A stretch of DNA of 64,000 nucleotides from a virus. A program made the translations under genes and the position numbers. This document shows positions 1 through 64,000 of this stretch, one piece after another (the first letter of the stretch is position 1; every line of letters starts with the position of its first letter). Under the pieces are notes generated by a model. It had not been told where the DNA came from. It searched no databases and worked only from the letters and a program-made list of their open reading frames with translations. Where the stretch lies: positions 1 to 64,000 of the IMG/VR virus record IMGVR_UViG_3300042934_000822. The stretch is one strand, 5' to 3'.

Positions 1-55
1 ATTGGGCCAGGCGGCTCTCCTCCTCAGGCGCGGGGGGTGTGGTCTGGTTATCCAT
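1..55 (-). CDS. Hypothetical protein, 5' part only (runs off window start)
   Basis: ATG at 55 with GGAG RBS, open frame to the window edge (MDNQTTPPAPEEESRLAQ). Confidence 0.4.
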   Translation of the reverse strand, partial: MDNQTTPPAPEEESRLAQ

Positions 56-118
56 GGTGGTTCTCCGACTGTTCCAAGTCTTGATGTTGTTTCAGGTGGC
101 GACCGCGTGCGTTACGAG

Positions 119-613
119 TCATGGAGCACCCCAGGGAATCAAGGGCGTGGCGTAGGCCAGCATCTGCACATGCTTAGGTTGCTGGCAGGCAGTAAGCCCG
201 AAGTGCTTGACGGGCTTGCCGCTGGCCAGCAGTTGCGCCAGGACAGTGTCGAGCATGTGACGCATGTGCTTTGGGATCTTCGCCGAGGCGCCCCAGCACG
301 GCACCAGCACGTCAGCATCCTTGATGATCTGCGTGAAGTGCTCTGCCCACTGCGGGCCTTGAGCCGTCATGGTCGTATGGGCCGCCAAGTGCTTGATATC
401 CTTCGAGCGGATCGAGAAGACGTTGGCCACTATGAGGCGGCGGCCGCCATTGCGTTCGGTAAACCCGATCCACTTGCGGAGGGTCGCATCGTTCAGCACG
501 GCGTCAGCGGTCGACGGGTTGATACCGATGTAGGCGTATACCAGACCCTCGGCCTGCACCTCGCGTTCCAGGCGGTACCGGTGGAGCTTGCATGGACTGA
601 AAATCGCGCTCAT
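119..613 (-). CDS. DUF1643 family protein
   Basis: MSAIFSPCKLHRYRL...INPSTADA...ANVFS...VPCWG...PKH motifs; start trimmed to ATG at 613. Confidence 0.85.
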   Translation of the reverse strand: MSAIFSPCKLHRYRLEREVQAEGLVYAYIGINPSTADAVLNDATLRKWIGFTERNGGRRLIVANVFSIRSKDIKHLAAHTTMTAQGPQWAEHFTQIIKDADVLVPCWGASAKIPKHMRHMLDTVLAQLLASGKPVKHFGLTACQQPKHVQMLAYATPLIPWGAP

Positions 614-819
614 TTGGCGGCCTCGAGCAATTGGGATATGCGGGAGCGAAGTACTGCAACGACCGCATCGTGTGCGTCGCAGGTGACAAAGCCTGATTTG
701 GTGAGTTGGGGGGGAGCGCTGCGCACCTGCTCCGCAGTGAAGCGCTTGATGGCTCCCTGCTCCTCGAGGCACTGCACCTGCACCCGATCCGGGTCGACGG
801 CAATCCGGTTGCTGGTCAT
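610..819 (-). CDS. Hypothetical protein
   Basis: ATGA overlaps with both neighbours (translational coupling). Confidence 0.6.
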   Translation of the reverse strand: MTSNRIAVDPDRVQVQCLEEQGAIKRFTAEQVRSAPPQLTKSGFVTCDAHDAVVAVLRSRISQLLEAAK

Positions 820-1802
820 GGGCAAACTTCCTGTGCTGGGTCTTCGACAGCAGCAGGGTTCGGCGCAGCGGCCTCGTTGCGCTGCAGGTACTCCACGGCC
901 AAGCTGATCGGATAGATCCAGGTCAGGCCACCATTTGCCTGCTCATCCTTCTCCCAACGGCGTGACACATGGTTCAGCAGGCACCAGCCCTTTCTCGGCG
1001 CATAGCTGTAGAACAGCATGAAGTCGTCCTGGGCGCTGAGAGCGAAGTGTGTGACCCCAATGTTGAGGTCTAGCATTTCGATCAGCTGCGCCTTGTGAGA
1101 GACATTCAGGTTACCCGGCAGTGCACGGCCACCAAAGCTGATCGGCGCCGGTAGATGCCGCACCTCGCACAGCGCCCGCAGGAAGGCCAAGGATTTCACA
1201 GGACCGTCTTCGCCTGGCTGGTAGGCGGCATGTTTCATCAGGCGCTGTCCTCGAGGCCGCGACGGTGTCTTGTCTGCCTTGGGCCGAACTTTTTCGCGTG
1301 GCATCAGCTTTGGATTGGTCGTTTCATAGCTGACCGCCGCCGGCGCCGGCGTGGAAGGCTTCGCTTGTTGGGTTTCGGGTATGGCGGTAGTTGTTGCAGG
1401 CTCAGCTACCTGGTGGGCCAGGCCGGCCGAGGAACCTCCAGCGTCGATCGGCGCGGCCGAGGTCACCAGCTGGGGGCGGCTGCGCTGACGAAGCAGCTCA
1501 GGCCGCTCCTGCAGCTCGCAAAAGTCCAGGGCGTCAGCGCCATAGCGAATGCTGCCTACCACGCGCCCCTCATCGGCCTGGTCTACAACCCAGGCCAGCA
1601 ACGATAAGGCGCGCGCCACCGTTAGGTTCAGGTCCGATTGGTTGCAGCGCGTCATGAGGGCATCCAGCTTGCGCTTGCTCTCATCACCCATGGAAAAGTT
1701 GAAGTCGTGCCGAGGTGGCCGTGGTGCTGCGCCTGTGGCGCCAATCTGGCGGGACGTGGACGACGCCTGCGACGGGGCGTGGGGGGGAATAGCGTTGGAC
1801 AT
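816..1802 (-). CDS. Hypothetical protein, possible N-terminal RHH-like DNA-binding region
   Basis: ATG at 1802 with AGGA RBS; FNFSMGDESKRKLDALM...TVARALSLL resembles a ribbon-helix-helix pattern. Confidence 0.6.
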   Translation of the reverse strand: MSNAIPPHAPSQASSTSRQIGATGAAPRPPRHDFNFSMGDESKRKLDALMTRCNQSDLNLTVARALSLLAWVVDQADEGRVVGSIRYGADALDFCELQERPELLRQRSRPQLVTSAAPIDAGGSSAGLAHQVAEPATTTAIPETQQAKPSTPAPAAVSYETTNPKLMPREKVRPKADKTPSRPRGQRLMKHAAYQPGEDGPVKSLAFLRALCEVRHLPAPISFGGRALPGNLNVSHKAQLIEMLDLNIGVTHFALSAQDDFMLFYSYAPRKGWCLLNHVSRRWEKDEQANGGLTWIYPISLAVEYLQRNEAAAPNPAAVEDPAQEVCP

Positions 1803-1904
1803 GGGGAATTCCTGTATCTGGCTGATTGCCTGATCATCATACACTAACGCGCGTTCGCGCCAACGTGTTTTAGCGCGAACGCGCGTTAGCGCCTTTAAGT
1901 TATG

Positions 1905-1946
1905 ATTATCTCGCGCTCAGCGGACGCTGCTATCGCTCGGTTTGCG
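1905..1946 (-). promoter_or_regulatory. Late-type promoter, CGCAAA-N30-GATAAT
   Basis: Same motif and spacing as 10 other copies. Confidence 0.55.
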
Positions 1947-1979
1947 CCAGCTACTGGTCGTCCAATACCCGTAGCTCGT

Positions 1980-2372
1980 TCAAACATCAGCAGCATCCAG
2001 ACCCAGCGCCTGCAGGTCCACATTGAAGAAACGAAGTCGCCCTTTCACAGGTGTGAATGGCAGTGGCATCGGATCGCGCAAGGCCCACGCTACCTCCCCC
2101 ATGTACCAGGGGGATGGGCTGTACAGCGCGCAGTCGTACAGCTCTACGGAGCCGATGATTCCGCCCCGCACCAGGGCATCGACGGCGGGAAGCGTGACGC
2201 CCCGGCTGCGTGCGAACTCAGCCGCTTCGAAGTACTGCTGGCGGCTCATGCGCTGGGACGCATGCACCAGGAAGCGGCCGCGGATCTGCGTCTGCCAGGT
2301 CCGATTCTCCACATCCTTGCCACCGTGCACGATGAGCCACGCCCAGGGCTGGCGAATGCTCAGTGCTTTCAC
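1980..2372 (-). CDS. ASCH domain protein
   Basis: ALSIRQPWAWLIVHGGKDVENRTW...RGRFLVHAS (GxKxxExR signature). Confidence 0.9.
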   Translation of the reverse strand: MKALSIRQPWAWLIVHGGKDVENRTWQTQIRGRFLVHASQRMSRQQYFEAAEFARSRGVTLPAVDALVRGGIIGSVELYDCALYSPSPWYMGEVAWALRDPMPLPFTPVKGRLRFFNVDLQALGLDAADV

Positions 2373-2620
2373 GGCTGCACCTGATCGACAAGGCTTTCTT
2401 TGATGGAGTCCTGTAAACGGCCGATACGCTCGAGGAGTTCATCCTCCGACAGTCTTTGAACTTGAATCCTGGGGTGCTCTACGCGCCGGGCAGGTATTGC
2501 CAAGCCCGGGTTACGCTCGACACGTCGCCGATCGTAGGCGTCTCTGAATTCGTCCCAGGTGATATCGACGCCGTCTGCGTTGAGCAGCTCGATCACGCGT
2601 TTGTCCATTCTGCATTGCAT
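2369..2620 (-). CDS. Hypothetical protein
   Basis: ORF in operon context; stop overlaps the ASCH start. Confidence 0.55.
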   Translation of the reverse strand: MQCRMDKRVIELLNADGVDITWDEFRDAYDRRRVERNPGLAIPARRVEHPRIQVQRLSEDELLERIGRLQDSIKESLVDQVQP

Positions 2621-2707
2621 AGCTGGTGTCCCGATCCGGCAGTTGTGCCGTGTGATGGTGAGGGGCTCTGCCCAGGACTAGTGCCGGGCAGAGCCTGCAG
2701 CGGCCTC

Positions 2708-3352
2708 TCAGGCGGCCCGTGTGCTTTCCTGGTCGACGATCAGAGGCAGCTGACGGGCGGCCGCGCGGCATGCAGCCAACTGATCATCTGGGTAGCCCCA
2801 GATATTGCCTTTGCCGGAACTGCGCTCAAGGCCGATGAAGTGAAGCCCGATCCGGGTTCCCTTCATGACGTAGTCACGCATCATCGTCACCAGGTCACGC
2901 AGAGTGCCGTTGTGGCCGAAACCCTCCCAGTAGCCGTTGTTGCGCAGCACCACCCGGGCACCGGACTTCTCATCGATGAGGTAGACGGACCCGTCGTAGA
3001 CCAGGCGCGCGACTCGCTCATGCTTCTTGCTGAAAAAGAAGCAGCGCCCGTGACTGGAAATGATCTCGATCAGCTGATTGGCATAGAAACAACGGACCTG
3101 CCGGGCGAAGTGATGCCGCCCAGGCTCACTCAGGCGAGCGTCTGTGAAAGCCTTGGCCAGCTGGACGCAAAGCGCGGCCATCGTTGCTACCGAGTCTTTC
3201 AGCGGCTCCAGGCCAACCTGTAACTCTGCTTTGACCTGGGTGCGCTTGTGCTCGAGCACCAGCAGGCGACCTGTTTCGGTGGTGGTCGACGTCAGGGCGA
3301 ACAGCTCCCGATCGAGCATGCCTGGGGTCCAGTCGACTTCGTCAATTTGCAT
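2708..3352 (-). CDS. Hypothetical phage protein
   Basis: Start at ATG 3352; globular-looking sequence (WEGFGHNGTLRDLV...NIWGYP). Confidence 0.7.
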   Translation of the reverse strand: MQIDEVDWTPGMLDRELFALTSTTTETGRLLVLEHKRTQVKAELQVGLEPLKDSVATMAALCVQLAKAFTDARLSEPGRHHFARQVRCFYANQLIEIISSHGRCFFFSKKHERVARLVYDGSVYLIDEKSGARVVLRNNGYWEGFGHNGTLRDLVTMMRDYVMKGTRIGLHFIGLERSSGKGNIWGYPDDQLAACRAAARQLPLIVDQESTRAA

Positions 3353-3644
3353 AGCGTTGAACCTCGAACTTCTGTCGGTATTTGATGAGCTCCATAACGG
3401 TGAGGTAGAGATCGCTGCCGGCGTTGGCACATGCCGTCCGGTAGGCGTCCGTACCCCGCTCGCCGCTTGTGCTGTGCCCCATGGTCATGACCCCGGTTTC
3501 ACGGTGATGCGCGATCGCCACGAAGTTGTAGGCCTGCTCAGGAGCGTCTTGACCGCCCACTGTGCAGCTGACGGTGAAAGCCACATCCCCGTAAGGGGTA
3601 GCGTCGACGGTATTGCTCAGCGAAATGTCTCGGTTGGCCAGCAT
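3342..3644 (-). CDS. Hypothetical protein
   Basis: ATG at 3644 coupled to the upstream stop. Confidence 0.6.
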   Translation of the reverse strand: MLANRDISLSNTVDATPYGDVAFTVSCTVGGQDAPEQAYNFVAIAHHRETGVMTMGHSTSGERGTDAYRTACANAGSDLYLTVMELIKYRQKFEVQRYAN

Positions 3645-4000
3645 CAGTTCAGCTCCGGGCGCACTGGCCGACCCATGTAGGGCTCCAAGCGTTTGGCGAT
3701 CTCGTTGGCCAAGCTCGCCAGCCCTTCGCGCATTCCCGCGCTGGCCAGGGCAATGGTCTGATTGCCCTCCAGCGACTCCACCAGCAGCTCCACGTTGCGC
3801 GCGCTGGCCTGAATGGCCTGGCCAGCCCTCAGCGCTTCGGTCAGCCCCTGTGCAGCGTCCGCCCATGCCTCGGCGTCAAACCCCACGGGCGGGTTGTACT
3901 CATAGGTGTCCGCCAACAGCTCGGCATTCCCCAGGAACCTCATGCGTTCGGCGAGGAAAACCCCGGCCATGCCGCTGAAAATGATCGGTAGCTTTTGCAT
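3644..4000 (-). CDS. Hypothetical protein
   Basis: GAGG RBS 7 nt before ATG 4000; first gene after a promoter. Confidence 0.65.
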   Translation of the reverse strand: MQKLPIIFSGMAGVFLAERMRFLGNAELLADTYEYNPPVGFDAEAWADAAQGLTEALRAGQAIQASARNVELLVESLEGNQTIALASAGMREGLASLANEIAKRLEPYMGRPVRPELN

Positions 4001-4191
4001 GTTCATACCTCTGGCTGATTTGCCCGGGAATGATTGCACAAACGCGCGTTCGCGCCAAACTGTTTACGCGCTTTCGCGCTAACGCGCGTTTGATGCCAAT
4101 TCGAAGGCTCATTGCAACGAGGACGTCAGCACCAGGTAACGGCTACCGAACTGGCAGGCCTTGGCGCTACGCGTAGACGTGCGCTCATCGG

Positions 4192-4602
4192 TCAGCACGC
4201 TTGTGCCTCCTGGTACTGACGATGCTCGGCCCACCTGGCCAACAGGAGCTGAACACCATCGGGCACAGTCCGGCCGGCCCTCTCAACGAGCTGAACACAC
4301 GCGTCTACCAGCTGGATCTCGCGACCATACGTCTCGATGAAGGCGGCCTTGTTGCCGTGCACAGCGCACAGCGTCTTGACTGGTCCGTGGCCAGGCTGGT
4401 GGTGGCCAGCACACAGCGGCAGAACGTAATAGTGCGCATGCGCCTTGGTGCGGCCGTCACAGTGGTGAATCGAGACGTGTCCAGGCTTCGTGTAGTCGCG
4501 CGGTCGGCCGTCCAACAGGCAGCAGATACACCCGCAGATGTAGGCAAGGTCGTCGTGCCACTGCCGCTCGGTCTTGGTCACAGTGCGTCCGGCAAAGCTC
4601 AT
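4192..4602 (-). CDS. ref: Ref-family RecA-dependent HNH nuclease (recombination enhancement)
   Basis: CICC...SIHHCDGRTK...VLPLCAGHHQ...AVHG zinc/HNH motifs as in P1 Ref. Confidence 0.8.
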   Translation of the reverse strand: MSFAGRTVTKTERQWHDDLAYICGCICCLLDGRPRDYTKPGHVSIHHCDGRTKAHAHYYVLPLCAGHHQPGHGPVKTLCAVHGNKAAFIETYGREIQLVDACVQLVERAGRTVPDGVQLLLARWAEHRQYQEAQAC

Positions 4603-5837
4603 GGCAGCAAGCTCCCAACGTGCTGCATGCCCTTGCGTCCCGGACTGGCTGCCAGGAGGCTGGCCAGGCCTGCAGGAGGCGTCCGCTTCGTCTTCTCAGG
4701 CTGTTCAGCCTGCGCAGTGGATGGCTCTGCAGGTGCTGCAGGTGATGCAGGTGATGCAGGTGTTGCAGCGCTCCGCCTGGCCACTTCGGCCAGCAGGGTA
4801 GCCAATGGGATGGTTGGCTGATCAGCCTTGGCCGACGGCGTTGAGGCGACGCCTGCAGCCTGGGCATCCGCTACGGGTGCCGGCGCTGATGGTGGTGCTG
4901 GTGCTGGTGCTGGTGCTGCAGCGGACTCAGCCTGGGCGCGCCCCTTGCGGACTTTCTCGGCCTGTTTCACTCGCGTGACATAGGCCTCACAGTGTTTCAG
5001 CAGCATGTCGACCGGATGGAGGGCCGCGACGATCTGAGCGTTGGTCTCACGGTTGACGTAGTACGTGGCCACCATCGCAGCCATGTCACTCACCCTGGCG
5101 ACCACCTGGGTCATCTTGCCGAGCATGTGGGAGTTGCATACCGGCCAGGACTTGTACTTGGCCCGATAGGCCCGGGCGTAGGCATGCCAGACCGGATAGG
5201 TGGCTGCGCCCGGATTCTGGGGGTAGTTCGAGGGTTCCCCAGGTTCAGGGGTGTGGGCTCCCGAGGCCGCCTTGGAATTCGATCCTTTGCCCGCCGGCAA
5301 GCCATCCCCATCCCCCCCAGCGGTAATAGGTGCTTTTTCAATCTTGAATGAACTTTCAGTACTGTTTATTGCTTCCGGCCTATCCGTAAACGGTGCTGGC
5401 GTAACGGGTGATCCCGGATTCGATGCAACCGTTTCCGGGAAATCCGTAACCGGGGGTTGTGCACCGGCGCCGGGATAGGGAGCCGCTTTAGCTTCAAGGC
5501 TTGCCAGATACAGGGCGCCCTGCTCCAGGTCGGGGTTCTCATGGACCTCGTAGGAGACGCCCCGGAAGTTACCGCCTTCGCGGATGAACTCCTGATAGAC
5601 GTAGCCCGCTGCGCGTAGCTCGTTGATCAGCTTGTAGATCTTGTCCCGGCCAGATCGCCCACCGATCGCCTCCAAGGTCTGGTTGCGTAGATCCTTGATC
5701 TGCACACGCCAGTTGTCCGGCTTGCTCAGCAGGTACACCAGCATTCCGCGCGCAGCCCAGGAGAGACGGCGGTCCTCGATGATGTTGGCTGGCAGCATGT
5801 AGTACTGGCTTTTGCGGGCAACGCGAATGATGCTCAT
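4599..5837 (-). CDS. Phage replication initiator (N-terminal wHTH, replisome-organizer type); probable lytic replicon
   Basis: AAGGAGGT RBS; IIEDRRLSWAARGMLVYLLSKPDNW...INELRAAGY motif; internal PxT repeats. Confidence 0.75.
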   Translation of the reverse strand: MSIIRVARKSQYYMLPANIIEDRRLSWAARGMLVYLLSKPDNWRVQIKDLRNQTLEAIGGRSGRDKIYKLINELRAAGYVYQEFIREGGNFRGVSYEVHENPDLEQGALYLASLEAKAAPYPGAGAQPPVTDFPETVASNPGSPVTPAPFTDRPEAINSTESSFKIEKAPITAGGDGDGLPAGKGSNSKAASGAHTPEPGEPSNYPQNPGAATYPVWHAYARAYRAKYKSWPVCNSHMLGKMTQVVARVSDMAAMVATYYVNRETNAQIVAALHPVDMLLKHCEAYVTRVKQAEKVRKGRAQAESAAAPAPAPAPPSAPAPVADAQAAGVASTPSAKADQPTIPLATLLAEVARRSAATPASPASPAAPAEPSTAQAEQPEKTKRTPPAGLASLLAASPGRKGMQHVGSLLP

Positions 5838-6157
5838 CGAGCACCTCCTTGTGGAATGGGTGCTGGGAGCAGACGGGGGGCACAGATCGGCGCGCGCAGA
5901 GCTGCGCGGCGGAAAGATGGCTTGGGGGGACAGATGGTAATGACGCAAAGGCGCGAACGTGTTAACGCGCGGACCCTATGGTATAGTCCGGCTACAGACA
6001 CAATGGGACTCCCAAGTGCTGATTACTCGGCGCGACGGCTAAGCACGGACTGCTTTGCGATCCATGGGCTATGGAACCTTCATAGCGGTGTGTGTAGCGG
6101 GATAGCTTTTCGAGAGCTAAAACGCTGAAAAATGTGAGTTTTCGCATTTTTGTGGTG

Positions 6158-6203
6158 AAAAAGAACCCCTTGAGCCTTGGTCGGTGATGCGGGTTCTTTT
6201 TTT
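6158..6203. terminator. Bidirectional intrinsic terminator-like hairpin
   Basis: AAAAAGAACCC...GGGTTCTTTTTTTT. Confidence 0.55.
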
Positions 6204-6324
6204 TCGCCTCCATTTCAAGCAGTGCGCCTTTCGCGCATGCGATCCAATTTGGCGAGCTGTATACCATAGCGGCGCGGATACCGTCTAAGGCATTATCCGC
6301 GTACGTTTTCGCGAACGTACATTT

Positions 6325-6795
6325 TTACCCCTTCTTTTTCGGCACCAAATGCGCCACAGCCCGCAAATATAGGGCCTTGGACAGTCCCCTTTCGCCCTTG
6401 GGCGCCCCTGAAATAATGTCCATCACGCTCGCCTTCTTGAACCTGGGCGCAAGGTCGTAAAAGCGAAGTTTCGTCGCCAGACGAGTGCCGCGCGCGATCG
6501 AGCAGCGCAGCTCACGTTCGGGGTAATCCTGATCGAACCACCCGAATGGAAGGCCTAGAATGTCCTCGAGCCGACGGCTGAGGCGCTCGGGTATTCCGCC
6601 GCGTGCAGTCACCGCGACGCTCATCTGGTTGGCGAATTTGTTCTGATCCTGCTCGGAATAGGCGCTTAGAGCCCTGATGCGCACGCCGTCATAGCGCAGA
6701 TCAACGTACAGGATGAACCTGAGACGGCGCGCAGCCTGGGCTGCGGCGACGGCCTCATCTACCGTCTGGCACCCCTCGAAAACTTCAATGTTCAT
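6325..6795 (-). CDS. Putative repressor / HTH-like regulator
   Basis: LSRRLEDILGLPFGWFD resembles the end of phage CI/Cro-type HTH domains; flanked by CGCGGATA repeats. Confidence 0.5.
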   Translation of the reverse strand: MNIEVFEGCQTVDEAVAAAQAARRLRFILYVDLRYDGVRIRALSAYSEQDQNKFANQMSVAVTARGGIPERLSRRLEDILGLPFGWFDQDYPERELRCSIARGTRLATKLRFYDLAPRFKKASVMDIISGAPKGERGLSKALYLRAVAHLVPKKKG

Positions 6796-6947
6796 ATCGC
6801 ACTTATCGCTGGCTGTCTTGGTGCAGGGATAGTACCAGCACAAATTAACAAACCGCTGTTTTTTCTGCAAAAAGCCCTTTATCGTATGCACCGTATGTAC
6901 GCGGATACATTTTCCGATGTACGCGGATAGCGAGAGAGGGGGCTTTG

Positions 6948-7472
6948 ATGGCTCGCGGTGTGAACAAAGTGATACTGGTGGGTACCTGCGGGCAAGATCC
7001 CGAAGTGCGGTACCTGCCCAACGGAAACGCGGTGACCAACCTCAGCTTGGCCACCTCCGAGCAGTGGACGGACAAGCAGTCCGGACAGAAAGTCGAACGC
7101 ACAGAATGGCACCGGGTATCTCTGTTCGGCCGCCTGGCCGAGATCGCCGGCGAGTACCTGCGCAAGGGTTCGCAGGTGTACGTCGAGGGCAAGCTCCAGA
7201 CCCGGGAGTGGGAGAAGGACGGGATCAAACGCTACACCACGGAGATCGTCGTGGACATGCAAGGCTCGATGCAGCTGCTGGGCGGCCGGCCCCAGGGCGA
7301 TCAGCGTCAGGCACCAGCACGACCCCATGCTCAAGACTCAGCAGCACGCCAGCCAGCACCACGTCCGTCTCAGGCTCAATCTCAGGCGCAGACGGATTAC
7401 CCGCCCCCGCAGCCTGGGGACTTCGACGATGACATTCCGTTCGCGCCGCTTCACCACCTGGTGGGGGCCTGA
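6948..7472 (+). CDS. ssb: Single-stranded DNA-binding protein
   Basis: [12 protein letters not shown]...ERTEWHRV...DDDIPF tail. Confidence 0.97.
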
Positions 7473-7475
7473 ACT

Positions 7476-7658
7476 GTGCCCCACCCTGTCCAATACCTGG
7501 GCCATCCCCTACACACTGTCGGGGCCAAGGCCGACGCGCGCCGGCAACTGGCCGAGGCCATGGCTGCTTTCGGGACGGTACCGCCGGCAGAACCCTTCGA
7601 GATCAAGCCTACACCTGCGCAGGAGCGCGTCACCCGATATGGCCTGCACAGGAGATAA
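7476..7658 (+). CDS. Hypothetical protein
   Basis: Fills the gap between ssb and rdgC in the same operon. Confidence 0.5.
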   Translation: MPHPVQYLGHPLHTVGAKADARRQLAEAMAAFGTVPPAEPFEIKPTPAQERVTRYGLHRR

Positions 7659-7661
7659 GCC

Positions 7662-8627
7662 ATGTTCTTCAAAAACCTGCTGACCTACCGGCTGACACAG
7701 CGCGTGGCCCTGGACGTCGACACGCTCGAGCATGCGCTGGCCAGCAAAAAGACGCGCGAGCCGGCCAACCAGGAGCTGAGCACTTACGGCTTCACAGCGC
7801 CCTACGGCAAACATGAGGATGCACCCTTGGTGCATGCCAGTCACGGCTACGTGTTGATCGCCGCACGTAAGGTCGAAAGGATCCTGCCAAGCGGATCGGT
7901 AGCCCAAGAGGTTCGCAAGCGCATTGAGACGATCGAGGCCGAGCAGATGCGCAAGGTCTACAAGGCCGAGCGGGACCAGATCAAGGATGAAGTGATCCAG
8001 GCCTTCCTGCCCCGGGCTTTCCTGCGTGAGAAAGTGACCTATGCGGCCATTGACGCCGAGCGCAACCTGATCCTGGTCAACACCGCCAGCGCCAAGACTG
8101 CCGAGGATTTGCTCTCAACACTGCGAGAGGTGCTCGGCTCGCTGCCGGTGCGACCAGTGGCTGTCAAAATTGCGCCTACGGCCACCTTCACCGACTGGCT
8201 CAAGACCCAGTCACCTGCAGAACACTTCTACGTGGGTGACAACTGCGAACTGCACGATGTGGCCGAGGGTGGCGGCGTGGTGCGTCTCAAGGGTCAGGAC
8301 TTGATGGGTGAGGAAGTCCAGCTGCACCTGAGCACCGGCAAGGTGTGCGCACGTCTGGCGCTGACCTACAAGGACGAGCTCTCCTTTGTGCTGAACGATC
8401 GGCTGACCCTGTCCCGGTTGAAGTTCGAGGCCCTGCTCACAGAGAAAGCGGCCCATGACGGCGGTGACGATGATGCTGGGCACTTCGACGCCAGCTTTGT
8501 GCTGATGATGGCAACGCTGCGTGCCTTCTTGCCCTATCTGTTCGAGGTCCTGGGCGGCGAGGACGTACCGCAAGGTGTTGGGCTGCCCGAAATGATCACC
8601 ACCTTGGGCGGCCGGCCGGCGGCCTGA
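7662..8627 (+). CDS. rdgC: Recombination-associated protein RdgC
   Basis: [11 protein letters not shown]...ERILPS...[16 protein letters not shown]...FDASFVLM. Confidence 0.95.
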
Positions 8628-8652
8628 CAGGAAGCGGCTCAAACGCGAGGCG

Positions 8653-8715
8653 AAAAAAAGCCGCGGCTCCCAAGGGATCGCGGCCTTTCTTCACAAATAT
8701 CAGCCAGATAAATGT
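8653..8715 (-). ncRNA. Candidate antisense small RNA (~63 nt)
   Basis: TTGCTA-N16-TATAAT promoter (8749-8722), GC hairpin plus U7 terminator (8685-8653), no ORF; contains UAUCUGGCUGAUA complementary to several 5' UTRs. Confidence 0.6.
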
Positions 8716-8759
8716 GCCCGCATTATAAGCCGCTGGACCTGATTAGCAAGGAACACCCG

Positions 8760-9044
8760 ATGAAAATCATCTTCGACGGCCACCAGGTTCTGCACCAGGG
8801 CCATCGCGGCCGGCATCAGCCGAGCTTACCCAGGAAGCGTGTTACCTGGGTGGGCACTGCGATGGTCCGGGACAGCACTGGCCGCGCAGTAGAAGCCAGT
8901 TGGACAACACCTGCAGGACAGCGCATGAACTATCTCGAGGCGAAGGCGGCAGTGTTCGCGATTGTTGGCGAGCTACAGCGACAATTCATCGCGGACTATC
9001 AAGAAGCTCCAGGGACGGCAACTTTCATATTGGTGGGCCGATAA
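8760..9044 (+). CDS. Hypothetical protein
   Basis: AAGGA RBS, ATG 8760. Confidence 0.6.
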   Translation: MKIIFDGHQVLHQGHRGRHQPSLPRKRVTWVGTAMVRDSTGRAVEASWTTPAGQRMNYLEAKAAVFAIVGELQRQFIADYQEAPGTATFILVGR

Positions 9045-9535
9045 TGCGCGCGCCTTCCGACTTGGCAACTCTGGACTTCACTCTGCAGAAGCTGGCGTTC
9101 ACACCTGAGATCAGCGCGAAGGTCCAAAGCGGCTCGGTGCGCCTGGCCATTCTGCCGTGCTGGCCACAACCTGTCGTCGACGCCGAGCTGATGAGCGCCG
9201 CCGGCGTTCCGGTGGGGGATGAGCTGGCGCTGATCGGTGTGGTTGAACGCGCATTTCGCCAAGGCCTCATTGACCGCAGCACGGCGCCGATCCGGGTCGG
9301 CCATGCCTTTGAGTTGCTCCAGGCTCTGCCAGGGCAGAAATTCAATCGCCTGGGCACCGGTCTGGTGAAGGACGTTGGTATCACACGGCTGAGCCAGATC
9401 ACTGAGTTGCAACGACAAGGCGCAGGACACCCAACACTCCACGATTTATCCAGATATTGGGCAAGTAATATGCCTGACTTTCCAGCGCACACTAACCCAT
9501 GGTGCTGGCTAATCTTCTTCGAGAACAAGGGGTAA
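9044..9535 (+). CDS. Hypothetical protein, ASCH/PUA-like phage family
   Basis: RLSQITE...NPWCWLIFF C-terminal motif; TAATG coupling. Confidence 0.6.
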   Translation: MRAPSDLATLDFTLQKLAFTPEISAKVQSGSVRLAILPCWPQPVVDAELMSAAGVPVGDELALIGVVERAFRQGLIDRSTAPIRVGHAFELLQALPGQKFNRLGTGLVKDVGITRLSQITELQRQGAGHPTLHDLSRYWASNMPDFPAHTNPWCWLIFFENKG

Positions 9536-9540
9536 CTTAC

Positions 9541-9882
9541 ATGCACACTTTGCCGCTATTTGTAGTTGTTGGGGCGCTGGTTTTTATCTATCGAAAATAT
9601 AATCCAGCCAACCAGCCGAATATATTGCTGCACAAGTTTCAACGGCGGTTAAGAGTGTGGTTGGGCGCTTTCATTTTTATCGTGCTGCTGCTGATTGGCT
9701 ACACCGCTCCGGCCAGCGTTGGCCATCTGCTGGCGAGCATCCAGGCGAACCAGCTCGAGCAGATCGCTCAGCGGCAGGAGGCTAGACAGGCGTCAGAATT
9801 ACGACACGTCCAGGCGATGATCGAGGTGCTGGGAGGGCCAGACAACTATTTGGCGTACGAAAAACGACACCGAGCACTATAG
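9541..9882 (+). CDS. Hypothetical membrane protein (2 TM)
   Basis: Two hydrophobic segments. Confidence 0.6.
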   Translation: MHTLPLFVVVGALVFIYRKYNPANQPNILLHKFQRRLRVWLGAFIFIVLLLIGYTAPASVGHLLASIQANQLEQIAQRQEARQASELRHVQAMIEVLGGPDNYLAYEKRHRAL

Positions 9883-10042
9883 CGGCAAAATTTCTATACC
9901 ACTCGTCGCTAAAACCCCTTCCGCCCGGAACTTTCTCATGCCACCCTTCACAAACCAAGCATGCGAGGATGGGGTCAATGTGTGGGACCGGATTTCCCCC
10001 GACCCTCGTCAGCCCTTGCGCGGTAGGCTCTAGAGCGTTTCA

Positions 10043-10067
10043 TGACGCGGATATTATATCCGCGTCA
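10043..10067. promoter_or_regulatory. Palindrome TGACGCGGATA-TTA-TATCCGCGTCA (operator or recombination site)
   Basis: 11-bp perfect inverted repeat upstream of the integrase; half-site recurs at 6273, 6294, 6895, 6917 and 62946. Confidence 0.6.
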
Positions 10068-10205
10068 ATTCCGGCGAATGTCTCGCCTTTGCTCTAGGCT
10101 TAGACCTGTTCCATTCAAACTCAAACGTCTTTCGATTCACCAGGTCTGGAACCGTCGCATGCAGCTCGAAGCCCCCATTAACACAGCACACACGAAGGCA
10201 GAACG

Positions 10206-11438
10206 ATGTCCCTTACTCAGAAGGTTATTCAAAACATAACCACGCCGGGAAAGTATCAAGACAAGTATGGTCTAGCCTTGCGCGTCTCTCCGGGCGGCTC
10301 TAAAGCCTGGATTTTGAGGTACACGTTCAACGGCGTGCGGCGTGATGACGGCCTGGGAAAGTACCCTGACGTCTCGCTGGCCGAAGCACGCGAGACGGCC
10401 ATGGCCATGAGGCTCAAGGCAGGTAAGGGGATAGACCCGCGCCAGGAGAAGGCAGAGCGGGCCAAGGCCGCTACCACGTTCGAGGAGGCAGGCAATGCCT
10501 TTATCGCGCGGCACCGGCACGGATGGTCGGAGGCGCACATCCATCAGTGGGAAGCGTCCCTGCGCGACCATGTTTACCCAAAAATTGGCAGAACCCCTGT
10601 GCACGCCATCGACACGGAAACCGTGAGGACCGTGCTCGACGTGATATGGCACGAAAAGCCTGAAACAGCGCGGCGCGTGCGTAACAGGATTGAGCGGATC
10701 CTGGACTACTCAAAGGCGCTCGGCCACCGCGAAGGCGACAACCCGGCCCGCTGGCGTGGTCACCTGCAGAACATCATGTCCACGCTGCTGCCCACCCCTA
10801 CTCCCCTCGAGTCAATGGATTATCGAGTATTGCCAGCTTTCATGCGGCGGCTTGATGCGGAAGATTCGCGCGCCGCGCGCTGCCTGCAGTTCCTGATCCT
10901 GACGGGTTGCCGCAGCAAAGAGGCAATGGACGCGCGGTGGGACGAGATCGATTGGGAGCGACTGGTGTGGCGCATTCCGGCCGAGCGGATGAAAAGCCGC
11001 GAGCTGCATGAGATCCCGCTGAGCGATGCGGCGTTGGCTGTCCTGAAAGAGGCCGGTACCCGGGGCCGCAGCGACTACATTTTCGCCAGCAAGAACCTCA
11101 AGGCGCCCATGGCCAACAACTCGTTGCGCCGCCTAATGACCAAGCTGGGCGAGGACTGCACGGTGCACGGGTTCCGCGCTACCTTCCGCACCTGGCTGCA
11201 GGAGAAGACCGATTTCTCCAACGAATTGTGTGAGGCTGCGCTGGCACATGCCGTGGGCACCCTGACGCAACGGGCTTACACCCGGGGTAAGCAGTTGGAG
11301 AAACGTCGGCCGATGATGGATAAATGGGCGCGTTTTGCGGTGGAAAAGCTGGTGACGCCCACGCCAAGGCCAACCGTGAATTCAATGGCGGCGGCTCGCA
11401 CACCACGCATTAAAAACGAGTGCACCGTCCGGCCCTGA
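10206..11438 (+). CDS. int: P4-type tyrosine integrase with arm-binding domain
   Basis: GLALRVSPGGSKAW...LGKYPDVSLAEAR arm-binding domain; catalytic R (LTGCR), K, HGFR, LAH, Y all present. Confidence 0.93.
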   Translation: MSLTQKVIQNITTPGKYQDKYGLALRVSPGGSKAWILRYTFNGVRRDDGLGKYPDVSLAEARETAMAMRLKAGKGIDPRQEKAERAKAATTFEEAGNAFIARHRHGWSEAHIHQWEASLRDHVYPKIGRTPVHAIDTETVRTVLDVIWHEKPETARRVRNRIERILDYSKALGHREGDNPARWRGHLQNIMSTLLPTPTPLESMDYRVLPAFMRRLDAEDSRAARCLQFLILTGCRSKEAMDARWDEIDWERLVWRIPAERMKSRELHEIPLSDAALAVLKEAGTRGRSDYIFASKNLKAPMANNSLRRLMTKLGEDCTVHGFRATFRTWLQEKTDFSNELCEAALAHAVGTLTQRAYTRGKQLEKRRPMMDKWARFAVEKLVTPTPRPTVNSMAAARTPRIKNECTVRP

Positions 11439-11530
11439 CCGGAAAGCCGCGTCTGCAGCTGCCAATCGAAAAAGGCAGGCTGCAGCGCGGCCGCGTCGCG
11501 AATTAAGCATGAATTGACAACCGGGGTGAC

Positions 11531-12019
11531 TCACGCAGTGCGCTGAATATCCGGAATATTGAAGCGCGCGCGGTAATCAGCGATCTCCGCATCGGTCAGC
11601 ACTGCTACATCGAAGTCCGACCAGCTCACCCCAGCGGCCTGGCAAGCATTCCAAGCGTGCCAACCGCCTACGTCCAGACCTGCGTGAAGCGCGCTCCCCT
11701 GCAGCGGCGTGGCGCCCTGCAGCAGGCACATTTCGGCAAACAGCGCATCCAACTCGGCCCGAGTCTCGCCGGTCACCCTGCTGAGCATGTAGCGGGCATC
11801 GTGAATTACACCTGGCAGCCTGTGGTCGACACCACGGAAGAAGCCGCCGGCCAAGTTCGGGATGCTGGCCAGGTCGGTCAGCATCCCGCGTGGTGCCTCG
11901 TAGGTCTTGCCGTTCGCCGCCACATAGTGGAACGGCTCCATCAACGTCCACAGCTGGTTGCTCTGCGCCGATCGGAAAGGGCGCAGCGCCGGTATGCCGC
12001 TGAAACCCTGCTTAGGCAC
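11531..12019 (-). CDS. DUF1353 family protein
   Basis: APRGMLTDLASIP...VIHDARY...DALF motif. Confidence 0.85.
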   Translation of the reverse strand: MPKQGFSGIPALRPFRSAQSNQLWTLMEPFHYVAANGKTYEAPRGMLTDLASIPNLAGGFFRGVDHRLPGVIHDARYMLSRVTGETRAELDALFAEMCLLQGATPLQGSALHAGLDVGGWHAWNACQAAGVSWSDFDVAVLTDAEIADYRARFNIPDIQRTA

Positions 12020-12506
12020 CGCGTGTCGTCTCGATCGCTTGCGCCACGGTACCTGGTACCGGCGCCTCTTCGGCGCCGATCGCCAGCTTGGTAGGCGGCT
12101 CGGACGGCACCGCGCCAGGCTGGCCAGCTGGCGACTTTGGGGCAGCGCGCAGGCTCTGGATCAGGTCGGCCTGTTCCTGGGTCAGGCGCCCATCGGCCAC
12201 CGCCTTGGTGATAGCCTGGTCGATCAGCTGCGCAGCCTTTTCCTGGGCCGCCAAGGACAGCTTGGCATCCAGGGTGGTGTCGCCATTGACCACATCGCAG
12301 ATGCCGGTGTTGTAGGCCTTGCCGGCGACCACCAGCTGCGCGACCGCTCGCTGGCCGGGGGTCAGGGAGCAGTAGCCGGACAGCGCGCTCGAGGCGTCGG
12401 CATACACCGCGCCCCCGACAGTGGAAACAGTACGGCCAACAGTGGAACAGGCGGCCATGCTGGCCAGCGCCAGGCCCAGAACGGCGCCCATCAGAATTTT
12501 ACGCAT
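12012..12506 (-). CDS. Lipoprotein in the lysis cassette
   Basis: Signal peptide with lipobox MAAC; directly downstream of the endolysin. Confidence 0.7.
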   Translation of the reverse strand: MRKILMGAVLGLALASMAACSTVGRTVSTVGGAVYADASSALSGYCSLTPGQRAVAQLVVAGKAYNTGICDVVNGDTTLDAKLSLAAQEKAAQLIDQAITKAVADGRLTQEQADLIQSLRAAPKSPAGQPGAVPSEPPTKLAIGAEEAPVPGTVAQAIETTRGA

Positions 12507-12550
12507 AGGTCTCTCTCTTGATTTTCAGGGGTTGGGGGAAATAGGGGAAG

Positions 12551-13132
12551 TCAGGCCGCCGGCGGCAGCCCGCTGAGGCATTGCCCCAGCTCGTGCTCGC
12601 GGCGGATCTTGATGCCGCGCATCCACTTGGGGTTGAGCCACTGCATGATTTCGTTACACGCGCCCCGGCGATCGCCGGCGCGCAGCTTGCGCATAAGGGT
12701 GCTGGGTACGCCGCTGGACTTGAGCGCGAACAAGCCATCCTTCACGCCTTTGCCGCCTGGGCCCAGGTTGTCGTACATGCTGTTGTAGGCGAACTGCTCG
12801 CCCTCGCTCAGGTCGAGGTAGGTGATAGGACCGGTCGGCGTCTGGATAGGGCCGATCCGGCGATTGAGAACCTGCTGGTTGGAAGCGATACGCTCGAGCA
12901 GCGTGCTCGAGCACTCTGCCAAGGTGCGGTCCGGCTGGTCGAACTTGACGCCCATGGTCTGGCCCATGCACACGGTCGGGATGCCCAGGCCATCGTCGTA
13001 GACGGTCAAGCGTGTGCCTTCGTAGCCTGCAGCCGTGATCGCCATAGCGATAACCAACCCCGCGAAGCCTTTTCGCTTGCCCGTGGTCTTGAGCGAGGCT
13101 GTTACCTCAGACGTTGTCGGGTTCTTCGCCAT
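12551..13132 (-). CDS. SAR-type endolysin, GH24 lysozyme
   Basis: Basic N-terminus plus Gly/Ala-rich TM, then E-x8-D-x5-T catalytic triad (EGTRLTVYDDGLGIPT). Confidence 0.85.
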   Translation of the reverse strand: MAKNPTTSEVTASLKTTGKRKGFAGLVIAMAITAAGYEGTRLTVYDDGLGIPTVCMGQTMGVKFDQPDRTLAECSSTLLERIASNQQVLNRRIGPIQTPTGPITYLDLSEGEQFAYNSMYDNLGPGGKGVKDGLFALKSSGVPSTLMRKLRAGDRRGACNEIMQWLNPKWMRGIKIRREHELGQCLSGLPPAA

Positions 13133-13367
13133 CGTCGTTGTCTCCTGTGGTTTTGCTGAGGAAGTGGATGGCCACGTTCAAGGCCTTGAGCACCGCCGAC
13201 ACGGCGCCATAGATGGCCGGGTCGACCAGGCCCTGGCCATCCAGGCAGGCCCAGGCGACCACTACCCCGTCGAGCAGGATCCCGGTCACGATCAGTGCGG
13301 TGTTGTAGGGTTTGGCGCCGCGCGCGCAACGCTTCATGGCGCCAGGTTTGGTGGTCTCAGCGGCCAC
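13107..13367 (-). CDS. Putative holin (2 TM)
   Basis: GTG start with GGAGG RBS; two hydrophobic segments, acidic tail; upstream of the endolysin. Confidence 0.6.
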   Translation of the reverse strand: MAAETTKPGAMKRCARGAKPYNTALIVTGILLDGVVVAWACLDGQGLVDPAIYGAVSAVLKALNVAIHFLSKTTGDNDDGEEPDNV

Positions 13368-13662
13368 GGGAATCGGCCTCCTTGCGCAGCTGCTTGATCT
13401 CAAAGCCCTGCTCGAGGACGGTGGCCTTCATGGCGCTGACCTCCTTGACGGTGTCGTCCTGGGTGGTCTTCACCTGGCTCAGGTCACGCTGTACCAGGGC
13501 AATGTCGCGGCTGAATCCGTTGATGGAGCTTTGAATGCCGTCCAGCTTGCCCACCATCATCGTGCCGAGGCCGATGATGGCTGCGCCGGCGACGCTTTGG
13601 CCCAGCTTGATAGCGGCCTGGACCAGGGGTGAATCCATCAAACGCTTTTGGTCGGCGGCCAT
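13357..13662 (-). CDS. Membrane-anchored coiled-coil lysis-cassette protein (holin/antiholin-like)
   Basis: One TM plus coiled coil; first gene of the lysis operon. Confidence 0.55.
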   Translation of the reverse strand: MAADQKRLMDSPLVQAAIKLGQSVAGAAIIGLGTMMVGKLDGIQSSINGFSRDIALVQRDLSQVKTTQDDTVKEVSAMKATVLEQGFEIKQLRKEADSRGR

Positions 13663-13698
13663 GTGTGTCTATCTCGGGAATGCGTGTCAGATGGCACT

Positions 13699-13740
13699 AT
13701 TCTCAAGGGACGGCAGGCCGCGAATTTGGAGAGGTTTGCG
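13699..13740 (-). promoter_or_regulatory. Late promoter CGCAAA-N30-GAGAAT (lysis operon)
   Basis: Conserved motif and spacing. Confidence 0.65.
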
Positions 13741-13748
13741 TCGATTTG

Positions 13749-13991
13749 CTAACGTTTGCAGAGGATTTCCGCCACGTTCGATATGCCTTTGATGAGGGCG
13801 TCCAGGCGGCTCAGCTCCGCGGCCGCGAGCTTGCCCTCGTTCTCGCGATTTTTCTTCCAGTTCTCGAACGGTTTGCTGGCGAAGAGCTTGCGGATGCGAT
13901 CGTCGGTCAGCTTGCCGCACTGGATGAGGTCCTGGCCGAAGTACAGCGCCAGGTCGGCACGCACGTCGTTATAGGACTCCCATAATTTCAC
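13749..13991 (-). CDS. Small tail/baseplate assembly protein
   Basis: Overlaps the end of the upstream chaperone-like gene; last gene of the tail operon. Confidence 0.55.
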   Translation of the reverse strand: MKLWESYNDVRADLALYFGQDLIQCGKLTDDRIRKLFASKPFENWKKNRENEGKLAAAELSRLDALIKGISNVAEILCKR

Positions 13992-14742
13992 GCGCTCGCT
14001 CGCTGATGCAGGAATGGGGAGGAAACCTGGCCGGTGCTAACTCTGGCACCCCCTTTTCGGCATCCGGTTCGCTGACCTGGCGCGCGACGACGCCGTGCAG
14101 GTAGGTGACTGCATAAACCAGATGCGCTGCCTGCTGCTCGCACTGCCGGTAGTAGTCGAACAGGCTGACGAACTCCGAGTCCTCCAGTCTGCGCACCTCG
14201 CGGATCCGCGCAGTGAGAGCCGCCTCGTACTGACCGTCGTCGTTGTAGGGCAACGGATCTTCGTCGGCGCAGCGTAGGCAGGCCGCCATGGTCGCCGCCC
14301 ACCAGCTGTAGTTGTTCTTTTTAAAGACCCCGCCCTCGATCAACGTCTCAATCGTCTCGGCCTGGTAGCCCAGCATGGGGCTATACACCATCGCCCGACC
14401 GTTGCACTCGAAGCTGATGTTCGCCACCTCGGGCGTAAAGTCCGTGTTGCCCAGCAGGTAGTCGTGGAAGTGCCCGTGTCCGATCGGGAAGTCCGGCCCG
14501 TCCTCGCGGGTGCTGCTCATGTAATAGGCCGCCACATAGAGCCGCTCGTTGATGGACCACATGCGAGGATCCGCTACGGCCCCCGGCCGGTCGATCGGCG
14601 TGCAGATGAACTGCAGGAGAGCCGTGGTCGTGCGCTGCTCGAAGATTGCCGGGATCTCGCACAGCTGCTCGATCTGCTCCATGTTGAGGACCGACACGTT
14701 CGCCGAGATCCGCGCGGTGTTCAGCGGTTGGATGTACTTCAT
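13969..14742 (-). CDS. Tail/baseplate hub assembly protein
   Basis: Synteny in the tube operon of P1-like phages. Confidence 0.5.
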   Translation of the reverse strand: MKYIQPLNTARISANVSVLNMEQIEQLCEIPAIFEQRTTTALLQFICTPIDRPGAVADPRMWSINERLYVAAYYMSSTREDGPDFPIGHGHFHDYLLGNTDFTPEVANISFECNGRAMVYSPMLGYQAETIETLIEGGVFKKNNYSWWAATMAACLRCADEDPLPYNDDGQYEAALTARIREVRRLEDSEFVSLFDYYRQCEQQAAHLVYAVTYLHGVVARQVSEPDAEKGVPELAPARFPPHSCISERAREIMGVL

Positions 14743-15446
14743 AGCACCCCGAAGTAGTCGTATTGGCCAAAGCGCAGGCTGACGGTGGCGAACTCATCTT
14801 CTGAGCGGGCCAGGTTGACCTCGCACGACACCGGAACCAGGGTCCAGGAGCCGCTGTAGCCGTAGTTTTCCTGCACCGCGCCGTGGGTAACGGTGATGGT
14901 GTTGGTGTACTGGGAGGGAAGACCGAACGTGCCGTCCGGAGCCGCCACCGTCAGTCTCAGCTGGTCGAACCACCGCTTGATCTCGCCGTCGACGTCGTAG
15001 CATGTCAGGGTTAATTCAACGGGGTCTGCGCCGGTAGGTACCTGGGTGAAGCCAGAGCCGATTTTTCCGGCCTCCCACCCCAGCTGGGTTCCGTTGTAGG
15101 AACACTCGATCGCCAGCAGATTGACCCGGGGCGCGGCTATCTTGGAGATGGGGTCTACCGCGACATGCCACAGGTTCGAACGCTCGCGGCTGACCCCCAT
15201 GGCCTCCTCGTGCATCTGCTCGAGCTTCTCCCAGGAGACCCCACCGAGAAGGATGTTGCCGTCTGAGGAAAACCGGGATGAGCGGCCGAAGGCGTTGTCC
15301 AGCATCTTGTTGCCGGCCCCTGAGACGTTGCCGCCCAGGAAGTCGCGCGCAGCTGCTGAATACCGAAGAAAGTTGCTGCCCAAGCCTTTCTTGGGCACCG
15401 CGGCTGACGCGGCCTGATAGGCCATGCGTTCGAAAATGTTGGCCAT
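14739..15446 (-). CDS. Tube-like baseplate protein
   Basis: Beta-rich C-terminus (VELTLTCYD...IKRWF) in the tail operon. Confidence 0.5.
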   Translation of the reverse strand: MANIFERMAYQAASAAVPKKGLGSNFLRYSAAARDFLGGNVSGAGNKMLDNAFGRSSRFSSDGNILLGGVSWEKLEQMHEEAMGVSRERSNLWHVAVDPISKIAAPRVNLLAIECSYNGTQLGWEAGKIGSGFTQVPTGADPVELTLTCYDVDGEIKRWFDQLRLTVAAPDGTFGLPSQYTNTITVTHGAVQENYGYSGSWTLVPVSCEVNLARSEDEFATVSLRFGQYDYFGVL

Positions 15447-15811
15447 CAGATCGACACGACCTCAAAACTGAATGCCTTTGCTGGCAGCGCCAGCAAGTAC
15501 TCCGCGATCGCAACATCGCACTCAGCTACGGAGCGGCCGAAGGGCTCTGCTCCCTGCGCCCGGGAAACCTCAAACGCGCTGGCGTTCTCCCGGTCGTTTT
15601 TCAGGTGCCACAGAGGCTTGATCAGCGCCAGCTCGCTGTCGGTCAAGTCGAAGTCCTGGTCGTCAGATTCCGGCCGCGCGTTGGTGAGGCGCCGGTACCC
15701 GCAGTACGCCGTTACGGCCTCCTGCAGGTTGCGAGCTACCTGGGCCTCGTCGAGAGCGCAGCCAATGGGCAGCACCTGGAAAAACTGAGCTACTAATTGG
15801 CTGATCTTCAT
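15446..15811 (-). CDS. Hypothetical virion morphogenesis protein (possible head-tail adaptor)
   Basis: Operon context. Confidence 0.5.
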   Translation of the reverse strand: MKISQLVAQFFQVLPIGCALDEAQVARNLQEAVTAYCGYRRLTNARPESDDQDFDLTDSELALIKPLWHLKNDRENASAFEVSRAQGAEPFGRSVAECDVAIAEYLLALPAKAFSFEVVSI

Positions 15812-15813
15812 GG

Positions 15814-16287
15814 TTACTGGTTCGCGAACCAGTGGAAGTGCATGGTCCCTTGGAAGATCAACAGCTCGGCGTCGCCTTCCCAGTCACGATCAGGGGTGTC
15901 CATGACCATGATCATGTTCTTGATCTCTTCCTTGCGCTTGTAGTCGTCCGGACGGCCTTCGTAAACGGTAGCGTTGAGGTAGCTGCCGTTGGCGATCAGG
16001 GCCTTGAGGAACTCACTGGCCTGGCCGTTGACGGTCTCGTACAGAGCCACCGGACCTTCCTGCTTGGTCTTGACCTGCTTGGGCTGGACCATCTTCTGGC
16101 CATTGGGGCCCCAGGTTTCGATCACGTCGTCGACCGTGGCCACAGGCCAGGGGAACTGCTTGACCAGCAGCGGCATATCGGGAAATTCGTCGAAGACGAT
16201 CTGGGCGTCGGCCTTTACGACCTTGCGCCCCTTGTCGTTGGTGTTCTGGAACGTGCGGCTCAATACCGCCATTGCATCTACGGACAT
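15814..16287 (-). CDS. Tail tube protein
   Basis: Size, composition (LLVKQFPWP...FQGTMHFHWF) and position match P1-like tube proteins. Confidence 0.65.
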   Translation of the reverse strand: MSVDAMAVLSRTFQNTNDKGRKVVKADAQIVFDEFPDMPLLVKQFPWPVATVDDVIETWGPNGQKMVQPKQVKTKQEGPVALYETVNGQASEFLKALIANGSYLNATVYEGRPDDYKRKEEIKNMIMVMDTPDRDWEGDAELLIFQGTMHFHWFANQ

Positions 16288-16322
16288 ACTCAAACCCTCG
16301 GGTGTTGGAACAAACGAGAGCC

Positions 16323-16364
16323 ATCGTCACACGAAGAAAACCCCCGTTTTTGCGGGGGTTTGCG
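16323..16364 (-). promoter_or_regulatory. Late promoter CGCAAA-N30-GACGAT overlapping a terminator hairpin
   Basis: AAACCCCCG-CAAAAA-CGGGGGTTTT stem inside the spacer. Confidence 0.7.
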
Positions 16365-16366
16365 CA

Positions 16367-17545
16367 CTATTTGCGAGTAAAAAACTTCCGAATGTCTGGC
16401 CGATCGAGCGCGGTCAACGTCGACATTGAAACCTGCACCGTGAGATCGATGTAGTTGCCTTCGGCATCACGCGGGGCATCCAGCGGGTAGTCGATGTTCT
16501 CGATTACAGATGGAGGGTAGGTGCGGCCGCCGTGCGTCAGGCCGAGCAACTTGGGCGCCTTGGAGGGGAACAGCGCCTTGATGAAGGAATCGACGTCCTT
16601 CGTGGTCTGCAGCACCTCAGACAAGATGCCGTCCTCAGCAAGCTCCTGGGGAAAAACCCATTCGAGTAGTCGCGCCAGCGGCGCTTCGACCTCCTTGTGA
16701 GCGTCCTTGATGGCTCGGAAACGAATGCCGAAGGTGAATTTCACCGGCGGCATGCCGGCGAAGACCTGACGACTATTCAGCTTCGTGACGCCCGTGCGTC
16801 CCTGCAGGTCCTTCATCACTGACTTGAGCTTGTCGGAGCTGGAATTCAGCGTATCGCTGACAGCCCCATCCTTGAACGGGCTGATGGCCTGCAGGGCGTT
16901 CAGCACTGGCACAAGCCCACCGGTCTGCAGCATGCCGGTGAGGGTAGGCGCCTTCGTTTCAGGCCCAGAGTTTTCGAAGGGTGACTGCCAATTCTGGGTG
17001 ATCGAGACGCTGCTGTTTTCCACCAGCGGGCCATAAACGCCTGCGAACTCTGCTGTGTCAGCGATCCCGTTGGCATCGCACACGAAGATCCTGGCCAGCA
17101 GAACCTGGGACAGACTGCCCCAGTCACTGCCCAGATCGTTGTTGAGCCCGCTCAAGCCCAGCGCGCCGCCGGCAGGGCCCTGGATGATGTTGGCTACCGA
17201 TCCCTTGATCGTCTCCCCGTTCACCAGAGTGGCGACCTTGCCGCGCACCTCGCTATAGACGTCAGCCACCGTCGTCTTGCCCTTGAACAGGTCGACAACG
17301 GTGCCTGAGACCTTCTGGCCAGCGCCCACGATGGCTTTGAGGTTTGCCTCTCCGCCTACCCGGGCAGCGGCAATGTCGGCGGCCGACTCGAGCGTCCCGG
17401 TAACCACGCTGGTGCCGACCTTTCCAGAAACGTCAGCCAATGACCCTAGCATTTTGTTGGATGTGGCCCCCAGGTTGACCGGAATGACCCCCTTGATGGA
17501 GGCCCCCACGGTCTTGCCCAGAGCATCGACGCTAAAGTCGGTCAC
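16367..17545 (-). CDS. Baseplate / tail-tube initiator protein
   Basis: QNWQSPFEN...TKLNSRQVF.GMPPVKF...P.VIENIDY pattern; follows the sheath. Confidence 0.55.
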   Translation of the reverse strand: MTDFSVDALGKTVGASIKGVIPVNLGATSNKMLGSLADVSGKVGTSVVTGTLESAADIAAARVGGEANLKAIVGAGQKVSGTVVDLFKGKTTVADVYSEVRGKVATLVNGETIKGSVANIIQGPAGGALGLSGLNNDLGSDWGSLSQVLLARIFVCDANGIADTAEFAGVYGPLVENSSVSITQNWQSPFENSGPETKAPTLTGMLQTGGLVPVLNALQAISPFKDGAVSDTLNSSSDKLKSVMKDLQGRTGVTKLNSRQVFAGMPPVKFTFGIRFRAIKDAHKEVEAPLARLLEWVFPQELAEDGILSEVLQTTKDVDSFIKALFPSKAPKLLGLTHGGRTYPPSVIENIDYPLDAPRDAEGNYIDLTVQVSMSTLTALDRPDIRKFFTRK

Positions 17546-17548
17546 TGG

Positions 17549-18283
17549 TTACTTCCCGATGGTTTTCAGGCGGATCCGCATCGACTTGGCACGCTTGCGC
17601 TTCGCGGTACCGGAGAAGGCTTTGCGCTGCATCTTGCGAACAGCGGCTTTCTGGCCGGCACTGAGGCGCACGGCGCCGCCGATGCGTTTCTTCACGCGAA
17701 CTTTCTTGCCGTCACGGATGGCCAGAACCTTGCGGTAGGTCGCGTCCAGCATCGAGTCATCGTCGCCATGCACGAACTTGTCGACCGCATCCAGCATGGC
17801 TTCCTCGCCCTGGGGCATCTTGTCCAGGAGCACGTCATGGACGCGCGCAGCGACGTCGTTGTCGAAGTCCTCGAGCAGGGCGTCGATATCGCCCGAATCG
17901 ACGCCCTGGCTCTCCAGGTAGTCGCCTACCAGGTTGGCCACGTCGTTGGCGTAGTCGGCCTCGTCGTCGGTCATGTCCTCGTCGCCCTCGCTGGCGGTAC
18001 CGACGATCAGCGCGTAGAGCCGGTCGCCGTAGCCTTCCTCGGAGTCCAGGACGTCCGACTCCGACCACTCCTCGACGACAGCAGCCGCATCCACACGCAT
18101 CTCATCGGTGAACACCGACTGGACGTCGTCGAGCATATGCTCGCCTTCACCGGTGCCCGTTCCGGCGCCGTTGGCGTTGTCCATCATGGCGCCGTTGCCC
18201 GGCTGAGTCGGGCTTTGCGGTGCGGCAAATGCAGCTTCCAGGGCGACGCTCGCGCCGATGATGCTGCTCACGTAATTATCCAT
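17549..18283 (-). CDS. Acidic head-associated protein with basic C-terminal tail
   Basis: Very acidic body, RLSAGQKAAVRK...RAKS basic tail, four M(L/M)D motifs. Confidence 0.6.
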   Translation of the reverse strand: MDNYVSSIIGASVALEAAFAAPQSPTQPGNGAMMDNANGAGTGTGEGEHMLDDVQSVFTDEMRVDAAAVVEEWSESDVLDSEEGYGDRLYALIVGTASEGDEDMTDDEADYANDVANLVGDYLESQGVDSGDIDALLEDFDNDVAARVHDVLLDKMPQGEEAMLDAVDKFVHGDDDSMLDATYRKVLAIRDGKKVRVKKRIGGAVRLSAGQKAAVRKMQRKAFSGTAKRKRAKSMRIRLKTIGK

Positions 18284-18292
18284 GGCCCCCCC

Positions 18293-19930
18293 TTAGGGTT
18301 TTTCGATGGTCTGCGAAACGTTGGTGATGCGGTTGGTGCCGTCGTAGCAGATCGAGTACGACACATCCATTTTCTCGAACGGCTGCGACGAGTTCGGCTC
18401 GATAACAGCGACGAAGCACGCCCCGCCCAGCTCCGCGCTTGCACGCAGCCAGCCGGCCGACTGCAGCGACTCGAAGAACTTCTTGATGAACTTGCTCATG
18501 CCTTCGATGGCTTCGGTCATCGGCTTCTGCAGCCAGCCCTGAGCCGCGGTCGTGACCACGTCGTCGACGTAGGTGGACATTTCAGCAACTGCGATCAGCT
18601 TGCTGGCGCCTTCGGTCTTCGCACCGGTGAGCGAGTCGATCCAGGCGTAAATGCCGCCGGTGCTGTAGTCACGGAAGATCACCGGGTTGATACGGGACTC
18701 TGCCAGCACTTCCAAGTCGATCTCTTCGTCCAGGTCGAACACCTGCGAAATGTTCGTGCGAGCGACTGCCCAGCCGTCGCCGGCAACTGGACGATTGCGA
18801 GGCGCAATGCCCTTGGCATTGGTCTGGGCGTTGCGGGCGCAGCGCAGGCCTGCCTGCATGCCCGAGGTACCGAAGATAGCCTTGCCCCCTACCACTGGGT
18901 TGTCGGCGCTCAAGGGCGCCCAGTACGCCTGGCTGTAGAGGCTATCGGTATCGCCGCCCACAGAGCCGTAGAACGCTGCAGCAGCCTCGGGCGACAGGTA
19001 ACCAGGAATATCCCACAGCACCTGACGGTTGATGGAGCTGCCCAGCTTCAGCAGACGCGAGATCAGGGCAACGTTCTCGGTACCGCCGCTGCAGAGATAG
19101 GAGTAGGTCTGCCGCGAACGCTTGAGGCGGTTGATGGCCTTGTCCATGTCACCGTTGGAGTAGACCTGCTCGCCTTCTTCGAAGTACTTGAGCAGCTTGC
19201 TCGAGAACAGGTCTTTGTTGTCCTTGCGGCCGTAGAACACACAGTCGGCGCCTACGCTCGCGTTTTCTGCGACCGACACGACCTCGAGCACGTCAGTGTT
19301 CTGGGCGATGACGTCGCCGATGTAGAAGCTTTTCTGGAATTCGTCCAGGGCAGTGACGTCCAGCGAGCCTTTGAAGGGCCCCAGGATCACGCGGTTGTCG
19401 ATCACGTCGCGCAGCTGCACAGTGACGATCTTGCTCGGCGCCTTGGAGCCATCAGCGCTGGTTGCGGCATCGGCGTGGATCTCGGCGATGACGCCGTCGC
19501 TGAAACACTCCAGGTGCTTGAGGGCGATCAGGTAGCCGCCGTTGAGGTCGGTATTCTGATCAGCGAGGGCCCAGACCTCGCCGGCGGCTTTGTCGTTGGC
19601 GGCGGTCGCCACCATCAGCTTGGTGACGGCGCCAGTACCGACCAGGCGGGACACTACGGCTTGAACAGTGCCGGCCTGCAGGGACTCGTAGATGTGCACG
19701 GCAGGTTCGGCCAGCTTGCTCACTGCGAGCGAAACGGCCTGGCCCAGCGTACGCTTGAAGCGACCCTGCCCAACGGCGAAGGCCTTGTCGATGCGCCCGC
19801 GCGGGAATCGACCGACCAGGGCGATGTTATGGGCGGCCGTGCTGGTGCTGGGCTGCTCGGATTTGTCGCGGATGGTGTTGGTCTGGACGCCAGAGCGCTT
19901 GCCGACCGAACGGGAAATTACTTGGCTCAC
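18293..19930 (-). CDS. Contractile tail sheath protein
   Basis: 545 aa; IALVGRFPRG, RINPV, C-terminal YSICYDGT; P1 gp22-like position. Confidence 0.8.
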   Translation of the reverse strand: MSQVISRSVGKRSGVQTNTIRDKSEQPSTSTAAHNIALVGRFPRGRIDKAFAVGQGRFKRTLGQAVSLAVSKLAEPAVHIYESLQAGTVQAVVSRLVGTGAVTKLMVATAANDKAAGEVWALADQNTDLNGGYLIALKHLECFSDGVIAEIHADAATSADGSKAPSKIVTVQLRDVIDNRVILGPFKGSLDVTALDEFQKSFYIGDVIAQNTDVLEVVSVAENASVGADCVFYGRKDNKDLFSSKLLKYFEEGEQVYSNGDMDKAINRLKRSRQTYSYLCSGGTENVALISRLLKLGSSINRQVLWDIPGYLSPEAAAAFYGSVGGDTDSLYSQAYWAPLSADNPVVGGKAIFGTSGMQAGLRCARNAQTNAKGIAPRNRPVAGDGWAVARTNISQVFDLDEEIDLEVLAESRINPVIFRDYSTGGIYAWIDSLTGAKTEGASKLIAVAEMSTYVDDVVTTAAQGWLQKPMTEAIEGMSKFIKKFFESLQSAGWLRASAELGGACFVAVIEPNSSQPFEKMDVSYSICYDGTNRITNVSQTIEKP

Positions 19931-20286
19931 TTGGCCTTCTCCTTGGTCGCCTTCGGAGCGGCGACGGGTGCTGGGGCCTGGACATTCGCCGTGCTTTCAA
20001 CCTCGGAAGCAGTGACGGTGGCGTAGTCTTCGGCTGTGTTGTTAGTACGGCTGGCGTACTCGCTGAGATCGGTGACCAGGCACCAGGCCTGCTGGAAGCT
20101 CTTGAGCTTCACGCTGTGTGTTTCCCCGGGCTGCAGCGCAGCATTGATCCCGCTCGAGGGGACTACTACCGGCAGAACGTTTTTGTGCTCCAGGTCCACA
20201 AGGAAGGGGAAGTCGCGGTTGGCGACCAGCTTTTCCACCAGCGGGCGCGGGTCATCGCCGGACGTGTGATCAATCTTGATTTGCAT
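19927..20286 (-). CDS. Hypothetical virion protein
   Basis: Between capsid and sheath genes. Confidence 0.6.
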   Translation of the reverse strand: MQIKIDHTSGDDPRPLVEKLVANRDFPFLVDLEHKNVLPVVVPSSGINAALQPGETHSVKLKSFQQAWCLVTDLSEYASRTNNTAEDYATVTASEVESTANVQAPAPVAAPKATKEKAK

Positions 20287-21097
20287 GGCCTACCTGTACA
20301 CCTCGAACGTTGTCCCACTGATCAAGCCGCGCGTGCCCGCGTAGCGTTTTCTCGAGCTTGAGGTACTGTTGCTCGGTCACCTCGATCTGAATCGAATCAC
20401 CCGCCTCGATCCTTTCGCCCCGCACCACGAAGCGACTTGCCGTGTGGTTGGTCAGGTCCAAAAGGGCTGGGAAGTCACGGATCTCGGGCATCGACCAGCC
20501 GCGTTCACTGCCCAAAATTACAGGGGCAGCAGCAGCCTCTACTGGCGAGGTTTGCGTGGTTTCCGGACTGGCACCGGCCCGGCTTGCAGTAGGGGCTTTC
20601 GCGCCTTTGCGCGTTGACGCCTTCGCGCTTTCGCCCGTTGGCGCCTTTACGTCTTTGGCGGAAACGGTGCCAGTTGCCGCAGTTACGCCTTCGGTGTCGC
20701 CGGCAGGCGCTGCAGCAGCCACATCATCGGGGCCGTGACTGCCATCACCGGCAGCAGAGCCAGGCCCACTGCCGTCGAGAGAGCTGCCAGCAGCAGCAGC
20801 AGCAGCATCAGCACCAACGCCATCCCGCTCAGGAACAGCGCCAGCACCAGCACCATTGCGGTCATCAGCGCCATTGGTATCAGAAGGGCCAGCAGCCTGG
20901 CTTTCAGCGTTCGTTTTTTCCGGTCCATGCTCGTCACCCGCGTCGGTGTCATCAGATTTATCGAGGACGCCAGTGGCCAGCTTGTCGCTGGCCTTCTCCT
21001 GGGCATTGGAAGATGACGCGTCGGCGCCATCTTTCCGTTGGCCAGCTGGCGCCGCCTTTCCAGCCTTGGCTTTCGCCGTGGTTGTCTTGGCAGCCAT
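20270..21097 (-). CDS. Hypothetical protein, low-complexity N-terminus
   Basis: Follows the capsid gene; contains an embedded 8-bp repeat array. Confidence 0.6.
   Translation of the reverse strand: MAAKTTTAKAKAGKAAPAGQRKDGADASSSNAQEKASDKLATGVLDKSDDTDAGDEHGPEKTNAESQAAGPSDTNGADDRNGAGAGAVPERDGVGADAAAAAAGSSLDGSGPGSAAGDGSHGPDDVAAAAPAGDTEGVTAATGTVSAKDVKAPTGESAKASTRKGAKAPTASRAGASPETTQTSPVEAAAAPVILGSERGWSMPEIRDFPALLDLTNHTASRFVVRGERIEAGDSIQIEVTEQQYLKLEKTLRGHARLDQWDNVRGVQVGHANQD
20592..20655. repeat. Eight phased 8-bp degenerate repeats inside a CDS
   Basis: ggggcttt cgcgcctt tgcgcgtt gacgcctt cgcgcttt cgcccgtt ggcgcctt tacgtctt. Confidence 0.7.
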
Positions 21098-21106
21098 GTC
21101 GCCCCC

Positions 21107-22789
21107 TTAATCCACGGCGACGACGTTGCGGATGGTGATCAGTGCACAGCCCATGGCCGATGCCGTGTGCGGGTTGACCTCGGTCAGGTCGCGCTTGAAC
21201 AGCGCGGCGCCACTCTTGAGGTCGGGATTTACCGCCAGCGGGATCAGGGTCAGCGGAACCGCGTCGGAGAGCACGATCGGGTTACGCGCCACCTGGGCGG
21301 AGCGACCAACACAGAGGATCTCGATCTCGGTTTCGGTTTCCTCGACGACGTACGGGGTGTAGTAGACGTCGTATTTGCCTTTGTACTTGCCTACGCGCCA
21401 GATGCCGGCCTTCGCGGATACACCCGACGGCACGAAGTCGGTGGAATCCATCGACAGGAACTGCGCCATGCCGATCGCGCCTACGTACCAGATGTTCAGA
21501 CCGAACTCCATGGTGTTGTTGGCAACTTCCTGGTCGACCGTAGCCGCGAACGAACCGAAGTCGCGCCATACGGCCGCCCGGGTTTTGCTGATCAGCTGCT
21601 TGCCGGCGTCGAAGTCATAAACCCGATGGGTGCGCTTGGCGATACGCTTGAGCTTGCGCAGCGATGCGACGTAGCGTTCGGTGGCCACCTGGTTACGCGC
21701 TGCCTGGACAGCGATGGTCAAGCCATCAGCACCCAGTTCCGCTCGGGTCTGGGAGTTGCTGTCAGGGGTTACCTGCATGAGCACGCGACTCGGCGCGCAG
21801 TACAGGCTGTAGCTCACGGATTTGGTGTTGATGTGCGGCGCCAAGTCTGGCTTGCGCTCGAAGTCGACGAAGGCTTGGACTTCTGGCCAGACGCCGGCCG
21901 GCAGGGCCGGATTGAAATTCACGGTACCCTCACCAGTATCAACGTTGACTTGGCCCGTGATGGAGTAACCCTCATCTTGAGTGCGGGTGTAGTGCCCCGA
22001 TAGTTGACTGACCGAGGAGCCAGTGACGACCTCCTGGCCGACTGGCATGCCATCGACGAAGACCCGAGTGCGACCTTGCAGGATCGGAACTTGAGCGCCA
22101 GCACCACCGATCTGCGCCGTCACCTTGAAGGTACCGGTCTTGCGATCTTCGGCCATGACCAGATCGAGCATACGCTCGGAGCGGGTGTACTCCAGGCCAC
22201 CACCAGTGCCATCCAGGATGCGGCCTTTGGTGTAGCCGCCGAAATCGGAGCCGGCAACCGCACTGATGATCGCCAGCTTCGATTCGTTGGAGTTCAGGTC
22301 CGAAGGCAGGTACGCGCCAAAAGGCATGGCCTCGGACAAGCCGCCGGTGATAGCTACCGCGATACGGTTGGCCTGATGGGACAACGGCGTGGACTGGTTG
22401 TTGGTGCTGATGCTGTCCAAGGTCATGCCGCCAGGCAGCACGTTGGTAGCCGTGCCGTCGGCGACATGCTCAGCCTGAGAAATCACTGCATCGATCAACG
22501 CCCCGTCAGGCATGTGGCCGTTGCGATGCTCATAGCGAGCGATGCCGTCCAGCAGGCTGTGCACGGCCCGCGCACGGTCTTTGTCGCCGTCGATCCGATC
22601 GAGCAGGCGAGCCATACGATCAGGCAGCAGCTTGTTGGCGTTGGCGACCGCTTCTTTGATGGTGCTGACAGCCGAACCGCTGATGCTGTCGAGCATGTTC
22701 CCGTCTTCACGCGCTGCGCCCACCAGGGAGTCGATCCGGGCCTCGGTTTCTTCGAGACCGCGGCCGGGCGCGTAAATATGTCGTGGCAT
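21107..22789 (-). CDS. Major capsid protein precursor (P1 gp23-like)
   Basis: 560 aa, own late promoter, inserted Ig-like segment (GQVNVDTGEG), C-terminal EVNPH. Confidence 0.8.
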   Translation of the reverse strand: MPRHIYAPGRGLEETEARIDSLVGAAREDGNMLDSISGSAVSTIKEAVANANKLLPDRMARLLDRIDGDKDRARAVHSLLDGIARYEHRNGHMPDGALIDAVISQAEHVADGTATNVLPGGMTLDSISTNNQSTPLSHQANRIAVAITGGLSEAMPFGAYLPSDLNSNESKLAIISAVAGSDFGGYTKGRILDGTGGGLEYTRSERMLDLVMAEDRKTGTFKVTAQIGGAGAQVPILQGRTRVFVDGMPVGQEVVTGSSVSQLSGHYTRTQDEGYSITGQVNVDTGEGTVNFNPALPAGVWPEVQAFVDFERKPDLAPHINTKSVSYSLYCAPSRVLMQVTPDSNSQTRAELGADGLTIAVQAARNQVATERYVASLRKLKRIAKRTHRVYDFDAGKQLISKTRAAVWRDFGSFAATVDQEVANNTMEFGLNIWYVGAIGMAQFLSMDSTDFVPSGVSAKAGIWRVGKYKGKYDVYYTPYVVEETETEIEILCVGRSAQVARNPIVLSDAVPLTLIPLAVNPDLKSGAALFKRDLTEVNPHTASAMGCALITIRNVVAVD

Positions 22790-22847
22790 TCGTATTACCT
22801 CGTTGCTGAATAAAGGCGCCGCCCGCAGTGGTGGCGTTTCAGCAACG

Positions 22848-22889
22848 ATGGTAAAGACCCGAAAAGCCCCGATTTTCGGGGGGTTTGCG
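22848..22889 (-). promoter_or_regulatory. Late promoter CGCAAA-N30-TACCAT (capsid operon)
   Basis: Conserved motif; hairpin in the spacer. Confidence 0.75.
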
Positions 22890-22898
22890 CCGATTTTG

Positions 22899-25800
22899 CT
22901 ATTTGCGTAGGACGATCAATCGCGCGTTGGCCGTGGTTTGCGCGAGCAGTGCGTTGTCGGTGAATGTACCGCCTTCCAGAGGTTCGACCTCGGCGCCGTG
23001 CTCCTCAAGCCATTCGCGGAAGGCGACTGCCTTCTGGTCCTTGCCGAAGAACACTCCTTCCCCTGCGATCGCCACCAACGTGCCGCCAGCTGCGAGCATG
23101 TCGAAGGCGTGCATGATGTGCGCGGCATCCCGCCGGTTGCTGAATGGCGGGTTCATCAGGATCGCCGGATATTTCTCGGTCGGGGTGAAGCCGTCGAAGT
23201 CGTGGTCGACCACCGAATAGCCCTTGGCCGTGAGAATGTCGCGCAGCTGGCTGGAGATTTCGATGACGTCGACCTGGCCACCTTCCGACTTGGCCGCATC
23301 GGCCAGGTTTCCATTGCCGGCGCTGGGCTCGAGTACCCGTGTGCCGCTGCGGATGCCCGCCAGGCGCGCCATACGCTGGGCAACGTGCGCCGGGGTTGGG
23401 AAGAAGTCGATGCCCACCTTCTGCCCTACGATTGCCCGCTCAGCCTTTTTCACCGGGTCTTCCTCTGCCTTCTCCACCAGGAGAGGTATGAGAGCCTGCA
23501 CTGCTGCCACCAGGCCGGCAGTGTCCGTGACGCCCATGCGCGCCAGCCGATCGGCACGCGCAATTGAGTCCATGGGGTCGGCAAGATCCCACCCTTCCTT
23601 CACGGTCTTGAGTTCGGCGTAGCCCTTGCGGGTCAGAGCGATGGTTGTGGAGTCCAGGTTGAAGCGTTCAGGCCCGTTGCCCAGCTTGGCCAAGGCGGCG
23701 ATCAAGCGGCTGTTACCCTTGGCGGCCTTCCTGGCAAGCGTGTCAGCGGCGCGGCTGTACCGGTTGCTCCACGACCAGGGCTGTGGGAAGGCCAAGAATC
23801 GGAGGTCGTTGTCTTCGAATGGCCGGCCGCGCCGCGCCGCGCGCCCCTGCCCTCCCAACTTCGCATCGGCATCCCACATGGCCAGGCGCATGAGTCGCTG
23901 CAGCTCCTCGAGCTGGGCGCGGCTCGACAGCTTCGCCAGTGGTCCAGCAGCACCGACCTCAATGGCATCGGCGACTCGGTTGAGGGTCTTGGCCACGGCC
24001 TTGCTGGTTTCGGCTTTCTCGATGGCGTACCCAGCTTCACGGGCCCGCTTGACGGTGTTGGTCTTCCGGCTGGCGCCCAGACTTGAGTCAGCATCACCGA
24101 TGGCCTTGTTGGCCACCTGGCGCAGTTTCTCCACCTGGTTGGCCAGCGCCTGCTGGGCACGCTCGGCCGCCAGGCGCTCTGCAGTGGCCTGGGCCTCTGC
24201 CTGTTGCTCAGCACTCATCACCACCGGTGCCGGCGCGGCCTGGATGTGCTCGGTGTCACCGCCCAGGTGCTTCTCCCGGATGAAGTAGCCGCCGTTCATC
24301 TTCCAGGTGTAGGGGTCGATGGCCTTCGCCTCGGCCAGAGACAGGTCAGTGCGAATGATGCCGCGCAGGATCTTGTCCCGTCTGGTCTTGTACTCGATGA
24401 TCTCCGGTGCAGGTGCAGGTGCAGGTGCAGGTGCAGGTGCCTCAGGCTGGTCCGTGTCCTGTACCAGGAACAAGTTGAGCACAAGCCGTTCGCCTGTGGA
24501 ATCAAGGGTGACAGCGTCTGCGTCCTGTTCTACACTGGAATGGAGCCAATGCCCTGAATAGTAATCAGGGGCACATTGGCTCACTGAGGCGATGACTCCA
24601 TCGGCCGGACGCCCTGAATAGTGATCAGGGGAACTTCCAGTCGAATCGAGCATCGCCTTTTCTTTTGGCGGATCGATCAGCAGGTCGTAATACAGCCGCC
24701 CTTTGTCGTCTTGCTCGATGACCACCCGCACAGCTATAGACTCCCCCGCCAGCATCACCGTGCTGGACAGGTAGAAATAGGCGACGACCGAGCCCTTTTT
24801 CTCTGTCTTGTGATTCTCGCTGCGCTCTGCAACCTGCGCTGTAGAGATGATCTGCGGGATAGCGTGGAGCAGTTTCAGCTTCTTCGGATTGCCGCTGAAC
24901 GCCAGGCTTTCCTTGATCCCGCGCTGGCGGATCTCAACCTTCTGGCCAAGCGCCGGGCAGTCGACCATCTGACCACGCAGACTTTCAAGGTGCGCTTTTA
25001 CCGCCGCTCGCAGCTCTTTCTTCCCCTCAGGGGTATCAGGAAACTCCCCCAGTTCGAGCCCAGACACTGAAACTGGCTCAGCACCAGGTGCACGCTGGCG
25101 CCGCACTCGTTCGGACAGGTTCTCTTCAGCGTACTGGCGCAGGAACTCCAGATACTGTTCCCGGTGGTTGGCGATCCGGCCCACGGCCGCTTCAAACTCG
25201 CCAGCTCGAATTCCTGCCCAGCCCAAAAAGGCGGCGTTGCCATCCTCGAAAGCAGGTAAAGCCTCCTGGGTGTCCAGAAACGCCTGATAGATAGGATTGG
25301 CAGACACGCCTGCACCTGTTGTGCGCTCGAACTCCTCACGCTGTTCAGCCTCGCGCACATTGCGAATGCGCTCCGTCTCCACCGCCTCGGCTGCGGCACG
25401 TTCTGCAGCCTGCAGACGCTCACGCTCAGGCGCTGCAGCTCGTTCGGCAGCATCTACCTCATTCTGGGCTTTGCGGTCAGCGATTTGCTGCTGCTCCACC
25501 TGGTACGCCTGCACGTCGGCCGCACTGGCTTCCTCGCCGAAGACGGTGCGGAATTTCTCCGGCCCCCACTCCTGGGCCAAGATTCCCTTGAGGTCAACAA
25601 GGTCCACCGCTACCCCGGAGGCACTGCCCTGATAGCTTACAGAGACCCCGCCGCCCATCAGCCCGTGCTCGTAGATCACGGCGCCGCTTGCCAGGGTCTG
25701 GGCCCGCGTCGGCATGAATTCGGCAAGCCGGGCATTAGCCTTGGAGAAGAGGACGCCCTCGGGCATCTGTGTGACCTTGAGCCTGTCAAAGTTGGCTGCC

Positions 25801-26078
25801 GCGTAGGCCGCCATTGCCGCCGGGTTGCTGCCACTGACCAGCACCGCGCCGTTTTTCTGCACCTGTGTGCCTGTGGCCATTACAGCGGAGTCGACGTGCG
25901 GCGGCACAGCGCTGGCGCCCAGCAGCTGGCGCAGCTGCAGCGCTCTGGCGCTTGCCCGAGCCTGTTCCAAGGGGGAAAGCGTCCCCGACTGCAGCTGCTC
26001 ACGCAGCCCCAGCAGTTCAGCGACCAGACGCATCTGCTCGATCGGCGCGAGGCTTGGGGGTTGGTTCGAATCAGTCAT
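22899..26078 (-). CDS. Large polyvalent protein: LPD3/PBECR-like domain plus C-terminal N6-adenine methyltransferase (DarB-like role)
   Basis: DFFPTP, VLEPSAGNG (motif I), MNPPF (motif IV); central KVEIRQRGIKES...LYYDL domain. Confidence 0.75.
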   Translation of the reverse strand: MTDSNQPPSLAPIEQMRLVAELLGLREQLQSGTLSPLEQARASARALQLRQLLGASAVPPHVDSAVMATGTQVQKNGAVLVSGSNPAAMAAYAAANFDRLKVTQMPEGVLFSKANARLAEFMPTRAQTLASGAVIYEHGLMGGGVSVSYQGSASGVAVDLVDLKGILAQEWGPEKFRTVFGEEASAADVQAYQVEQQQIADRKAQNEVDAAERAAAPERERLQAAERAAAEAVETERIRNVREAEQREEFERTTGAGVSANPIYQAFLDTQEALPAFEDGNAAFLGWAGIRAGEFEAAVGRIANHREQYLEFLRQYAEENLSERVRRQRAPGAEPVSVSGLELGEFPDTPEGKKELRAAVKAHLESLRGQMVDCPALGQKVEIRQRGIKESLAFSGNPKKLKLLHAIPQIISTAQVAERSENHKTEKKGSVVAYFYLSSTVMLAGESIAVRVVIEQDDKGRLYYDLLIDPPKEKAMLDSTGSSPDHYSGRPADGVIASVSQCAPDYYSGHWLHSSVEQDADAVTLDSTGERLVLNLFLVQDTDQPEAPAPAPAPAPAPEIIEYKTRRDKILRGIIRTDLSLAEAKAIDPYTWKMNGGYFIREKHLGGDTEHIQAAPAPVVMSAEQQAEAQATAERLAAERAQQALANQVEKLRQVANKAIGDADSSLGASRKTNTVKRAREAGYAIEKAETSKAVAKTLNRVADAIEVGAAGPLAKLSSRAQLEELQRLMRLAMWDADAKLGGQGRAARRGRPFEDNDLRFLAFPQPWSWSNRYSRAADTLARKAAKGNSRLIAALAKLGNGPERFNLDSTTIALTRKGYAELKTVKEGWDLADPMDSIARADRLARMGVTDTAGLVAAVQALIPLLVEKAEEDPVKKAERAIVGQKVGIDFFPTPAHVAQRMARLAGIRSGTRVLEPSAGNGNLADAAKSEGGQVDVIEISSQLRDILTAKGYSVVDHDFDGFTPTEKYPAILMNPPFSNRRDAAHIMHAFDMLAAGGTLVAIAGEGVFFGKDQKAVAFREWLEEHGAEVEPLEGGTFTDNALLAQTTANARLIVLRK
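24543..24631. repeat. Two tandem palindromic repeats GCCCTGA-ATAGT(A/G)A-TCAGGGG, 60 bp apart
   Basis: 24551-24571 and 24611-24631; the first stem extends to GAGCCAAT/ATTGGCTC. Confidence 0.75.
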
Positions 26079-28392
26079 GGGTCACCGCGAAAATGGAATC
26101 CAGCAAGGCCTCATTGGCCATGGCTTTCTCAAAGGCTTTTTCGTCACGCAGGGCCTTGAACACCTGGTCGAACGCAGCATTGATCCGGGTGCGTTCCTCG
26201 CCCTCGGGGTAGGGTTTGAATGGGGCATCCAGCTCGGGCAGATAGTGGTATTTGTTGTCCGCAAGACAGCTCAGGTAGTCGTTTTTCCGGCCCATGTCGG
26301 CCAGACGGTCCTCCAGATAGGCCTGGAACGCGCGCGCGGCCATTTCGAAGGGTTCCGACCAATACTTGCCGGTCACCCCGTCATCGAGTTTTTGCGCTTC
26401 CAGATAGAAATTCGAGACGCTGGCGCCAGACTTGACCTGCACCTCAGTGGCGTCTGCAGGCGAGTAGTAGGCCGCGGCCATTTCGCGCCACTGCTTCTTC
26501 TGCTTGAGGTAGGACTTGGACTGCAGGTTCTGATAGGCCCGGTCGACCGCCAGCACAGCGTCATGCGCGTTGCCGGCGTTCTTGATATCCAGCGCCACGC
26601 CGCGAAGGACGCGGCCGTCCAGATTGAACTGGGCCTTCTCCAAGGCGCGCGGCGGTAGCTTGATCGTCTCCACCAGGCGCTCACTGCCTGAGGTCAGGGT
26701 CTGCTTGAGCGCGACGAAGGCTTCTCGGATAGCGCCAGGCGGCATCAGGTCAGGGTTGGCACTGGCGAACTCATCCCGGGCGCCATTCTCCCCGCGCAGG
26801 ACGCTGGGCAGGATATTGTCCAGGGCGTGGTAGTGCTCATGTCCCAGCGCCCCGCCACCGTTCATTTTGGTCATGTTCATAACGCGCTCGACAGGCTCGT
26901 AATGCGCTCGAGCAGCACCCTTGCCCCCGGAACCACGGGCGCCAAAGGCCATGCCCAGGCGGCCACCGAATCCAAGATGGTTTTCATGGATGCCCAGCAC
27001 GTCAGCCATGTCCTGCATGGCGCCGGCAGTCTGCTCCACATGCCATTTGGCGCTGACGAAGTCGCTCAGCACCCAATTGCCCGACTGCACCGCGCGGAAG
27101 CCGCACAGGCGCTCTAGATCCTTGGTCGACGCAACGGCCACCGGCCGGCCGCCCACGCGTTCGAACTTGTCGACCACCTTGAGCGTGAAGCTGATCTTCT
27201 TCTTGCTGGCGCGTTTCGGCGCGGCCTTCTCCTTTGTGGTCCAGTCCCAGGACGCAGGTTCGCCGGACTTGGCGTTGACCACATGCCCGGCAAAGCTGTC
27301 AGACCCTCCTGCTCGCTTGGAGCGGTACAGGACCGTCTTGACGAAGCGATCGCCCAGGGACAGCCAAGCCCTGGCCTCAGGGCTGCGCAGGTTGCGAGCC
27401 TTAGCCATGTCGACGATATCGGACCGGTCGGCTACCAGGTCGCTCCGTTGCCGGCGTAGCGCCTCATCCTCGTCCTTGGTCATGGCGATCTCATCGCCCC
27501 ATGCCTTTTGCGCCGTCTCGTAGGCCGCTCGAGCGTCAGTGACGGCCTGGTCGTGAACCGGTTCAATAGACCAGCCACGCTTTTTCCGGTTGGCCAGCGC
27601 ACTCTGCGCAGCGTATTGGGCGCTGGCCGCTGCCGTCATGGCCCGGTACAGCACGTTACGGCCGTCCTCGATCGCCTTGGAGCGGGCGCGCAGCTCCTCC
27701 AGTTGCGCGCTCAGCGCTCGGTACTGGTCCGACTCGTCAGCGTTCAGGCGCGTACCGAGCAGCTCCTCGCCAATCTCGGCCAGGGTGCTGGTGACGTCGG
27801 CGACCGTCTTGGCCGCCTCGAGCCTGGTCCTGATGGTTTCGATGCCCAGGGCGTAGCTCTGGCGGGCCTCGGGGCCGTCCTCTACTGGCGCGGTGCCGAT
27901 CGCTGCATACGCCCGATCGATCAGGTACCCGGCCTGGGGTTCCATACCGCCTGCCTGCAGGCCTTCCCAGTCAACTTGGCCGAACAGGTTCGATTTCTTG
28001 ATCAGCTCGCGCGCCTGGCGCGGGTTTTCCTCGATCGCCTTGAAGTCGATATCGCTGATGCGCAGCATCTGGCCAGCGTCGCGCGCTGCCTTGATCGAGG
28101 CAGCTGCCTGTTCTTTGCGGGAGCCGGAAATGTAGCCGGTGTCCTTGTAGCGGTAGTTCTCGCTGTTGGGGTCGTCGCTCAGGCCGTCGTCAGCTGCTGC
28201 CAGGCGCGCCTGCTCCGCGTCGATCGTCGCGGGTGCCTGGCGCACAATGCCGCCCAGCTGGACGTAAAGCTCCAACGCTTCGGTGGTTACCCGGGCTTGT
28301 TGGATAGGGTTCAAAGAGCCGGATTGCAGCTGCTCACGAAGCTGCAAAAGCCTGGTGGTCAACCTGGCTTGCTCGAGGGGGTTTAGAGCCAT
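26071..28392 (-). CDS. Large polyvalent protein with LPD1 (zincin-like) domain
   Basis: GALGHEHYHALD, YWSEPFEMAARAF...PYPEGEERTRINAAFD. Confidence 0.8.
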   Translation of the reverse strand: MALNPLEQARLTTRLLQLREQLQSGSLNPIQQARVTTEALELYVQLGGIVRQAPATIDAEQARLAAADDGLSDDPNSENYRYKDTGYISGSRKEQAAASIKAARDAGQMLRISDIDFKAIEENPRQARELIKKSNLFGQVDWEGLQAGGMEPQAGYLIDRAYAAIGTAPVEDGPEARQSYALGIETIRTRLEAAKTVADVTSTLAEIGEELLGTRLNADESDQYRALSAQLEELRARSKAIEDGRNVLYRAMTAAASAQYAAQSALANRKKRGWSIEPVHDQAVTDARAAYETAQKAWGDEIAMTKDEDEALRRQRSDLVADRSDIVDMAKARNLRSPEARAWLSLGDRFVKTVLYRSKRAGGSDSFAGHVVNAKSGEPASWDWTTKEKAAPKRASKKKISFTLKVVDKFERVGGRPVAVASTKDLERLCGFRAVQSGNWVLSDFVSAKWHVEQTAGAMQDMADVLGIHENHLGFGGRLGMAFGARGSGGKGAARAHYEPVERVMNMTKMNGGGALGHEHYHALDNILPSVLRGENGARDEFASANPDLMPPGAIREAFVALKQTLTSGSERLVETIKLPPRALEKAQFNLDGRVLRGVALDIKNAGNAHDAVLAVDRAYQNLQSKSYLKQKKQWREMAAAYYSPADATEVQVKSGASVSNFYLEAQKLDDGVTGKYWSEPFEMAARAFQAYLEDRLADMGRKNDYLSCLADNKYHYLPELDAPFKPYPEGEERTRINAAFDQVFKALRDEKAFEKAMANEALLDSIFAVTHD

Positions 28393-28423
28393 GAAAAAGG
28401 GCCTGCATAGTGTGCAAGCCCTC

Positions 28424-28465
28424 ATTTTGAAGCGGCGGAAACGCGCTATTCCGCTGGTGTTTCCG
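28424..28465 (-). promoter_or_regulatory. Late promoter CGGAAA-N30-CAAAAT
   Basis: Conserved motif and spacing. Confidence 0.65.
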
Positions 28466-29189
28466 CATGCCGGACGAACACGTAGCCGCGCATGAACTGC
28501 TGAATGGTCATCAGCTGGTTCTGATTTGCGTTCACCCGCTCGATCTCAACGTCCAACTCGGACAAAGAGCCATTGAGTTCATCGATATCCTTGATGAACC
28601 ATTCGCGCTGCTGGTGGAGCAGGGTGAATCTTGGGTTTTCAGTGAACACATCGCCGCGCTTCCAGTTGGCGGGCTTGGTCATGTCCAGCTTGGCCACCGG
28701 CTCCTCTGGTTGGAGAGGCGAATCGGAAACCAGCTCGAGGGGCTCCGACGTCTTCACCAGCTCCGCGTAATCGCTCACGGCCAACGCCGATGGAACAACT
28801 TGCGCAACAGGCTCTTTCCCCTCGAGGCTGATCGCCGCCGTCGGCACCAAGGGGGCGACGTCAGCTGCAGGTGTGGTGATGGTGGACTGCGGCGGATCTG
28901 CCATCAGCGGCGCCAGCACGGGACTGGCCAGCAACTCGGCGAACGACCCGATGCTTACGCGTTGCGCCTCGGGCAACACGTCGAAGTACTCCTGCTGGCC
29001 CTGGGGCTCGATCTCGACGCAATCGATGCCAATGGGGATCAACACACCGCGCAGCTTATCCAGCAGCCCCGGGCGCATTTCACCCGTCATCACCAGCACC
29101 TTACGTGCCTGGGCCGCGTGCTGCTCCAGTCGGGTCAGCTCCTGCACGATCCCCGAAACCCCCATGTCTTGCCCCTGCACTTCGCTCAT
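28446..29189 (-). CDS. Hypothetical protein
   Basis: ATG 29189, AGGA RBS. Confidence 0.6.
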   Translation of the reverse strand: MSEVQGQDMGVSGIVQELTRLEQHAAQARKVLVMTGEMRPGLLDKLRGVLIPIGIDCVEIEPQGQQEYFDVLPEAQRVSIGSFAELLASPVLAPLMADPPQSTITTPAADVAPLVPTAAISLEGKEPVAQVVPSALAVSDYAELVKTSEPLELVSDSPLQPEEPVAKLDMTKPANWKRGDVFTENPRFTLLHQQREWFIKDIDELNGSLSELDVEIERVNANQNQLMTIQQFMRGYVFVRHAETPAE

Positions 29190-29300
29190 TGCCCGATTCC
29201 TGGATGATTGGTAAACCAGGATTATCAAGCGCGTTGGAGGGTACGCGCGTTGGCACCTTTGCGCGTTCGCGCCAAAAAAACTTGTGATTGGTGACAGGCA

Positions 29301-29585
29301 TCAGCGAGTGGCGATCCAGCCGACCGGCTCGCTGTCCTGGTCTACCAGGGCTCGGAACTCGCTCATGGCTAGGGCGGGATTGTTGTAGCAGTAGCGCCGG
29401 GCGTAGCCGTACGGGTCAACGTCGGTGACGATTGCGACGGTGAAAATGAGCGGAATCATGGCCACATAGGTACCGTCTTCGAGCTGGCGCCAGCACAGGT
29501 ACCGGTTGGCTGGGTTGTTCAGCTGAGCTTCGACCTCTGGGCGGGGCTGGGCGTTTATCATCCAGACATTTTGAGGGGCTTTCAT
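29301..29585 (-). CDS. Hypothetical phage protein
   Basis: MKAPQ...YGYARRYCY...EPVGW; start placed after the promoter at ~29620. Confidence 0.7.
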   Translation of the reverse strand: MKAPQNVWMINAQPRPEVEAQLNNPANRYLCWRQLEDGTYVAMIPLIFTVAIVTDVDPYGYARRYCYNNPALAMSEFRALVDQDSEPVGWIATR

Positions 29586-29656
29586 GACTGATTTCTCTGG
29601 CTGATATCGTATGCGGACGATAGTACTGGCCAGAAATAGGAATTTAAACCTGTTTT

Positions 29657-29728
29657 CACGCGTTCGCGCGTTCGCGCTTTGGCGCTTTGGCGCTTTGGCG
29701 CTTTGGCGCTTTGGCGCTTTGGCGCCTA
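29657..29728. repeat. Nine-unit 8-bp tandem array (five exact GGCGCTTT); candidate partition centromere
   Basis: cacgcgtt cgcgcgtt cgcgcttt (ggcgcttt)x5 ggcgccta. Confidence 0.75.
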
Positions 29729-29829
29729 TGATGCGCTTCACAACAATGAGGCAGATTTCGAAAAGATCGTCAACGATTTGGCTTCGGTTGAGAGTGTTTG
29801 ATCTGCAGAGACCTTGAAAGCGGCGCGAT

Positions 29830-29860
29830 AAAAAATGGGGCCTACTAAGGGCCCCATTTT
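29830..29860 (-). terminator. Intrinsic terminator
   Basis: AAAAATGGGGCC-loop-GGCCCCATTTT. Confidence 0.8.
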
Positions 29861-29899
29861 CAATTCAACGCTCGGCAGGTCAGGACTGCCGGAATACCC

Positions 29900-32800
29900 C
29901 TACAGAGTGTCAGCCGTGACCTTCAACGCATAGTCACGCAGCGCGTTGGACGCATCGGCAAACAGGTCTTTCAGCTCAGCCTCACCCCATTGGGCGTAGA
30001 TCTCCTCGAGCCTGGCCAGCACCTCGGCGGGGCTTCCCAGGTCAGTCGTTCCTTCGATCAGGCTATCGAGATAGGCCTTTGCTGCTTTCAATTTGTCATC
30101 CTCGTCTGGCTCCGGGGGCGTCGATTGGTCAGGCTCGGCGGCGGCGGCCGGCGCTGGGGCAGCGAACATATCGCCTTGGTCGATGGCAAACAAGCCTTCA
30201 CCGTACTCCTGGTCAAGCTTGCGGTTGGCCGCGCCCACAATGTCCGTGAAGCTGACAGCAGCGTCGCCGAACAAGCCTGCCGTCTGCTTGCGGGCGTTTT
30301 CGCTTTCCACGAACTGGGCCATAGCCTTGAACGCGGTCCCCATGCGCTTGGCACTGCGATTGTTCTGGTGGATGAACATGGCCATGGCTGCCACGGCAGG
30401 ATCGGTACCACCGAACATATCGCCCTGGCGCAGGAACTCGTCCAGGCCCAGGCCGGCCTCCTTCGCCTGGCGCAGCACGTTGGTAGCGCCGATGATGGCG
30501 TTGACGGCCTCCTGATTGAGCGATAGCTCAACGGAGTCGGTAACACGGCCGCCAGCCTCCTCGGCACCAACCAGGTCGACCTCCTTGGCGCGCATGAAGT
30601 CTGGAGCGGCGCTGTTGAGTGCAGCCACGATGTTGGCGATCTCAGGCTTAGCGACGTCCGCGGTCATTTCCAGGAGGCGATCATCGGAGTAGGCGCCAGC
30701 GAACAGCGCAGCCTGCAGGCGGCTGATCAGGCCGCTGGTGGGCTTGCCCTCGGTGGTCAGGTACTGGGCAGCCTCCGCGTCACCCAGCGACTGCAGGAAG
30801 GCTGCAACGAAGTCACGGTTTGCTGCGCTGTTGAGGTCTCCGTCTGCCAGCTTGGCCAGCATGGCGGTGTCAAGCCGCTTGGCATCGCTGCGCGCCTTCT
30901 CCGTGGCAGTCATGGCCAACTTATCATCCTGGTTGGCCTCGACAGCGAACGTCACACGATCGACGTCAGACCTGCGCACGCGCACCAGGACAGGGTTCTG
31001 CATGCGGTTGATCTTCTCCACGTCTACCCCGAAGTACTCCGCGTTCTCTACGAGCCATTCACGGTAGTCACCAGCAGAGCCGATCCGGTAGGCCTCTCGG
31101 ATCGCCATTGCGCGGCCGTTGCCCGACTCCACTACTCGATCAGGCCCAACGATGGGGGCACCGCTGTCGGCACGCTGGGTGCGCCCCAGGCTGTCTGGGT
31201 CGAGGCTGCGTGCAGTTTTTTGGACCCAGGCCTGCGAGGTGCTGCGGGAGCGGTCGCGCGGCTGGATCTCTGCGGGGTAGTCAGGATTCGGTGTGCCGTC
31301 GCTCTCATGGCTGATCACCAGCTTGCCTGCCTCGATGACCTTGAAACCGGTCAGCACCTTGGTGCCCTTGGCCGTCTTCACGGTGTTGTCGCGGCCTTCC
31401 GCCTCAATGGTACCGGTGTCCTCTTGCTCGGCCTTGAGCGCAGCGTTGGCGGTCCGTTCGGCACGCTCCTCCTCGCGCTCTGCAAGATGCGCCGCCAACA
31501 TGGCTTCCTCCTGAGGCGTTTCAGGCTCGACGGTGGCCGCTGCCTGCACGGCAGCTGCTGCCTGTGCTGGTGTCTTCCCTGCAGCGAACAGCTGGTCCAC
31601 CAGAGACTCCTGAGGCATGGCCATCGCATCCGCATCACCGTGACTGATCTCCATGCGCTCTGCTAGCGCTTCCAGGAACAGTTCCTGCCACGCATTACGC
31701 TCTGCAGGCGCAGCCGCTGGCGGCAGGGTGGTAGATGCTGGCGCACTCTTCCGGGCTGCCAACTGGGCGGTCAGATCCTCGATCTGCTTGTCCAGCTCGG
31801 CCAGCTCGTCCGTCTTTGCAGATTCCGCCTCTTTCAATGCCGCAAGCTGGGCATCGCGCTCGGCTTTATTGGCATTGGCCTGGGTGAACTTGGCGCTGTT
31901 CTTGTCGACCAGCCTGATGATGCGTCGGGCAACCTCACGCGGGTTGAGATCCTGGCCACGCTCGGGCGCCACCACGATCGTGACGTCCTTCTTGTTGAGC
32001 ACCCACTTCCAGCTAACCATCTCGTCGGTGGGACTCAGCTTGTTGGGGGTGGTGTCGGGGTTGTGGAAGAACACGCTGACGGACTGGCCATCGTCCATCG
32101 TGAACAACATGGCCAGCTGCGTGGTGCCTCGATTCTTGAATGCTTTGCTGACCTGGACGCCTTCTGGCTTCACTTGGGTCGCAACCATCTGCATGACGCG
32201 CAGCAGCTGGTTGGCCTTGCGCTCGAATTGCTGCACCTGGATCACCATGGCATCGAGCATGGCGCCATCGCTCATGAACTCCTCGAGGTCGGACAGGGTG
32301 GCCGCGTCCATCATCAATCCGCCACTGTCGTGACGGCGCAGCTTGGCGATCACGTCGCCAAGGGTCTCGCCTACAGGCATGCGCTGATCGTCCCAGCGCA
32401 CGATTACGTCGGTCATGCTTACCGCCTTGTCTTCAATGAGATCGCCAGGCACAAGCGGCCGGCGCAGATCACCGTGCTTGAGCCAGTCCTTGAACTGCTT
32501 GATGCTGCAGGCCGTCAGGCTGGCCAGCCCGGTCCAGCCCTTTTCGTAGCTGTTGAGATAGGCCTGGCGCGCCTGCTCCTCGTCAGTGAACCCCAGCAGC
32601 ACCTTGTGCTCATCGAAAGCACCAGTCTTGTCCTGCTGGTTGACGACAAAGACCTGCAGGCTCTCAGGCATGGGGCCGATGAACACGTCTACCGCGTCGC
32701 CGTCGGCGCCCACGGTGCCGTTGATGTAGCCGTAGTGGGCCATGCACACGACTGACCAGGGGGCCCCATCCGTTTTGCCTCGACGAGGCTGGAACATGGG

Positions 32801-32953
32801 CGTTTCGATGGTGACGGTCATGCCGTGAAGACGCGTGCTGCCCTTCGAGTAGTTGCCGGCGCGGAGCTGCTCAGGCGTGGGAGTGGCGCGGGAGCCTGCG
32901 CCGAATGCGCCGGAATGGGCCGCGCCCTGTAGTGCTGCGAATTTGTCTGCCAT
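29900..32953 (-). CDS. Fusion protein: inorganic-pyrophosphatase-like domain, DarA C-terminal domain and DdrB-like ParB domain
   Basis: HYGYI.GT.GADGDAVDVF...DEHK; DGQSVSVFFHNPD...SWKWVLNKKDVTIVVAPERG; QPRDR...GAPIV...VESGNGR. Confidence 0.8.
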   Translation of the reverse strand: MADKFAALQGAAHSGAFGAGSRATPTPEQLRAGNYSKGSTRLHGMTVTIETPMFQPRRGKTDGAPWSVVCMAHYGYINGTVGADGDAVDVFIGPMPESLQVFVVNQQDKTGAFDEHKVLLGFTDEEQARQAYLNSYEKGWTGLASLTACSIKQFKDWLKHGDLRRPLVPGDLIEDKAVSMTDVIVRWDDQRMPVGETLGDVIAKLRRHDSGGLMMDAATLSDLEEFMSDGAMLDAMVIQVQQFERKANQLLRVMQMVATQVKPEGVQVSKAFKNRGTTQLAMLFTMDDGQSVSVFFHNPDTTPNKLSPTDEMVSWKWVLNKKDVTIVVAPERGQDLNPREVARRIIRLVDKNSAKFTQANANKAERDAQLAALKEAESAKTDELAELDKQIEDLTAQLAARKSAPASTTLPPAAAPAERNAWQELFLEALAERMEISHGDADAMAMPQESLVDQLFAAGKTPAQAAAAVQAAATVEPETPQEEAMLAAHLAEREEERAERTANAALKAEQEDTGTIEAEGRDNTVKTAKGTKVLTGFKVIEAGKLVISHESDGTPNPDYPAEIQPRDRSRSTSQAWVQKTARSLDPDSLGRTQRADSGAPIVGPDRVVESGNGRAMAIREAYRIGSAGDYREWLVENAEYFGVDVEKINRMQNPVLVRVRRSDVDRVTFAVEANQDDKLAMTATEKARSDAKRLDTAMLAKLADGDLNSAANRDFVAAFLQSLGDAEAAQYLTTEGKPTSGLISRLQAALFAGAYSDDRLLEMTADVAKPEIANIVAALNSAAPDFMRAKEVDLVGAEEAGGRVTDSVELSLNQEAVNAIIGATNVLRQAKEAGLGLDEFLRQGDMFGGTDPAVAAMAMFIHQNNRSAKRMGTAFKAMAQFVESENARKQTAGLFGDAAVSFTDIVGAANRKLDQEYGEGLFAIDQGDMFAAPAPAAAAEPDQSTPPEPDEDDKLKAAKAYLDSLIEGTTDLGSPAEVLARLEEIYAQWGEAELKDLFADASNALRDYALKVTADTL

Positions 32954-32979
32954 GGCTGTCGCCTCGGATGAAAGCACAC

Positions 32980-33021
32980 ACGATATAGGGCCAGGAAGGG
33001 CACTTTCGGGCAGGCTTTCCG
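32980..33021 (-). promoter_or_regulatory. Late promoter CGGAAA-N30-TATCGT
   Basis: Conserved motif and spacing. Confidence 0.65.
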
Positions 33022-33079
33022 CCGATCGGCAGGCACAAAAAAGGCGCCTCAATGGGCGCCTCATTGCCAACTTGCCAAC

Positions 33080-33373
33080 TCAGCGTGCTGAGCGCGGTAC
33101 TGGTCGGCGATTGGTCTTCCGGTCGCGGTAACGCATCAGGGCGTCTTCGAAGTACTCGTCCTTCTCGCCAGCGGCTGTCCGCGCAGCGTGCGCCTCAAGC
33201 AGCAGGTTCAACAAGTCGGATGGCCGTGATAGGCGAAGCTCGGCTGTCGAGGTGCGCAGCGTCAGGTTGGGTCCCTTCTGCAGGTGCGCGTTGAAGCGGT
33301 AGCTCTCAGTCGATTCTTCAAGCTCCTGATCAACCTTCTGTCTACTGGGTCGGATGCTGGCTCGGTCACTCAT
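33080..33373 (-). CDS. Small protein downstream of parA; candidate centromere-binding partner
   Basis: Position and size; own promoter overlapped by 8-bp repeats. Confidence 0.5.
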   Translation of the reverse strand: MSDRASIRPSRQKVDQELEESTESYRFNAHLQKGPNLTLRTSTAELRLSRPSDLLNLLLEAHAARTAAGEKDEYFEDALMRYRDRKTNRRPVPRSAR

Positions 33374-33457
33374 TGCTCACCTGGTACTGTCATTGATCGA
33401 AGGCGCGAACGCGTGTTGGTGATCATAGGGGAAAAGCGCGTTCGCGCCAAGGCGCGT

Positions 33458-34117
33458 TTATTCCGTGCCCTCGAGCAGCGACAGTACGTTGTTCATGATG
33501 AGGGTGATTTCATCGACCGCAGCCTGGTCGCGGGGCTTGTACTCGAAGACTGACTGGCCCACGCCCGCGCTCTCCGGATACGCGACGCGCTGGACCACGA
33601 TGCCTTCGATGACTGGCAGCTCGAAGACCTCGATTTCGCTCTGGATGTTCTTCGCTCGGTTGGTGCCCTGAATCACACGGGTCAGGACGAATGCAGCCTT
33701 GAGGGAGCGCGACACGTCCGCCAGCATTTCCTGGCGGTCCTTGATCATGTTGACCAGGTCTTCGGATGCCCAGACGTCGAGCTTCGAAGGCTGAACAGGG
33801 ATCAACACCAGGTCAGCAGCCTTGACGGCGGCCTCGGCCAGCTTGTTGGCCTTCGAAGCGCCATCGATGACCACATAGTCGTTCTTGATTCGGGAGACTT
33901 CACGCGAGAGCAGTTCCGGGCGATCGATTGCATAGATGCGCACCGTCTCCTGATCATCCTCTCGGGCTGCCGCCCAGTCGCGGGCAGTCCCTTGAGGATC
34001 GGAGTCAACCAGCACCACGTCCATACCCTGACGGCTCATGGCGTCGACCAGGTTGTACGACAGGGTGGTTTTGCCGGCGCCGCCCTTGGGCTGCAGGACC
34101 GCAATGACCTTTGGCAT
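33458..34117 (-). CDS. parA: ParA-family partition ATPase (short, type Ib/ParF-like)
   Basis: KGGAGKTT deviant Walker A, VDSDPQG, VVIDG, LIPVQPS. Confidence 0.93.
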   Translation of the reverse strand: MPKVIAVLQPKGGAGKTTLSYNLVDAMSRQGMDVVLVDSDPQGTARDWAAAREDDQETVRIYAIDRPELLSREVSRIKNDYVVIDGASKANKLAEAAVKAADLVLIPVQPSKLDVWASEDLVNMIKDRQEMLADVSRSLKAAFVLTRVIQGTNRAKNIQSEIEVFELPVIEGIVVQRVAYPESAGVGQSVFEYKPRDQAAVDEITLIMNNVLSLLEGTE

Positions 34118-34166
34118 GAAGAAACCTCGATTATCTGGCTGAATGAGGCCGGCACTATAACTGCAA

Positions 34167-34230
34167 AGCGCGTTCGTGCGAACCCTCCAACGCACAAAAG
34201 CGCGTTCGCGCCAAAGCGCCTTAGCGCCTT
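34167..34230. repeat. Eight phased 8-bp units over the parA promoter
   Basis: agcgcgtt cgtgcgaa ccctccaa cgcacaaa agcgcgtt cgcgccaa agcgcctt agcgcctt; -10 TATAGT at 34154-34159. Confidence 0.65.
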
Positions 34231-34288
34231 AGATGCGTCTGGGCATGAAAAAGCCCAGCAAAAGCTGGGCTCTGGTACTCAACAGCGG

Positions 34289-34540
34289 TTACATCTGAGC
34301 GACCCTTTCCTCCTCGACGGGCTCACGCAAGGTGGGCTCTACCAGGTCGTTTCTGGCCAGCCTCCCGTTACCTGGCCAGGTGCCTTCTTGGATCATCTGC
34401 TTGTTGAACTTGGCGTCAGCTACCTGTTGCTCGAAATCAGCAGATCCGGCGAGCCCGAAGCAAACGGCAAGTGCGACACCGGTGAGGAAAGTAGACACCG
34501 GGCCCATGAACTGCTGACGCTTATGATTGTGTGTACGCAT
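34289..34540 (-). CDS. Small hypothetical membrane/exported protein
   Basis: AAGGA RBS, one hydrophobic segment, own promoter and terminator. Confidence 0.55.
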   Translation of the reverse strand: MRTHNHKRQQFMGPVSTFLTGVALAVCFGLAGSADFEQQVADAKFNKQMIQEGTWPGNGRLARNDLVEPTLREPVEEERVAQM

Positions 34541-34657
34541 TGGTGAAGTCCTTCATATCTGGCTGATAGGTGAAGCGAGAAGGACATTATCATTATGTTA
34601 ATTTTCTAGCAATGAAGCATTATCAAATTACTAATTTTTTGCAGACTGGAGAAGGTC

Positions 34658-35119
34658 ATGCAGGTGCTGGTATCGATCGCGGGTTATGGAGGGGAGGGCG
34701 CCAAGCCTACGACCCTGGCTGCATTTTTTGACGAGTCCAACAGCTCGATGGTGGCGCTAAAGGAGGTCCCATTTCGCGAAAAAGCCGACAAAGGCTACGC
34801 ATTTGTGACCAATCTTCGGCTTGAAAACTACGATTGCCTGTTCACCGAATCGCATCTGCAGGGGGCCATCCTCGCCTACCGCGAAGAGGTGGCCAGGGTA
34901 GGGTTCATCTTGGCAGATGAAGTGGGCAAGCATCGTCCTCGGATAGAAACTGACGGGATCGACGCCTCAGGCCAGAAATACCGCCTGCACGCCAGCATGA
35001 CCAATGGTGAGGTGGCAGTGCTGGCGCTGGCACACTTCCAGTCACGCCAGCGCTCCGTGGGCTCTCTCACGAATCAGATGGACAAGATGGCCGACCTCTA
35101 CAACATCAGATCGATCTAG
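34658..35119 (+). CDS. Hypothetical protein
   Basis: GGAG RBS, clean ORF. Confidence 0.7.
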   Translation: MQVLVSIAGYGGEGAKPTTLAAFFDESNSSMVALKEVPFREKADKGYAFVTNLRLENYDCLFTESHLQGAILAYREEVARVGFILADEVGKHRPRIETDGIDASGQKYRLHASMTNGEVAVLALAHFQSRQRSVGSLTNQMDKMADLYNIRSI

Positions 35120-36111
35120 TCGGCAGCCGCATAGGGCTCGCCAAACGAGTCGTAACCGGCCTCATCCAGGGCAGTGACACCTGTTGGCGTGATCAAGTAC
35201 AGCCCTGACTCAACCTCGACCATTCCCAGCGCCAGCAGCTCGGCCAGTGCGTTCTGGTCATCGATGGCGTCAGCTTCGGCCGCCGATACCGCTGCGATCA
35301 CCACCAGCTGCGCCAGGCCTGCATCACTGATCTCTGTAGGGGCGCTGTCCAGCATGCCGAGGGCCAGGCGGTAGGCCTCGGCGCTATGCTGCTGCAGCGC
35401 GGCCAGTGGCAAGTCGCCAGACTCGAGGCTCACCCGGTGATCAGCCTCCGTAGCACTCAGGGCTGCGCGCAAGACGCTCCCTGCGCCCTCTGTCGCCGCG
35501 CTGTCGAGCATTTCAGGCTTTTCCGCCACCAGGTCTCGGGCTTCGATGTAAGTCGTCGCCAGCGGCTTCACAGCGGCCTGCAGGTGAACCTGCTGAGGCG
35601 ACGGCGCGCCGATGCTGTCGGTCATGACACCCAGCTGCTGCTGTAGATCAGCGACAGTTGCCTTGCGCTCGGCAATTTGCGCATCGAGCGCACTGACGCG
35701 CTCCTGCAGGGCCTGGGCCATCTTGGGCTTTGGCGTGCTCAGGCCAGGCGGAAGCGCCACCTTGACCCGGGCCTGAGCCTTCTGGAAGGCCGCCTGGTTG
35801 CTCTCTGCGGCCCTGGCCAACTCTGCAACTGCCTTGGCCATGTCGTCGTGATTCTTGATCGGCACGACGGACTTGTTCAGCACAGCCTGGAAAATGTCGC
35901 CGGTGGCGATAACGCGCAGTGTGATCAGCTGCCCGCTGGCCAGCGTCAGGGTCGCCTCACGGTAGGTGACGCTGTTGCTGCGCTTGGGCTTGTCCATGAA
36001 CTCGGTGGCCACTACCGGTTGCCCGGCGCGGATCATCCACTGCTTGATCTTTTTCAGCGCGCCCTCGGCGGCCGATGCGCTGGAGAAGTCCAGCGGGTTC
36101 GCTACTGGCAT
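35116..36111 (-). CDS. Hdf / DarA N-terminal-domain protein
   Basis: KPKRSNSVTYRE..L.LASGQ.ITLRV...GDIFQAVLNKSVVPIKN motif plus coiled coil. Confidence 0.75.
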   Translation of the reverse strand: MPVANPLDFSSASAAEGALKKIKQWMIRAGQPVVATEFMDKPKRSNSVTYREATLTLASGQLITLRVIATGDIFQAVLNKSVVPIKNHDDMAKAVAELARAAESNQAAFQKAQARVKVALPPGLSTPKPKMAQALQERVSALDAQIAERKATVADLQQQLGVMTDSIGAPSPQQVHLQAAVKPLATTYIEARDLVAEKPEMLDSAATEGAGSVLRAALSATEADHRVSLESGDLPLAALQQHSAEAYRLALGMLDSAPTEISDAGLAQLVVIAAVSAAEADAIDDQNALAELLALGMVEVESGLYLITPTGVTALDEAGYDSFGEPYAAAD

Positions 36112-36141
36112 AGATTGCCCCCATTCTCGGTTTATGAGGCC

Positions 36142-36184
36142 ATTGTGCGCGCCTGCAGGACGGGCATTAGGCAGCATGTTTGCG
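36142..36184 (-). promoter_or_regulatory. Late promoter CGCAAA-N31-CACAAT
   Basis: Conserved motif, spacing one base longer. Confidence 0.6.
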
Positions 36185-36244
36185 GGGGAGCAGCCGAAAA
36201 AAAGCCCCAGCTTTTGCTGAGGCCCTGATAGAGAGCACGAATTG

Positions 36245-36511
36245 TTACTTCTCCTCACCTTTGTCTGGAGCCGCGAGTCGTTTGTAGCTCTCGAGCACTT
36301 TGGCGCACTTCGGCGAGCCTTTACGCGTGCCCTCAGAGATCGCATCTGCGAGTTGTTCCATAGTCTGTTGGGTGCCCACGGCTTGACCAACGGCCAAGCC
36401 CTTGATGAAGCCAGAGGCTTCTCCCATTTCGAATCCAGCCTCAAATGCGACACGCGCGGCCGCATCTACAGTGTGTTTGACGTATTTGTCGTACAAATCT
36501 TCTTGTGCCAT
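36245..36511 (-). CDS. Hypothetical protein
   Basis: ATG 36511, 88 aa, followed by a terminator-like hairpin. Confidence 0.5.
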   Translation of the reverse strand: MAQEDLYDKYVKHTVDAAARVAFEAGFEMGEASGFIKGLAVGQAVGTQQTMEQLADAISEGTRKGSPKCAKVLESYKRLAAPDKGEEK

Positions 36512-36751
36512 GGTGAAAATCCCAATTTGCTCCTCGCCCCCTTGGCGAGGTAAGCAACGTGAGGTTACCCGTGTCTCGAACTGCCCACCAGCAGTGGTCG
36601 ATAAGGTACCAGACCACATGACGACTGGCGTTCCCATGGCCAGATCGCCAGCGCCACTGCCTCGATCGAGACACCGACCGCCTATGCCAGCTGGTTGGCA
36701 ACGAAGACACCCGATGTGAAAAATCTTGCGGGTTACCGAATCAATGTAATA

Positions 36752-36767
36752 CTGTAAAAATATACAG
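36752..36767. promoter_or_regulatory. LexA (SOS) box
   Basis: CTGTaaaaatatACAG upstream of umuD. Confidence 0.85.
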
Positions 36768-36832
36768 TAAAAATACCGATCCACCAGACGCCGCCCTAGA
36801 GCGGTTTTGACCGGCTACTTGCGGTGACACCC

Positions 36833-37264
36833 ATGTCCTACACCATCCTCGGCCCCATCGGGCCTTCTACCGTATCCCTCCCGCTGTTTGCCTGCCGCGT
36901 TCCTGCCGGCTTTCCATCCCCTGCAGCAGATCACCTGGAAAATCACATCTCCTTGGACGAGCTGTTCGACATTCGAGCACCGCACGTCTACCTGGTGAAG
37001 ATTGAAGGCGACAGCATGAGCGGCGCCGGCCTCTTTACCGGTGACCTGGTGATTGTGGATCGAAGTCGCGAGGCCCGGCATGGCGATATCGTGATCGCAG
37101 CCCTGAACGGAGAGCCGGTGTGCAAGCGGCTGCACCACAAGGGCAGTCAGCTGATCCTGCTGTCGGAAAACCCGGGCTACCCCGCGCGATACATCCTGGA
37201 AAGCGATGAAATGACCATCTGGGGCGTTGTCCGCTACAGCGTGCGCGACCATGCCTACGCCTAA
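36833..37264 (+). CDS. umuD: DNA polymerase V subunit UmuD/RulA
   Basis: VPAGFPSPAAD, GDSM (Ser), CKRL (Lys) S24 peptidase motifs. Confidence 0.93.
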   Translation: MSYTILGPIGPSTVSLPLFACRVPAGFPSPAADHLENHISLDELFDIRAPHVYLVKIEGDSMSGAGLFTGDLVIVDRSREARHGDIVIAALNGEPVCKRLHHKGSQLILLSENPGYPARYILESDEMTIWGVVRYSVRDHAYA

Positions 37265-38531
37265 ACCTACGTTTGCCCTGGTGGACTGCAATTCGTTCTA
37301 TGCGTCCTGTGAGAGGGTCTTTCGGCCTGATCTGGCCAGGACGCCGATAGTTGTCCTGTCGAACAACGATGGCTGTGTGATTGCCCGCAGCTACGACGCC
37401 AAGCCATTCGTGAAAATGGGTGCGCCCTACTTTCAGATCAAAGACACGCTGCGCAGACATGGCATCGTGGCGTTCAGCAGCAACTATGCCTTGTACGGGC
37501 AAATGTCAGAACGCGTGATGACCTTGATCGAGAGCATGGTGGCTGGCTCTGAGGTCTACAGCATCGACGAAATTTTCTGCGATCTGACCGGCCAGCCCGG
37601 CGACCTCACAGAGCTGGGGCGCTCGATCCGCGAGCGCGTCTTGAAAGCGACGGGCATTCCAGTTGGCGTGGGCATTGCCCATACCAAGACCCTGGCCAAG
37701 CTGGCCAACCACACAGCCAAGCGCCTGCAGCAGCACACAGGCGGCGTGGTCGATATCTGCGACTCCTTCAAACGTGATTGGGTGCTGCGCAACACTGCAG
37801 TGTCCGAGGTGTGGGGGGTTGGGCGCCGTCTGACGACTCATCTGCAGGCGATGGGTATCCGATCGGCCATGGACCTGGCCAAGGCCAACCCTGTCACCCT
37901 GCGCGCCAAATTCAGCGTCGTCCTGGAACGCACGGCTCGCGAGCTGGCAGGAGTGCCGTGCCTTGGCCTGGAAGATCCCGACCCTCCCAAGCAAGAGATT
38001 TGCTGCAGCCGCATGTTCGGCAAGCGACTCACCGAGCTATCCCCCATCAAGGAAGCGGTGGCCACCTACACAGCGCGTGCCGCTGAAAAGCTGCGTGCTC
38101 AGGGTTCCATGTGCAAGAAGATGCGGGTCAGCGTGCGCACTGGCATGTTCAACCCCGACGAGGCCCGGTATGCAAATGGTGTCCTGGTGGAATTGCCTTA
38201 CCCCACCAACGACACACTGTTGCTGACCAATGCAGCCACGCAAGCCGTAGAGAGCATTTATCGAGAGGGCTACCGCTACAGCAAGGCCGAGATACTGCTA
38301 CTCGACCTGAGGCAGCCAGGCGAGTACACAGGTGATCTGTTTGCCGTGACTCAACCGAAGAGATCCCAGGATCTGATGAACACGCTGGACAGCATCAATG
38401 CTCGGTGGGGGCGTGGTACGGTGAGGACCGCGGCCGCCCCCATCGAACCGGACTGGGGCATGCGTCGGGAGTTCATGAGCCAGAGCTACACCACGCGCAT
38501 CGATCAGCTGTGGACGGTCAGTGCGCACTAG
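37251..38531 (+). CDS. umuC: DNA polymerase V subunit UmuC/RulB
   Basis: LVDCNSFYASCE, SNNDGCVIARS, YSIDE, W.MRRE..S..YTT. Confidence 0.96.
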   Translation: MPTPKPTFALVDCNSFYASCERVFRPDLARTPIVVLSNNDGCVIARSYDAKPFVKMGAPYFQIKDTLRRHGIVAFSSNYALYGQMSERVMTLIESMVAGSEVYSIDEIFCDLTGQPGDLTELGRSIRERVLKATGIPVGVGIAHTKTLAKLANHTAKRLQQHTGGVVDICDSFKRDWVLRNTAVSEVWGVGRRLTTHLQAMGIRSAMDLAKANPVTLRAKFSVVLERTARELAGVPCLGLEDPDPPKQEICCSRMFGKRLTELSPIKEAVATYTARAAEKLRAQGSMCKKMRVSVRTGMFNPDEARYANGVLVELPYPTNDTLLLTNAATQAVESIYREGYRYSKAEILLLDLRQPGEYTGDLFAVTQPKRSQDLMNTLDSINARWGRGTVRTAAAPIEPDWGMRREFMSQSYTTRIDQLWTVSAH

Positions 38532-38559
38532 CTCAACCCCACCCGCAGAGCGTGGTCCA

Positions 38560-38823
38560 TCAGCCCACGAGGACATTCGGCGAACCCGTAGCCTGGTGGG
38601 TGCAGTTGGCCAGGTCGCCAGCACGGCAGACTGGCTTGCCCTGGGCGAACACCGTGGCGCTGCCGGTGACCATCGCAGGGCCGGCGTGGGCGCCCACACC
38701 GTGCCCTGCAACGTCTGCCCCTACCACTGCGATCGGGGCACCGTTGACCAACACGGTGGGCGCCAGGTTGCCGGTGATGACGCCCCCGGCGTTGTCGATT
38801 CCTACTCGAGCTGCTCCAGGCAT
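38560..38823 (-). CDS. PAAR-domain spike tip protein
   Basis: PGAARVG, VLVNGAPIA, KPVCRAGD..CTH..TGS.NV. Confidence 0.9.
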   Translation of the reverse strand: MPGAARVGIDNAGGVITGNLAPTVLVNGAPIAVVGADVAGHGVGAHAGPAMVTGSATVFAQGKPVCRAGDLANCTHQATGSPNVLVG

Positions 38824-38832
38824 GTCTTTCTC

Positions 38833-39276
38833 CTACTGGTTGAGTTTGATGATGCTGGCCAGCAAGGCGATCTGCGAGCCGGTGATCTCGAGCTTCGAGC
38901 CCCCGACCTGCAGGAGGATCTTGGTACCCGCCTTGAGAACGATGGTCTTGCCGGCGTTCAGGTTGAGCGCTTCGTCGGCGTTCTGCTCGATGTTGTCATG
39001 GGCCCACCGGCGCCATCCCACCCCATTGCCGACATGGGCATTACGGTATCCCATGATGATGGGATAGCGCGGGTCGCCGTTGTGAAAGCTGATGTTGACC
39101 GGTAGCCCTTCAACGATGCGGATCTCGGTGTTCTTGGCATCGTCGCCGATCGGATAGTTGATCTCGGCCAGCGGCCAGATGCTGGCGCCGTCGGTGAGCG
39201 GCGGTATTTCTACGCGGACTTCGCGTCGAGCGCGGTCTACCGAGCGCACGAAGCCTGGATACACGTCACTTGGCAT
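38833..39276 (-). CDS. Baseplate spike protein (gpV/gp5-like)
   Basis: OB-fold N-terminus (VRVEIP...F.NGDPRYPII.G) plus short beta-helix. Confidence 0.8.
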   Translation of the reverse strand: MPSDVYPGFVRSVDRARREVRVEIPPLTDGASIWPLAEINYPIGDDAKNTEIRIVEGLPVNISFHNGDPRYPIIMGYRNAHVGNGVGWRRWAHDNIEQNADEALNLNAGKTIVLKAGTKILLQVGGSKLEITGSQIALLASIIKLNQ

Positions 39277-40165
39277 CGATGAGCTTCCCCATCCAGAGAC
39301 GGCTGCGGTCCTCCACAGCCCCTTCGTTATTTTCCATGCAATGGGCAGCGGTCAGGACGACCAGGTTTTCGCCTGCCACGCGCAGGACGTCGCCGGCGAC
39401 AACCTGCTGGCAGATCATGCTGTCGAGGATCTTGGTGCGCACCAGGACGCTGCTGGCATTGCGCAGCTGGCGCAGGTCCATCCCGGGCTGGAACTGCAGG
39501 CGACGTCCCTGGTTCATGGCCCCCTTGACGATATCGGCCTTGTCGTCGGTCGAAAAGAACGAGGGCACCTGCTGGAACTGGTGGAACTCGCTGCTGACCA
39601 TAGCGCTGCTGTCGACCTGGCCGATGTTGTCGCGCGGCGCCTGCGCCATCAGGTCGACCAGGCGCATGACGCTGATCTGCCCATTGCGCAGTACCAGGGC
39701 CGCGCCTTCCTCCTGCAGCACCTGCACCAGGTGCACGCTGGGCTCAAACCCACGGAAGCAGGTGAATCGCGGCACCACAAAGTCGTTGCCGATCGTGGCA
39801 TAGGCGCCGCATGCTCTGTACGCAGCGCCGAAGGTCTCCCCCTCCTGCACGACTGCAGTTTGACGCGGCTTGGCCACGCCGGCGCAGTTGTGCAGCAGGC
39901 CGATCACTTTCATGGACTGCTGCTGGTTCTTGCCCTGGACCTGGCCAAGAGGCGCGCCCCGGTCGGTATGAACGATCTCGTACTGCAGATTCTCGCGTCC
40001 GGACCAGAACGAATTGCCCTCTACCAGGCGTTCTTCCACTCCGTCGATCAGCTTGCAGGTGAACTCGACCGTGCGGGGCACCGGCGCCAGATCAGAACGG
40101 AGGGTCCAGTTGAGCACCACGTCGGTAGGCAACTGGTCTCCGTTTTCTTTGAGCAGAATGTTCAC
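39266..40165 (-). CDS. Baseplate hub protein
   Basis: GTG start coupled to the upstream stop; LRSDLAPVPRTVE; precedes the spike. Confidence 0.65.
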   Translation of the reverse strand: MNILLKENGDQLPTDVVLNWTLRSDLAPVPRTVEFTCKLIDGVEERLVEGNSFWSGRENLQYEIVHTDRGAPLGQVQGKNQQQSMKVIGLLHNCAGVAKPRQTAVVQEGETFGAAYRACGAYATIGNDFVVPRFTCFRGFEPSVHLVQVLQEEGAALVLRNGQISVMRLVDLMAQAPRDNIGQVDSSAMVSSEFHQFQQVPSFFSTDDKADIVKGAMNQGRRLQFQPGMDLRQLRNASSVLVRTKILDSMICQQVVAGDVLRVAGENLVVLTAAHCMENNEGAVEDRSRLWMGKLIDAK

Positions 40166-40938
40166 CTGGTGGCGCTCCAGGTCACGCCCTCGGCCGTGCC
40201 GACGGTACGCAGGTGCGCCACGGTGTCGTCGCTCTGGATCTCTTTCACCGAGGGGTAACCCGGCGGCGTGCAGTTGCTGCCGTCGTTGGGCTCGCCTTCC
40301 TGGGGCGCATCGAAGAACGGAATCACGCATTTGAGCGTCAGGTCGGCCGCCAGGATCTTGAGGTTCTTGGCGTCGTGCGGCGGCGCCACGTTCATCCAGT
40401 CGATGCGGTTGGTCTCCAGCGTGACGGGCATGGGCACGCTGTACTGGCCAAACTTATAAGGGGCATCGAATCGCCGGTTCTTCGGCTCCTGGATGAACGA
40501 AGAAAGCTGGGCGGCCAGGCTCTGTGCCGACCCGCCCTCACTCGCGAAGATCACCACCTGGACCCGGCGGTCCTGCATCACGTCCTTGTAGCCATACCAG
40601 GAACCACCCTCCACGATCTGCACCAGGCGCCGGCTGGAATGCTGGCCACCCCAGTCGGCGCCGGTGCCCAGGAAGTTGTCATCCATGGCCATCAAGACCA
40701 CCGGAAGCGTTCCTTCGCCATTGGACGATTGGCGATACAGCGCCAGCATTTCCTCGGCCGCGTCGATCATGCGTGCAGGCGCCCACTGAAGGGCCTCCCT
40801 GGTGGGCTTTTTCAGGAAGCGCTGCACAGCCGCGGTATCGGCGTATTCGGCATAGATCCCCTTGCGCCAGCTTGCAAGGTAACGGCCAAACCCGACTCTG
40901 GTCTGGTCGAAGCTGCCGTTCTTGTTGGTGGTGGTCAT
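40162..40938 (-). CDS. Tail completion/terminator-like protein
   Basis: Tail operon context; LPVVLMA...VQVVIF..LTL pattern. Confidence 0.5.
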   Translation of the reverse strand: MTTTNKNGSFDQTRVGFGRYLASWRKGIYAEYADTAAVQRFLKKPTREALQWAPARMIDAAEEMLALYRQSSNGEGTLPVVLMAMDDNFLGTGADWGGQHSSRRLVQIVEGGSWYGYKDVMQDRRVQVVIFASEGGSAQSLAAQLSSFIQEPKNRRFDAPYKFGQYSVPMPVTLETNRIDWMNVAPPHDAKNLKILAADLTLKCVIPFFDAPQEGEPNDGSNCTPPGYPSVKEIQSDDTVAHLRTVGTAEGVTWSATR

Positions 40939-40985
40939 ACAGTCCTCTGCAGCGCCAGCAGCAGCTGGCGCCGGTGTAGTTGGGG

Positions 40986-41903
40986 TCAGGCCTGCTTGGT
41001 GGCGTCTTCGGCTTCTGGGGCTGCGTCCGTGGCCACAATGCCCTCCTGGGCAGCCTCAGGCGCTGGCGCCGGCTCAGCGCCAGTTGAACCCTCGCCTTGC
41101 GCAGTCTCTGTCTCGAAAGCCACAGCTGGATCGATATCGTAAGGGTCTTGGTGCTGGGCAACCTGATCGCCTTTGCTCGCTCCGGCTGCATCGATCTCAT
41201 CGAAGCCTTGGCTTTCCAGCCAGGCGTCTGCACCTTCACCGGCTGGGCAGGTCGGCCAATCAGCGGTTTCAGGGACGCTCTGGCTGGCATCCAACCGGCC
41301 CAGGAGTACGAGGTAGACCTTCCATGCCTTGACCTCGGCGACTTCCTCGGGCGTGGCCATGTCCAGCTCCACGGCATAGTTCAGCCGTGTGATCGTGTCG
41401 GTGGCCAGCTGGTTGAGCAGCCGTTTCTTGAGCGTGGCATTGGCCTGCAGGGCGCGGGTCTTTGCTGCTTCATCCTCTACCCACTCGTCCCCACTCCACT
41501 GGTCGTACTGGCCGGGCTCTTGGAGCGTGTGCGTGGCCGGAATCGCGCCCAGGACCTCCCAAACCTGTGCTTCACCGGTTTCGACGCTGTACACGGTCTT
41601 GCCGCGATGATCCTCGACCTCCTCCCAGCCCTTGCCGTCGTCGGCCAGCCTCATCACATGGCCAAGCCGGGCTGAGGCCTCTGGCTTACCCAGTACAGCA
41701 CAGGCCGGAACGAGCCACACGCCAGGCTCCAAAGGGCTGGGGTTCGCACGGTCTGCGCGTCGATACTCGCGTGTATAGGGCGAGTAGCTGCTCACGAAAG
41801 GCGCCTCCACTCCCTCTTCTTTCCACCACTCTGCAGGGCCAGAAAGTGACGACTCGTCGATCAGCATTGCGTCGTCCTGGGTCATTTCAATGTCTTGGGT
41901 CAT
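40986..41903 (-). CDS. Tail fibre assembly chaperone (Tfa family)
   Basis: WEEVEDHRGKTVYS, WKVYLVLL.RLD, WP.CP. Confidence 0.85.
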   Translation of the reverse strand: MTQDIEMTQDDAMLIDESSLSGPAEWWKEEGVEAPFVSSYSPYTREYRRADRANPSPLEPGVWLVPACAVLGKPEASARLGHVMRLADDGKGWEEVEDHRGKTVYSVETGEAQVWEVLGAIPATHTLQEPGQYDQWSGDEWVEDEAAKTRALQANATLKKRLLNQLATDTITRLNYAVELDMATPEEVAEVKAWKVYLVLLGRLDASQSVPETADWPTCPAGEGADAWLESQGFDEIDAAGASKGDQVAQHQDPYDIDPAVAFETETAQGEGSTGAEPAPAPEAAQEGIVATDAAPEAEDATKQA

Positions 41904-41917
41904 GGGTAAATGCTCAA

Positions 41918-44900
41918 TCAGTACTTGATACAAGGGAGAAACGCGACGTTGTGTGGTCGGCCATCCGCCTCACCAGAGGGGTAAACGGTAATGACGTGGT
42001 TGTGCGCACCAGAGGCGGAGGAAGTCCACGACTGATAGCCATCACCTACTTCATCGCCCATGACCGCGTTACCACCCGATGCCACACGGCCGGATTCGAT
42101 ACGTTCGCGAATAAGCGTTGTGGTGTGCGTGTGCGAACCATTAACTGCGGCGGTCGACCTGTGGGTGTGCTCGACGTTGGCGCTTTCCTGGGTCGAACCG
42201 AACACACGGTCGACGTCGAGTCCGCGCCCATCATCGAAGCCTCGGTCGAAACTGCCTCGAGAGTCCGGCAGGTTGAAGGTGGTCGAGCCATCCCCCGCGC
42301 CGAATCTCGTCCCGATCTTCTCGAACAGTGGCTTGTAGGCCGTTCGCGAGACAGCCGAACCATCACGCACCAGATACCCTGCCGGCGGCGTAGGAGTAGC
42401 GAAATGCGTGACCTCACCAACGCGATCGCCCAGCTGGCTTACACTGACAACCTCCTCGAGCTTGCCGCGATCAATGACCCAGTAATTGGTGCCGCTGCTG
42501 GCGATCTCCACCCACTCGTTGTACTGCAGGTTGAGAGTGCTGCCGGCAACCCCTGTTTCCTGTTGAATCGTGCCGCCTGAGTGGGTGATCTTCACCACGC
42601 CCGACGACTGATTGCGGAAGGTGAAGACCAGGCCGTTCCCGATCGAACCGCTCGAAGGCAGTGTTGCCGTCGACCCTACCCCCGTCATGTTGATCCAGCG
42701 ACCGGTATCGTTGGCAGAGACCGAGTAGTTGCCGCTCGCCCCGATGCCGACCCCTGTGAAACGGCGGGTGTTGTAGTCGATCTCGCTTTGAACCCATCCG
42801 CTACTCGGCACCCGTGTCGAGCTATCACGCGCAGGTGGCGCGGCGACGTTAGCCCCTTCCGAGAACGAAAGCATGCCAGATACCAAGCTCACCGATAGCG
42901 GCCGCTTTGCGCTCCAAGCACCAAACGCATCGCCCAGGGCAGTGAGCAACAGATACAGCGTGGCGCCATCGTTGCGCCAGATCGTGCCGTACTTCTTGTT
43001 CGTGTCGACCAACCGCAGACCATCCGTCGACGAGACGATCAGTTCCCCGTTGACCTGGGCATACGGGAAGTTGTTGGCGCCAAAGTTGAGGTTGGTACCG
43101 TCGTTGACGATATCGGCCTGGTAGCCCTGCTCGATGTACTGCCCCACCCCACCGGAATTCTTGAGGCGCAGCGTGTAGTTGCCGCTTGTGCGGTTGAAAA
43201 CAGTCCACCGGTTCTGGCCCGTGGGCACAATGACGTCAATGTTGCCGGTCAAGGCGCCGGTGAACCATAAGACGCCGACATTCGCTTCGGCCTCGCTGAG
43301 GGTCACGGTCTTGTTGCCGGCGACGTTCTTGGTCGTGATGCCGTTGACGAAGGTGCCCACGCCCAGAGTCTGCAGCGCTGCAGCCTGGCTGTTGTCGTCC
43401 AGCAACGTCTGGGCGAACGAACTGACGCTGATCTCCGAAAAGATCTCCTTGAAGATGATCGGGTTGGCGCCAATCGACTGGTAGCCGATCCACATCCGGC
43501 CAGAGCCATAGTCCGAGAAGATGCCGGTATAGCCGTCCTGCGCGTCACGTCGGCCCAGAATCTGCCACATGCCATAGGAGGGCGAGGTACCGGCCACGCT
43601 GACCGGGATCGTTACGCCATTGGCCTTCGTGCCGTTGAGATCGATGAATCCGCTCCAGCCCGCTGGCTTGGACCAGTCCGATTCGCTCGTGAAAGCGACC
43701 TTCTGAGGGCGCAGAATGCCCAGGCCATAGTCACCGACCTTGAGCATCCGACCAGGCGTCGAGTCCAAATCGCCGTTGGTCTTGACCAGCGTGTCCGTGT
43801 CCCAGCACATGGACCACGGGGACCACTCACTGTTGTAGCGGGCCCGGTTCCACATCCGGCCATTGCTGAACTCCTGATACATCTGGGTCGTGATCCCGCT
43901 GGCGCCGTTCTGGACGAACAGCGTGCCGGCCTTGGCCAACGGGTAGTTGAGGTCCAAGCTGGCGTAGGCATTCAGCGCCTGTCCAAAAGAGCCCGAGGTG
44001 ACGTAGTTGTTGAGGTTGCTGCCCGAGGGGATGGCATTGGCTGACCCCTTGATGCCCATGCCGACAGCCGTCAGCGCATCGACCACTTCGTCGGAGGTAG
44101 CCGACCTTTTCCACGGCTTCCAGCTGCTCGAGGCGCGGCCGCGGTACCAGGTGGCGTTGCCGTCGCGATCCATCAGGTATTGGCCCTGGGAAGCACCGTC
44201 CAAGACCACATGGATGATGATCGGACTGTACATATCGCAGGTGGTGGCGCCGCTTGGCCAGGTACCTGGGGTCTTGCCACGCACGCCCATGTAGAAGCCC
44301 GAGGCAGGAATGTCGTCGACGCTGCGCCCTTCAAGCGAAATGGCGCCAGCACCCAGGCCGAAGTCCCCTACCTTGAGCATGCGGCCGGCGGTCGTATCGT
44401 CGCGCGACGCAGTCTTCTCGAGGTTACCGCTGTGCCAGGACTCAACCCAGTCGCTCCAGCCGCTCGTCGACAGCGAACGGGTGAACACGCGCCCCCCGGA
44501 CGTGGTGAAGAAGGTCTGAGCAGCCCCTGTGGCGTCGACGTTGGCGTGCACCAGCAGGCCGAAGGCCTTCACCGGCGTGTTCGCGGCTGTGCCCTGCAGG
44601 TAGTAGAAGCCGCTGGTGCTGATGGTGTTGGCGTTTCCAGATGGCTGGGCATTGCCGCCCAGGCCGAAGTCGCCCACCTGCAGCATGCGCCCTGGGGTGC
44701 TGTCGGTCCTGCTATCGGTCTTGATGAGCGTCGCCGAGTCCCAACTGAATGCCCAGGTGCTCCAGCTGCTGTTGTAACGCGCGCGGCTCCAGATCCGGCT
44801 GGTGTTGTACTCCTGGTAGATCTGCGTGGTGATGGCGCCACCACCGGTCTGGACAAAGAGGGTGCCTGCCTTGAGCACGGGGTAGTTCAGGTCGAACGAG

Positions 44901-47900
44901 GTGTTGGCGTTCAACGACTGGCCGTAGGTGCCCGAGGTCAGCAGGGTGTTGAGGTCGACATTCGAACCCAGTGCCGTCGGTGAACTCGATACGTTGATCG
45001 AGCTGATGCCGAACCCTACGGACGCCAGAGCCGCTAACACGTCGTCGGACGTGGCCACACGGGCCCAGTTCTTCCATTTGCCTGAGGCCTGGCCACGGTA
45101 GTAGGTCGTGTTGGTATCACGATCCATCATGTACTGGCCCTGGGAGGCATCGCCCGCTTTGATATGGATGATCAAAGGGCTGTACACGTCGCAGGTGGTC
45201 GCGCCGCTCGGCCAGGTGCCCGGGGTGGTCGAGCGGGTGGCGGTATAGAACCCAGTGGCGCTCAGGTCATCGATGCTCTTGTCGACCAGATTGATGGTCG
45301 TCGTGCCCAGGCCAAAGTCACCAACCTTGAGCATGCGCCCGGCAGTCGTATCGTCCCGAGAAGTCGTTTTCTCCAGGTTGTCGCTGGTCCAGGACTGGGT
45401 CCAGTTGCCCCACTTGCCGCCTGTGTACCGGCGCTGCCAGTAGGCGCCACCCTGCAGCAGCTGCTGCTGAATGGTGTCCTTGTTCCAGGTGGAGACGATG
45501 AGCATGGCGCCATGGCCTGCACCTGCCGGCGTGTTGGTCGCCGGATCCTGCACGCGGTAGAACCCTGTCAGCACCGCCTCATTCACGTCGGTGATCACCG
45601 GTGCCAGCACAGACGTGCCGGTGCCCAGGCCGAAGTCACCGGTGCGCAACATGCGGCCGCTGGTGCTGTCGAGCGAGTTCTCCGTCTTGATCAGGTTCCG
45701 GTCGGTCCAGGACTCGGTCCAGTCGGACCAGGCCGTATCAGCGGCCGTGCCGGTGTAGGTCCGGTTCCAGACGCGCGGCACGCCGTCCGTGGAATAGAAC
45801 GTCTGCATGACCCGCCCGAACGATCCGGCGAAGTTGTTGCGGCCGTTGACCACCAGCACACCATAGCTGGCAGGCTTTTTACCGGCAGTGTTGGCGCCGA
45901 TCGCATACCAGCCGTTGGCCAGGCTCTGGTCGTCAATGTTGGCCTCGTAGGCCATGGTCTTGGCGCCGAGCCCGAAGTCGCCCACCTTGACGATCTCGGT
46001 CCACGCACTCCAGACGCCCGTCGCTCCAACCTTCTTGCGGATCCACAGGTCTGCGGTGGCAATGCCAGCTATCGAGGCGTACTGAACCACGCTGTTGTTG
46101 TATGCCTGGACCAGAAGCCAGACCGGAGTATTGGCGACCGGGCTGTTCTTGTAGGTGGTGTCGAGCCGGTAAAAGCCGGCAACGGTCGCGTCATTGGCGT
46201 CTGTTACCGACAGCTGCGCGCCCAGGCCGTAGTCACCTACGCGTACCAGCCGGCCGGCGGTGGTATCGGTCGTGCTCAGAGCCTTCTGAGCGTTCTGGCC
46301 GGTCCAGACCTCGACCCAGTCAGACCACGACGACGTCGAGGCCTTGTAGGCCCGCTTCCACTCACGCGGGAAACCGGCGTCGGTCTCGATGAATGTCTGG
46401 GTGATACGTGCTGAGGCGCCTGTCTGGTTCTTGCGGCCAACGACCTGCAGGATGCCCCACGTATTCGGCTTGCTGCCCGTCGTCTGGCTGTTGACGGCAT
46501 AGGTGCCGTTGGGGAGAGCCACATCATCCACGTTGTTGACGATGTTGTTGGTCGCCAGGTCGAGCGAGCCGGTACCGAAGTCGCCTACCTGCAGCATGCG
46601 GCCCAGGGTGCTATCGCTGTTGTTGGCAGTCTTGACCAGGTTGTTGCCGTTCCACAGCTCGACCCATGGCGTCCAGATCCTGGCCCCGGTGGTGCCGTTG
46701 CAAGCACGCTGGAACATGCGTGGCGAGCTTTGCGGCATGAAAATCTGCTGGACCCAGTTCTTGGCGTTGGCCATCACGATGACCTTGCCAGCACCCGTAC
46801 CAGGCGGGACGTTGGCGGCCTTGTTCGAGGCCATGTAGAAGCCAGTGGCGTTCAGGGCATCGAGGTCAGTTGTAACGTCGACAAGGTCAGTGGCGCCAAG
46901 GCCAAAGTCGCCTACACGCAAGACACGGCCGATCGTCGTGTCACTCTCCGACGTGGTCAACGTGGCCAGCGCGGCATCGCCCAGTTCCAGAGCCGTCCGA
47001 GCGCTCTCAGCGGTCTTGCCGATCACCAGCTGGTTGCCGTCGTGGAAAAGCTCCACCGAGGCCCATTCGTTCTTGAGCTTGCGGCGCAGCCACATGCGGT
47101 TGCTGACGTGGCTGGTTACCAGCTGCGACGCGGAATCTGTGGTGTCGCCCGTCAGGTGGACAACCTCGCCAGACTCACCGTTGGCCGGTCGGCCGACAGT
47201 CGAAGGCCCCCAGCCATAGCTGCCACTGGCGGTCAGCGTGTTGATGTTGGCGGTGGCGTTCAGCACCGTGGCGCCGGCGCCGAACGAACCAGGAATCAGG
47301 AGGGTGCCCGGCGTGGTGTCGTACAGCGAGGCCTGGATGCGGGCGCTGATGCCCTCGTGCAGGCGCAACGGACTCACCCAGCGATCCGCCGCGGTGGTGT
47401 TCTTGTCTTTCACCTGAGCTGCGGTGGAGGCGAAGTCCTGGTACTCGCGCTTGGTGTAGGTATCAGCCACCGCGAAGGTGCTGAGCGCCACGATGGTGAC
47501 TACCGTCCCGACGACGATGCCGGCGGCGCTGGCGGCGGTCAGGGTCACGTTCTGCCCATCAGCTGCGGTAAAGCCGTTCTGGGGCAGTTTGCTCCCGCCA
47601 ACGAACACCATCACGCTACCCGGCGTGTACACGCCTTTGAAGGCGGTCTGCTTGGCCGTCGTCGCGGCCGTCGGGTACTCGATGTAGAACTGGCCACCGC
47701 CCACGCCGCCGTTGAGCTGGAAGCGCGTGCCGTCGTAGATCACGTCGTAGACGGAGTCAGCCTTGAGGTCGCTGGGGATCAGGGCGTTGCCGCCACTCTT
47801 GACCACCTGCTTGACGCCCAGGCCGTTGATGTTGATCGTCACGGCGCCTGTGTTGCCGTAGGAGGCCTTGAACCGGAACTGCTGCCCCGGGCGGTAGGCA

Positions 47901-48505
47901 TTCAGGACGATCTCACTGGACATGGTCAGCAAGATGGCATTGGCTGAGCCACCAACGGTTTCAGCCCACAGGTCGGCCTGGGCGTCTGGGAACAGGGAGT
48001 GCTTGACGTAGTCGGGGTGGGCGTTGGATGCCCCTTCATGGGCCGCGAGTGCCGCCAGGGCCTCGCTTTCCTTGGGATCGATCTGGACGGTGATGGTGGC
48101 GGCCGGTACCGAGGACAGCACCAGGTCGTTGAAGTGAACGGCAGCAACGCCATCGGTCTTGACGAAGGCCGGCTTGCCGGCGGCCGTCGACCACACGAAC
48201 ACCAAGATGTTGTTGGACCAGTAACCGATCTCGGTGATGGGGATGCCGTTCTCGCCACCGCCGATATTCTCGCGCCAGGCGGCCAGCATGCGCAGCTGGG
48301 TAGGCGTGGGCCGAGTGCCGCCCGCCAACGTTACCTTGGCGCTCACAGGCGTCTTGAGCGCCACCTCTTTGCCGGTTGGGGCGTACTTGCCGGTACCGAA
48401 CGATACGTGCGTCAGGTTCAGCGATACGCCTTGATTCGAGCTGGAAAGAGCCAGCTCCTGCCCCGCTGCTGTGAGCGTGGGATTTACGATTACCGGATCA
48501 GCCAT
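41918..48505 (-). CDS. Long tail fibre (2195 aa) with ~10-12 knob-like repeats and C-terminal collar domain
   Basis: N-terminal T.AG baseplate anchor; recurring GRxLxVGDFGLG; PAGYL.RDGSAVSRT.Y..LF..IG..FG.GDGSTTFNLPD. Confidence 0.9.
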   Translation of the reverse strand: MADPVIVNPTLTAAGQELALSSSNQGVSLNLTHVSFGTGKYAPTGKEVALKTPVSAKVTLAGGTRPTPTQLRMLAAWRENIGGGENGIPITEIGYWSNNILVFVWSTAAGKPAFVKTDGVAAVHFNDLVLSSVPAATITVQIDPKESEALAALAAHEGASNAHPDYVKHSLFPDAQADLWAETVGGSANAILLTMSSEIVLNAYRPGQQFRFKASYGNTGAVTININGLGVKQVVKSGGNALIPSDLKADSVYDVIYDGTRFQLNGGVGGGQFYIEYPTAATTAKQTAFKGVYTPGSVMVFVGGSKLPQNGFTAADGQNVTLTAASAAGIVVGTVVTIVALSTFAVADTYTKREYQDFASTAAQVKDKNTTAADRWVSPLRLHEGISARIQASLYDTTPGTLLIPGSFGAGATVLNATANINTLTASGSYGWGPSTVGRPANGESGEVVHLTGDTTDSASQLVTSHVSNRMWLRRKLKNEWASVELFHDGNQLVIGKTAESARTALELGDAALATLTTSESDTTIGRVLRVGDFGLGATDLVDVTTDLDALNATGFYMASNKAANVPPGTGAGKVIVMANAKNWVQQIFMPQSSPRMFQRACNGTTGARIWTPWVELWNGNNLVKTANNSDSTLGRMLQVGDFGTGSLDLATNNIVNNVDDVALPNGTYAVNSQTTGSKPNTWGILQVVGRKNQTGASARITQTFIETDAGFPREWKRAYKASTSSWSDWVEVWTGQNAQKALSTTDTTAGRLVRVGDYGLGAQLSVTDANDATVAGFYRLDTTYKNSPVANTPVWLLVQAYNNSVVQYASIAGIATADLWIRKKVGATGVWSAWTEIVKVGDFGLGAKTMAYEANIDDQSLANGWYAIGANTAGKKPASYGVLVVNGRNNFAGSFGRVMQTFYSTDGVPRVWNRTYTGTAADTAWSDWTESWTDRNLIKTENSLDSTSGRMLRTGDFGLGTGTSVLAPVITDVNEAVLTGFYRVQDPATNTPAGAGHGAMLIVSTWNKDTIQQQLLQGGAYWQRRYTGGKWGNWTQSWTSDNLEKTTSRDDTTAGRMLKVGDFGLGTTTINLVDKSIDDLSATGFYTATRSTTPGTWPSGATTCDVYSPLIIHIKAGDASQGQYMMDRDTNTTYYRGQASGKWKNWARVATSDDVLAALASVGFGISSINVSSSPTALGSNVDLNTLLTSGTYGQSLNANTSFDLNYPVLKAGTLFVQTGGGAITTQIYQEYNTSRIWSRARYNSSWSTWAFSWDSATLIKTDSRTDSTPGRMLQVGDFGLGGNAQPSGNANTISTSGFYYLQGTAANTPVKAFGLLVHANVDATGAAQTFFTTSGGRVFTRSLSTSGWSDWVESWHSGNLEKTASRDDTTAGRMLKVGDFGLGAGAISLEGRSVDDIPASGFYMGVRGKTPGTWPSGATTCDMYSPIIIHVVLDGASQGQYLMDRDGNATWYRGRASSSWKPWKRSATSDEVVDALTAVGMGIKGSANAIPSGSNLNNYVTSGSFGQALNAYASLDLNYPLAKAGTLFVQNGASGITTQMYQEFSNGRMWNRARYNSEWSPWSMCWDTDTLVKTNGDLDSTPGRMLKVGDYGLGILRPQKVAFTSESDWSKPAGWSGFIDLNGTKANGVTIPVSVAGTSPSYGMWQILGRRDAQDGYTGIFSDYGSGRMWIGYQSIGANPIIFKEIFSEISVSSFAQTLLDDNSQAAALQTLGVGTFVNGITTKNVAGNKTVTLSEAEANVGVLWFTGALTGNIDVIVPTGQNRWTVFNRTSGNYTLRLKNSGGVGQYIEQGYQADIVNDGTNLNFGANNFPYAQVNGELIVSSTDGLRLVDTNKKYGTIWRNDGATLYLLLTALGDAFGAWSAKRPLSVSLVSGMLSFSEGANVAAPPARDSSTRVPSSGWVQSEIDYNTRRFTGVGIGASGNYSVSANDTGRWINMTGVGSTATLPSSGSIGNGLVFTFRNQSSGVVKITHSGGTIQQETGVAGSTLNLQYNEWVEIASSGTNYWVIDRGKLEEVVSVSQLGDRVGEVTHFATPTPPAGYLVRDGSAVSRTAYKPLFEKIGTRFGAGDGSTTFNLPDSRGSFDRGFDDGRGLDVDRVFGSTQESANVEHTHRSTAAVNGSHTHTTTLIRERIESGRVASGGNAVMGDEVGDGYQSWTSSASGAHNHVITVYPSGEADGRPHNVAFLPCIKY

Positions 48506-48533
48506 GGTGCCCCCAATTTGTAGATTGGGGGAA

Positions 48534-48575
48534 ATGCTACGGACCGAAAAACGCCCTATTTCCGGGCACTTTGCG
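48534..48575 (-). promoter_or_regulatory. Late promoter CGCAAA-N30-TAGCAT (tail fibre operon)
   Basis: Conserved motif; hairpin in the spacer. Confidence 0.75.
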
Positions 48576-48580
48576 CCGTT

Positions 48581-49192
48581 TTAGCGTCCTGGGCGGATGG
48601 TGGTCGAGAGTCTGGCCACGGTGACCGAACGCCCCGGTAGCGCAACGCTGTAACCCAGCGTGATGGTCTTGGCGATGCGAAGCTCGAGGACGAACTTGGC
48701 TGCTACGGCCGTGCGGCTGGCGCGCAGGATTCGTTCCGGCACGATGGGCGTCTCGATATCCACACGCAGCCGACTGGTCAGGTAGTAGTCATCGAGCTTG
48801 CCGCCGATATCGGCGATCTCGCCCTGGCTCAGGCAATCGGTGGGGTATTTGCCGTCCTTGTGGCACCACAGCTGCGTGATGGTATAGACCGGACCGAACA
48901 GGGTGCTGAGGTACGCGCCCAGGAACGCGGTACCGCGCTGAGGGTTGTTGTAGCGCCAGGCATGGAACAGGTAGCGGATCTGGTCCACCGTCGTCGTGCG
49001 CAGCACCGCCAGCCCGTCGTTGGAGACGTACCGCTCGATGATGCCGATCGAACCCAGGTGCGGCATGCCGTAGAGCGCCAGCTCGTTCACGCTGGGGGCC
49101 ACGCGCTCGCGATACAGCTGCAGGAACAGGGCTTTGAACTCAGCTTCGACGTCGTCAGCAACGGCGCTGCGCTGCAGCGGGATCAGCTCCAT
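48581..49192 (-). CDS. Baseplate wedge protein (gpI-like position)
   Basis: Between the baseplate J-like gene and the fibre; RGTAFL..YL..LF. Confidence 0.6.
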   Translation of the reverse strand: MELIPLQRSAVADDVEAEFKALFLQLYRERVAPSVNELALYGMPHLGSIGIIERYVSNDGLAVLRTTTVDQIRYLFHAWRYNNPQRGTAFLGAYLSTLFGPVYTITQLWCHKDGKYPTDCLSQGEIADIGGKLDDYYLTSRLRVDIETPIVPERILRASRTAVAAKFVLELRIAKTITLGYSVALPGRSVTVARLSTTIRPGR

Positions 49193-50595
49193 TACTCGGC
49201 CTCCTCCGTGACTACCTGCAGGCTGGCTTCGGTGATGTACCGGTGGTGCTCAGGCAGTACCTTGGGGATTTGGTTGGTGATGGAGTTGATCACCAGGTTG
49301 CCGAGCCGTGGGTTGAGCGCCTCCACCTTGTCCCGCAGCAGGTCGTAAATGTCCTTCTCCAGCATCCTGGCCTCGCCGCGCTGGGACCACGCGGACTTTT
49401 TGCCGTATTTGTCGAGCATCAGCGTACGAACCTGCTCTTTCACGGCCGCGCCGTCGTACACCGAGGTGATGTACAGCGTGAGCTTGACCGACACGATCGA
49501 GGGGACGACGTCACGCCGCCGGTAGCGCAGGCTGCTGTCGGCACGGCGGATGATCTCCTCGATGCGTTTGTGCAGGGTGTCGTCGTCCCCGCTGCCCTTG
49601 GTCGCTGCCACGAAAATGGAGTTGATGTTGGCGTAGCTGGGTCCGCGCGCCTCCTCCTCACGGGCTTCATTCCACACGCTGAGGAACATCACCGGAGCCA
49701 CCTTCTTGCGTACCAGGAAGTCGAAGTTGGACTGGAAAACGGCGTTCTCGCCGTAGATGGCCGGGTACGAACCGATCTCGCGCATGGTGTTGATATCCAT
49801 AGGGTCCGCACCCGGCTGGCTGACCTTGGCCAGCTCCATGACCATCTGCGACTCCAGGTTGCCCACGTTGGCGCCAGCGTAGCGGAAGGCAAACTTCATG
49901 CCCTGGGACAGGACGAGTTCGCCCTCGGTGTCCTCGACCCGAATCTTGATGCTCTCGCCAATAGCTGGCTGGTAGCCCGATAGGTTCTGGATGCCGAACT
50001 GCACGCTGATCACGCTGCTGGCGTCGCACTTGATGTTGAACACCTTGTCGCCGGCCAGCGTGTTGGCAAAGTCGTTGGACAGTTCGAAGTCGGTCACCGC
50101 CACGCTGGTGATATGGCCAACCTCGGCCGCCGGGATCTCCACGCTGTAGAACGGCATCGACTTGCTCACAGAGTGCGCCAGCGTGCGGGTTTTGACCTGC
50201 TTGGCGATCATGGTGCCGACCTGGCCAGCCAGCAGCGTGACGCCGCCGGTGACGATCCAATAGCGCCCCTGTTGGTCGATCAGCTCACGGCCGGCAATGA
50301 CCCGCATCGTCGTGTTGGACCCATTGGTCACGGTGATGGTGGCGATCGTTGGCGTGGCAAAAGGAAGGATGCCCTTCACAGCGCCATCGGCGCGCACGGT
50401 GACGTCCCGGGCTTTGGTGAAGGGCTCGGCACCGGTCACGTCGACCTGCGTGCTCAGCATGGCCAACATCGCGGCATCCGACCCGATCATTTGCATGATC
50501 ATGGGGTCGCCGATCGCATAGCGAGCCGCGATCGTTGGGTAGTCCGCAATGGCGTTTACCGCCGCCTGGATGAACTGGTCTTTAGTAACTGCCAC
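49192..50595 (-). CDS. Baseplate wedge protein (J-like / P1 BplA-like)
   Basis: 467 aa; EPF.KARD.TV, GADP, position. Confidence 0.7.
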   Translation of the reverse strand: MAVTKDQFIQAAVNAIADYPTIAARYAIGDPMIMQMIGSDAAMLAMLSTQVDVTGAEPFTKARDVTVRADGAVKGILPFATPTIATITVTNGSNTTMRVIAGRELIDQQGRYWIVTGGVTLLAGQVGTMIAKQVKTRTLAHSVSKSMPFYSVEIPAAEVGHITSVAVTDFELSNDFANTLAGDKVFNIKCDASSVISVQFGIQNLSGYQPAIGESIKIRVEDTEGELVLSQGMKFAFRYAGANVGNLESQMVMELAKVSQPGADPMDINTMREIGSYPAIYGENAVFQSNFDFLVRKKVAPVMFLSVWNEAREEEARGPSYANINSIFVAATKGSGDDDTLHKRIEEIIRRADSSLRYRRRDVVPSIVSVKLTLYITSVYDGAAVKEQVRTLMLDKYGKKSAWSQRGEARMLEKDIYDLLRDKVEALNPRLGNLVINSITNQIPKVLPEHHRYITEASLQVVTEEAE

Positions 50596-50914
50596 GGTCG
50601 ACCTCTCCTACGAGGGAATCAACGCTGATAGAGCTGCCGTTGATGTTGATGAACAGGTTTCGTTGGTCGATGCCGTCGTCGGTGGCTTCCAGGCTGATCG
50701 TGCCGGGCGGCAAGGCCGCCAGAACGGGAATGTCGACCTTCATCTTGGCCAGGAAGGCGTCGGCGATCGGCGAACTGAGCGGCTTTTGCAGCCAATCATC
50801 GAGCGGCGCGCCGTAGGGGGACCCCAGGTAACTTTTGGGCTTCGTCCGCAGCCAGTGGGCGATCATTCGAAACAGCAGGTCCACGTTGAAAACATCATTT
50901 GCCATGTCAGTCAT
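50582..50914 (-). CDS. Baseplate/sheath-initiator protein (gp25-like)
   Basis: HWL.T....YLGS.YG motif; position. Confidence 0.6.
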   Translation of the reverse strand: MTDMANDVFNVDLLFRMIAHWLRTKPKSYLGSPYGAPLDDWLQKPLSSPIADAFLAKMKVDIPVLAALPPGTISLEATDDGIDQRNLFININGSSISVDSLVGEVDRGSY

Positions 50915-50943
50915 AGGCCACCAGAAACGGTTTGTTGACTGAA

Positions 50944-50985
50944 ATGGTGCCAAAGAAAAACCGCCACATTGCGTGGCGGTTTGCG
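50944..50985 (-). promoter_or_regulatory. Late promoter CGCAAA-N30-CACCAT overlapping a terminator
   Basis: AAACCGCCAC-GCAAT-GTGGCGGTTTTT. Confidence 0.7.
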
Positions 50986-50989
50986 TGAC

Positions 50990-53900
50990 TCACAGGCTGC
51001 GAGCAGTGCCGCCCATGCCAATCCCACCCGTTGCAGCGTGCGCGATGGCACGGTCGCTGATGTTCTGGCTCAGCGGCGCCAGGACCTGACCTGCCGGCGC
51101 TGCTGGCGTCTTACTCGGCGCTGGCATCGGCTTGGCCACTTGGGGCGTTGCCGGGATCCGCGCATGCGAGGCATCCGGCGCCGGCGCGCTGTAGCTTGGC
51201 ACCTTGATCGGCGGCACCGCGGCTGGGGCGGAACCACTGACCATGGCTGGCGCACGCGCCTGCACGCTGGCAGGGTTGGCCGCCGGCGTCACAGGCGCCA
51301 GCGATACCGGCGTCATAGGCATCATCCCCAGCGGCATGCTGCTGCCTTTGGCGGCAACCTGCAGCGGCGTTGGCCCTGCCATCACGCCCATCCCGGCGAG
51401 CATCGACCCACCTGGTGCGCCGGTGGTGCTGCCGGCGTTGAGAGCACCAGGCGCGGCAGGAGTGGCTGCCATGGCGCCAGGACTTCCTGGAACGCTGACC
51501 GGGGTCTTTACCAGCGGAGTGGCCAGGGCCTCGAGCGACAGCGCCGCCCCGACCTTGGGCGCAGCGGCGCCGTTCTTCTGGCCGGCCGCTGCGAGAACGC
51601 CGACCGGTCCTGCTGCAGCGCCAGCAGGTTGCCCCTTCACCTTGGCCAGGGTGCTGCCGATCGCGCCCATGGCAGTCTTGGGCGCCGCCACGCGCACGTC
51701 GTCAGCCTTGCGGGTAGGCGTCAGGTCGCCAGCATTGGCCTGGGCCAGGTACCCTTCGTATTTGGCTTCGACGTCGCTCCAGCCATTGGTGCCTCCGTTG
51801 GTACGCCTGCGCGCGCCCTTGATATCCCCCCGTGTTGCAAGCTCGTTGGCGCCGGAATCCTTCCAGTGCTGGACCGCGATCTGTGCCGAGTACCTGGGGT
51901 CGCTGGCCAGCTCGGGGTTGTTGACCAGGTCGATGCCCAGCTTCTGGCCCATCCGCTCGTATTGGTCACGCCCGGTCAGCTGAATGTCGCCACGACCCCT
52001 GTACTTGAACCCATCACCAGGATCCTTGTTGCCCATGCGGCCGCCGTATACGCGATTCGCGATCGCCTCAGGGTTGCCGGCATCGGCCCGGGCGGTCTCG
52101 GCGTCCTTGTAGTACTTGGGGAAGACCTCCTGCAGGCGCTTGGCGCTGTAGTTGAGGTTCTCGCCCTTCGCCTTGAAGCCTCCCGACTCATGGTCCACGT
52201 TGGCCATGAGCGCCGCCTTGGATTTCTCATCGGTGATGCCGCCGGCGTCCATGGCCTTGATCAGCTCATCCTTGCGGGCGTTGGAGCCGCCCGTGTACCG
52301 GCCGCCGCTGATCTTGTACAGCGCGTTCTGCTTGACGTCCTGGATCGAGGCGCGCTTTTCGTTGATGTAGTCGCGTGCGGTATAGGCCTTGTCCTGTACG
52401 GTGTCCTTGGCACTCCTGTAGGTCGATACGACCTTCTCTCTTGCCTCGGTGAACGTCTCGACCAGCTTGTCTTTGACGTTGTAGTAGGCGTCGGCGACCT
52501 TGCCCCACGACTCTTTCGCCCAGTCGGCCATGCCGCTGATCATGCTCGAGCCGGCCGCTACCACGCTGCTCCAACCGTCCTTGACAGCTGTGAACGAGTC
52601 GCTGGCCATCTTGAAGGCGCCATCGGCTACGGTGGTCCAGGCGCTCGAGATATCGGCCATCATACCGGTCATGTCGACCGTGCTCAGCCACTCGCCCACC
52701 GCCGTGCCCAGCTGGTCACCCAGCATGTTGCCGACGATCGCACCAGCAGGGCCGCCAACCATCCCCAGCGCGCCCCCCAATACGCCGCCAGCCAGGCCGC
52801 CCATGGCACCCCAGCGATCGGCCTTCTGTGCACGCTGCTCCTCAGGTGTTGCGTTCGGGTCATCCTTGGCCATAGCTGCTTGCGCAAAGAGGCCGGCACC
52901 GAGCACAGCGCCCAGAACCGGTATCTTGGTCAGTAGCTTCTTGCCCACCTTGCCTGCGCCGCGCGCCGCGCGCGCCGCCTTGGAGGCTCTCGACGGTGCG
53001 CCCGCCTCCTCACCCAGGCCTGCGCGGGTTGCGCGCCCGCTGCCCTCGGCAACGACCTCTGCAGGTGCTGTTCGGCCTGCACGTCGGCTTCGAATGGCAG
53101 CGCGTTTTTCCTTGGCCCTGGCTGCATCTGGACTGCTGGCCGTGCCGGAGCCGGCGCTCGAAGCCGCTGTCCGGCTTGAGGTGCTGCCAGGCCTGGTGCT
53201 GGTGCGCGATTCGAAACGGCCGGTCTCCCGGTTACGGGTGATGTGCCGCGCTTCGGCCGCTCGCCGCCCCCGCCTGTCGATCGCTTGCCGGCGTGCATTC
53301 GCGCCCTGGCCACGCCGGCCTCCATCAGCACCGCGAGTCCCCCGTCGGCCTCGGCCACCACGATCGCCACGGCCACGCAGGCCGCCCAGCCCTTTGGCCA
53401 GCCCACCAAGAGCACCCAACGCCTTGAGCATACCTGTCATGCGGGCAAGCGCGCGCAACGGCGACAGCAGCATCCCCAGCATCGACAGCAGCCCCGTCAG
53501 CACCAGGCCCATGCCACGGCCGCCACTCTTCTTGTTGCCCTCGCGCAATTCGCCCCAGATCCGGCGGTACCAGACTACGGCCTGGCGCTGGCGCTTGTCC
53601 TCAGGCGTGCGCCCCATCCCGAACAGGCGACCGAGCGGCTTCACTGCGCCCACGACTGGCGAGACGATCCCCCCCAGTTCCTTGGCCGCCGTTACTGCAG
53701 GATCGACGTTGTCAGCACCATGGCTCAAGCCATCGGCCACGCTCTTGAGCGACTCGGAGGCCGCCCCCATGGCCTTGGAGGTGCGCGTTTCGCTAGAGCC
53801 TGCGTCTTCCCGGTCCCCCGAACCGAAGCGTCCATCTGCCCCGCGCCGGCGCTGAGCGGAATGCCCCGCCTCTGGGGCTTCCTGGTCGGCGCCAGCACGT

Positions 53901-54643
53901 TCAAACCGCCCTTGGGCATCACGCCGGCGGCCCTGCTCCTCAGCCGCGATGCGCGCCTGGCGCGGGTCAGCGATGATTGGGTCACCAGTGGGCAGGGGCA
54001 CATGCGCGGGCGTACCCGGGGCGGCCGAGGCAAAGCGCCCTTGCTCATCACGCGCCTGGCGATGAGTGGACCCCGAGGTGTCAGGTGCAGCGGCAGAGGT
54101 AGTCGCGGAAGGTGGTGCACCGGGAGCTACTGCAGGCGGTGCTGGTGCTGCACGCGTGTCTTCGCCCGCGCCCGGGTTCTGCGCCAGTGGCCGGCCGCCA
54201 GGCTGGGATGCGGCGCCCGGGGCAGACACTGTCGCTGTAGAGGTAGCTGGCCCCGGGGCAATGGGTGCGACCGAGGCTGGTGCGTGCGCCACGATGATCG
54301 GCTCAATGTCGATCGGCGGCACGTCGACCTGCACTGCAGGCGCAGGGCCTGCCGAGGCCGGCTTCTCGGCAGCGGCACCTGGTAGGGCCGGGGCGATCAT
54401 TGCCAGTCCGGAACGCTCGTCGGGCCCGCGCGGCGGCATCGGCGGCCGGTTGGGCTCCACTGGCTTGAATGCGTTGGCCGAATTGACCGCGTCGACCAGT
54501 CTGCCCAGCTGCTCGACCGTCTCCTCGGTGTTCCCACGGATCTCGCGCAGCAGCGCCAGCTCGCGCGCGATCTTGTCCAGGTCGTCAGTTACCTTGGGGC
54601 CGACCAGGAAGCCCCCGGCGTCATGGTTGAGTTCTCTGGTCAT
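50990..54643 (-). CDS. Tape-measure-like protein with GH19 (chitinase/lysozyme-like) domain
   Basis: TM-like Gly-rich segments, W-periodic helical repeats, HESGGF..ENLNYS...YRGRG.IQLTGR..Y. Confidence 0.8.
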   Translation of the reverse strand: MTRELNHDAGGFLVGPKVTDDLDKIARELALLREIRGNTEETVEQLGRLVDAVNSANAFKPVEPNRPPMPPRGPDERSGLAMIAPALPGAAAEKPASAGPAPAVQVDVPPIDIEPIIVAHAPASVAPIAPGPATSTATVSAPGAASQPGGRPLAQNPGAGEDTRAAPAPPAVAPGAPPSATTSAAAPDTSGSTHRQARDEQGRFASAAPGTPAHVPLPTGDPIIADPRQARIAAEEQGRRRDAQGRFERAGADQEAPEAGHSAQRRRGADGRFGSGDREDAGSSETRTSKAMGAASESLKSVADGLSHGADNVDPAVTAAKELGGIVSPVVGAVKPLGRLFGMGRTPEDKRQRQAVVWYRRIWGELREGNKKSGGRGMGLVLTGLLSMLGMLLSPLRALARMTGMLKALGALGGLAKGLGGLRGRGDRGGRGRRGTRGADGGRRGQGANARRQAIDRRGRRAAEARHITRNRETGRFESRTSTRPGSTSSRTAASSAGSGTASSPDAARAKEKRAAIRSRRAGRTAPAEVVAEGSGRATRAGLGEEAGAPSRASKAARAARGAGKVGKKLLTKIPVLGAVLGAGLFAQAAMAKDDPNATPEEQRAQKADRWGAMGGLAGGVLGGALGMVGGPAGAIVGNMLGDQLGTAVGEWLSTVDMTGMMADISSAWTTVADGAFKMASDSFTAVKDGWSSVVAAGSSMISGMADWAKESWGKVADAYYNVKDKLVETFTEAREKVVSTYRSAKDTVQDKAYTARDYINEKRASIQDVKQNALYKISGGRYTGGSNARKDELIKAMDAGGITDEKSKAALMANVDHESGGFKAKGENLNYSAKRLQEVFPKYYKDAETARADAGNPEAIANRVYGGRMGNKDPGDGFKYRGRGDIQLTGRDQYERMGQKLGIDLVNNPELASDPRYSAQIAVQHWKDSGANELATRGDIKGARRRTNGGTNGWSDVEAKYEGYLAQANAGDLTPTRKADDVRVAAPKTAMGAIGSTLAKVKGQPAGAAAGPVGVLAAAGQKNGAAAPKVGAALSLEALATPLVKTPVSVPGSPGAMAATPAAPGALNAGSTTGAPGGSMLAGMGVMAGPTPLQVAAKGSSMPLGMMPMTPVSLAPVTPAANPASVQARAPAMVSGSAPAAVPPIKVPSYSAPAPDASHARIPATPQVAKPMPAPSKTPAAPAGQVLAPLSQNISDRAIAHAATGGIGMGGTARSL

Positions 54644-54644
54644 G

Positions 54645-55592
54645 TCAGAAGCGCCCGATTGCCCGGTTTACCAGATCCACGCCCCGCCGCAACAAGCCTT
54701 GCTGCTCTTTTTCTGCCTCCTCCTGGGGTGAGTTCTCGATCGGCGCAAGGGTCGCGTGCATGTAGTGGGCGGCACTGTCGAGCATTCCATGGGCGCGGTC
54801 TCGCGACAGGGTCGAGCCACGCTGGAACACGTCAGGCGCCGCTGCAGGTAAGAACGAGGTGCTGTCCATCATGGCGCCGCCGCCCTTGCGCAGCTCGGCG
54901 ATGTGCGACAGCAGCTTGGCGTTCTGGGTCACCAGGTCGTCGTTCAGCCGGCACTGGTGCAGGTAGCTGTCGCTCATGCCCTCCAGGGCGACGCCGCTGG
55001 CCTCTACCTGGGCGTCGCGCTCGGCCAGAATGCCGTCGATGCTGTCGAGCATGGCGCTGTACTCAGTGGCGAAGCTCTCACCCTGCAGAGCGCCTGCCTC
55101 CGTACTGTCCAGCATCGCGTCGTAGCCACGATTGGTGTCGTAGTTGGGGCTGCGCACGAAGTCCATGCCGAAGTAGTCTTTGGGCGTGCGCTTGCCGTTG
55201 ATCAGCGGGGCGAAAAAGACCGAACTGAATCCCCAGCTCTTGCCCTTGTACAAAGCCCGGGCGATACGTCCGGAGGGGGTGGGCAGAAACTCCTGCTGGT
55301 GCTCGATGGTGCCGTCAGGGTAGGCCTTGATCATCACCGTTTTCACGGTTGGTTCCAGCACCACGGTCCTGCCGCCTTCGATGACAACCTCAGGTGGCTG
55401 CAGGCCGTACTTTTCGCGGAAACAGTGCCCCACATAGCCGCAAAGGTCGCCCTTACGGACAGCCTCCTGCACCACCGGCCCGTTGAGCAGCAGGCACAGC
55501 GCTGGGATGTCGATGTCACGATCGGCGCCGGTGAATTCACGGCCTCGATCCTTCACGTTGTAGCGGATTACCTCGGTTCGGTTATCCATCAT
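54645..55592 (-). CDS. Prohead (head-processing) protease, P1 Pro-like
   Basis: GYVGH, H.QEFL.T.SG, GFSS, GMDFV.SPNY; follows the portal. Confidence 0.75.
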   Translation of the reverse strand: MMDNRTEVIRYNVKDRGREFTGADRDIDIPALCLLLNGPVVQEAVRKGDLCGYVGHCFREKYGLQPPEVVIEGGRTVVLEPTVKTVMIKAYPDGTIEHQQEFLPTPSGRIARALYKGKSWGFSSVFFAPLINGKRTPKDYFGMDFVRSPNYDTNRGYDAMLDSTEAGALQGESFATEYSAMLDSIDGILAERDAQVEASGVALEGMSDSYLHQCRLNDDLVTQNAKLLSHIAELRKGGGAMMDSTSFLPAAAPDVFQRGSTLSRDRAHGMLDSAAHYMHATLAPIENSPQEEAEKEQQGLLRRGVDLVNRAIGRF

Positions 55593-57196
55593 TCGTCCTC
55601 GTTGGTGTCTTGCGTCAGCGCGCGCTCTGGCGGCATCTGATCGTTGTCGTCATCGAAGCCCCCCAGCATCCCGCCCCCCATGCCCGGCGGTGCCGGCGGC
55701 TTGGCGTTCTTGAGCCCGTTGGTGAGGATCTTGGCGAAGTCGTGGTCTAGCTCGGACTTGATGAAAATCTGCTCTGCAGCCTCAGGCGGCAGGCCCAGGT
55801 CGCGCATGCCGGTCATCATCTGCACCAGCATCAGCGAGCCGTTGATCGCACGTTCCCGGCTGGCCTGCTTTTCGGCCTCGAGCGCTGCGATCGAGCCGTA
55901 GAAGTTGATGGCGTAGGGGCGACTGCTGTCGTCCCAGGTGCGCCCGTACTTGGCGATCATGTGTCGGTCGATCACGTCGTTGCAGTACGCTGTATAGGCG
56001 GTTCGAATGATGCGGGAGCGCTCGGCAGCCTGGCTGCTGGTGCGGTTGAACCCCCCTTCGCCAAGCCCACCGGTCAGCTGATCGGCAAAGCCGACCATGG
56101 ACAGGTCAATCCCGGCGGTACCAGCCAGCTTGCGGGCGTGAAACATCACGTCCTCGATGTTGGTACCGGCGCCGGAGTTGGACGTACCGTTGAACTGGCT
56201 AATCTGGGTAAGCTGCTTCTCGTTGTAGGTCGGCATGATGTGGAAGTTGCGGGAGGTGGCGTAACGCCCGGTCCGTACCGCCTCCTCGGCACGCTGCTTC
56301 ATGGCCTGTAGCATCCGCTCGAGCGAGCGCATGAAGCTGGCCTGCTGGTCAGCCGTCATATCGGTCATGTTGGCGCCCAGCATCGTCTCATCGATCGCGC
56401 CTGCGATTCGTTGGCCGACCAGGCCCCGGAGCGCCGCCTCCAGGTTGTCGAAGTCGGTTTCGGCGGCCTCCAGGAAGGAACCACCCACCTGCGCCGGCAA
56501 TGCCTCCATCTGCGAAGGGTCGTTCGACTCCAGGTTGATACGCTGGGCGTTCTCCACGGCCCGCATCTGCGCCAGGTAGCCCATGCGGGGCATCTTCATG
56601 CGCACCATGTCGATGTGGCTCAGGCGCGAATCGATCTTCTTGCCCAACGAGACCACGTAGGTGACCGTCTGGCCCAGGACCTCATAGGGCTGGACCAGGG
56701 GCGGGAAGATATCGGCGTTGAGCGCGTACAGGCCGTGGCCCTTGCGCACATAGAGGCGGGTGTAGGCGTCGCCATAGGCCGCTGCGTTGAAGCACACCTG
56801 GTGGGCGTTATCGTTGAAAAACGGCACCAGGCACTGCAGCTCCTCGATGATCTTCTTGTCGCCACTGGTGGCGCTCGGCTTGGGCTCGATGAAGATCGTT
56901 TCGCCTGTGGTCTCATGGCCACCCAGCGCCATCTGCACATGCAGGCGCAGGATGGTGTTCATCAGCCCGTCCTGGGCCATGTGGTGCCACTTACGGAAGA
57001 TTTCGACGCGCGTGCGGGCCGGCCGGTCGCCGTCGCCCATCATCACCTCGACGCCCACATAGTCGGCGTCGTAGGTCGAGACGGAATTCTGCATCGCAGG
57101 TTCAGCCACCTCGCCCAGGAGCAGCTGCGTAGTCGTCCTGGTGAGGCTGGCCAGGCTACTCATGAGCCTGCGCTTGGGTTTCGGTTGATCTGCCAT
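55589..57196 (-). CDS. Portal protein (P1 Prt-like)
   Basis: 535 aa; YGDAY.R, GGSFL, GGLGEGG..RTS; precedes the protease. Confidence 0.75.
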   Translation of the reverse strand: MADQPKPKRRLMSSLASLTRTTTQLLLGEVAEPAMQNSVSTYDADYVGVEVMMGDGDRPARTRVEIFRKWHHMAQDGLMNTILRLHVQMALGGHETTGETIFIEPKPSATSGDKKIIEELQCLVPFFNDNAHQVCFNAAAYGDAYTRLYVRKGHGLYALNADIFPPLVQPYEVLGQTVTYVVSLGKKIDSRLSHIDMVRMKMPRMGYLAQMRAVENAQRINLESNDPSQMEALPAQVGGSFLEAAETDFDNLEAALRGLVGQRIAGAIDETMLGANMTDMTADQQASFMRSLERMLQAMKQRAEEAVRTGRYATSRNFHIMPTYNEKQLTQISQFNGTSNSGAGTNIEDVMFHARKLAGTAGIDLSMVGFADQLTGGLGEGGFNRTSSQAAERSRIIRTAYTAYCNDVIDRHMIAKYGRTWDDSSRPYAINFYGSIAALEAEKQASRERAINGSLMLVQMMTGMRDLGLPPEAAEQIFIKSELDHDFAKILTNGLKNAKPPAPPGMGGGMLGGFDDDNDQMPPERALTQDTNEDE

Positions 57197-57229
57197 GGAT
57201 TGGGTACGCAATAGGCCTGTTTGGGGTCC

Positions 57230-57271
57230 AGCGTACCGGCGCAGAAACGCCCGATTTTCGGACGGTTTGCG
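57230..57271 (-). promoter_or_regulatory. Late promoter CGCAAA-N30-TACGCT (portal operon)
   Basis: Conserved motif; hairpin in the spacer. Confidence 0.75.
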
Positions 57272-57285
57272 CGCTTTTCGAGGGT

Positions 57286-57801
57286 CTACAGCGCTTCGGT
57301 GGCCAGCTCGTCCGGCCGCGCGTTGAGCAAGTACTTGCGGGTGTAGGGCGGGATGTTGAGGTTGCCTGTAACGCCAACGATTTCGTAGTTGACGATGATC
57401 CCATCGCCCACCAGCACAGCCACCAGCATCCGCTTTTCAGGCAGGACGTAATCGTCGGTACCAGGATCTGCCAGTGGCTCTATCGACGCCTCCAGGACGC
57501 TACCGCTGTAGTCCAGGAGGCCGCCATCATTGGAGGTGTTGCCCAGCTCGGCCGCGAAGCCCTGGGCGAAGTGGATGACTGCATCACAAGCTCTGACCCA
57601 TGAGTAGTTCACCTCGTCCTCATCGGACATGACAGTGGCGCCACCCAGCATGCCGGGCTCGTCCTCGAGGTCGTCATGCTCTGCAGGCGCAGTGCCGCGC
57701 TCGACCCGCTTGGTGAACAGCACGCAGTCGATCCGGTTCGGCTCGCGCAGGGTGCGCTGGCGGTTGGCACGGTTCACGGCGATTGCCACGTTGTTGAGCA
57801 T
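57286..57801 (-). CDS. Virion morphogenesis protein (possible head closure)
   Basis: Late operon context. Confidence 0.55.
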   Translation of the reverse strand: MLNNVAIAVNRANRQRTLREPNRIDCVLFTKRVERGTAPAEHDDLEDEPGMLGGATVMSDEDEVNYSWVRACDAVIHFAQGFAAELGNTSNDGGLLDYSGSVLEASIEPLADPGTDDYVLPEKRMLVAVLVGDGIIVNYEIVGVTGNLNIPPYTRKYLLNARPDELATEAL

Positions 57802-57803
57802 GG

Positions 57804-58883
57804 TTACCTCTGGGCCTGGTCAGCAGCGGTGATAGCGGCCACGGCGGCGTCTCGGCCGTACCCCATCGCCATCAGCGTCTTGATTTTCTGTTCGAAGGGC
57901 ACGGACTTGTTGACCTTCGCGGTATGGGTCTTGCGTAGTTGGTCATTGGCGGCCTTGACCCGCTCGGCCGCGCGGCGCTTCTCGGCCGGCTGCGCCTGGC
58001 GCGCATGCCGGCGTTCCTCGCTGGTGGTGATGGTCCGGTCACGCTTGCGGGCCTTGAGCGCCTGCTGGACGAACTTCTGCTGGTCGGCCACCGAAACGGT
58101 CTGGTTCTTGTTGCTGAGCGTCTTGCGCCCGTTGTCGATCATGCGCTGGGCGAAGTTCTCGAAGGTCGGCCCATGGGCAATGACGGCCATCACGCGCAAG
58201 ACGTGCTTGCAGGCCACCCCGTACAGCTTCGGGTTGCGCACCTTCGGGAAACCGTCCTCAGCCCGGCCCACGTTGAAGTTGCCGATCGTGGCGATGTAGC
58301 GGTACCAGAACGTGTGCCGGCCGCAGTCGCAGTCAAACTTGATCTTGCCGCGCGCCATCTGCCGCGCGGCCTCGCGCGTCGACAGGCCGCCAGCCAGGGC
58401 GGTGTCGTACCCCATGAACTGCACGGTGACGAAGTGGCGCTGGGTGTCCGAGTTCGGCCCGGCATTGGTCTGGAACTGGACCACGCCAGCGCGGTTGGCC
58501 AGGGGAGTGGCGAAGTGGATCTGCTTGTTCGCTCGCTGGCGGTCCTCTGGGCGAGACAGGTCGATCACCTGGCGCGCCAGGATGCCGCCGGCGTCCCCAG
58601 TAGGCTTGCCGGCCCTGAACTGCCCGTGCTTGCGCTGGATATCCCGCACAGCGGCCTTGAAGGCCAGGATATCGTCGAAGGTCAGCATGCGCGGCTTGCC
58701 GTCGATCGTGGTGAACAGCTGGCGCGATGGGTCGTACAGGCCGGACAAGTCGTCGGCACTCAGGATCACACCCTGGTCGGCCAGGCGGCGCTGCAGGTCG
58801 TGTTCGAACGATTCGCGCGCCTGCTTGCCCGAGCGCGCGGCGCCCTGGATGAACTCCAGGCGCGTGTTGCTGGTGGTCGCCAT
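57804..58883 (-). CDS. SWIM-type zinc-finger protein
   Basis: FDCDC...ACKH. Confidence 0.7.
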   Translation of the reverse strand: MATTSNTRLEFIQGAARSGKQARESFEHDLQRRLADQGVILSADDLSGLYDPSRQLFTTIDGKPRMLTFDDILAFKAAVRDIQRKHGQFRAGKPTGDAGGILARQVIDLSRPEDRQRANKQIHFATPLANRAGVVQFQTNAGPNSDTQRHFVTVQFMGYDTALAGGLSTREAARQMARGKIKFDCDCGRHTFWYRYIATIGNFNVGRAEDGFPKVRNPKLYGVACKHVLRVMAVIAHGPTFENFAQRMIDNGRKTLSNKNQTVSVADQQKFVQQALKARKRDRTITTSEERRHARQAQPAEKRRAAERVKAANDQLRKTHTAKVNKSVPFEQKIKTLMAMGYGRDAAVAAITAADQAQR

Positions 58884-59179
58884 CAGCGCACCTTCCGTGT
58901 TTCGGTGCTCAGGCCACACTTCTGCTTGAGGTAGCGCAGGTGCTCGGCCGTGGGCAGCACCAGGTTCTGCTCCTCGAGCACGGAGTCCACGGTGGCCAGG
59001 CCTGCTGCAGCCTGGATCGCCAGCGTTTCCTCAGGGTCGCCATACACGCGCCGCGCGACCAGGGTCAGGTCGAAACGCTCACTCGGCAGAGTACGCACCA
59101 CCTGGCGCGCGCCCGAATACGTGGGCTCTGTCACTGCGAACAGACGCACCTCACGGTAGAACCTGGAAACCTCAATCAC
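58883..59179 (-). CDS. LysM/tail-X-like baseplate protein
   Basis: DLTLVARRVYGD...LVLPT. Confidence 0.65.
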   Translation of the reverse strand: MIEVSRFYREVRLFAVTEPTYSGARQVVRTLPSERFDLTLVARRVYGDPEETLAIQAAAGLATVDSVLEEQNLVLPTAEHLRYLKQKCGLSTETRKVR

Positions 59180-59222
59180 GGGTGTTTACCTTGCTGGCGC
59201 CAGCGACCCTGGCCAAGGGGTC

Positions 59223-59264
59223 ATTGTGCTGGCGCCCCGGGGCGGGCTCCGGGCAAGGTTTGCG
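59223..59264 (-). promoter_or_regulatory. Late promoter CGCAAA-N30-CACAAT
   Basis: Conserved motif and spacing. Confidence 0.7.
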
Positions 59265-59266
59265 TG

Positions 59267-60334
59267 TTACTCGGCGTCAGCCTCGTAGGAAGCACCGCGG
59301 CTGCTATCGGGCGACAGCTTCCACTTATCGGCCTGGGACCGGTGCACCATCCGCAGGATGGAGTCTGCCTTGCCCTGCTCCTCGGCCAAGGAGTAGTCCG
59401 GCAGGTTGTCGTCCTTGATGATGGCGCGGATCATGCGGTTGAACTCCTTCCGTGATCCCTGGCTTCCGCTGCGCTCGTAGATCGTGCCAAAGCTCCAGGC
59501 CGCCGAGTCCTTGCCTGCCGCGCGGCGCGCCAGGCGGTACACGAACCTGGCCAGGCCGCGCTCGATCTTGAAGTAGTCCGGATTGACCGTGAGCACCTCA
59601 GGCTGATGGCCTGCCGTGATCTCGTCGTACATCCACTGGGCGACCCGGAACTCAATGGCCTCGACCTTCTTGGTGCGCGGGTTGCTCAGCACCTTGAATG
59701 GCCCGATCAGGTTCTCGCCCTCGGTGATCGTCATGGGCTTGTCGCCCACGTTGCGGGTGCGCTCGATCTTGACGTGGGTAGTGCTCAAACGCTCCAGGGC
59801 GCCGACCACGGCGTCTTTCTGGTTGCCGCCATTGTCGCGTCGGCAGAAATTCAGCACGTCGGCGATCGCCGGCCGGAACACCTGGCCAGGCTTGGCTCCT
59901 TTGCCCTCACGGTGGCGGTTCATCGCCTCTGTGAGATGCGACACGGCCATCAGCACAATGTCGTAGTCGTAGACCGAGGCCATGCCCAACGGGCCAGACG
60001 TGACCTGCACGCCCCCATCGGGCAGCGTGTAGGTCAGGATCGTGTTGGCGCGCTTGTCGCTCTTGGAGAGTCGGAACACAGCGACGTCCATCACCGTCCT
60101 GCTATCGCGGCTTCCAACGTCGCACAGGACCGGCGCGTAAAAGTCAGCCTGAACCGGATCCTGGGACGCCACAGCCGCTTTCTTGCGAGGGGCCTTGGGC
60201 GCCGCCTTGCGAGCGGGCGCGGGCTTCTTCGGCGCGGCCTGGGGCTGAGGCTCGTCCAGGCCTTTCAACAGGTCGCCCTGGGCCTTCTTGGCCTGTAGCT
60301 CCAGCAATCGCTGCGCGTGCTTGTTGGTTGCCAT
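59267..60334 (-). CDS. repA: Plasmid replication initiator RepA (RPA family)
   Basis: MDVAVFRLSK, GMASVYDYDIVL, ALERL.TT, P.YF.I..GLARFVYRLARR; iterons upstream. Confidence 0.85.
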   Translation of the reverse strand: MATNKHAQRLLELQAKKAQGDLLKGLDEPQPQAAPKKPAPARKAAPKAPRKKAAVASQDPVQADFYAPVLCDVGSRDSRTVMDVAVFRLSKSDKRANTILTYTLPDGGVQVTSGPLGMASVYDYDIVLMAVSHLTEAMNRHREGKGAKPGQVFRPAIADVLNFCRRDNGGNQKDAVVGALERLSTTHVKIERTRNVGDKPMTITEGENLIGPFKVLSNPRTKKVEAIEFRVAQWMYDEITAGHQPEVLTVNPDYFKIERGLARFVYRLARRAAGKDSAAWSFGTIYERSGSQGSRKEFNRMIRAIIKDDNLPDYSLAEEQGKADSILRMVHRSQADKWKLSPDSSRGASYEADAE

Positions 60335-60433
60335 GTGCGTGATCCGTGCCTGTCGAGTGCGCTGCCAGGGCGGCAGTGCCGTGAATGATAAGTGCTGTGG
60401 TGGTCACCGCAAACCTTGTGGTCGTTTGGGGTG

Positions 60434-60794
60434 GGTGGGTGAATTACGGAAAAACGGAGTGTGATATGCGCGCAACCCCCGTATTTACTGGGGAAAGGAG
60501 GCTTAAACGGGGTGTGAAACCCTCGCCAGACCCGCGAAACGCGTAATTCACACACCACCGAGCGGCTGGCGGGCCCAAATCCGTAATTCACCCACCAAAA
60601 AGCGTAATTCGCCCACCCTTTTCCGTAATTCACCCACCCATTCCAGTAATTCACCCACCCGCCCACAGGGTTGTCTACAGCCTGCAAGCCCCGCCACGCG
60701 CGGGCTGGAACGAGTTATGAACAATCGCCAAAACTTATATAAAACTGCTTTAAAACTCTCTAAAACCTTTTTCCCTGGAAGGGGCTGTGGACAA
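60434..60794. repeat. Plasmid origin: iterons, AT-rich tract and DnaA-like boxes
   Basis: GTAATTC(A/G)C(C/A)CACC at 60543, 60583, 60604, 60625, 60646 (last four 21 bp apart) and inverted at 60434; TGTGGACAA at 60786; AT-rich 60715-60772. Confidence 0.85.
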
Positions 60795-60837
60795 CCGTAC
60801 CGCCGACGCCATCGTCTACCCCTTCCATGACACATGG

Positions 60838-61260
60838 CTACGCTGTGGCGCGGCTGTTACGAAGCAGCTGGCCACGGGCCTGGCTCACGTCCTGACGCAA
60901 CCCCTCCAACCCTTCCAGGTGGACGAATGCTTGCTCAGTGGTCTCAGGCATGATGTAGGCGACCATGAAGCTGTTGACCAGGCTCTTGATCAGCCCAGCG
61001 GTATCGTGGCCCCTCACAGCACTGACAACGCACAGCTGCTCGAGCACCACCACCGGCGTCGTTTCCAGGAAGTCCCGGCCAAGGCGCTGGCCCATGTCGA
61101 GCATCGAGCGGCGATAGTAGTCCTGGGCGTCGACGCTGCCGGCAAGCTCCAGGCGCCGCCCTGTCAGGGCGCCGACGGGGATCTTGGCCAGCTCGAGTAA
61201 CTTGGCATCGACCACAGCCTCGATCTGCTGCAGGTGACCAGATGGCTCAGCACCCCTCAT
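60838..61260 (-). CDS. Hypothetical protein
   Basis: ATGA-coupled to the HTH gene. Confidence 0.6.
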   Translation of the reverse strand: MRGAEPSGHLQQIEAVVDAKLLELAKIPVGALTGRRLELAGSVDAQDYYRRSMLDMGQRLGRDFLETTPVVVLEQLCVVSAVRGHDTAGLIKSLVNSFMVAYIMPETTEQAFVHLEGLEGLRQDVSQARGQLLRNSRATA

Positions 61261-61754
61261 GCCTTGTCTTCCTCGGCGGTGCCGAAGTGCGGACGCGCCA
61301 GCAGGGCCTCGAGCGCCAGCTCGAGCATGACGCCCGATCCGGCCGCGCGCCCTTGCATGTAGTCGCTCAGGTTCTGACGGGTAACGCCCACACGCTCGGC
61401 TACGCTCTGCTGTGACATATCGAACTTGTGCATGATTTGCGTCACCAACCGGCGAATGCGCTCGCTTTTGGCAGGCCTGGGAGCCTGCCCTAGAAGCTCT
61501 TCCCACCAATCAAACTCATGCGGGGCGAGCTGTAGGGCTGCCTTCTCAATTTCGGCAAAGGTGGCAGCATCGTCTTCGAAGTTCAGTTGGTGCAGACTCC
61601 ATTCGCCGCCTGCAAAACGCTCGCAGTGCCAGGTCTTACCTTGACCTGCCACCTGTGAGAGTTCGACCTTGTAGACCGCGCTTTCAAACGCGCGAACGAA
61701 GACCAGGGCCGTGCCTTTCAGGTCGACGAAGCTGATTACGGTATCGTTGTTCAT
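61257..61754 (-). CDS. XRE-family HTH transcriptional regulator (C-terminal HTH)
   Basis: MSQQSVAERVGVTRQNLSDYMQG. Confidence 0.8.
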   Translation of the reverse strand: MNNDTVISFVDLKGTALVFVRAFESAVYKVELSQVAGQGKTWHCERFAGGEWSLHQLNFEDDAATFAEIEKAALQLAPHEFDWWEELLGQAPRPAKSERIRRLVTQIMHKFDMSQQSVAERVGVTRQNLSDYMQGRAAGSGVMLELALEALLARPHFGTAEEDKA

Positions 61755-61853
61755 TGGCTGTGTTCCATGTCATCCGGGCGGTTTGCACGGTACTAGGAAG
61801 CCCCCAGCGAGGGGGCTGCGTAAGAGTTCAGGGATGCGTGCTAGGCCAAGGGC

Positions 61854-62336
61854 TCACGCCGGTGCAGCCGCGCTTGGCGTGCCGGGATGGGTGAACGCGC
61901 CAGCAAGCCCGTTGCTTTCCACCTGCAGCAGCAACGCGGCATCAAGCCCGAGCTTCTCGCAGACAGCGATAGCAGCGCGCTCGGCAGACTGGGAATTGCT
62001 GGCGGTCACGCCCCGGCGCATAGCACGGGCCAGGTAGCCGCCAGTGATGTACCGCACGTTGATCTGCACAGCGACAGCGCTTGTCGCGCCAGCGTCCTCC
62101 TGGGCAGCCACTGGGGTGCAGTGTTCCAGGTCAACGAAACCGCGCTTGCCTTCCAGGAACACGATGGCGGTATGGCCACCGGTTACCTGTGCTTCGCTCG
62201 AGGTGCGGCCACGGAAAGTTTCGCCATCGCCGAGGATCTCCTCGAAGCTAACGAGCGTGCCCGGCGGGTTGGCAGCGTTCCACTGGTCACATTGGATTTG
62301 AAGCTCGGCGGGGGTTTTGCGTTTCGGTAAGGGCAT
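61854..62336 (-). CDS. Hypothetical phage protein
   Basis: TTGAAA-N17-TAGAAT promoter upstream; WNAANPPGT motif. Confidence 0.65.
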   Translation of the reverse strand: MPLPKRKTPAELQIQCDQWNAANPPGTLVSFEEILGDGETFRGRTSSEAQVTGGHTAIVFLEGKRGFVDLEHCTPVAAQEDAGATSAVAVQINVRYITGGYLARAMRRGVTASNSQSAERAAIAVCEKLGLDAALLLQVESNGLAGAFTHPGTPSAAAPA

Positions 62337-62427
62337 TTTGGTGTATCCGGCTGATATTGAGCCTAGATTCTAAGCGGCCTCGGCTACATTTTCAACTCTT
62401 AATGTAATCTGAGATTACATATAGATG

Positions 62428-62892
62428 TTATTGAGGCGTCCAGGACGACGCCTGGGAGGCCACAGCTCGGCTAGCCGTCAGCCTGGCGCCGCGTCTAATC
62501 AGAGCGCTCGCTCCTCGATTCTCGGCGTTCCGGGCGCAGGCCACCTCGAACGGTCGTACGTCTTGCCGGCGCGAAAGGCTGTACTCACCAGCGATCGTGC
62601 GCACCTGGCGCTGGTATCCCGCTCCAACGACCTCCAAGGCTGCGCTGTCGACTACTAGGACGTCCCGACTCGCCCGCAACATGCCCTGCAGGCCGGTTTC
62701 GATGCCCTTGAGGGTTACCCTTTGACGCTGGGGACGATCATCGCCAGGCACCTGGCTCACCGAACTCAGCAGGAGGCGTTCATCCCCGCTCGGCAGAACG
62801 CCCATTACAAATTTATTGTCAGCCCGAAACGCCACGAACGCCGCTGCATCCATGATTTCGTTCCTTGGGTATGCGTAGCACATGAACTGCAT
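62428..62892 (-). CDS. Hypothetical protein
   Basis: GAGGGG RBS, ATG 62892. Confidence 0.55.
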   Translation of the reverse strand: MQFMCYAYPRNEIMDAAAFVAFRADNKFVMGVLPSGDERLLLSSVSQVPGDDRPQRQRVTLKGIETGLQGMLRASRDVLVVDSAALEVVGAGYQRQVRTIAGEYSLSRRQDVRPFEVACARNAENRGASALIRRGARLTASRAVASQASSWTPQ

Positions 62893-63095
62893 GATCCAAC
62901 CCCTCGCTCGGATGTGACGAAACCGGCAATTTGCCACTAAAAAACTATCCGCGTACATAATTCGGACGAAAAAACCGTGTTTTGGATCCTGAAAACGGCC
63001 TTCGAGCGATTTTATGGGTTGGCCGATCGCGTCTGGGGCGGCTCAACCAAAGGCCGCGATTCAGCCAATGCGCTGGCGCTCCTGCGCCACCTGCC

Positions 63096-64000
63096 TCACT
63101 GCAGGTTGGCCAGCGCCGCCATTGCCTTCTGCAAGGCACTCTCGCGCTTATCCTGCACCAGGTTCTCGCTCTCACCCCGGGCAGGGATGTAGTCGACCTC
63201 CTCGAGGTAGGCCATGGCCACGGTATCGAATAGGTCAGGGGACGAGAGGTTCTCTGCTGCCATGTCCTGCTTACGAGCGATGTGGTACCTGCCAAGCTCG
63301 TCCAGGTGGTAGGGCATCCGGCTAGCCTGGTCGAGTAGATCCTTCTGGTACTTGGCGATGAAGCGCACGGCGCCATCCTTGATGGCTTCAATGGCGTGCA
63401 CGGTCGACTGCGCGCGCTGGTTGAGGAAGCGCTTGCGGTACTCGTTTGAGAAGGGTCTTTCGCCCCAGCGCACGCCTTTGAAGCTGATCCCGCCGCCGTC
63501 CAGCTCCATCATGCGCTTGAGGAACTGGTTACCCATGCCGTTGGTATCGACCACGATGGTGACGTTGCTGAACGCCGCAGCGTAATCCAGCACCTTGCGC
63601 GCCACCGGGGTCCAGTCCTCAGTGCTGGTGTACACAGGCACGTCGACCACTTCTACGCGGCGCCGATCCTGCATCATGCGGTCACCGTTGCCGATGACCT
63701 TGAAGTGGGTGGCCACCGTTTTGTCCCGTCCCACGCCAGCGGCGACGTCGACCACGATGACGTGCCCATAGGCTTCGCCGTCCAGAATGACGCGCGGCCC
63801 CTCGATGACACGCTCGATCGCCGCGCGACTGATCAGGTATTTGCTCGAATGGGTCGGGAACATACCCCGGACCTTGATCTGGTACTCAGGGTCGTCCCGG
63901 CCGCCGTATTGGATGACCTTCGCCTTGATGAAAGGCAGGTCAACCAGCGGGCTGTCCTCGGAACTGAACGTCAGCGCAGTCCACTCGCCGCCCTGCTCCT
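63096..64000 (-). CDS. Terminase large subunit (P1 PacB-like), C-terminal nuclease part; 5' end outside window
   Basis: VVDVAAG.GRDKTV, VVDTNGMG, SPDLFD RNase H-like nuclease motifs. Confidence 0.85.
   Translation of the reverse strand, partial: EQGGEWTALTFSSEDSPLVDLPFIKAKVIQYGGRDDPEYQIKVRGMFPTHSSKYLISRAAIERVIEGPRVILDGEAYGHVIVVDVAAGVGRDKTVATHFKVIGNGDRMMQDRRRVEVVDVPVYTSTEDWTPVARKVLDYAAAFSNVTIVVDTNGMGNQFLKRMMELDGGGISFKGVRWGERPFSNEYRKRFLNQRAQSTVHAIEAIKDGAVRFIAKYQKDLLDQASRMPYHLDELGRYHIARKQDMAAENLSSPDLFDTVAMAYLEEVDYIPARGESENLVQDKRESALQKAMAALANLQ

Follow-up and report, generated by a model that had tools for sequence, protein, structure and literature searches.

A candidate antisense small RNA and its matching leader boxes in dispersed operons of a Pseudomonas phage-plasmid and its relatives

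The c4 RNAs of P1 and P7 and the CI RNA of P4 are short phage-plasmid RNAs that silence lytic and anti-repressor functions in the prophage, and they do so by pairing of a seed with boxes that lie beside a ribosome-binding site. These RNAs are cut from the same operon transcript that they control, and their action is that of one RNA on one operon. P1 and P7 are heteroimmune, and seed and target boxes co-vary between them. Coordination of many operons by a single short motif is known from the dispersed 17-bp operators of P1 C1 and from the KorA and KorB sites of IncP plasmids, where the motif occurs at many promoters and coordinates operons for replication, partition and accessory functions. In these regulons the motif is recognized by proteins, in DNA, and overlaps the promoters. 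Temperate phages also encode stand-alone sRNA genes, including VpdS of the Vibrio plasmid-like phage VP882 and PreS of lambda, which act on several mRNAs through short base pairing, VpdS on both phage and host mRNAs (PMC12197685). Similarly, P22 sar and lambda OOP, each transcribed from its own promoter to an intrinsic terminator as an RNA of approximately 70 nt, pair near the ribosome-binding site or the 3' end of a phage mRNA (PMC12197685).

We have analyzed a locus that, like the C1 and KorA/KorB regulons, involves one short motif repeated at scattered sites of a phage-plasmid. The stretch of DNA analyzed, hereafter the window, comprises the first 64 kb (64,000 nucleotides) of an 80.9-kb IMG/VR virus record (62% GC) whose whole genome is approximately 90% coding. 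Among its named relatives, the closest is plasmid pKF715C of Pseudomonas putida KF715, a strain for which a genome paper is available (PMC5313618); identity is approximately 70% over ssb-rdgC and neighboring genes. The annotation of pKF715C includes a Ref-family nuclease, a NinX-family protein and similar phage genes, and the window encodes a ParA (gene 33458-34117, assigned by PHROG/Pfam). We treat the element as a P1-like phage-plasmid of Pseudomonas. Positions 8653-8749 of the minus strand are best explained, judging from sequence features, as a small stand-alone RNA gene. Its product is probably a trans-acting antisense sRNA that would pair beside the ribosome-binding sites of a dispersed regulon including parA.

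The cassette proved to have the sequence and coordinates given in the original prediction, namely a minus-strand TTGCTA-N16-TATAAT promoter, no ORF, a GC hairpin followed by U7, and UGGCU in a hairpin loop. In a sigma-70 scan, the -35 hexamer TTGCTA (8744-8749) overlaps the Shine-Dalgarno region of the gene at 8760 on the other strand, and the -10 hexamer TATAAT (8722-8727; spacer of 16 nt) completes a 10/12 match to the sigma-70 consensus. No other promoter-like site occurs on either strand within 8400-9000. Across the whole 80.9-kb genome, the scan returned nine sites with at least a 9/12 match, four of which adjoin boxes (described below), and two with at least 10/12, one of them the sRNA promoter. 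The promoter carries none of the operator motifs found elsewhere in the element and faces incoming rdgC transcription.

The predicted sRNA is approximately 63 nt in length, running from A8715, seven nt past the -10, to the end of U7 at 8653, and contains no plausible ORF. When folded, the 64 nt from 8716 to 8653 form two hairpins with a minimum free energy of -29.4 kcal/mol (z = -5.5), and none of 200 shuffles folded as well. The 5' hairpin (8692-8716, minus strand) has a stem of 10 pairs with a 2x2 internal loop, folds alone with -7.0 kcal/mol, and presents UGGCU in its loop at 8706-8702 as part of the anti-box, or seed, UAUCUGGCUGAUA. The remainder (8653-8691, minus strand) consists of an A/G-rich linker, a GC-rich terminator hairpin (8684-8660) and the U7 tract (8659-8653). 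On the plus strand, the same terminator hairpin follows rdgC, with a T tract that is short and broken. The features of an independent transcription unit, i.e. a promoter, the lack of an ORF and an intrinsic terminator with a U tail, are therefore all present in the sequence, as is a conserved seed, exposed in a loop, for which several predicted mRNA targets lie close to translation starts. No Rfam family was matched at its gathering score in the window, and a search of 8600-8800 with E values of up to 10 gave only terminator-driven matches of 8-20 bits to unrelated families and no C4, so that the Rfam check proposed with the original prediction produced no family for the predicted sRNA.

The reverse complement of the seed recurs throughout the element. 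When up to one mismatch was allowed, ATCAGCCAGAT was found seven times in the window versus 1.06 expected, a number that 0 of 100 shuffles reached. The exact 9-mer core, TCAGCCAGA, has seven copies in the whole genome, all seven outside of genes. With gene starts in the genome of the window (G000) taken from a simple gene caller and orthologue comparison, six box copies (1817, 4010, 29596, 34134, 34558 and 62346) lie in sense orientation 9-17 nt 5' of start codons, between promoter and start codon as had been predicted, and all six precede minus-strand genes. Five of these have the exact core. The sixth, at 62346, has one mismatch (A > G), the only internal leader variant seen, and this change would keep a G-U pair with the sRNA, in agreement with the wobble that had been proposed for 62344-62358.

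The six targets may be described in order of position, all boxes being on the minus strand. The gene at 816-1802 is preceded by ATCAGCCAGATA (1815-1826), 13-14 nt 5' of its ATG and 10 nt past the -10 hexamer TATGAT, with a seed duplex of -20.2 kcal/mol; the box is kept in the orthologous leaders of pKF715C, G001, G002, G003 and G009. The gene at 3644-3994/4000, which encodes a 118-aa protein that we call family A, has ATCAGCCAGAG (4009-4019; -21.4 kcal/mol) overlapping its GAGG ribosome-binding site, so that the GAGG belongs to the 3' end of the box. The same sequence, ATCAGCCAGAG, lies at 29595-29605, 9-10 nt 5' of the ATG of the gene at 29301-29585, and forms the best duplex among 87 initiation regions (-23.8 kcal/mol). 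The parA box, TTCAGCCAGAT (34133-34143), is 15-16 nt 5' of the ATG (-19.7 kcal/mol), and the parA leaders of pKF715C and G009 retain CAGCCAGA despite unrelated flanks. The gene at 34289-34540, encoding a protein of approximately 80 aa (family D), has ATCAGCCAGAT at 34557-34567, 16-17 nt 5' of its ATG (-22.3 kcal/mol). Lastly, the gene at 61854-62336 has ATCAGCCGGAT at 62345-62355, 8-9 nt 5' of its ATG (-22.7 kcal/mol), behind the promoter TTGAAA-N17-TAGAAT.

The seed is thus complementary to the boxes over 10-17 nt, and the complementarity stops 8-17 nt short of the start codons. When the 87 initiation regions are ranked by seed duplex, the six targets take the first six places (-19.7 to -23.8 kcal/mol), and shuffled seeds gave six such duplexes in less than 1% of trials. 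The targets belong to six other operons located 4.7-54 kb from the sRNA gene. Their predicted accessibility is unremarkable and uninformative, with a mean unpaired probability of the core of 0.13-0.64.

A further sense box, 8699-8709 on the plus strand, belongs to the cassette itself and lies in the rdgC-to-8760 intergenic region, in the leader of a 94-aa gene (8760-9044); the original prediction had already remarked that the copy near 8697 is sense to that gene. Its count of at least seven 5' UTRs, with two weaker copies besides, is corrected here to six solid trans targets together with this cis-overlapped leader. The two weaker copies are not supported, neither being distinguishable from background. 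One of these, 29200-29208, has two to three mismatches. The other, 6809-6815, is the 7-mer CAGCCAG, which occurs more than 40 times in coding DNA and reads CAGCCAC at the orthologous site of pKF715C. We also rejected the seventh exact core copy (69175-69183, outside of the window) as a target or decoy; it is part of a hairpin loop behind a gene, and four relatives do not share the loop sequence, the hairpin itself being conserved. One-mismatch matches to the box are mostly coding.

Relatives of the cassette were collected by pattern searches and by protein-anchored searches, giving 14 cassettes in total: that of the window (G000) and those of 13 relatives, namely G001-G003, pKF715C, G009, G010, G011, W02 (a plasmid of P. 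atacamensis SM1) and G004-G008. Several of the relatives are incomplete contigs (49-89%, CheckV), and target counts in these are minimums. No relatives were returned by a single-protein RdgC search of viral contigs, by two over-specific DNA patterns, or by a pattern scan of genome contigs, which gave one chance match in a Competibacter MAG. The alignment of the small protein encoded downstream of the cassette was too variable to serve as a search query.

The position of the cassette between rdgC and a small gene is kept in the relatives, in all of which the cassette is followed by the gene family of 8760 (MKIIFDG...). The RdgC proteins of these elements are 59-70% identical to that of the window, and the small proteins encoded after the cassette are 31-54% identical. 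In pKF715C, the intergenic cassette is 85% identical versus approximately 70% for neighboring genes. The -35 is conserved as TTGNNN, 16-17 nt from the -10, in 13 of the 14 cassettes, with a spacer that has diverged in sequence; part of this conservation could be explained by the overlap of the -35 with the ribosome-binding site of the 8760 gene. The -10 reads TATAAT, TAGAAT, GATAAT, AATAAT or TATCAT, and the fourteenth cassette, that of G005, combines TATCAT with no clear -35. The minus-strand U tract is uninterrupted (6-8 U) in all 14.

RNAalifold predicts the two hairpins across the 14 cassettes. The loop of the 5' hairpin and its two closing pairs are invariant, with UCUGGC(U)GA unchanged in loop and upper stem, and three pairs of the 5' stem show an A-U to U-A compensatory change in 5 of the 14 sequences. 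In the terminator stem, one pair changes from G-C to A-U in four sequences. A covariance model of the RNA (R1) scored 48-81 bits on all cassettes (77 bits in the window) and no higher than 22 bits in the related genomes that have no cassette, G012, G013 and G014. The last of these is a plasmid of P. fluorescens DR133 with a single box copy, apparently in coding sequence. Co-absence of RNA and boxes in G012-G014 is weak support, because the search with the family A protein also returned none of these three genomes.

Covariation of sRNA and boxes in related phage-plasmids had been put forward as a check on the original prediction, and the class of the box does switch with the cassette between two groups of genomes. 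In group 1 (G000-G003, pKF715C, G009, G010 and W02), the cassette core is CAGCCAGA, and the same core recurs in three to seven leaders of each genome; pKF715C has the same box pattern as the genome of the window, with one forward and seven reverse copies, and W02 has CTCAGCCAGAGA in the cassette and in all three of its leaders. In group 2 (G004-G008), the cassette reads AATCGCCAGAGA, with the core CGCCAGAGA, and four to six leaders per genome read (T/A/C)CGCCAGAGA. The group-1 9-mer, TCAGCCAGA, occurs in group-2 genomes only inside long open frames. A metagenome scan with the family A protein recovered the same elements again and no third seed class.

Orthologous leaders that switch class with the cassette are those of family A, family B (145-160 aa, cysteine-rich), family D and the gene represented by W02-L029 and G004-L212. 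Leaders of family A carry the class of their own genome in the 10 genomes found via boxes, and when loci were found via the protein instead, this held in 12 of 12 (11 known and one on a new contig). Family D leaders have TCAGCCAGA in group 1 versus CGCCAGAGA in group 2. The leaders of W02-L029 and G004-L212 share operator palindrome, -10 and ribosome-binding site, and their boxes differ exactly as the respective sRNAs differ. W02 has operators and a -10 of the group-2 type, yet a group-1 seed, and each of its three leaders has a match of 12-15 nt to the sRNA of this same plasmid. As read from these genomes, the cassette and at least four dispersed leader families have switched in concert, and therefore one common partner would read all of the copies. 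Two considerations count against taking that partner to be the antisense RNA. The covariation of boxes and cassette would arise equally with one protein reading all copies, and the copy in the cassette, being sense to the downstream gene, could be counted as just another leader copy.

A protein could read the box in DNA. On this account, which we regard as unlikely, a single, asymmetric DNA-binding regulator recognizes the box as double-stranded DNA, the copy at 8699 is one more such site, and the minus-strand transcript is irrelevant or absent. Concerted change of all copies fits a change of protein specificity just as well as a change of seed, and the element is P1-like, P1 being a phage-plasmid with dispersed asymmetric operators. 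Moreover, every target box of the window's genome lies 10-22 nt 3' of a -10-like hexamer, a position from which a bound protein could obstruct RNA polymerase. This abutment on promoters holds for the six targets of G000, whereas at least ten boxes in relatives are intercistronic, 10-25 nt (in one case 42 nt) past the stop codon of a preceding ORF that is 79-358 codons long, and no sigma-70-like promoter was found within reach of them. What the leader copies of all genomes have in common is their relation to the start codon, from which they lie 8-30 nt distant and always in sense orientation.

The -35 regions of several target promoters, in addition, already hold a different family of palindromic operators, GCGCGAACGCGCG in group 1 and TAATGAC-N3-TTAGCG in W02 and group 2, and this family assorts independently of box class. 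A regulator bound to the box in DNA would leave unexplained why a promoter, an uninterrupted U tract and a covarying hairpin surround one copy only, and no candidate for it has been identified; the repressor-like ORF at 6325-6870 has no Pfam or PHROG match. The specific operator that the original prediction had offered as its alternative, the palindrome TATC-N5-GATA, was rejected. It has only three copies, and its flanks vary among targets and are not common to the boxes. The part that the boxes share is the asymmetric core, and palindromic flanks are confined to the cassette and covary there as the two sides of a hairpin. Because of this asymmetric core, the sense orientation, the spacing from the start codon, the intercistronic boxes and the independent operator family, we favor a site in mRNA, and the data argue for a box that would work there rather than as a promoter operator.

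A site in mRNA could still be read by a protein. The sense box would then be bound by a translational repressor or activator, the 8692-8716 hairpin would be a high-affinity, plus-strand version of the site in the 8760 leader, and the minus-strand promoter and U tract would be by-products of a bidirectional rdgC terminator and of the 8760 ribosome-binding site. We consider this quite improbable. It agrees with the location of the boxes at RNA-level positions, including intercistronic ones, and with the fact that the cassette always precedes the same gene family. The A-U/U-A covariation of the hairpin is strand-neutral, and hence equally valid on the plus strand, where AGCCA would be in the loop. 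The -10, on the other hand, has no known plus-strand role, yet it keeps its distance to TTGNNN in all but one cassette and belongs to one of the two best promoters of the genome, and the stretch from the terminator to the 8760 gene yielded no plus-strand promoter. The cassette's hairpin has no comparable counterpart at the target boxes.

The U tract, perfect only on the minus strand, and the G-U pairs likewise favor the minus strand over a plus-strand site for such a protein. In the terminator stem, 96 of 96 cells are paired on the minus strand (six of them G-U) versus 90 of 96 on the plus strand, where the six G-U cells would be A-C mismatches. The 5' hairpin has three strand-specific wobbles on the minus strand versus one on the plus strand. 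The resulting overall ratio of nine G-U cells to one is a hint and no proof, because it reflects only about five independent events. We favor antisense RNA over an RNA-binding protein as the reader because the cassette appears to be a dedicated promoter-to-terminator unit with the exact complement of the box as its only distinctive content.

An sRNA that is real could also act solely in cis, on the rdgC-to-8760 transcript or through transcriptional interference, with the dispersed boxes having an unrelated function. The predicted RNA is fully complementary to the plus-strand intergenic transcript, and its promoter is directed against transcription arriving from rdgC. Such an explanation is nonetheless highly improbable in our view; the class of the leader boxes tracks the cassette in two groups and four orthologous leader families, and an unrelated function predicts no such thing. 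Every comparative test that was run favors the main reading of the original prediction, an antisense sRNA with a dispersed regulon, over a DNA operator, and on these sequence comparisons we consider that reading supported.

With a trans-acting antisense sRNA as the preferred reading, its mode of action may be pictured as follows. From the strong sigma-70 promoter, a non-coding RNA of approximately 63 nt would be transcribed up to a Rho-independent terminator that also serves rdgC on the opposite strand. The 5'-terminal 25 nt of this RNA would form a weak hairpin, which costs 7.0 kcal/mol to open and would present the seed UCUGGCUGA with UGGCU in the loop. Loop and upper stem would nucleate pairing with the box, and the duplex would lengthen until it comprised 10-17 bp, with its end beside or over the Shine-Dalgarno, 8-17 nt from the start codon. 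Pairing would block 30S binding and possibly promote mRNA decay as well. Because the boxes end so close to the start codon, adjoining or overlapping the Shine-Dalgarno, a 30S block is the most likely action. Stabilization of the mRNA, or activation, could equally result from pairing at the extreme 5' end of a transcript, and is conceivable because the box is often located there; of the two signs of regulation, we prefer repression. RNA synthesis, pairing with the boxes and the sign of regulation, together with any role of Hfq, are what we infer from these features.

The RNA is probably present in the plasmid state, because its promoter is strong and lacks operator motifs. Translation of early, accessory and partition genes would then be lowered in that state. 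The targets are the first genes of early and accessory operons plus parA, so the sRNA may keep leaky expression low and place partition under the same signal, as a second, post-transcriptional layer above the repressor/operator arrays at the same promoters.

A broader hypothesis, which we put forward as possible though doubtful, is that one constitutive 63-nt RNA gates all box-tagged operons (early, accessory and parA) across the P1-like phage-plasmids of Pseudomonas, and that the seed class (CAGCCAGA versus CGCCAGAGA) constitutes a second, repressor-independent immunity or incompatibility specificity. A resident element would in that case silence an incoming relative of the same class and not one of the other class. 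Under this hypothesis, W02, with its group-2 operators and group-1 seed, shows that operator and seed specificities can be reshuffled.

If the proposed pairing is borne out, a mobile element would have wired a dispersed regulon, plasmid partition included, by means of one sRNA and a portable leader tag of 9-12 nt, and would offer a compact and evolutionarily tractable example of such wiring. The two seed classes with their matching targets would amount to natural "compensatory mutation" data and supply two orthogonal sRNA/leader modules ready for use in Pseudomonas. The idea of RNA immunity known from P1 c4 would be extended from one operon to a genome-wide layer, with a possible bearing on the mutual exclusion or tolerance of related phage-plasmids. 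The hypothesis is directly testable because P. putida KF715, the natural host of pKF715C, is culturable and sequenced (PMC5313618).

The candidate RNA resembles the c4 RNAs of P1 and P7 and the CI RNA of P4 in its short seed, in boxes beside the ribosome-binding site, and in the existence of two co-varying classes, here group 1 and group 2. It differs from them in having its own promoter and terminator, and it is not embedded in an operon that it controls; its boxes are distributed across more than 60 kb in at least six operons, among them that of parA, and its six trans targets are in operons other than its own. The Rfam covariance model of C4 does not match it. The sar and OOP RNAs are complementary only to the locus that they overlap, whereas the cis-overlapped leader here is one of seven sites. 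Unlike the motifs of the C1 and KorA/KorB regulons, the box tracks start codons rather than promoters, is always in sense, occurs in intercistronic positions as well, and has a dedicated complementary RNA gene. VpdS and PreS were found by experiment and have heterogeneous targets, whereas the targets considered here share a single, nearly invariant leader box at a fixed distance from the start codon; no homology of the predicted sRNA to either was detected. Our literature search returned no description of one near-invariant leader tag over at least six of an element's own operons with two specificity classes. Stand-alone, multi-target phage sRNAs are already known, and the novelty lies in a leader tag that hardly varies, is spread over six or more of the element's own operons, that of partition among them, and exists in two natural specificity classes.

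In a scan of the whole 80.9-kb element (G000), no more than nine sites matched the sigma-70 consensus at 9 or more of 12 positions. Four of these directly adjoin a copy of the box, the short leader motif complementary to the sRNA seed: three lie 5' of the target boxes at 1817, 34134 and 62346, and the fourth is the promoter of the sRNA itself. In the mRNA of the gene at 29301-29585 (window 29550-29607), GUCUGGAUGAUA, located approximately 25-36 nt inside the coding region, can pair with the leader box to form an 11-pair stem, and the predicted unpaired probability of this box is only 0.13. The modeled stem could compete with the sRNA from within the same mRNA, or the match could be fortuitous. 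A further, weaker box copy had been proposed in the original prediction to precede the putative repressor gene (6325-6870). Its position is right, as a TACTAT -10 element is followed by AAGACAGCCAGCGATAAG in the leader (window 6797-6830), but the matching position of the related plasmid pKF715C (L001 8750-8790) reads AAGACAGCCACCGATAAG, and the motif is too short and too variable for the gene to be called a target. Outside the window, a 14-pair hairpin (G000 69150-69215, locus L163) directly 3' of the stop codon of the gene at 69205-69972 carries the sense box UCAGCCAGA within its loop and is followed on its 3' side by a AGCCGCGGCTCCCA-like sequence that is also present in the sRNA terminator. 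Since the hairpin is kept in four relatives while its loop sequence varies, this box copy probably either is specific to the lineage or matches by chance.

In the related Pseudomonas phage-plasmid G001, the rdgC homologue (L018:2968-3930) contains two in-frame stop codons and is separated from the sRNA cassette by ~500 bp of extra DNA; the cassette still adjoins the small downstream gene, not rdgC. Two other such relatives, G011 (L101:184-251) and G010 (L061:353-420), harbor a second hairpin-plus-terminator element upstream of rdgC, which the covariance model of the predicted sRNA (R1) scores at 33 and 23 bits, respectively. This element has a T-run of about nine and the loop CACUGCC, unlike that of the sRNA, and may encode a small RNA paralogue whose seed differs.

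A separate family of palindromic operators lies over the -35 element at promoters of several box-bearing genes, both in the window (1846-1893, 4041-4091, 29657-29728 and 34167-34230) and in relatives (L028, L029 and L212). The operator sequence is GCGCGAACGCGCG in group 1, and TAATGAC-N3-TTAGCG in group 2 and in the P. atacamensis plasmid (W02). sRNA seed class and operator type are uncoupled, in that W02 combines the group-2 operator with the group-1 seed; this pairing suggests that the two regulatory specificities, operator and seed, are exchanged as modules.
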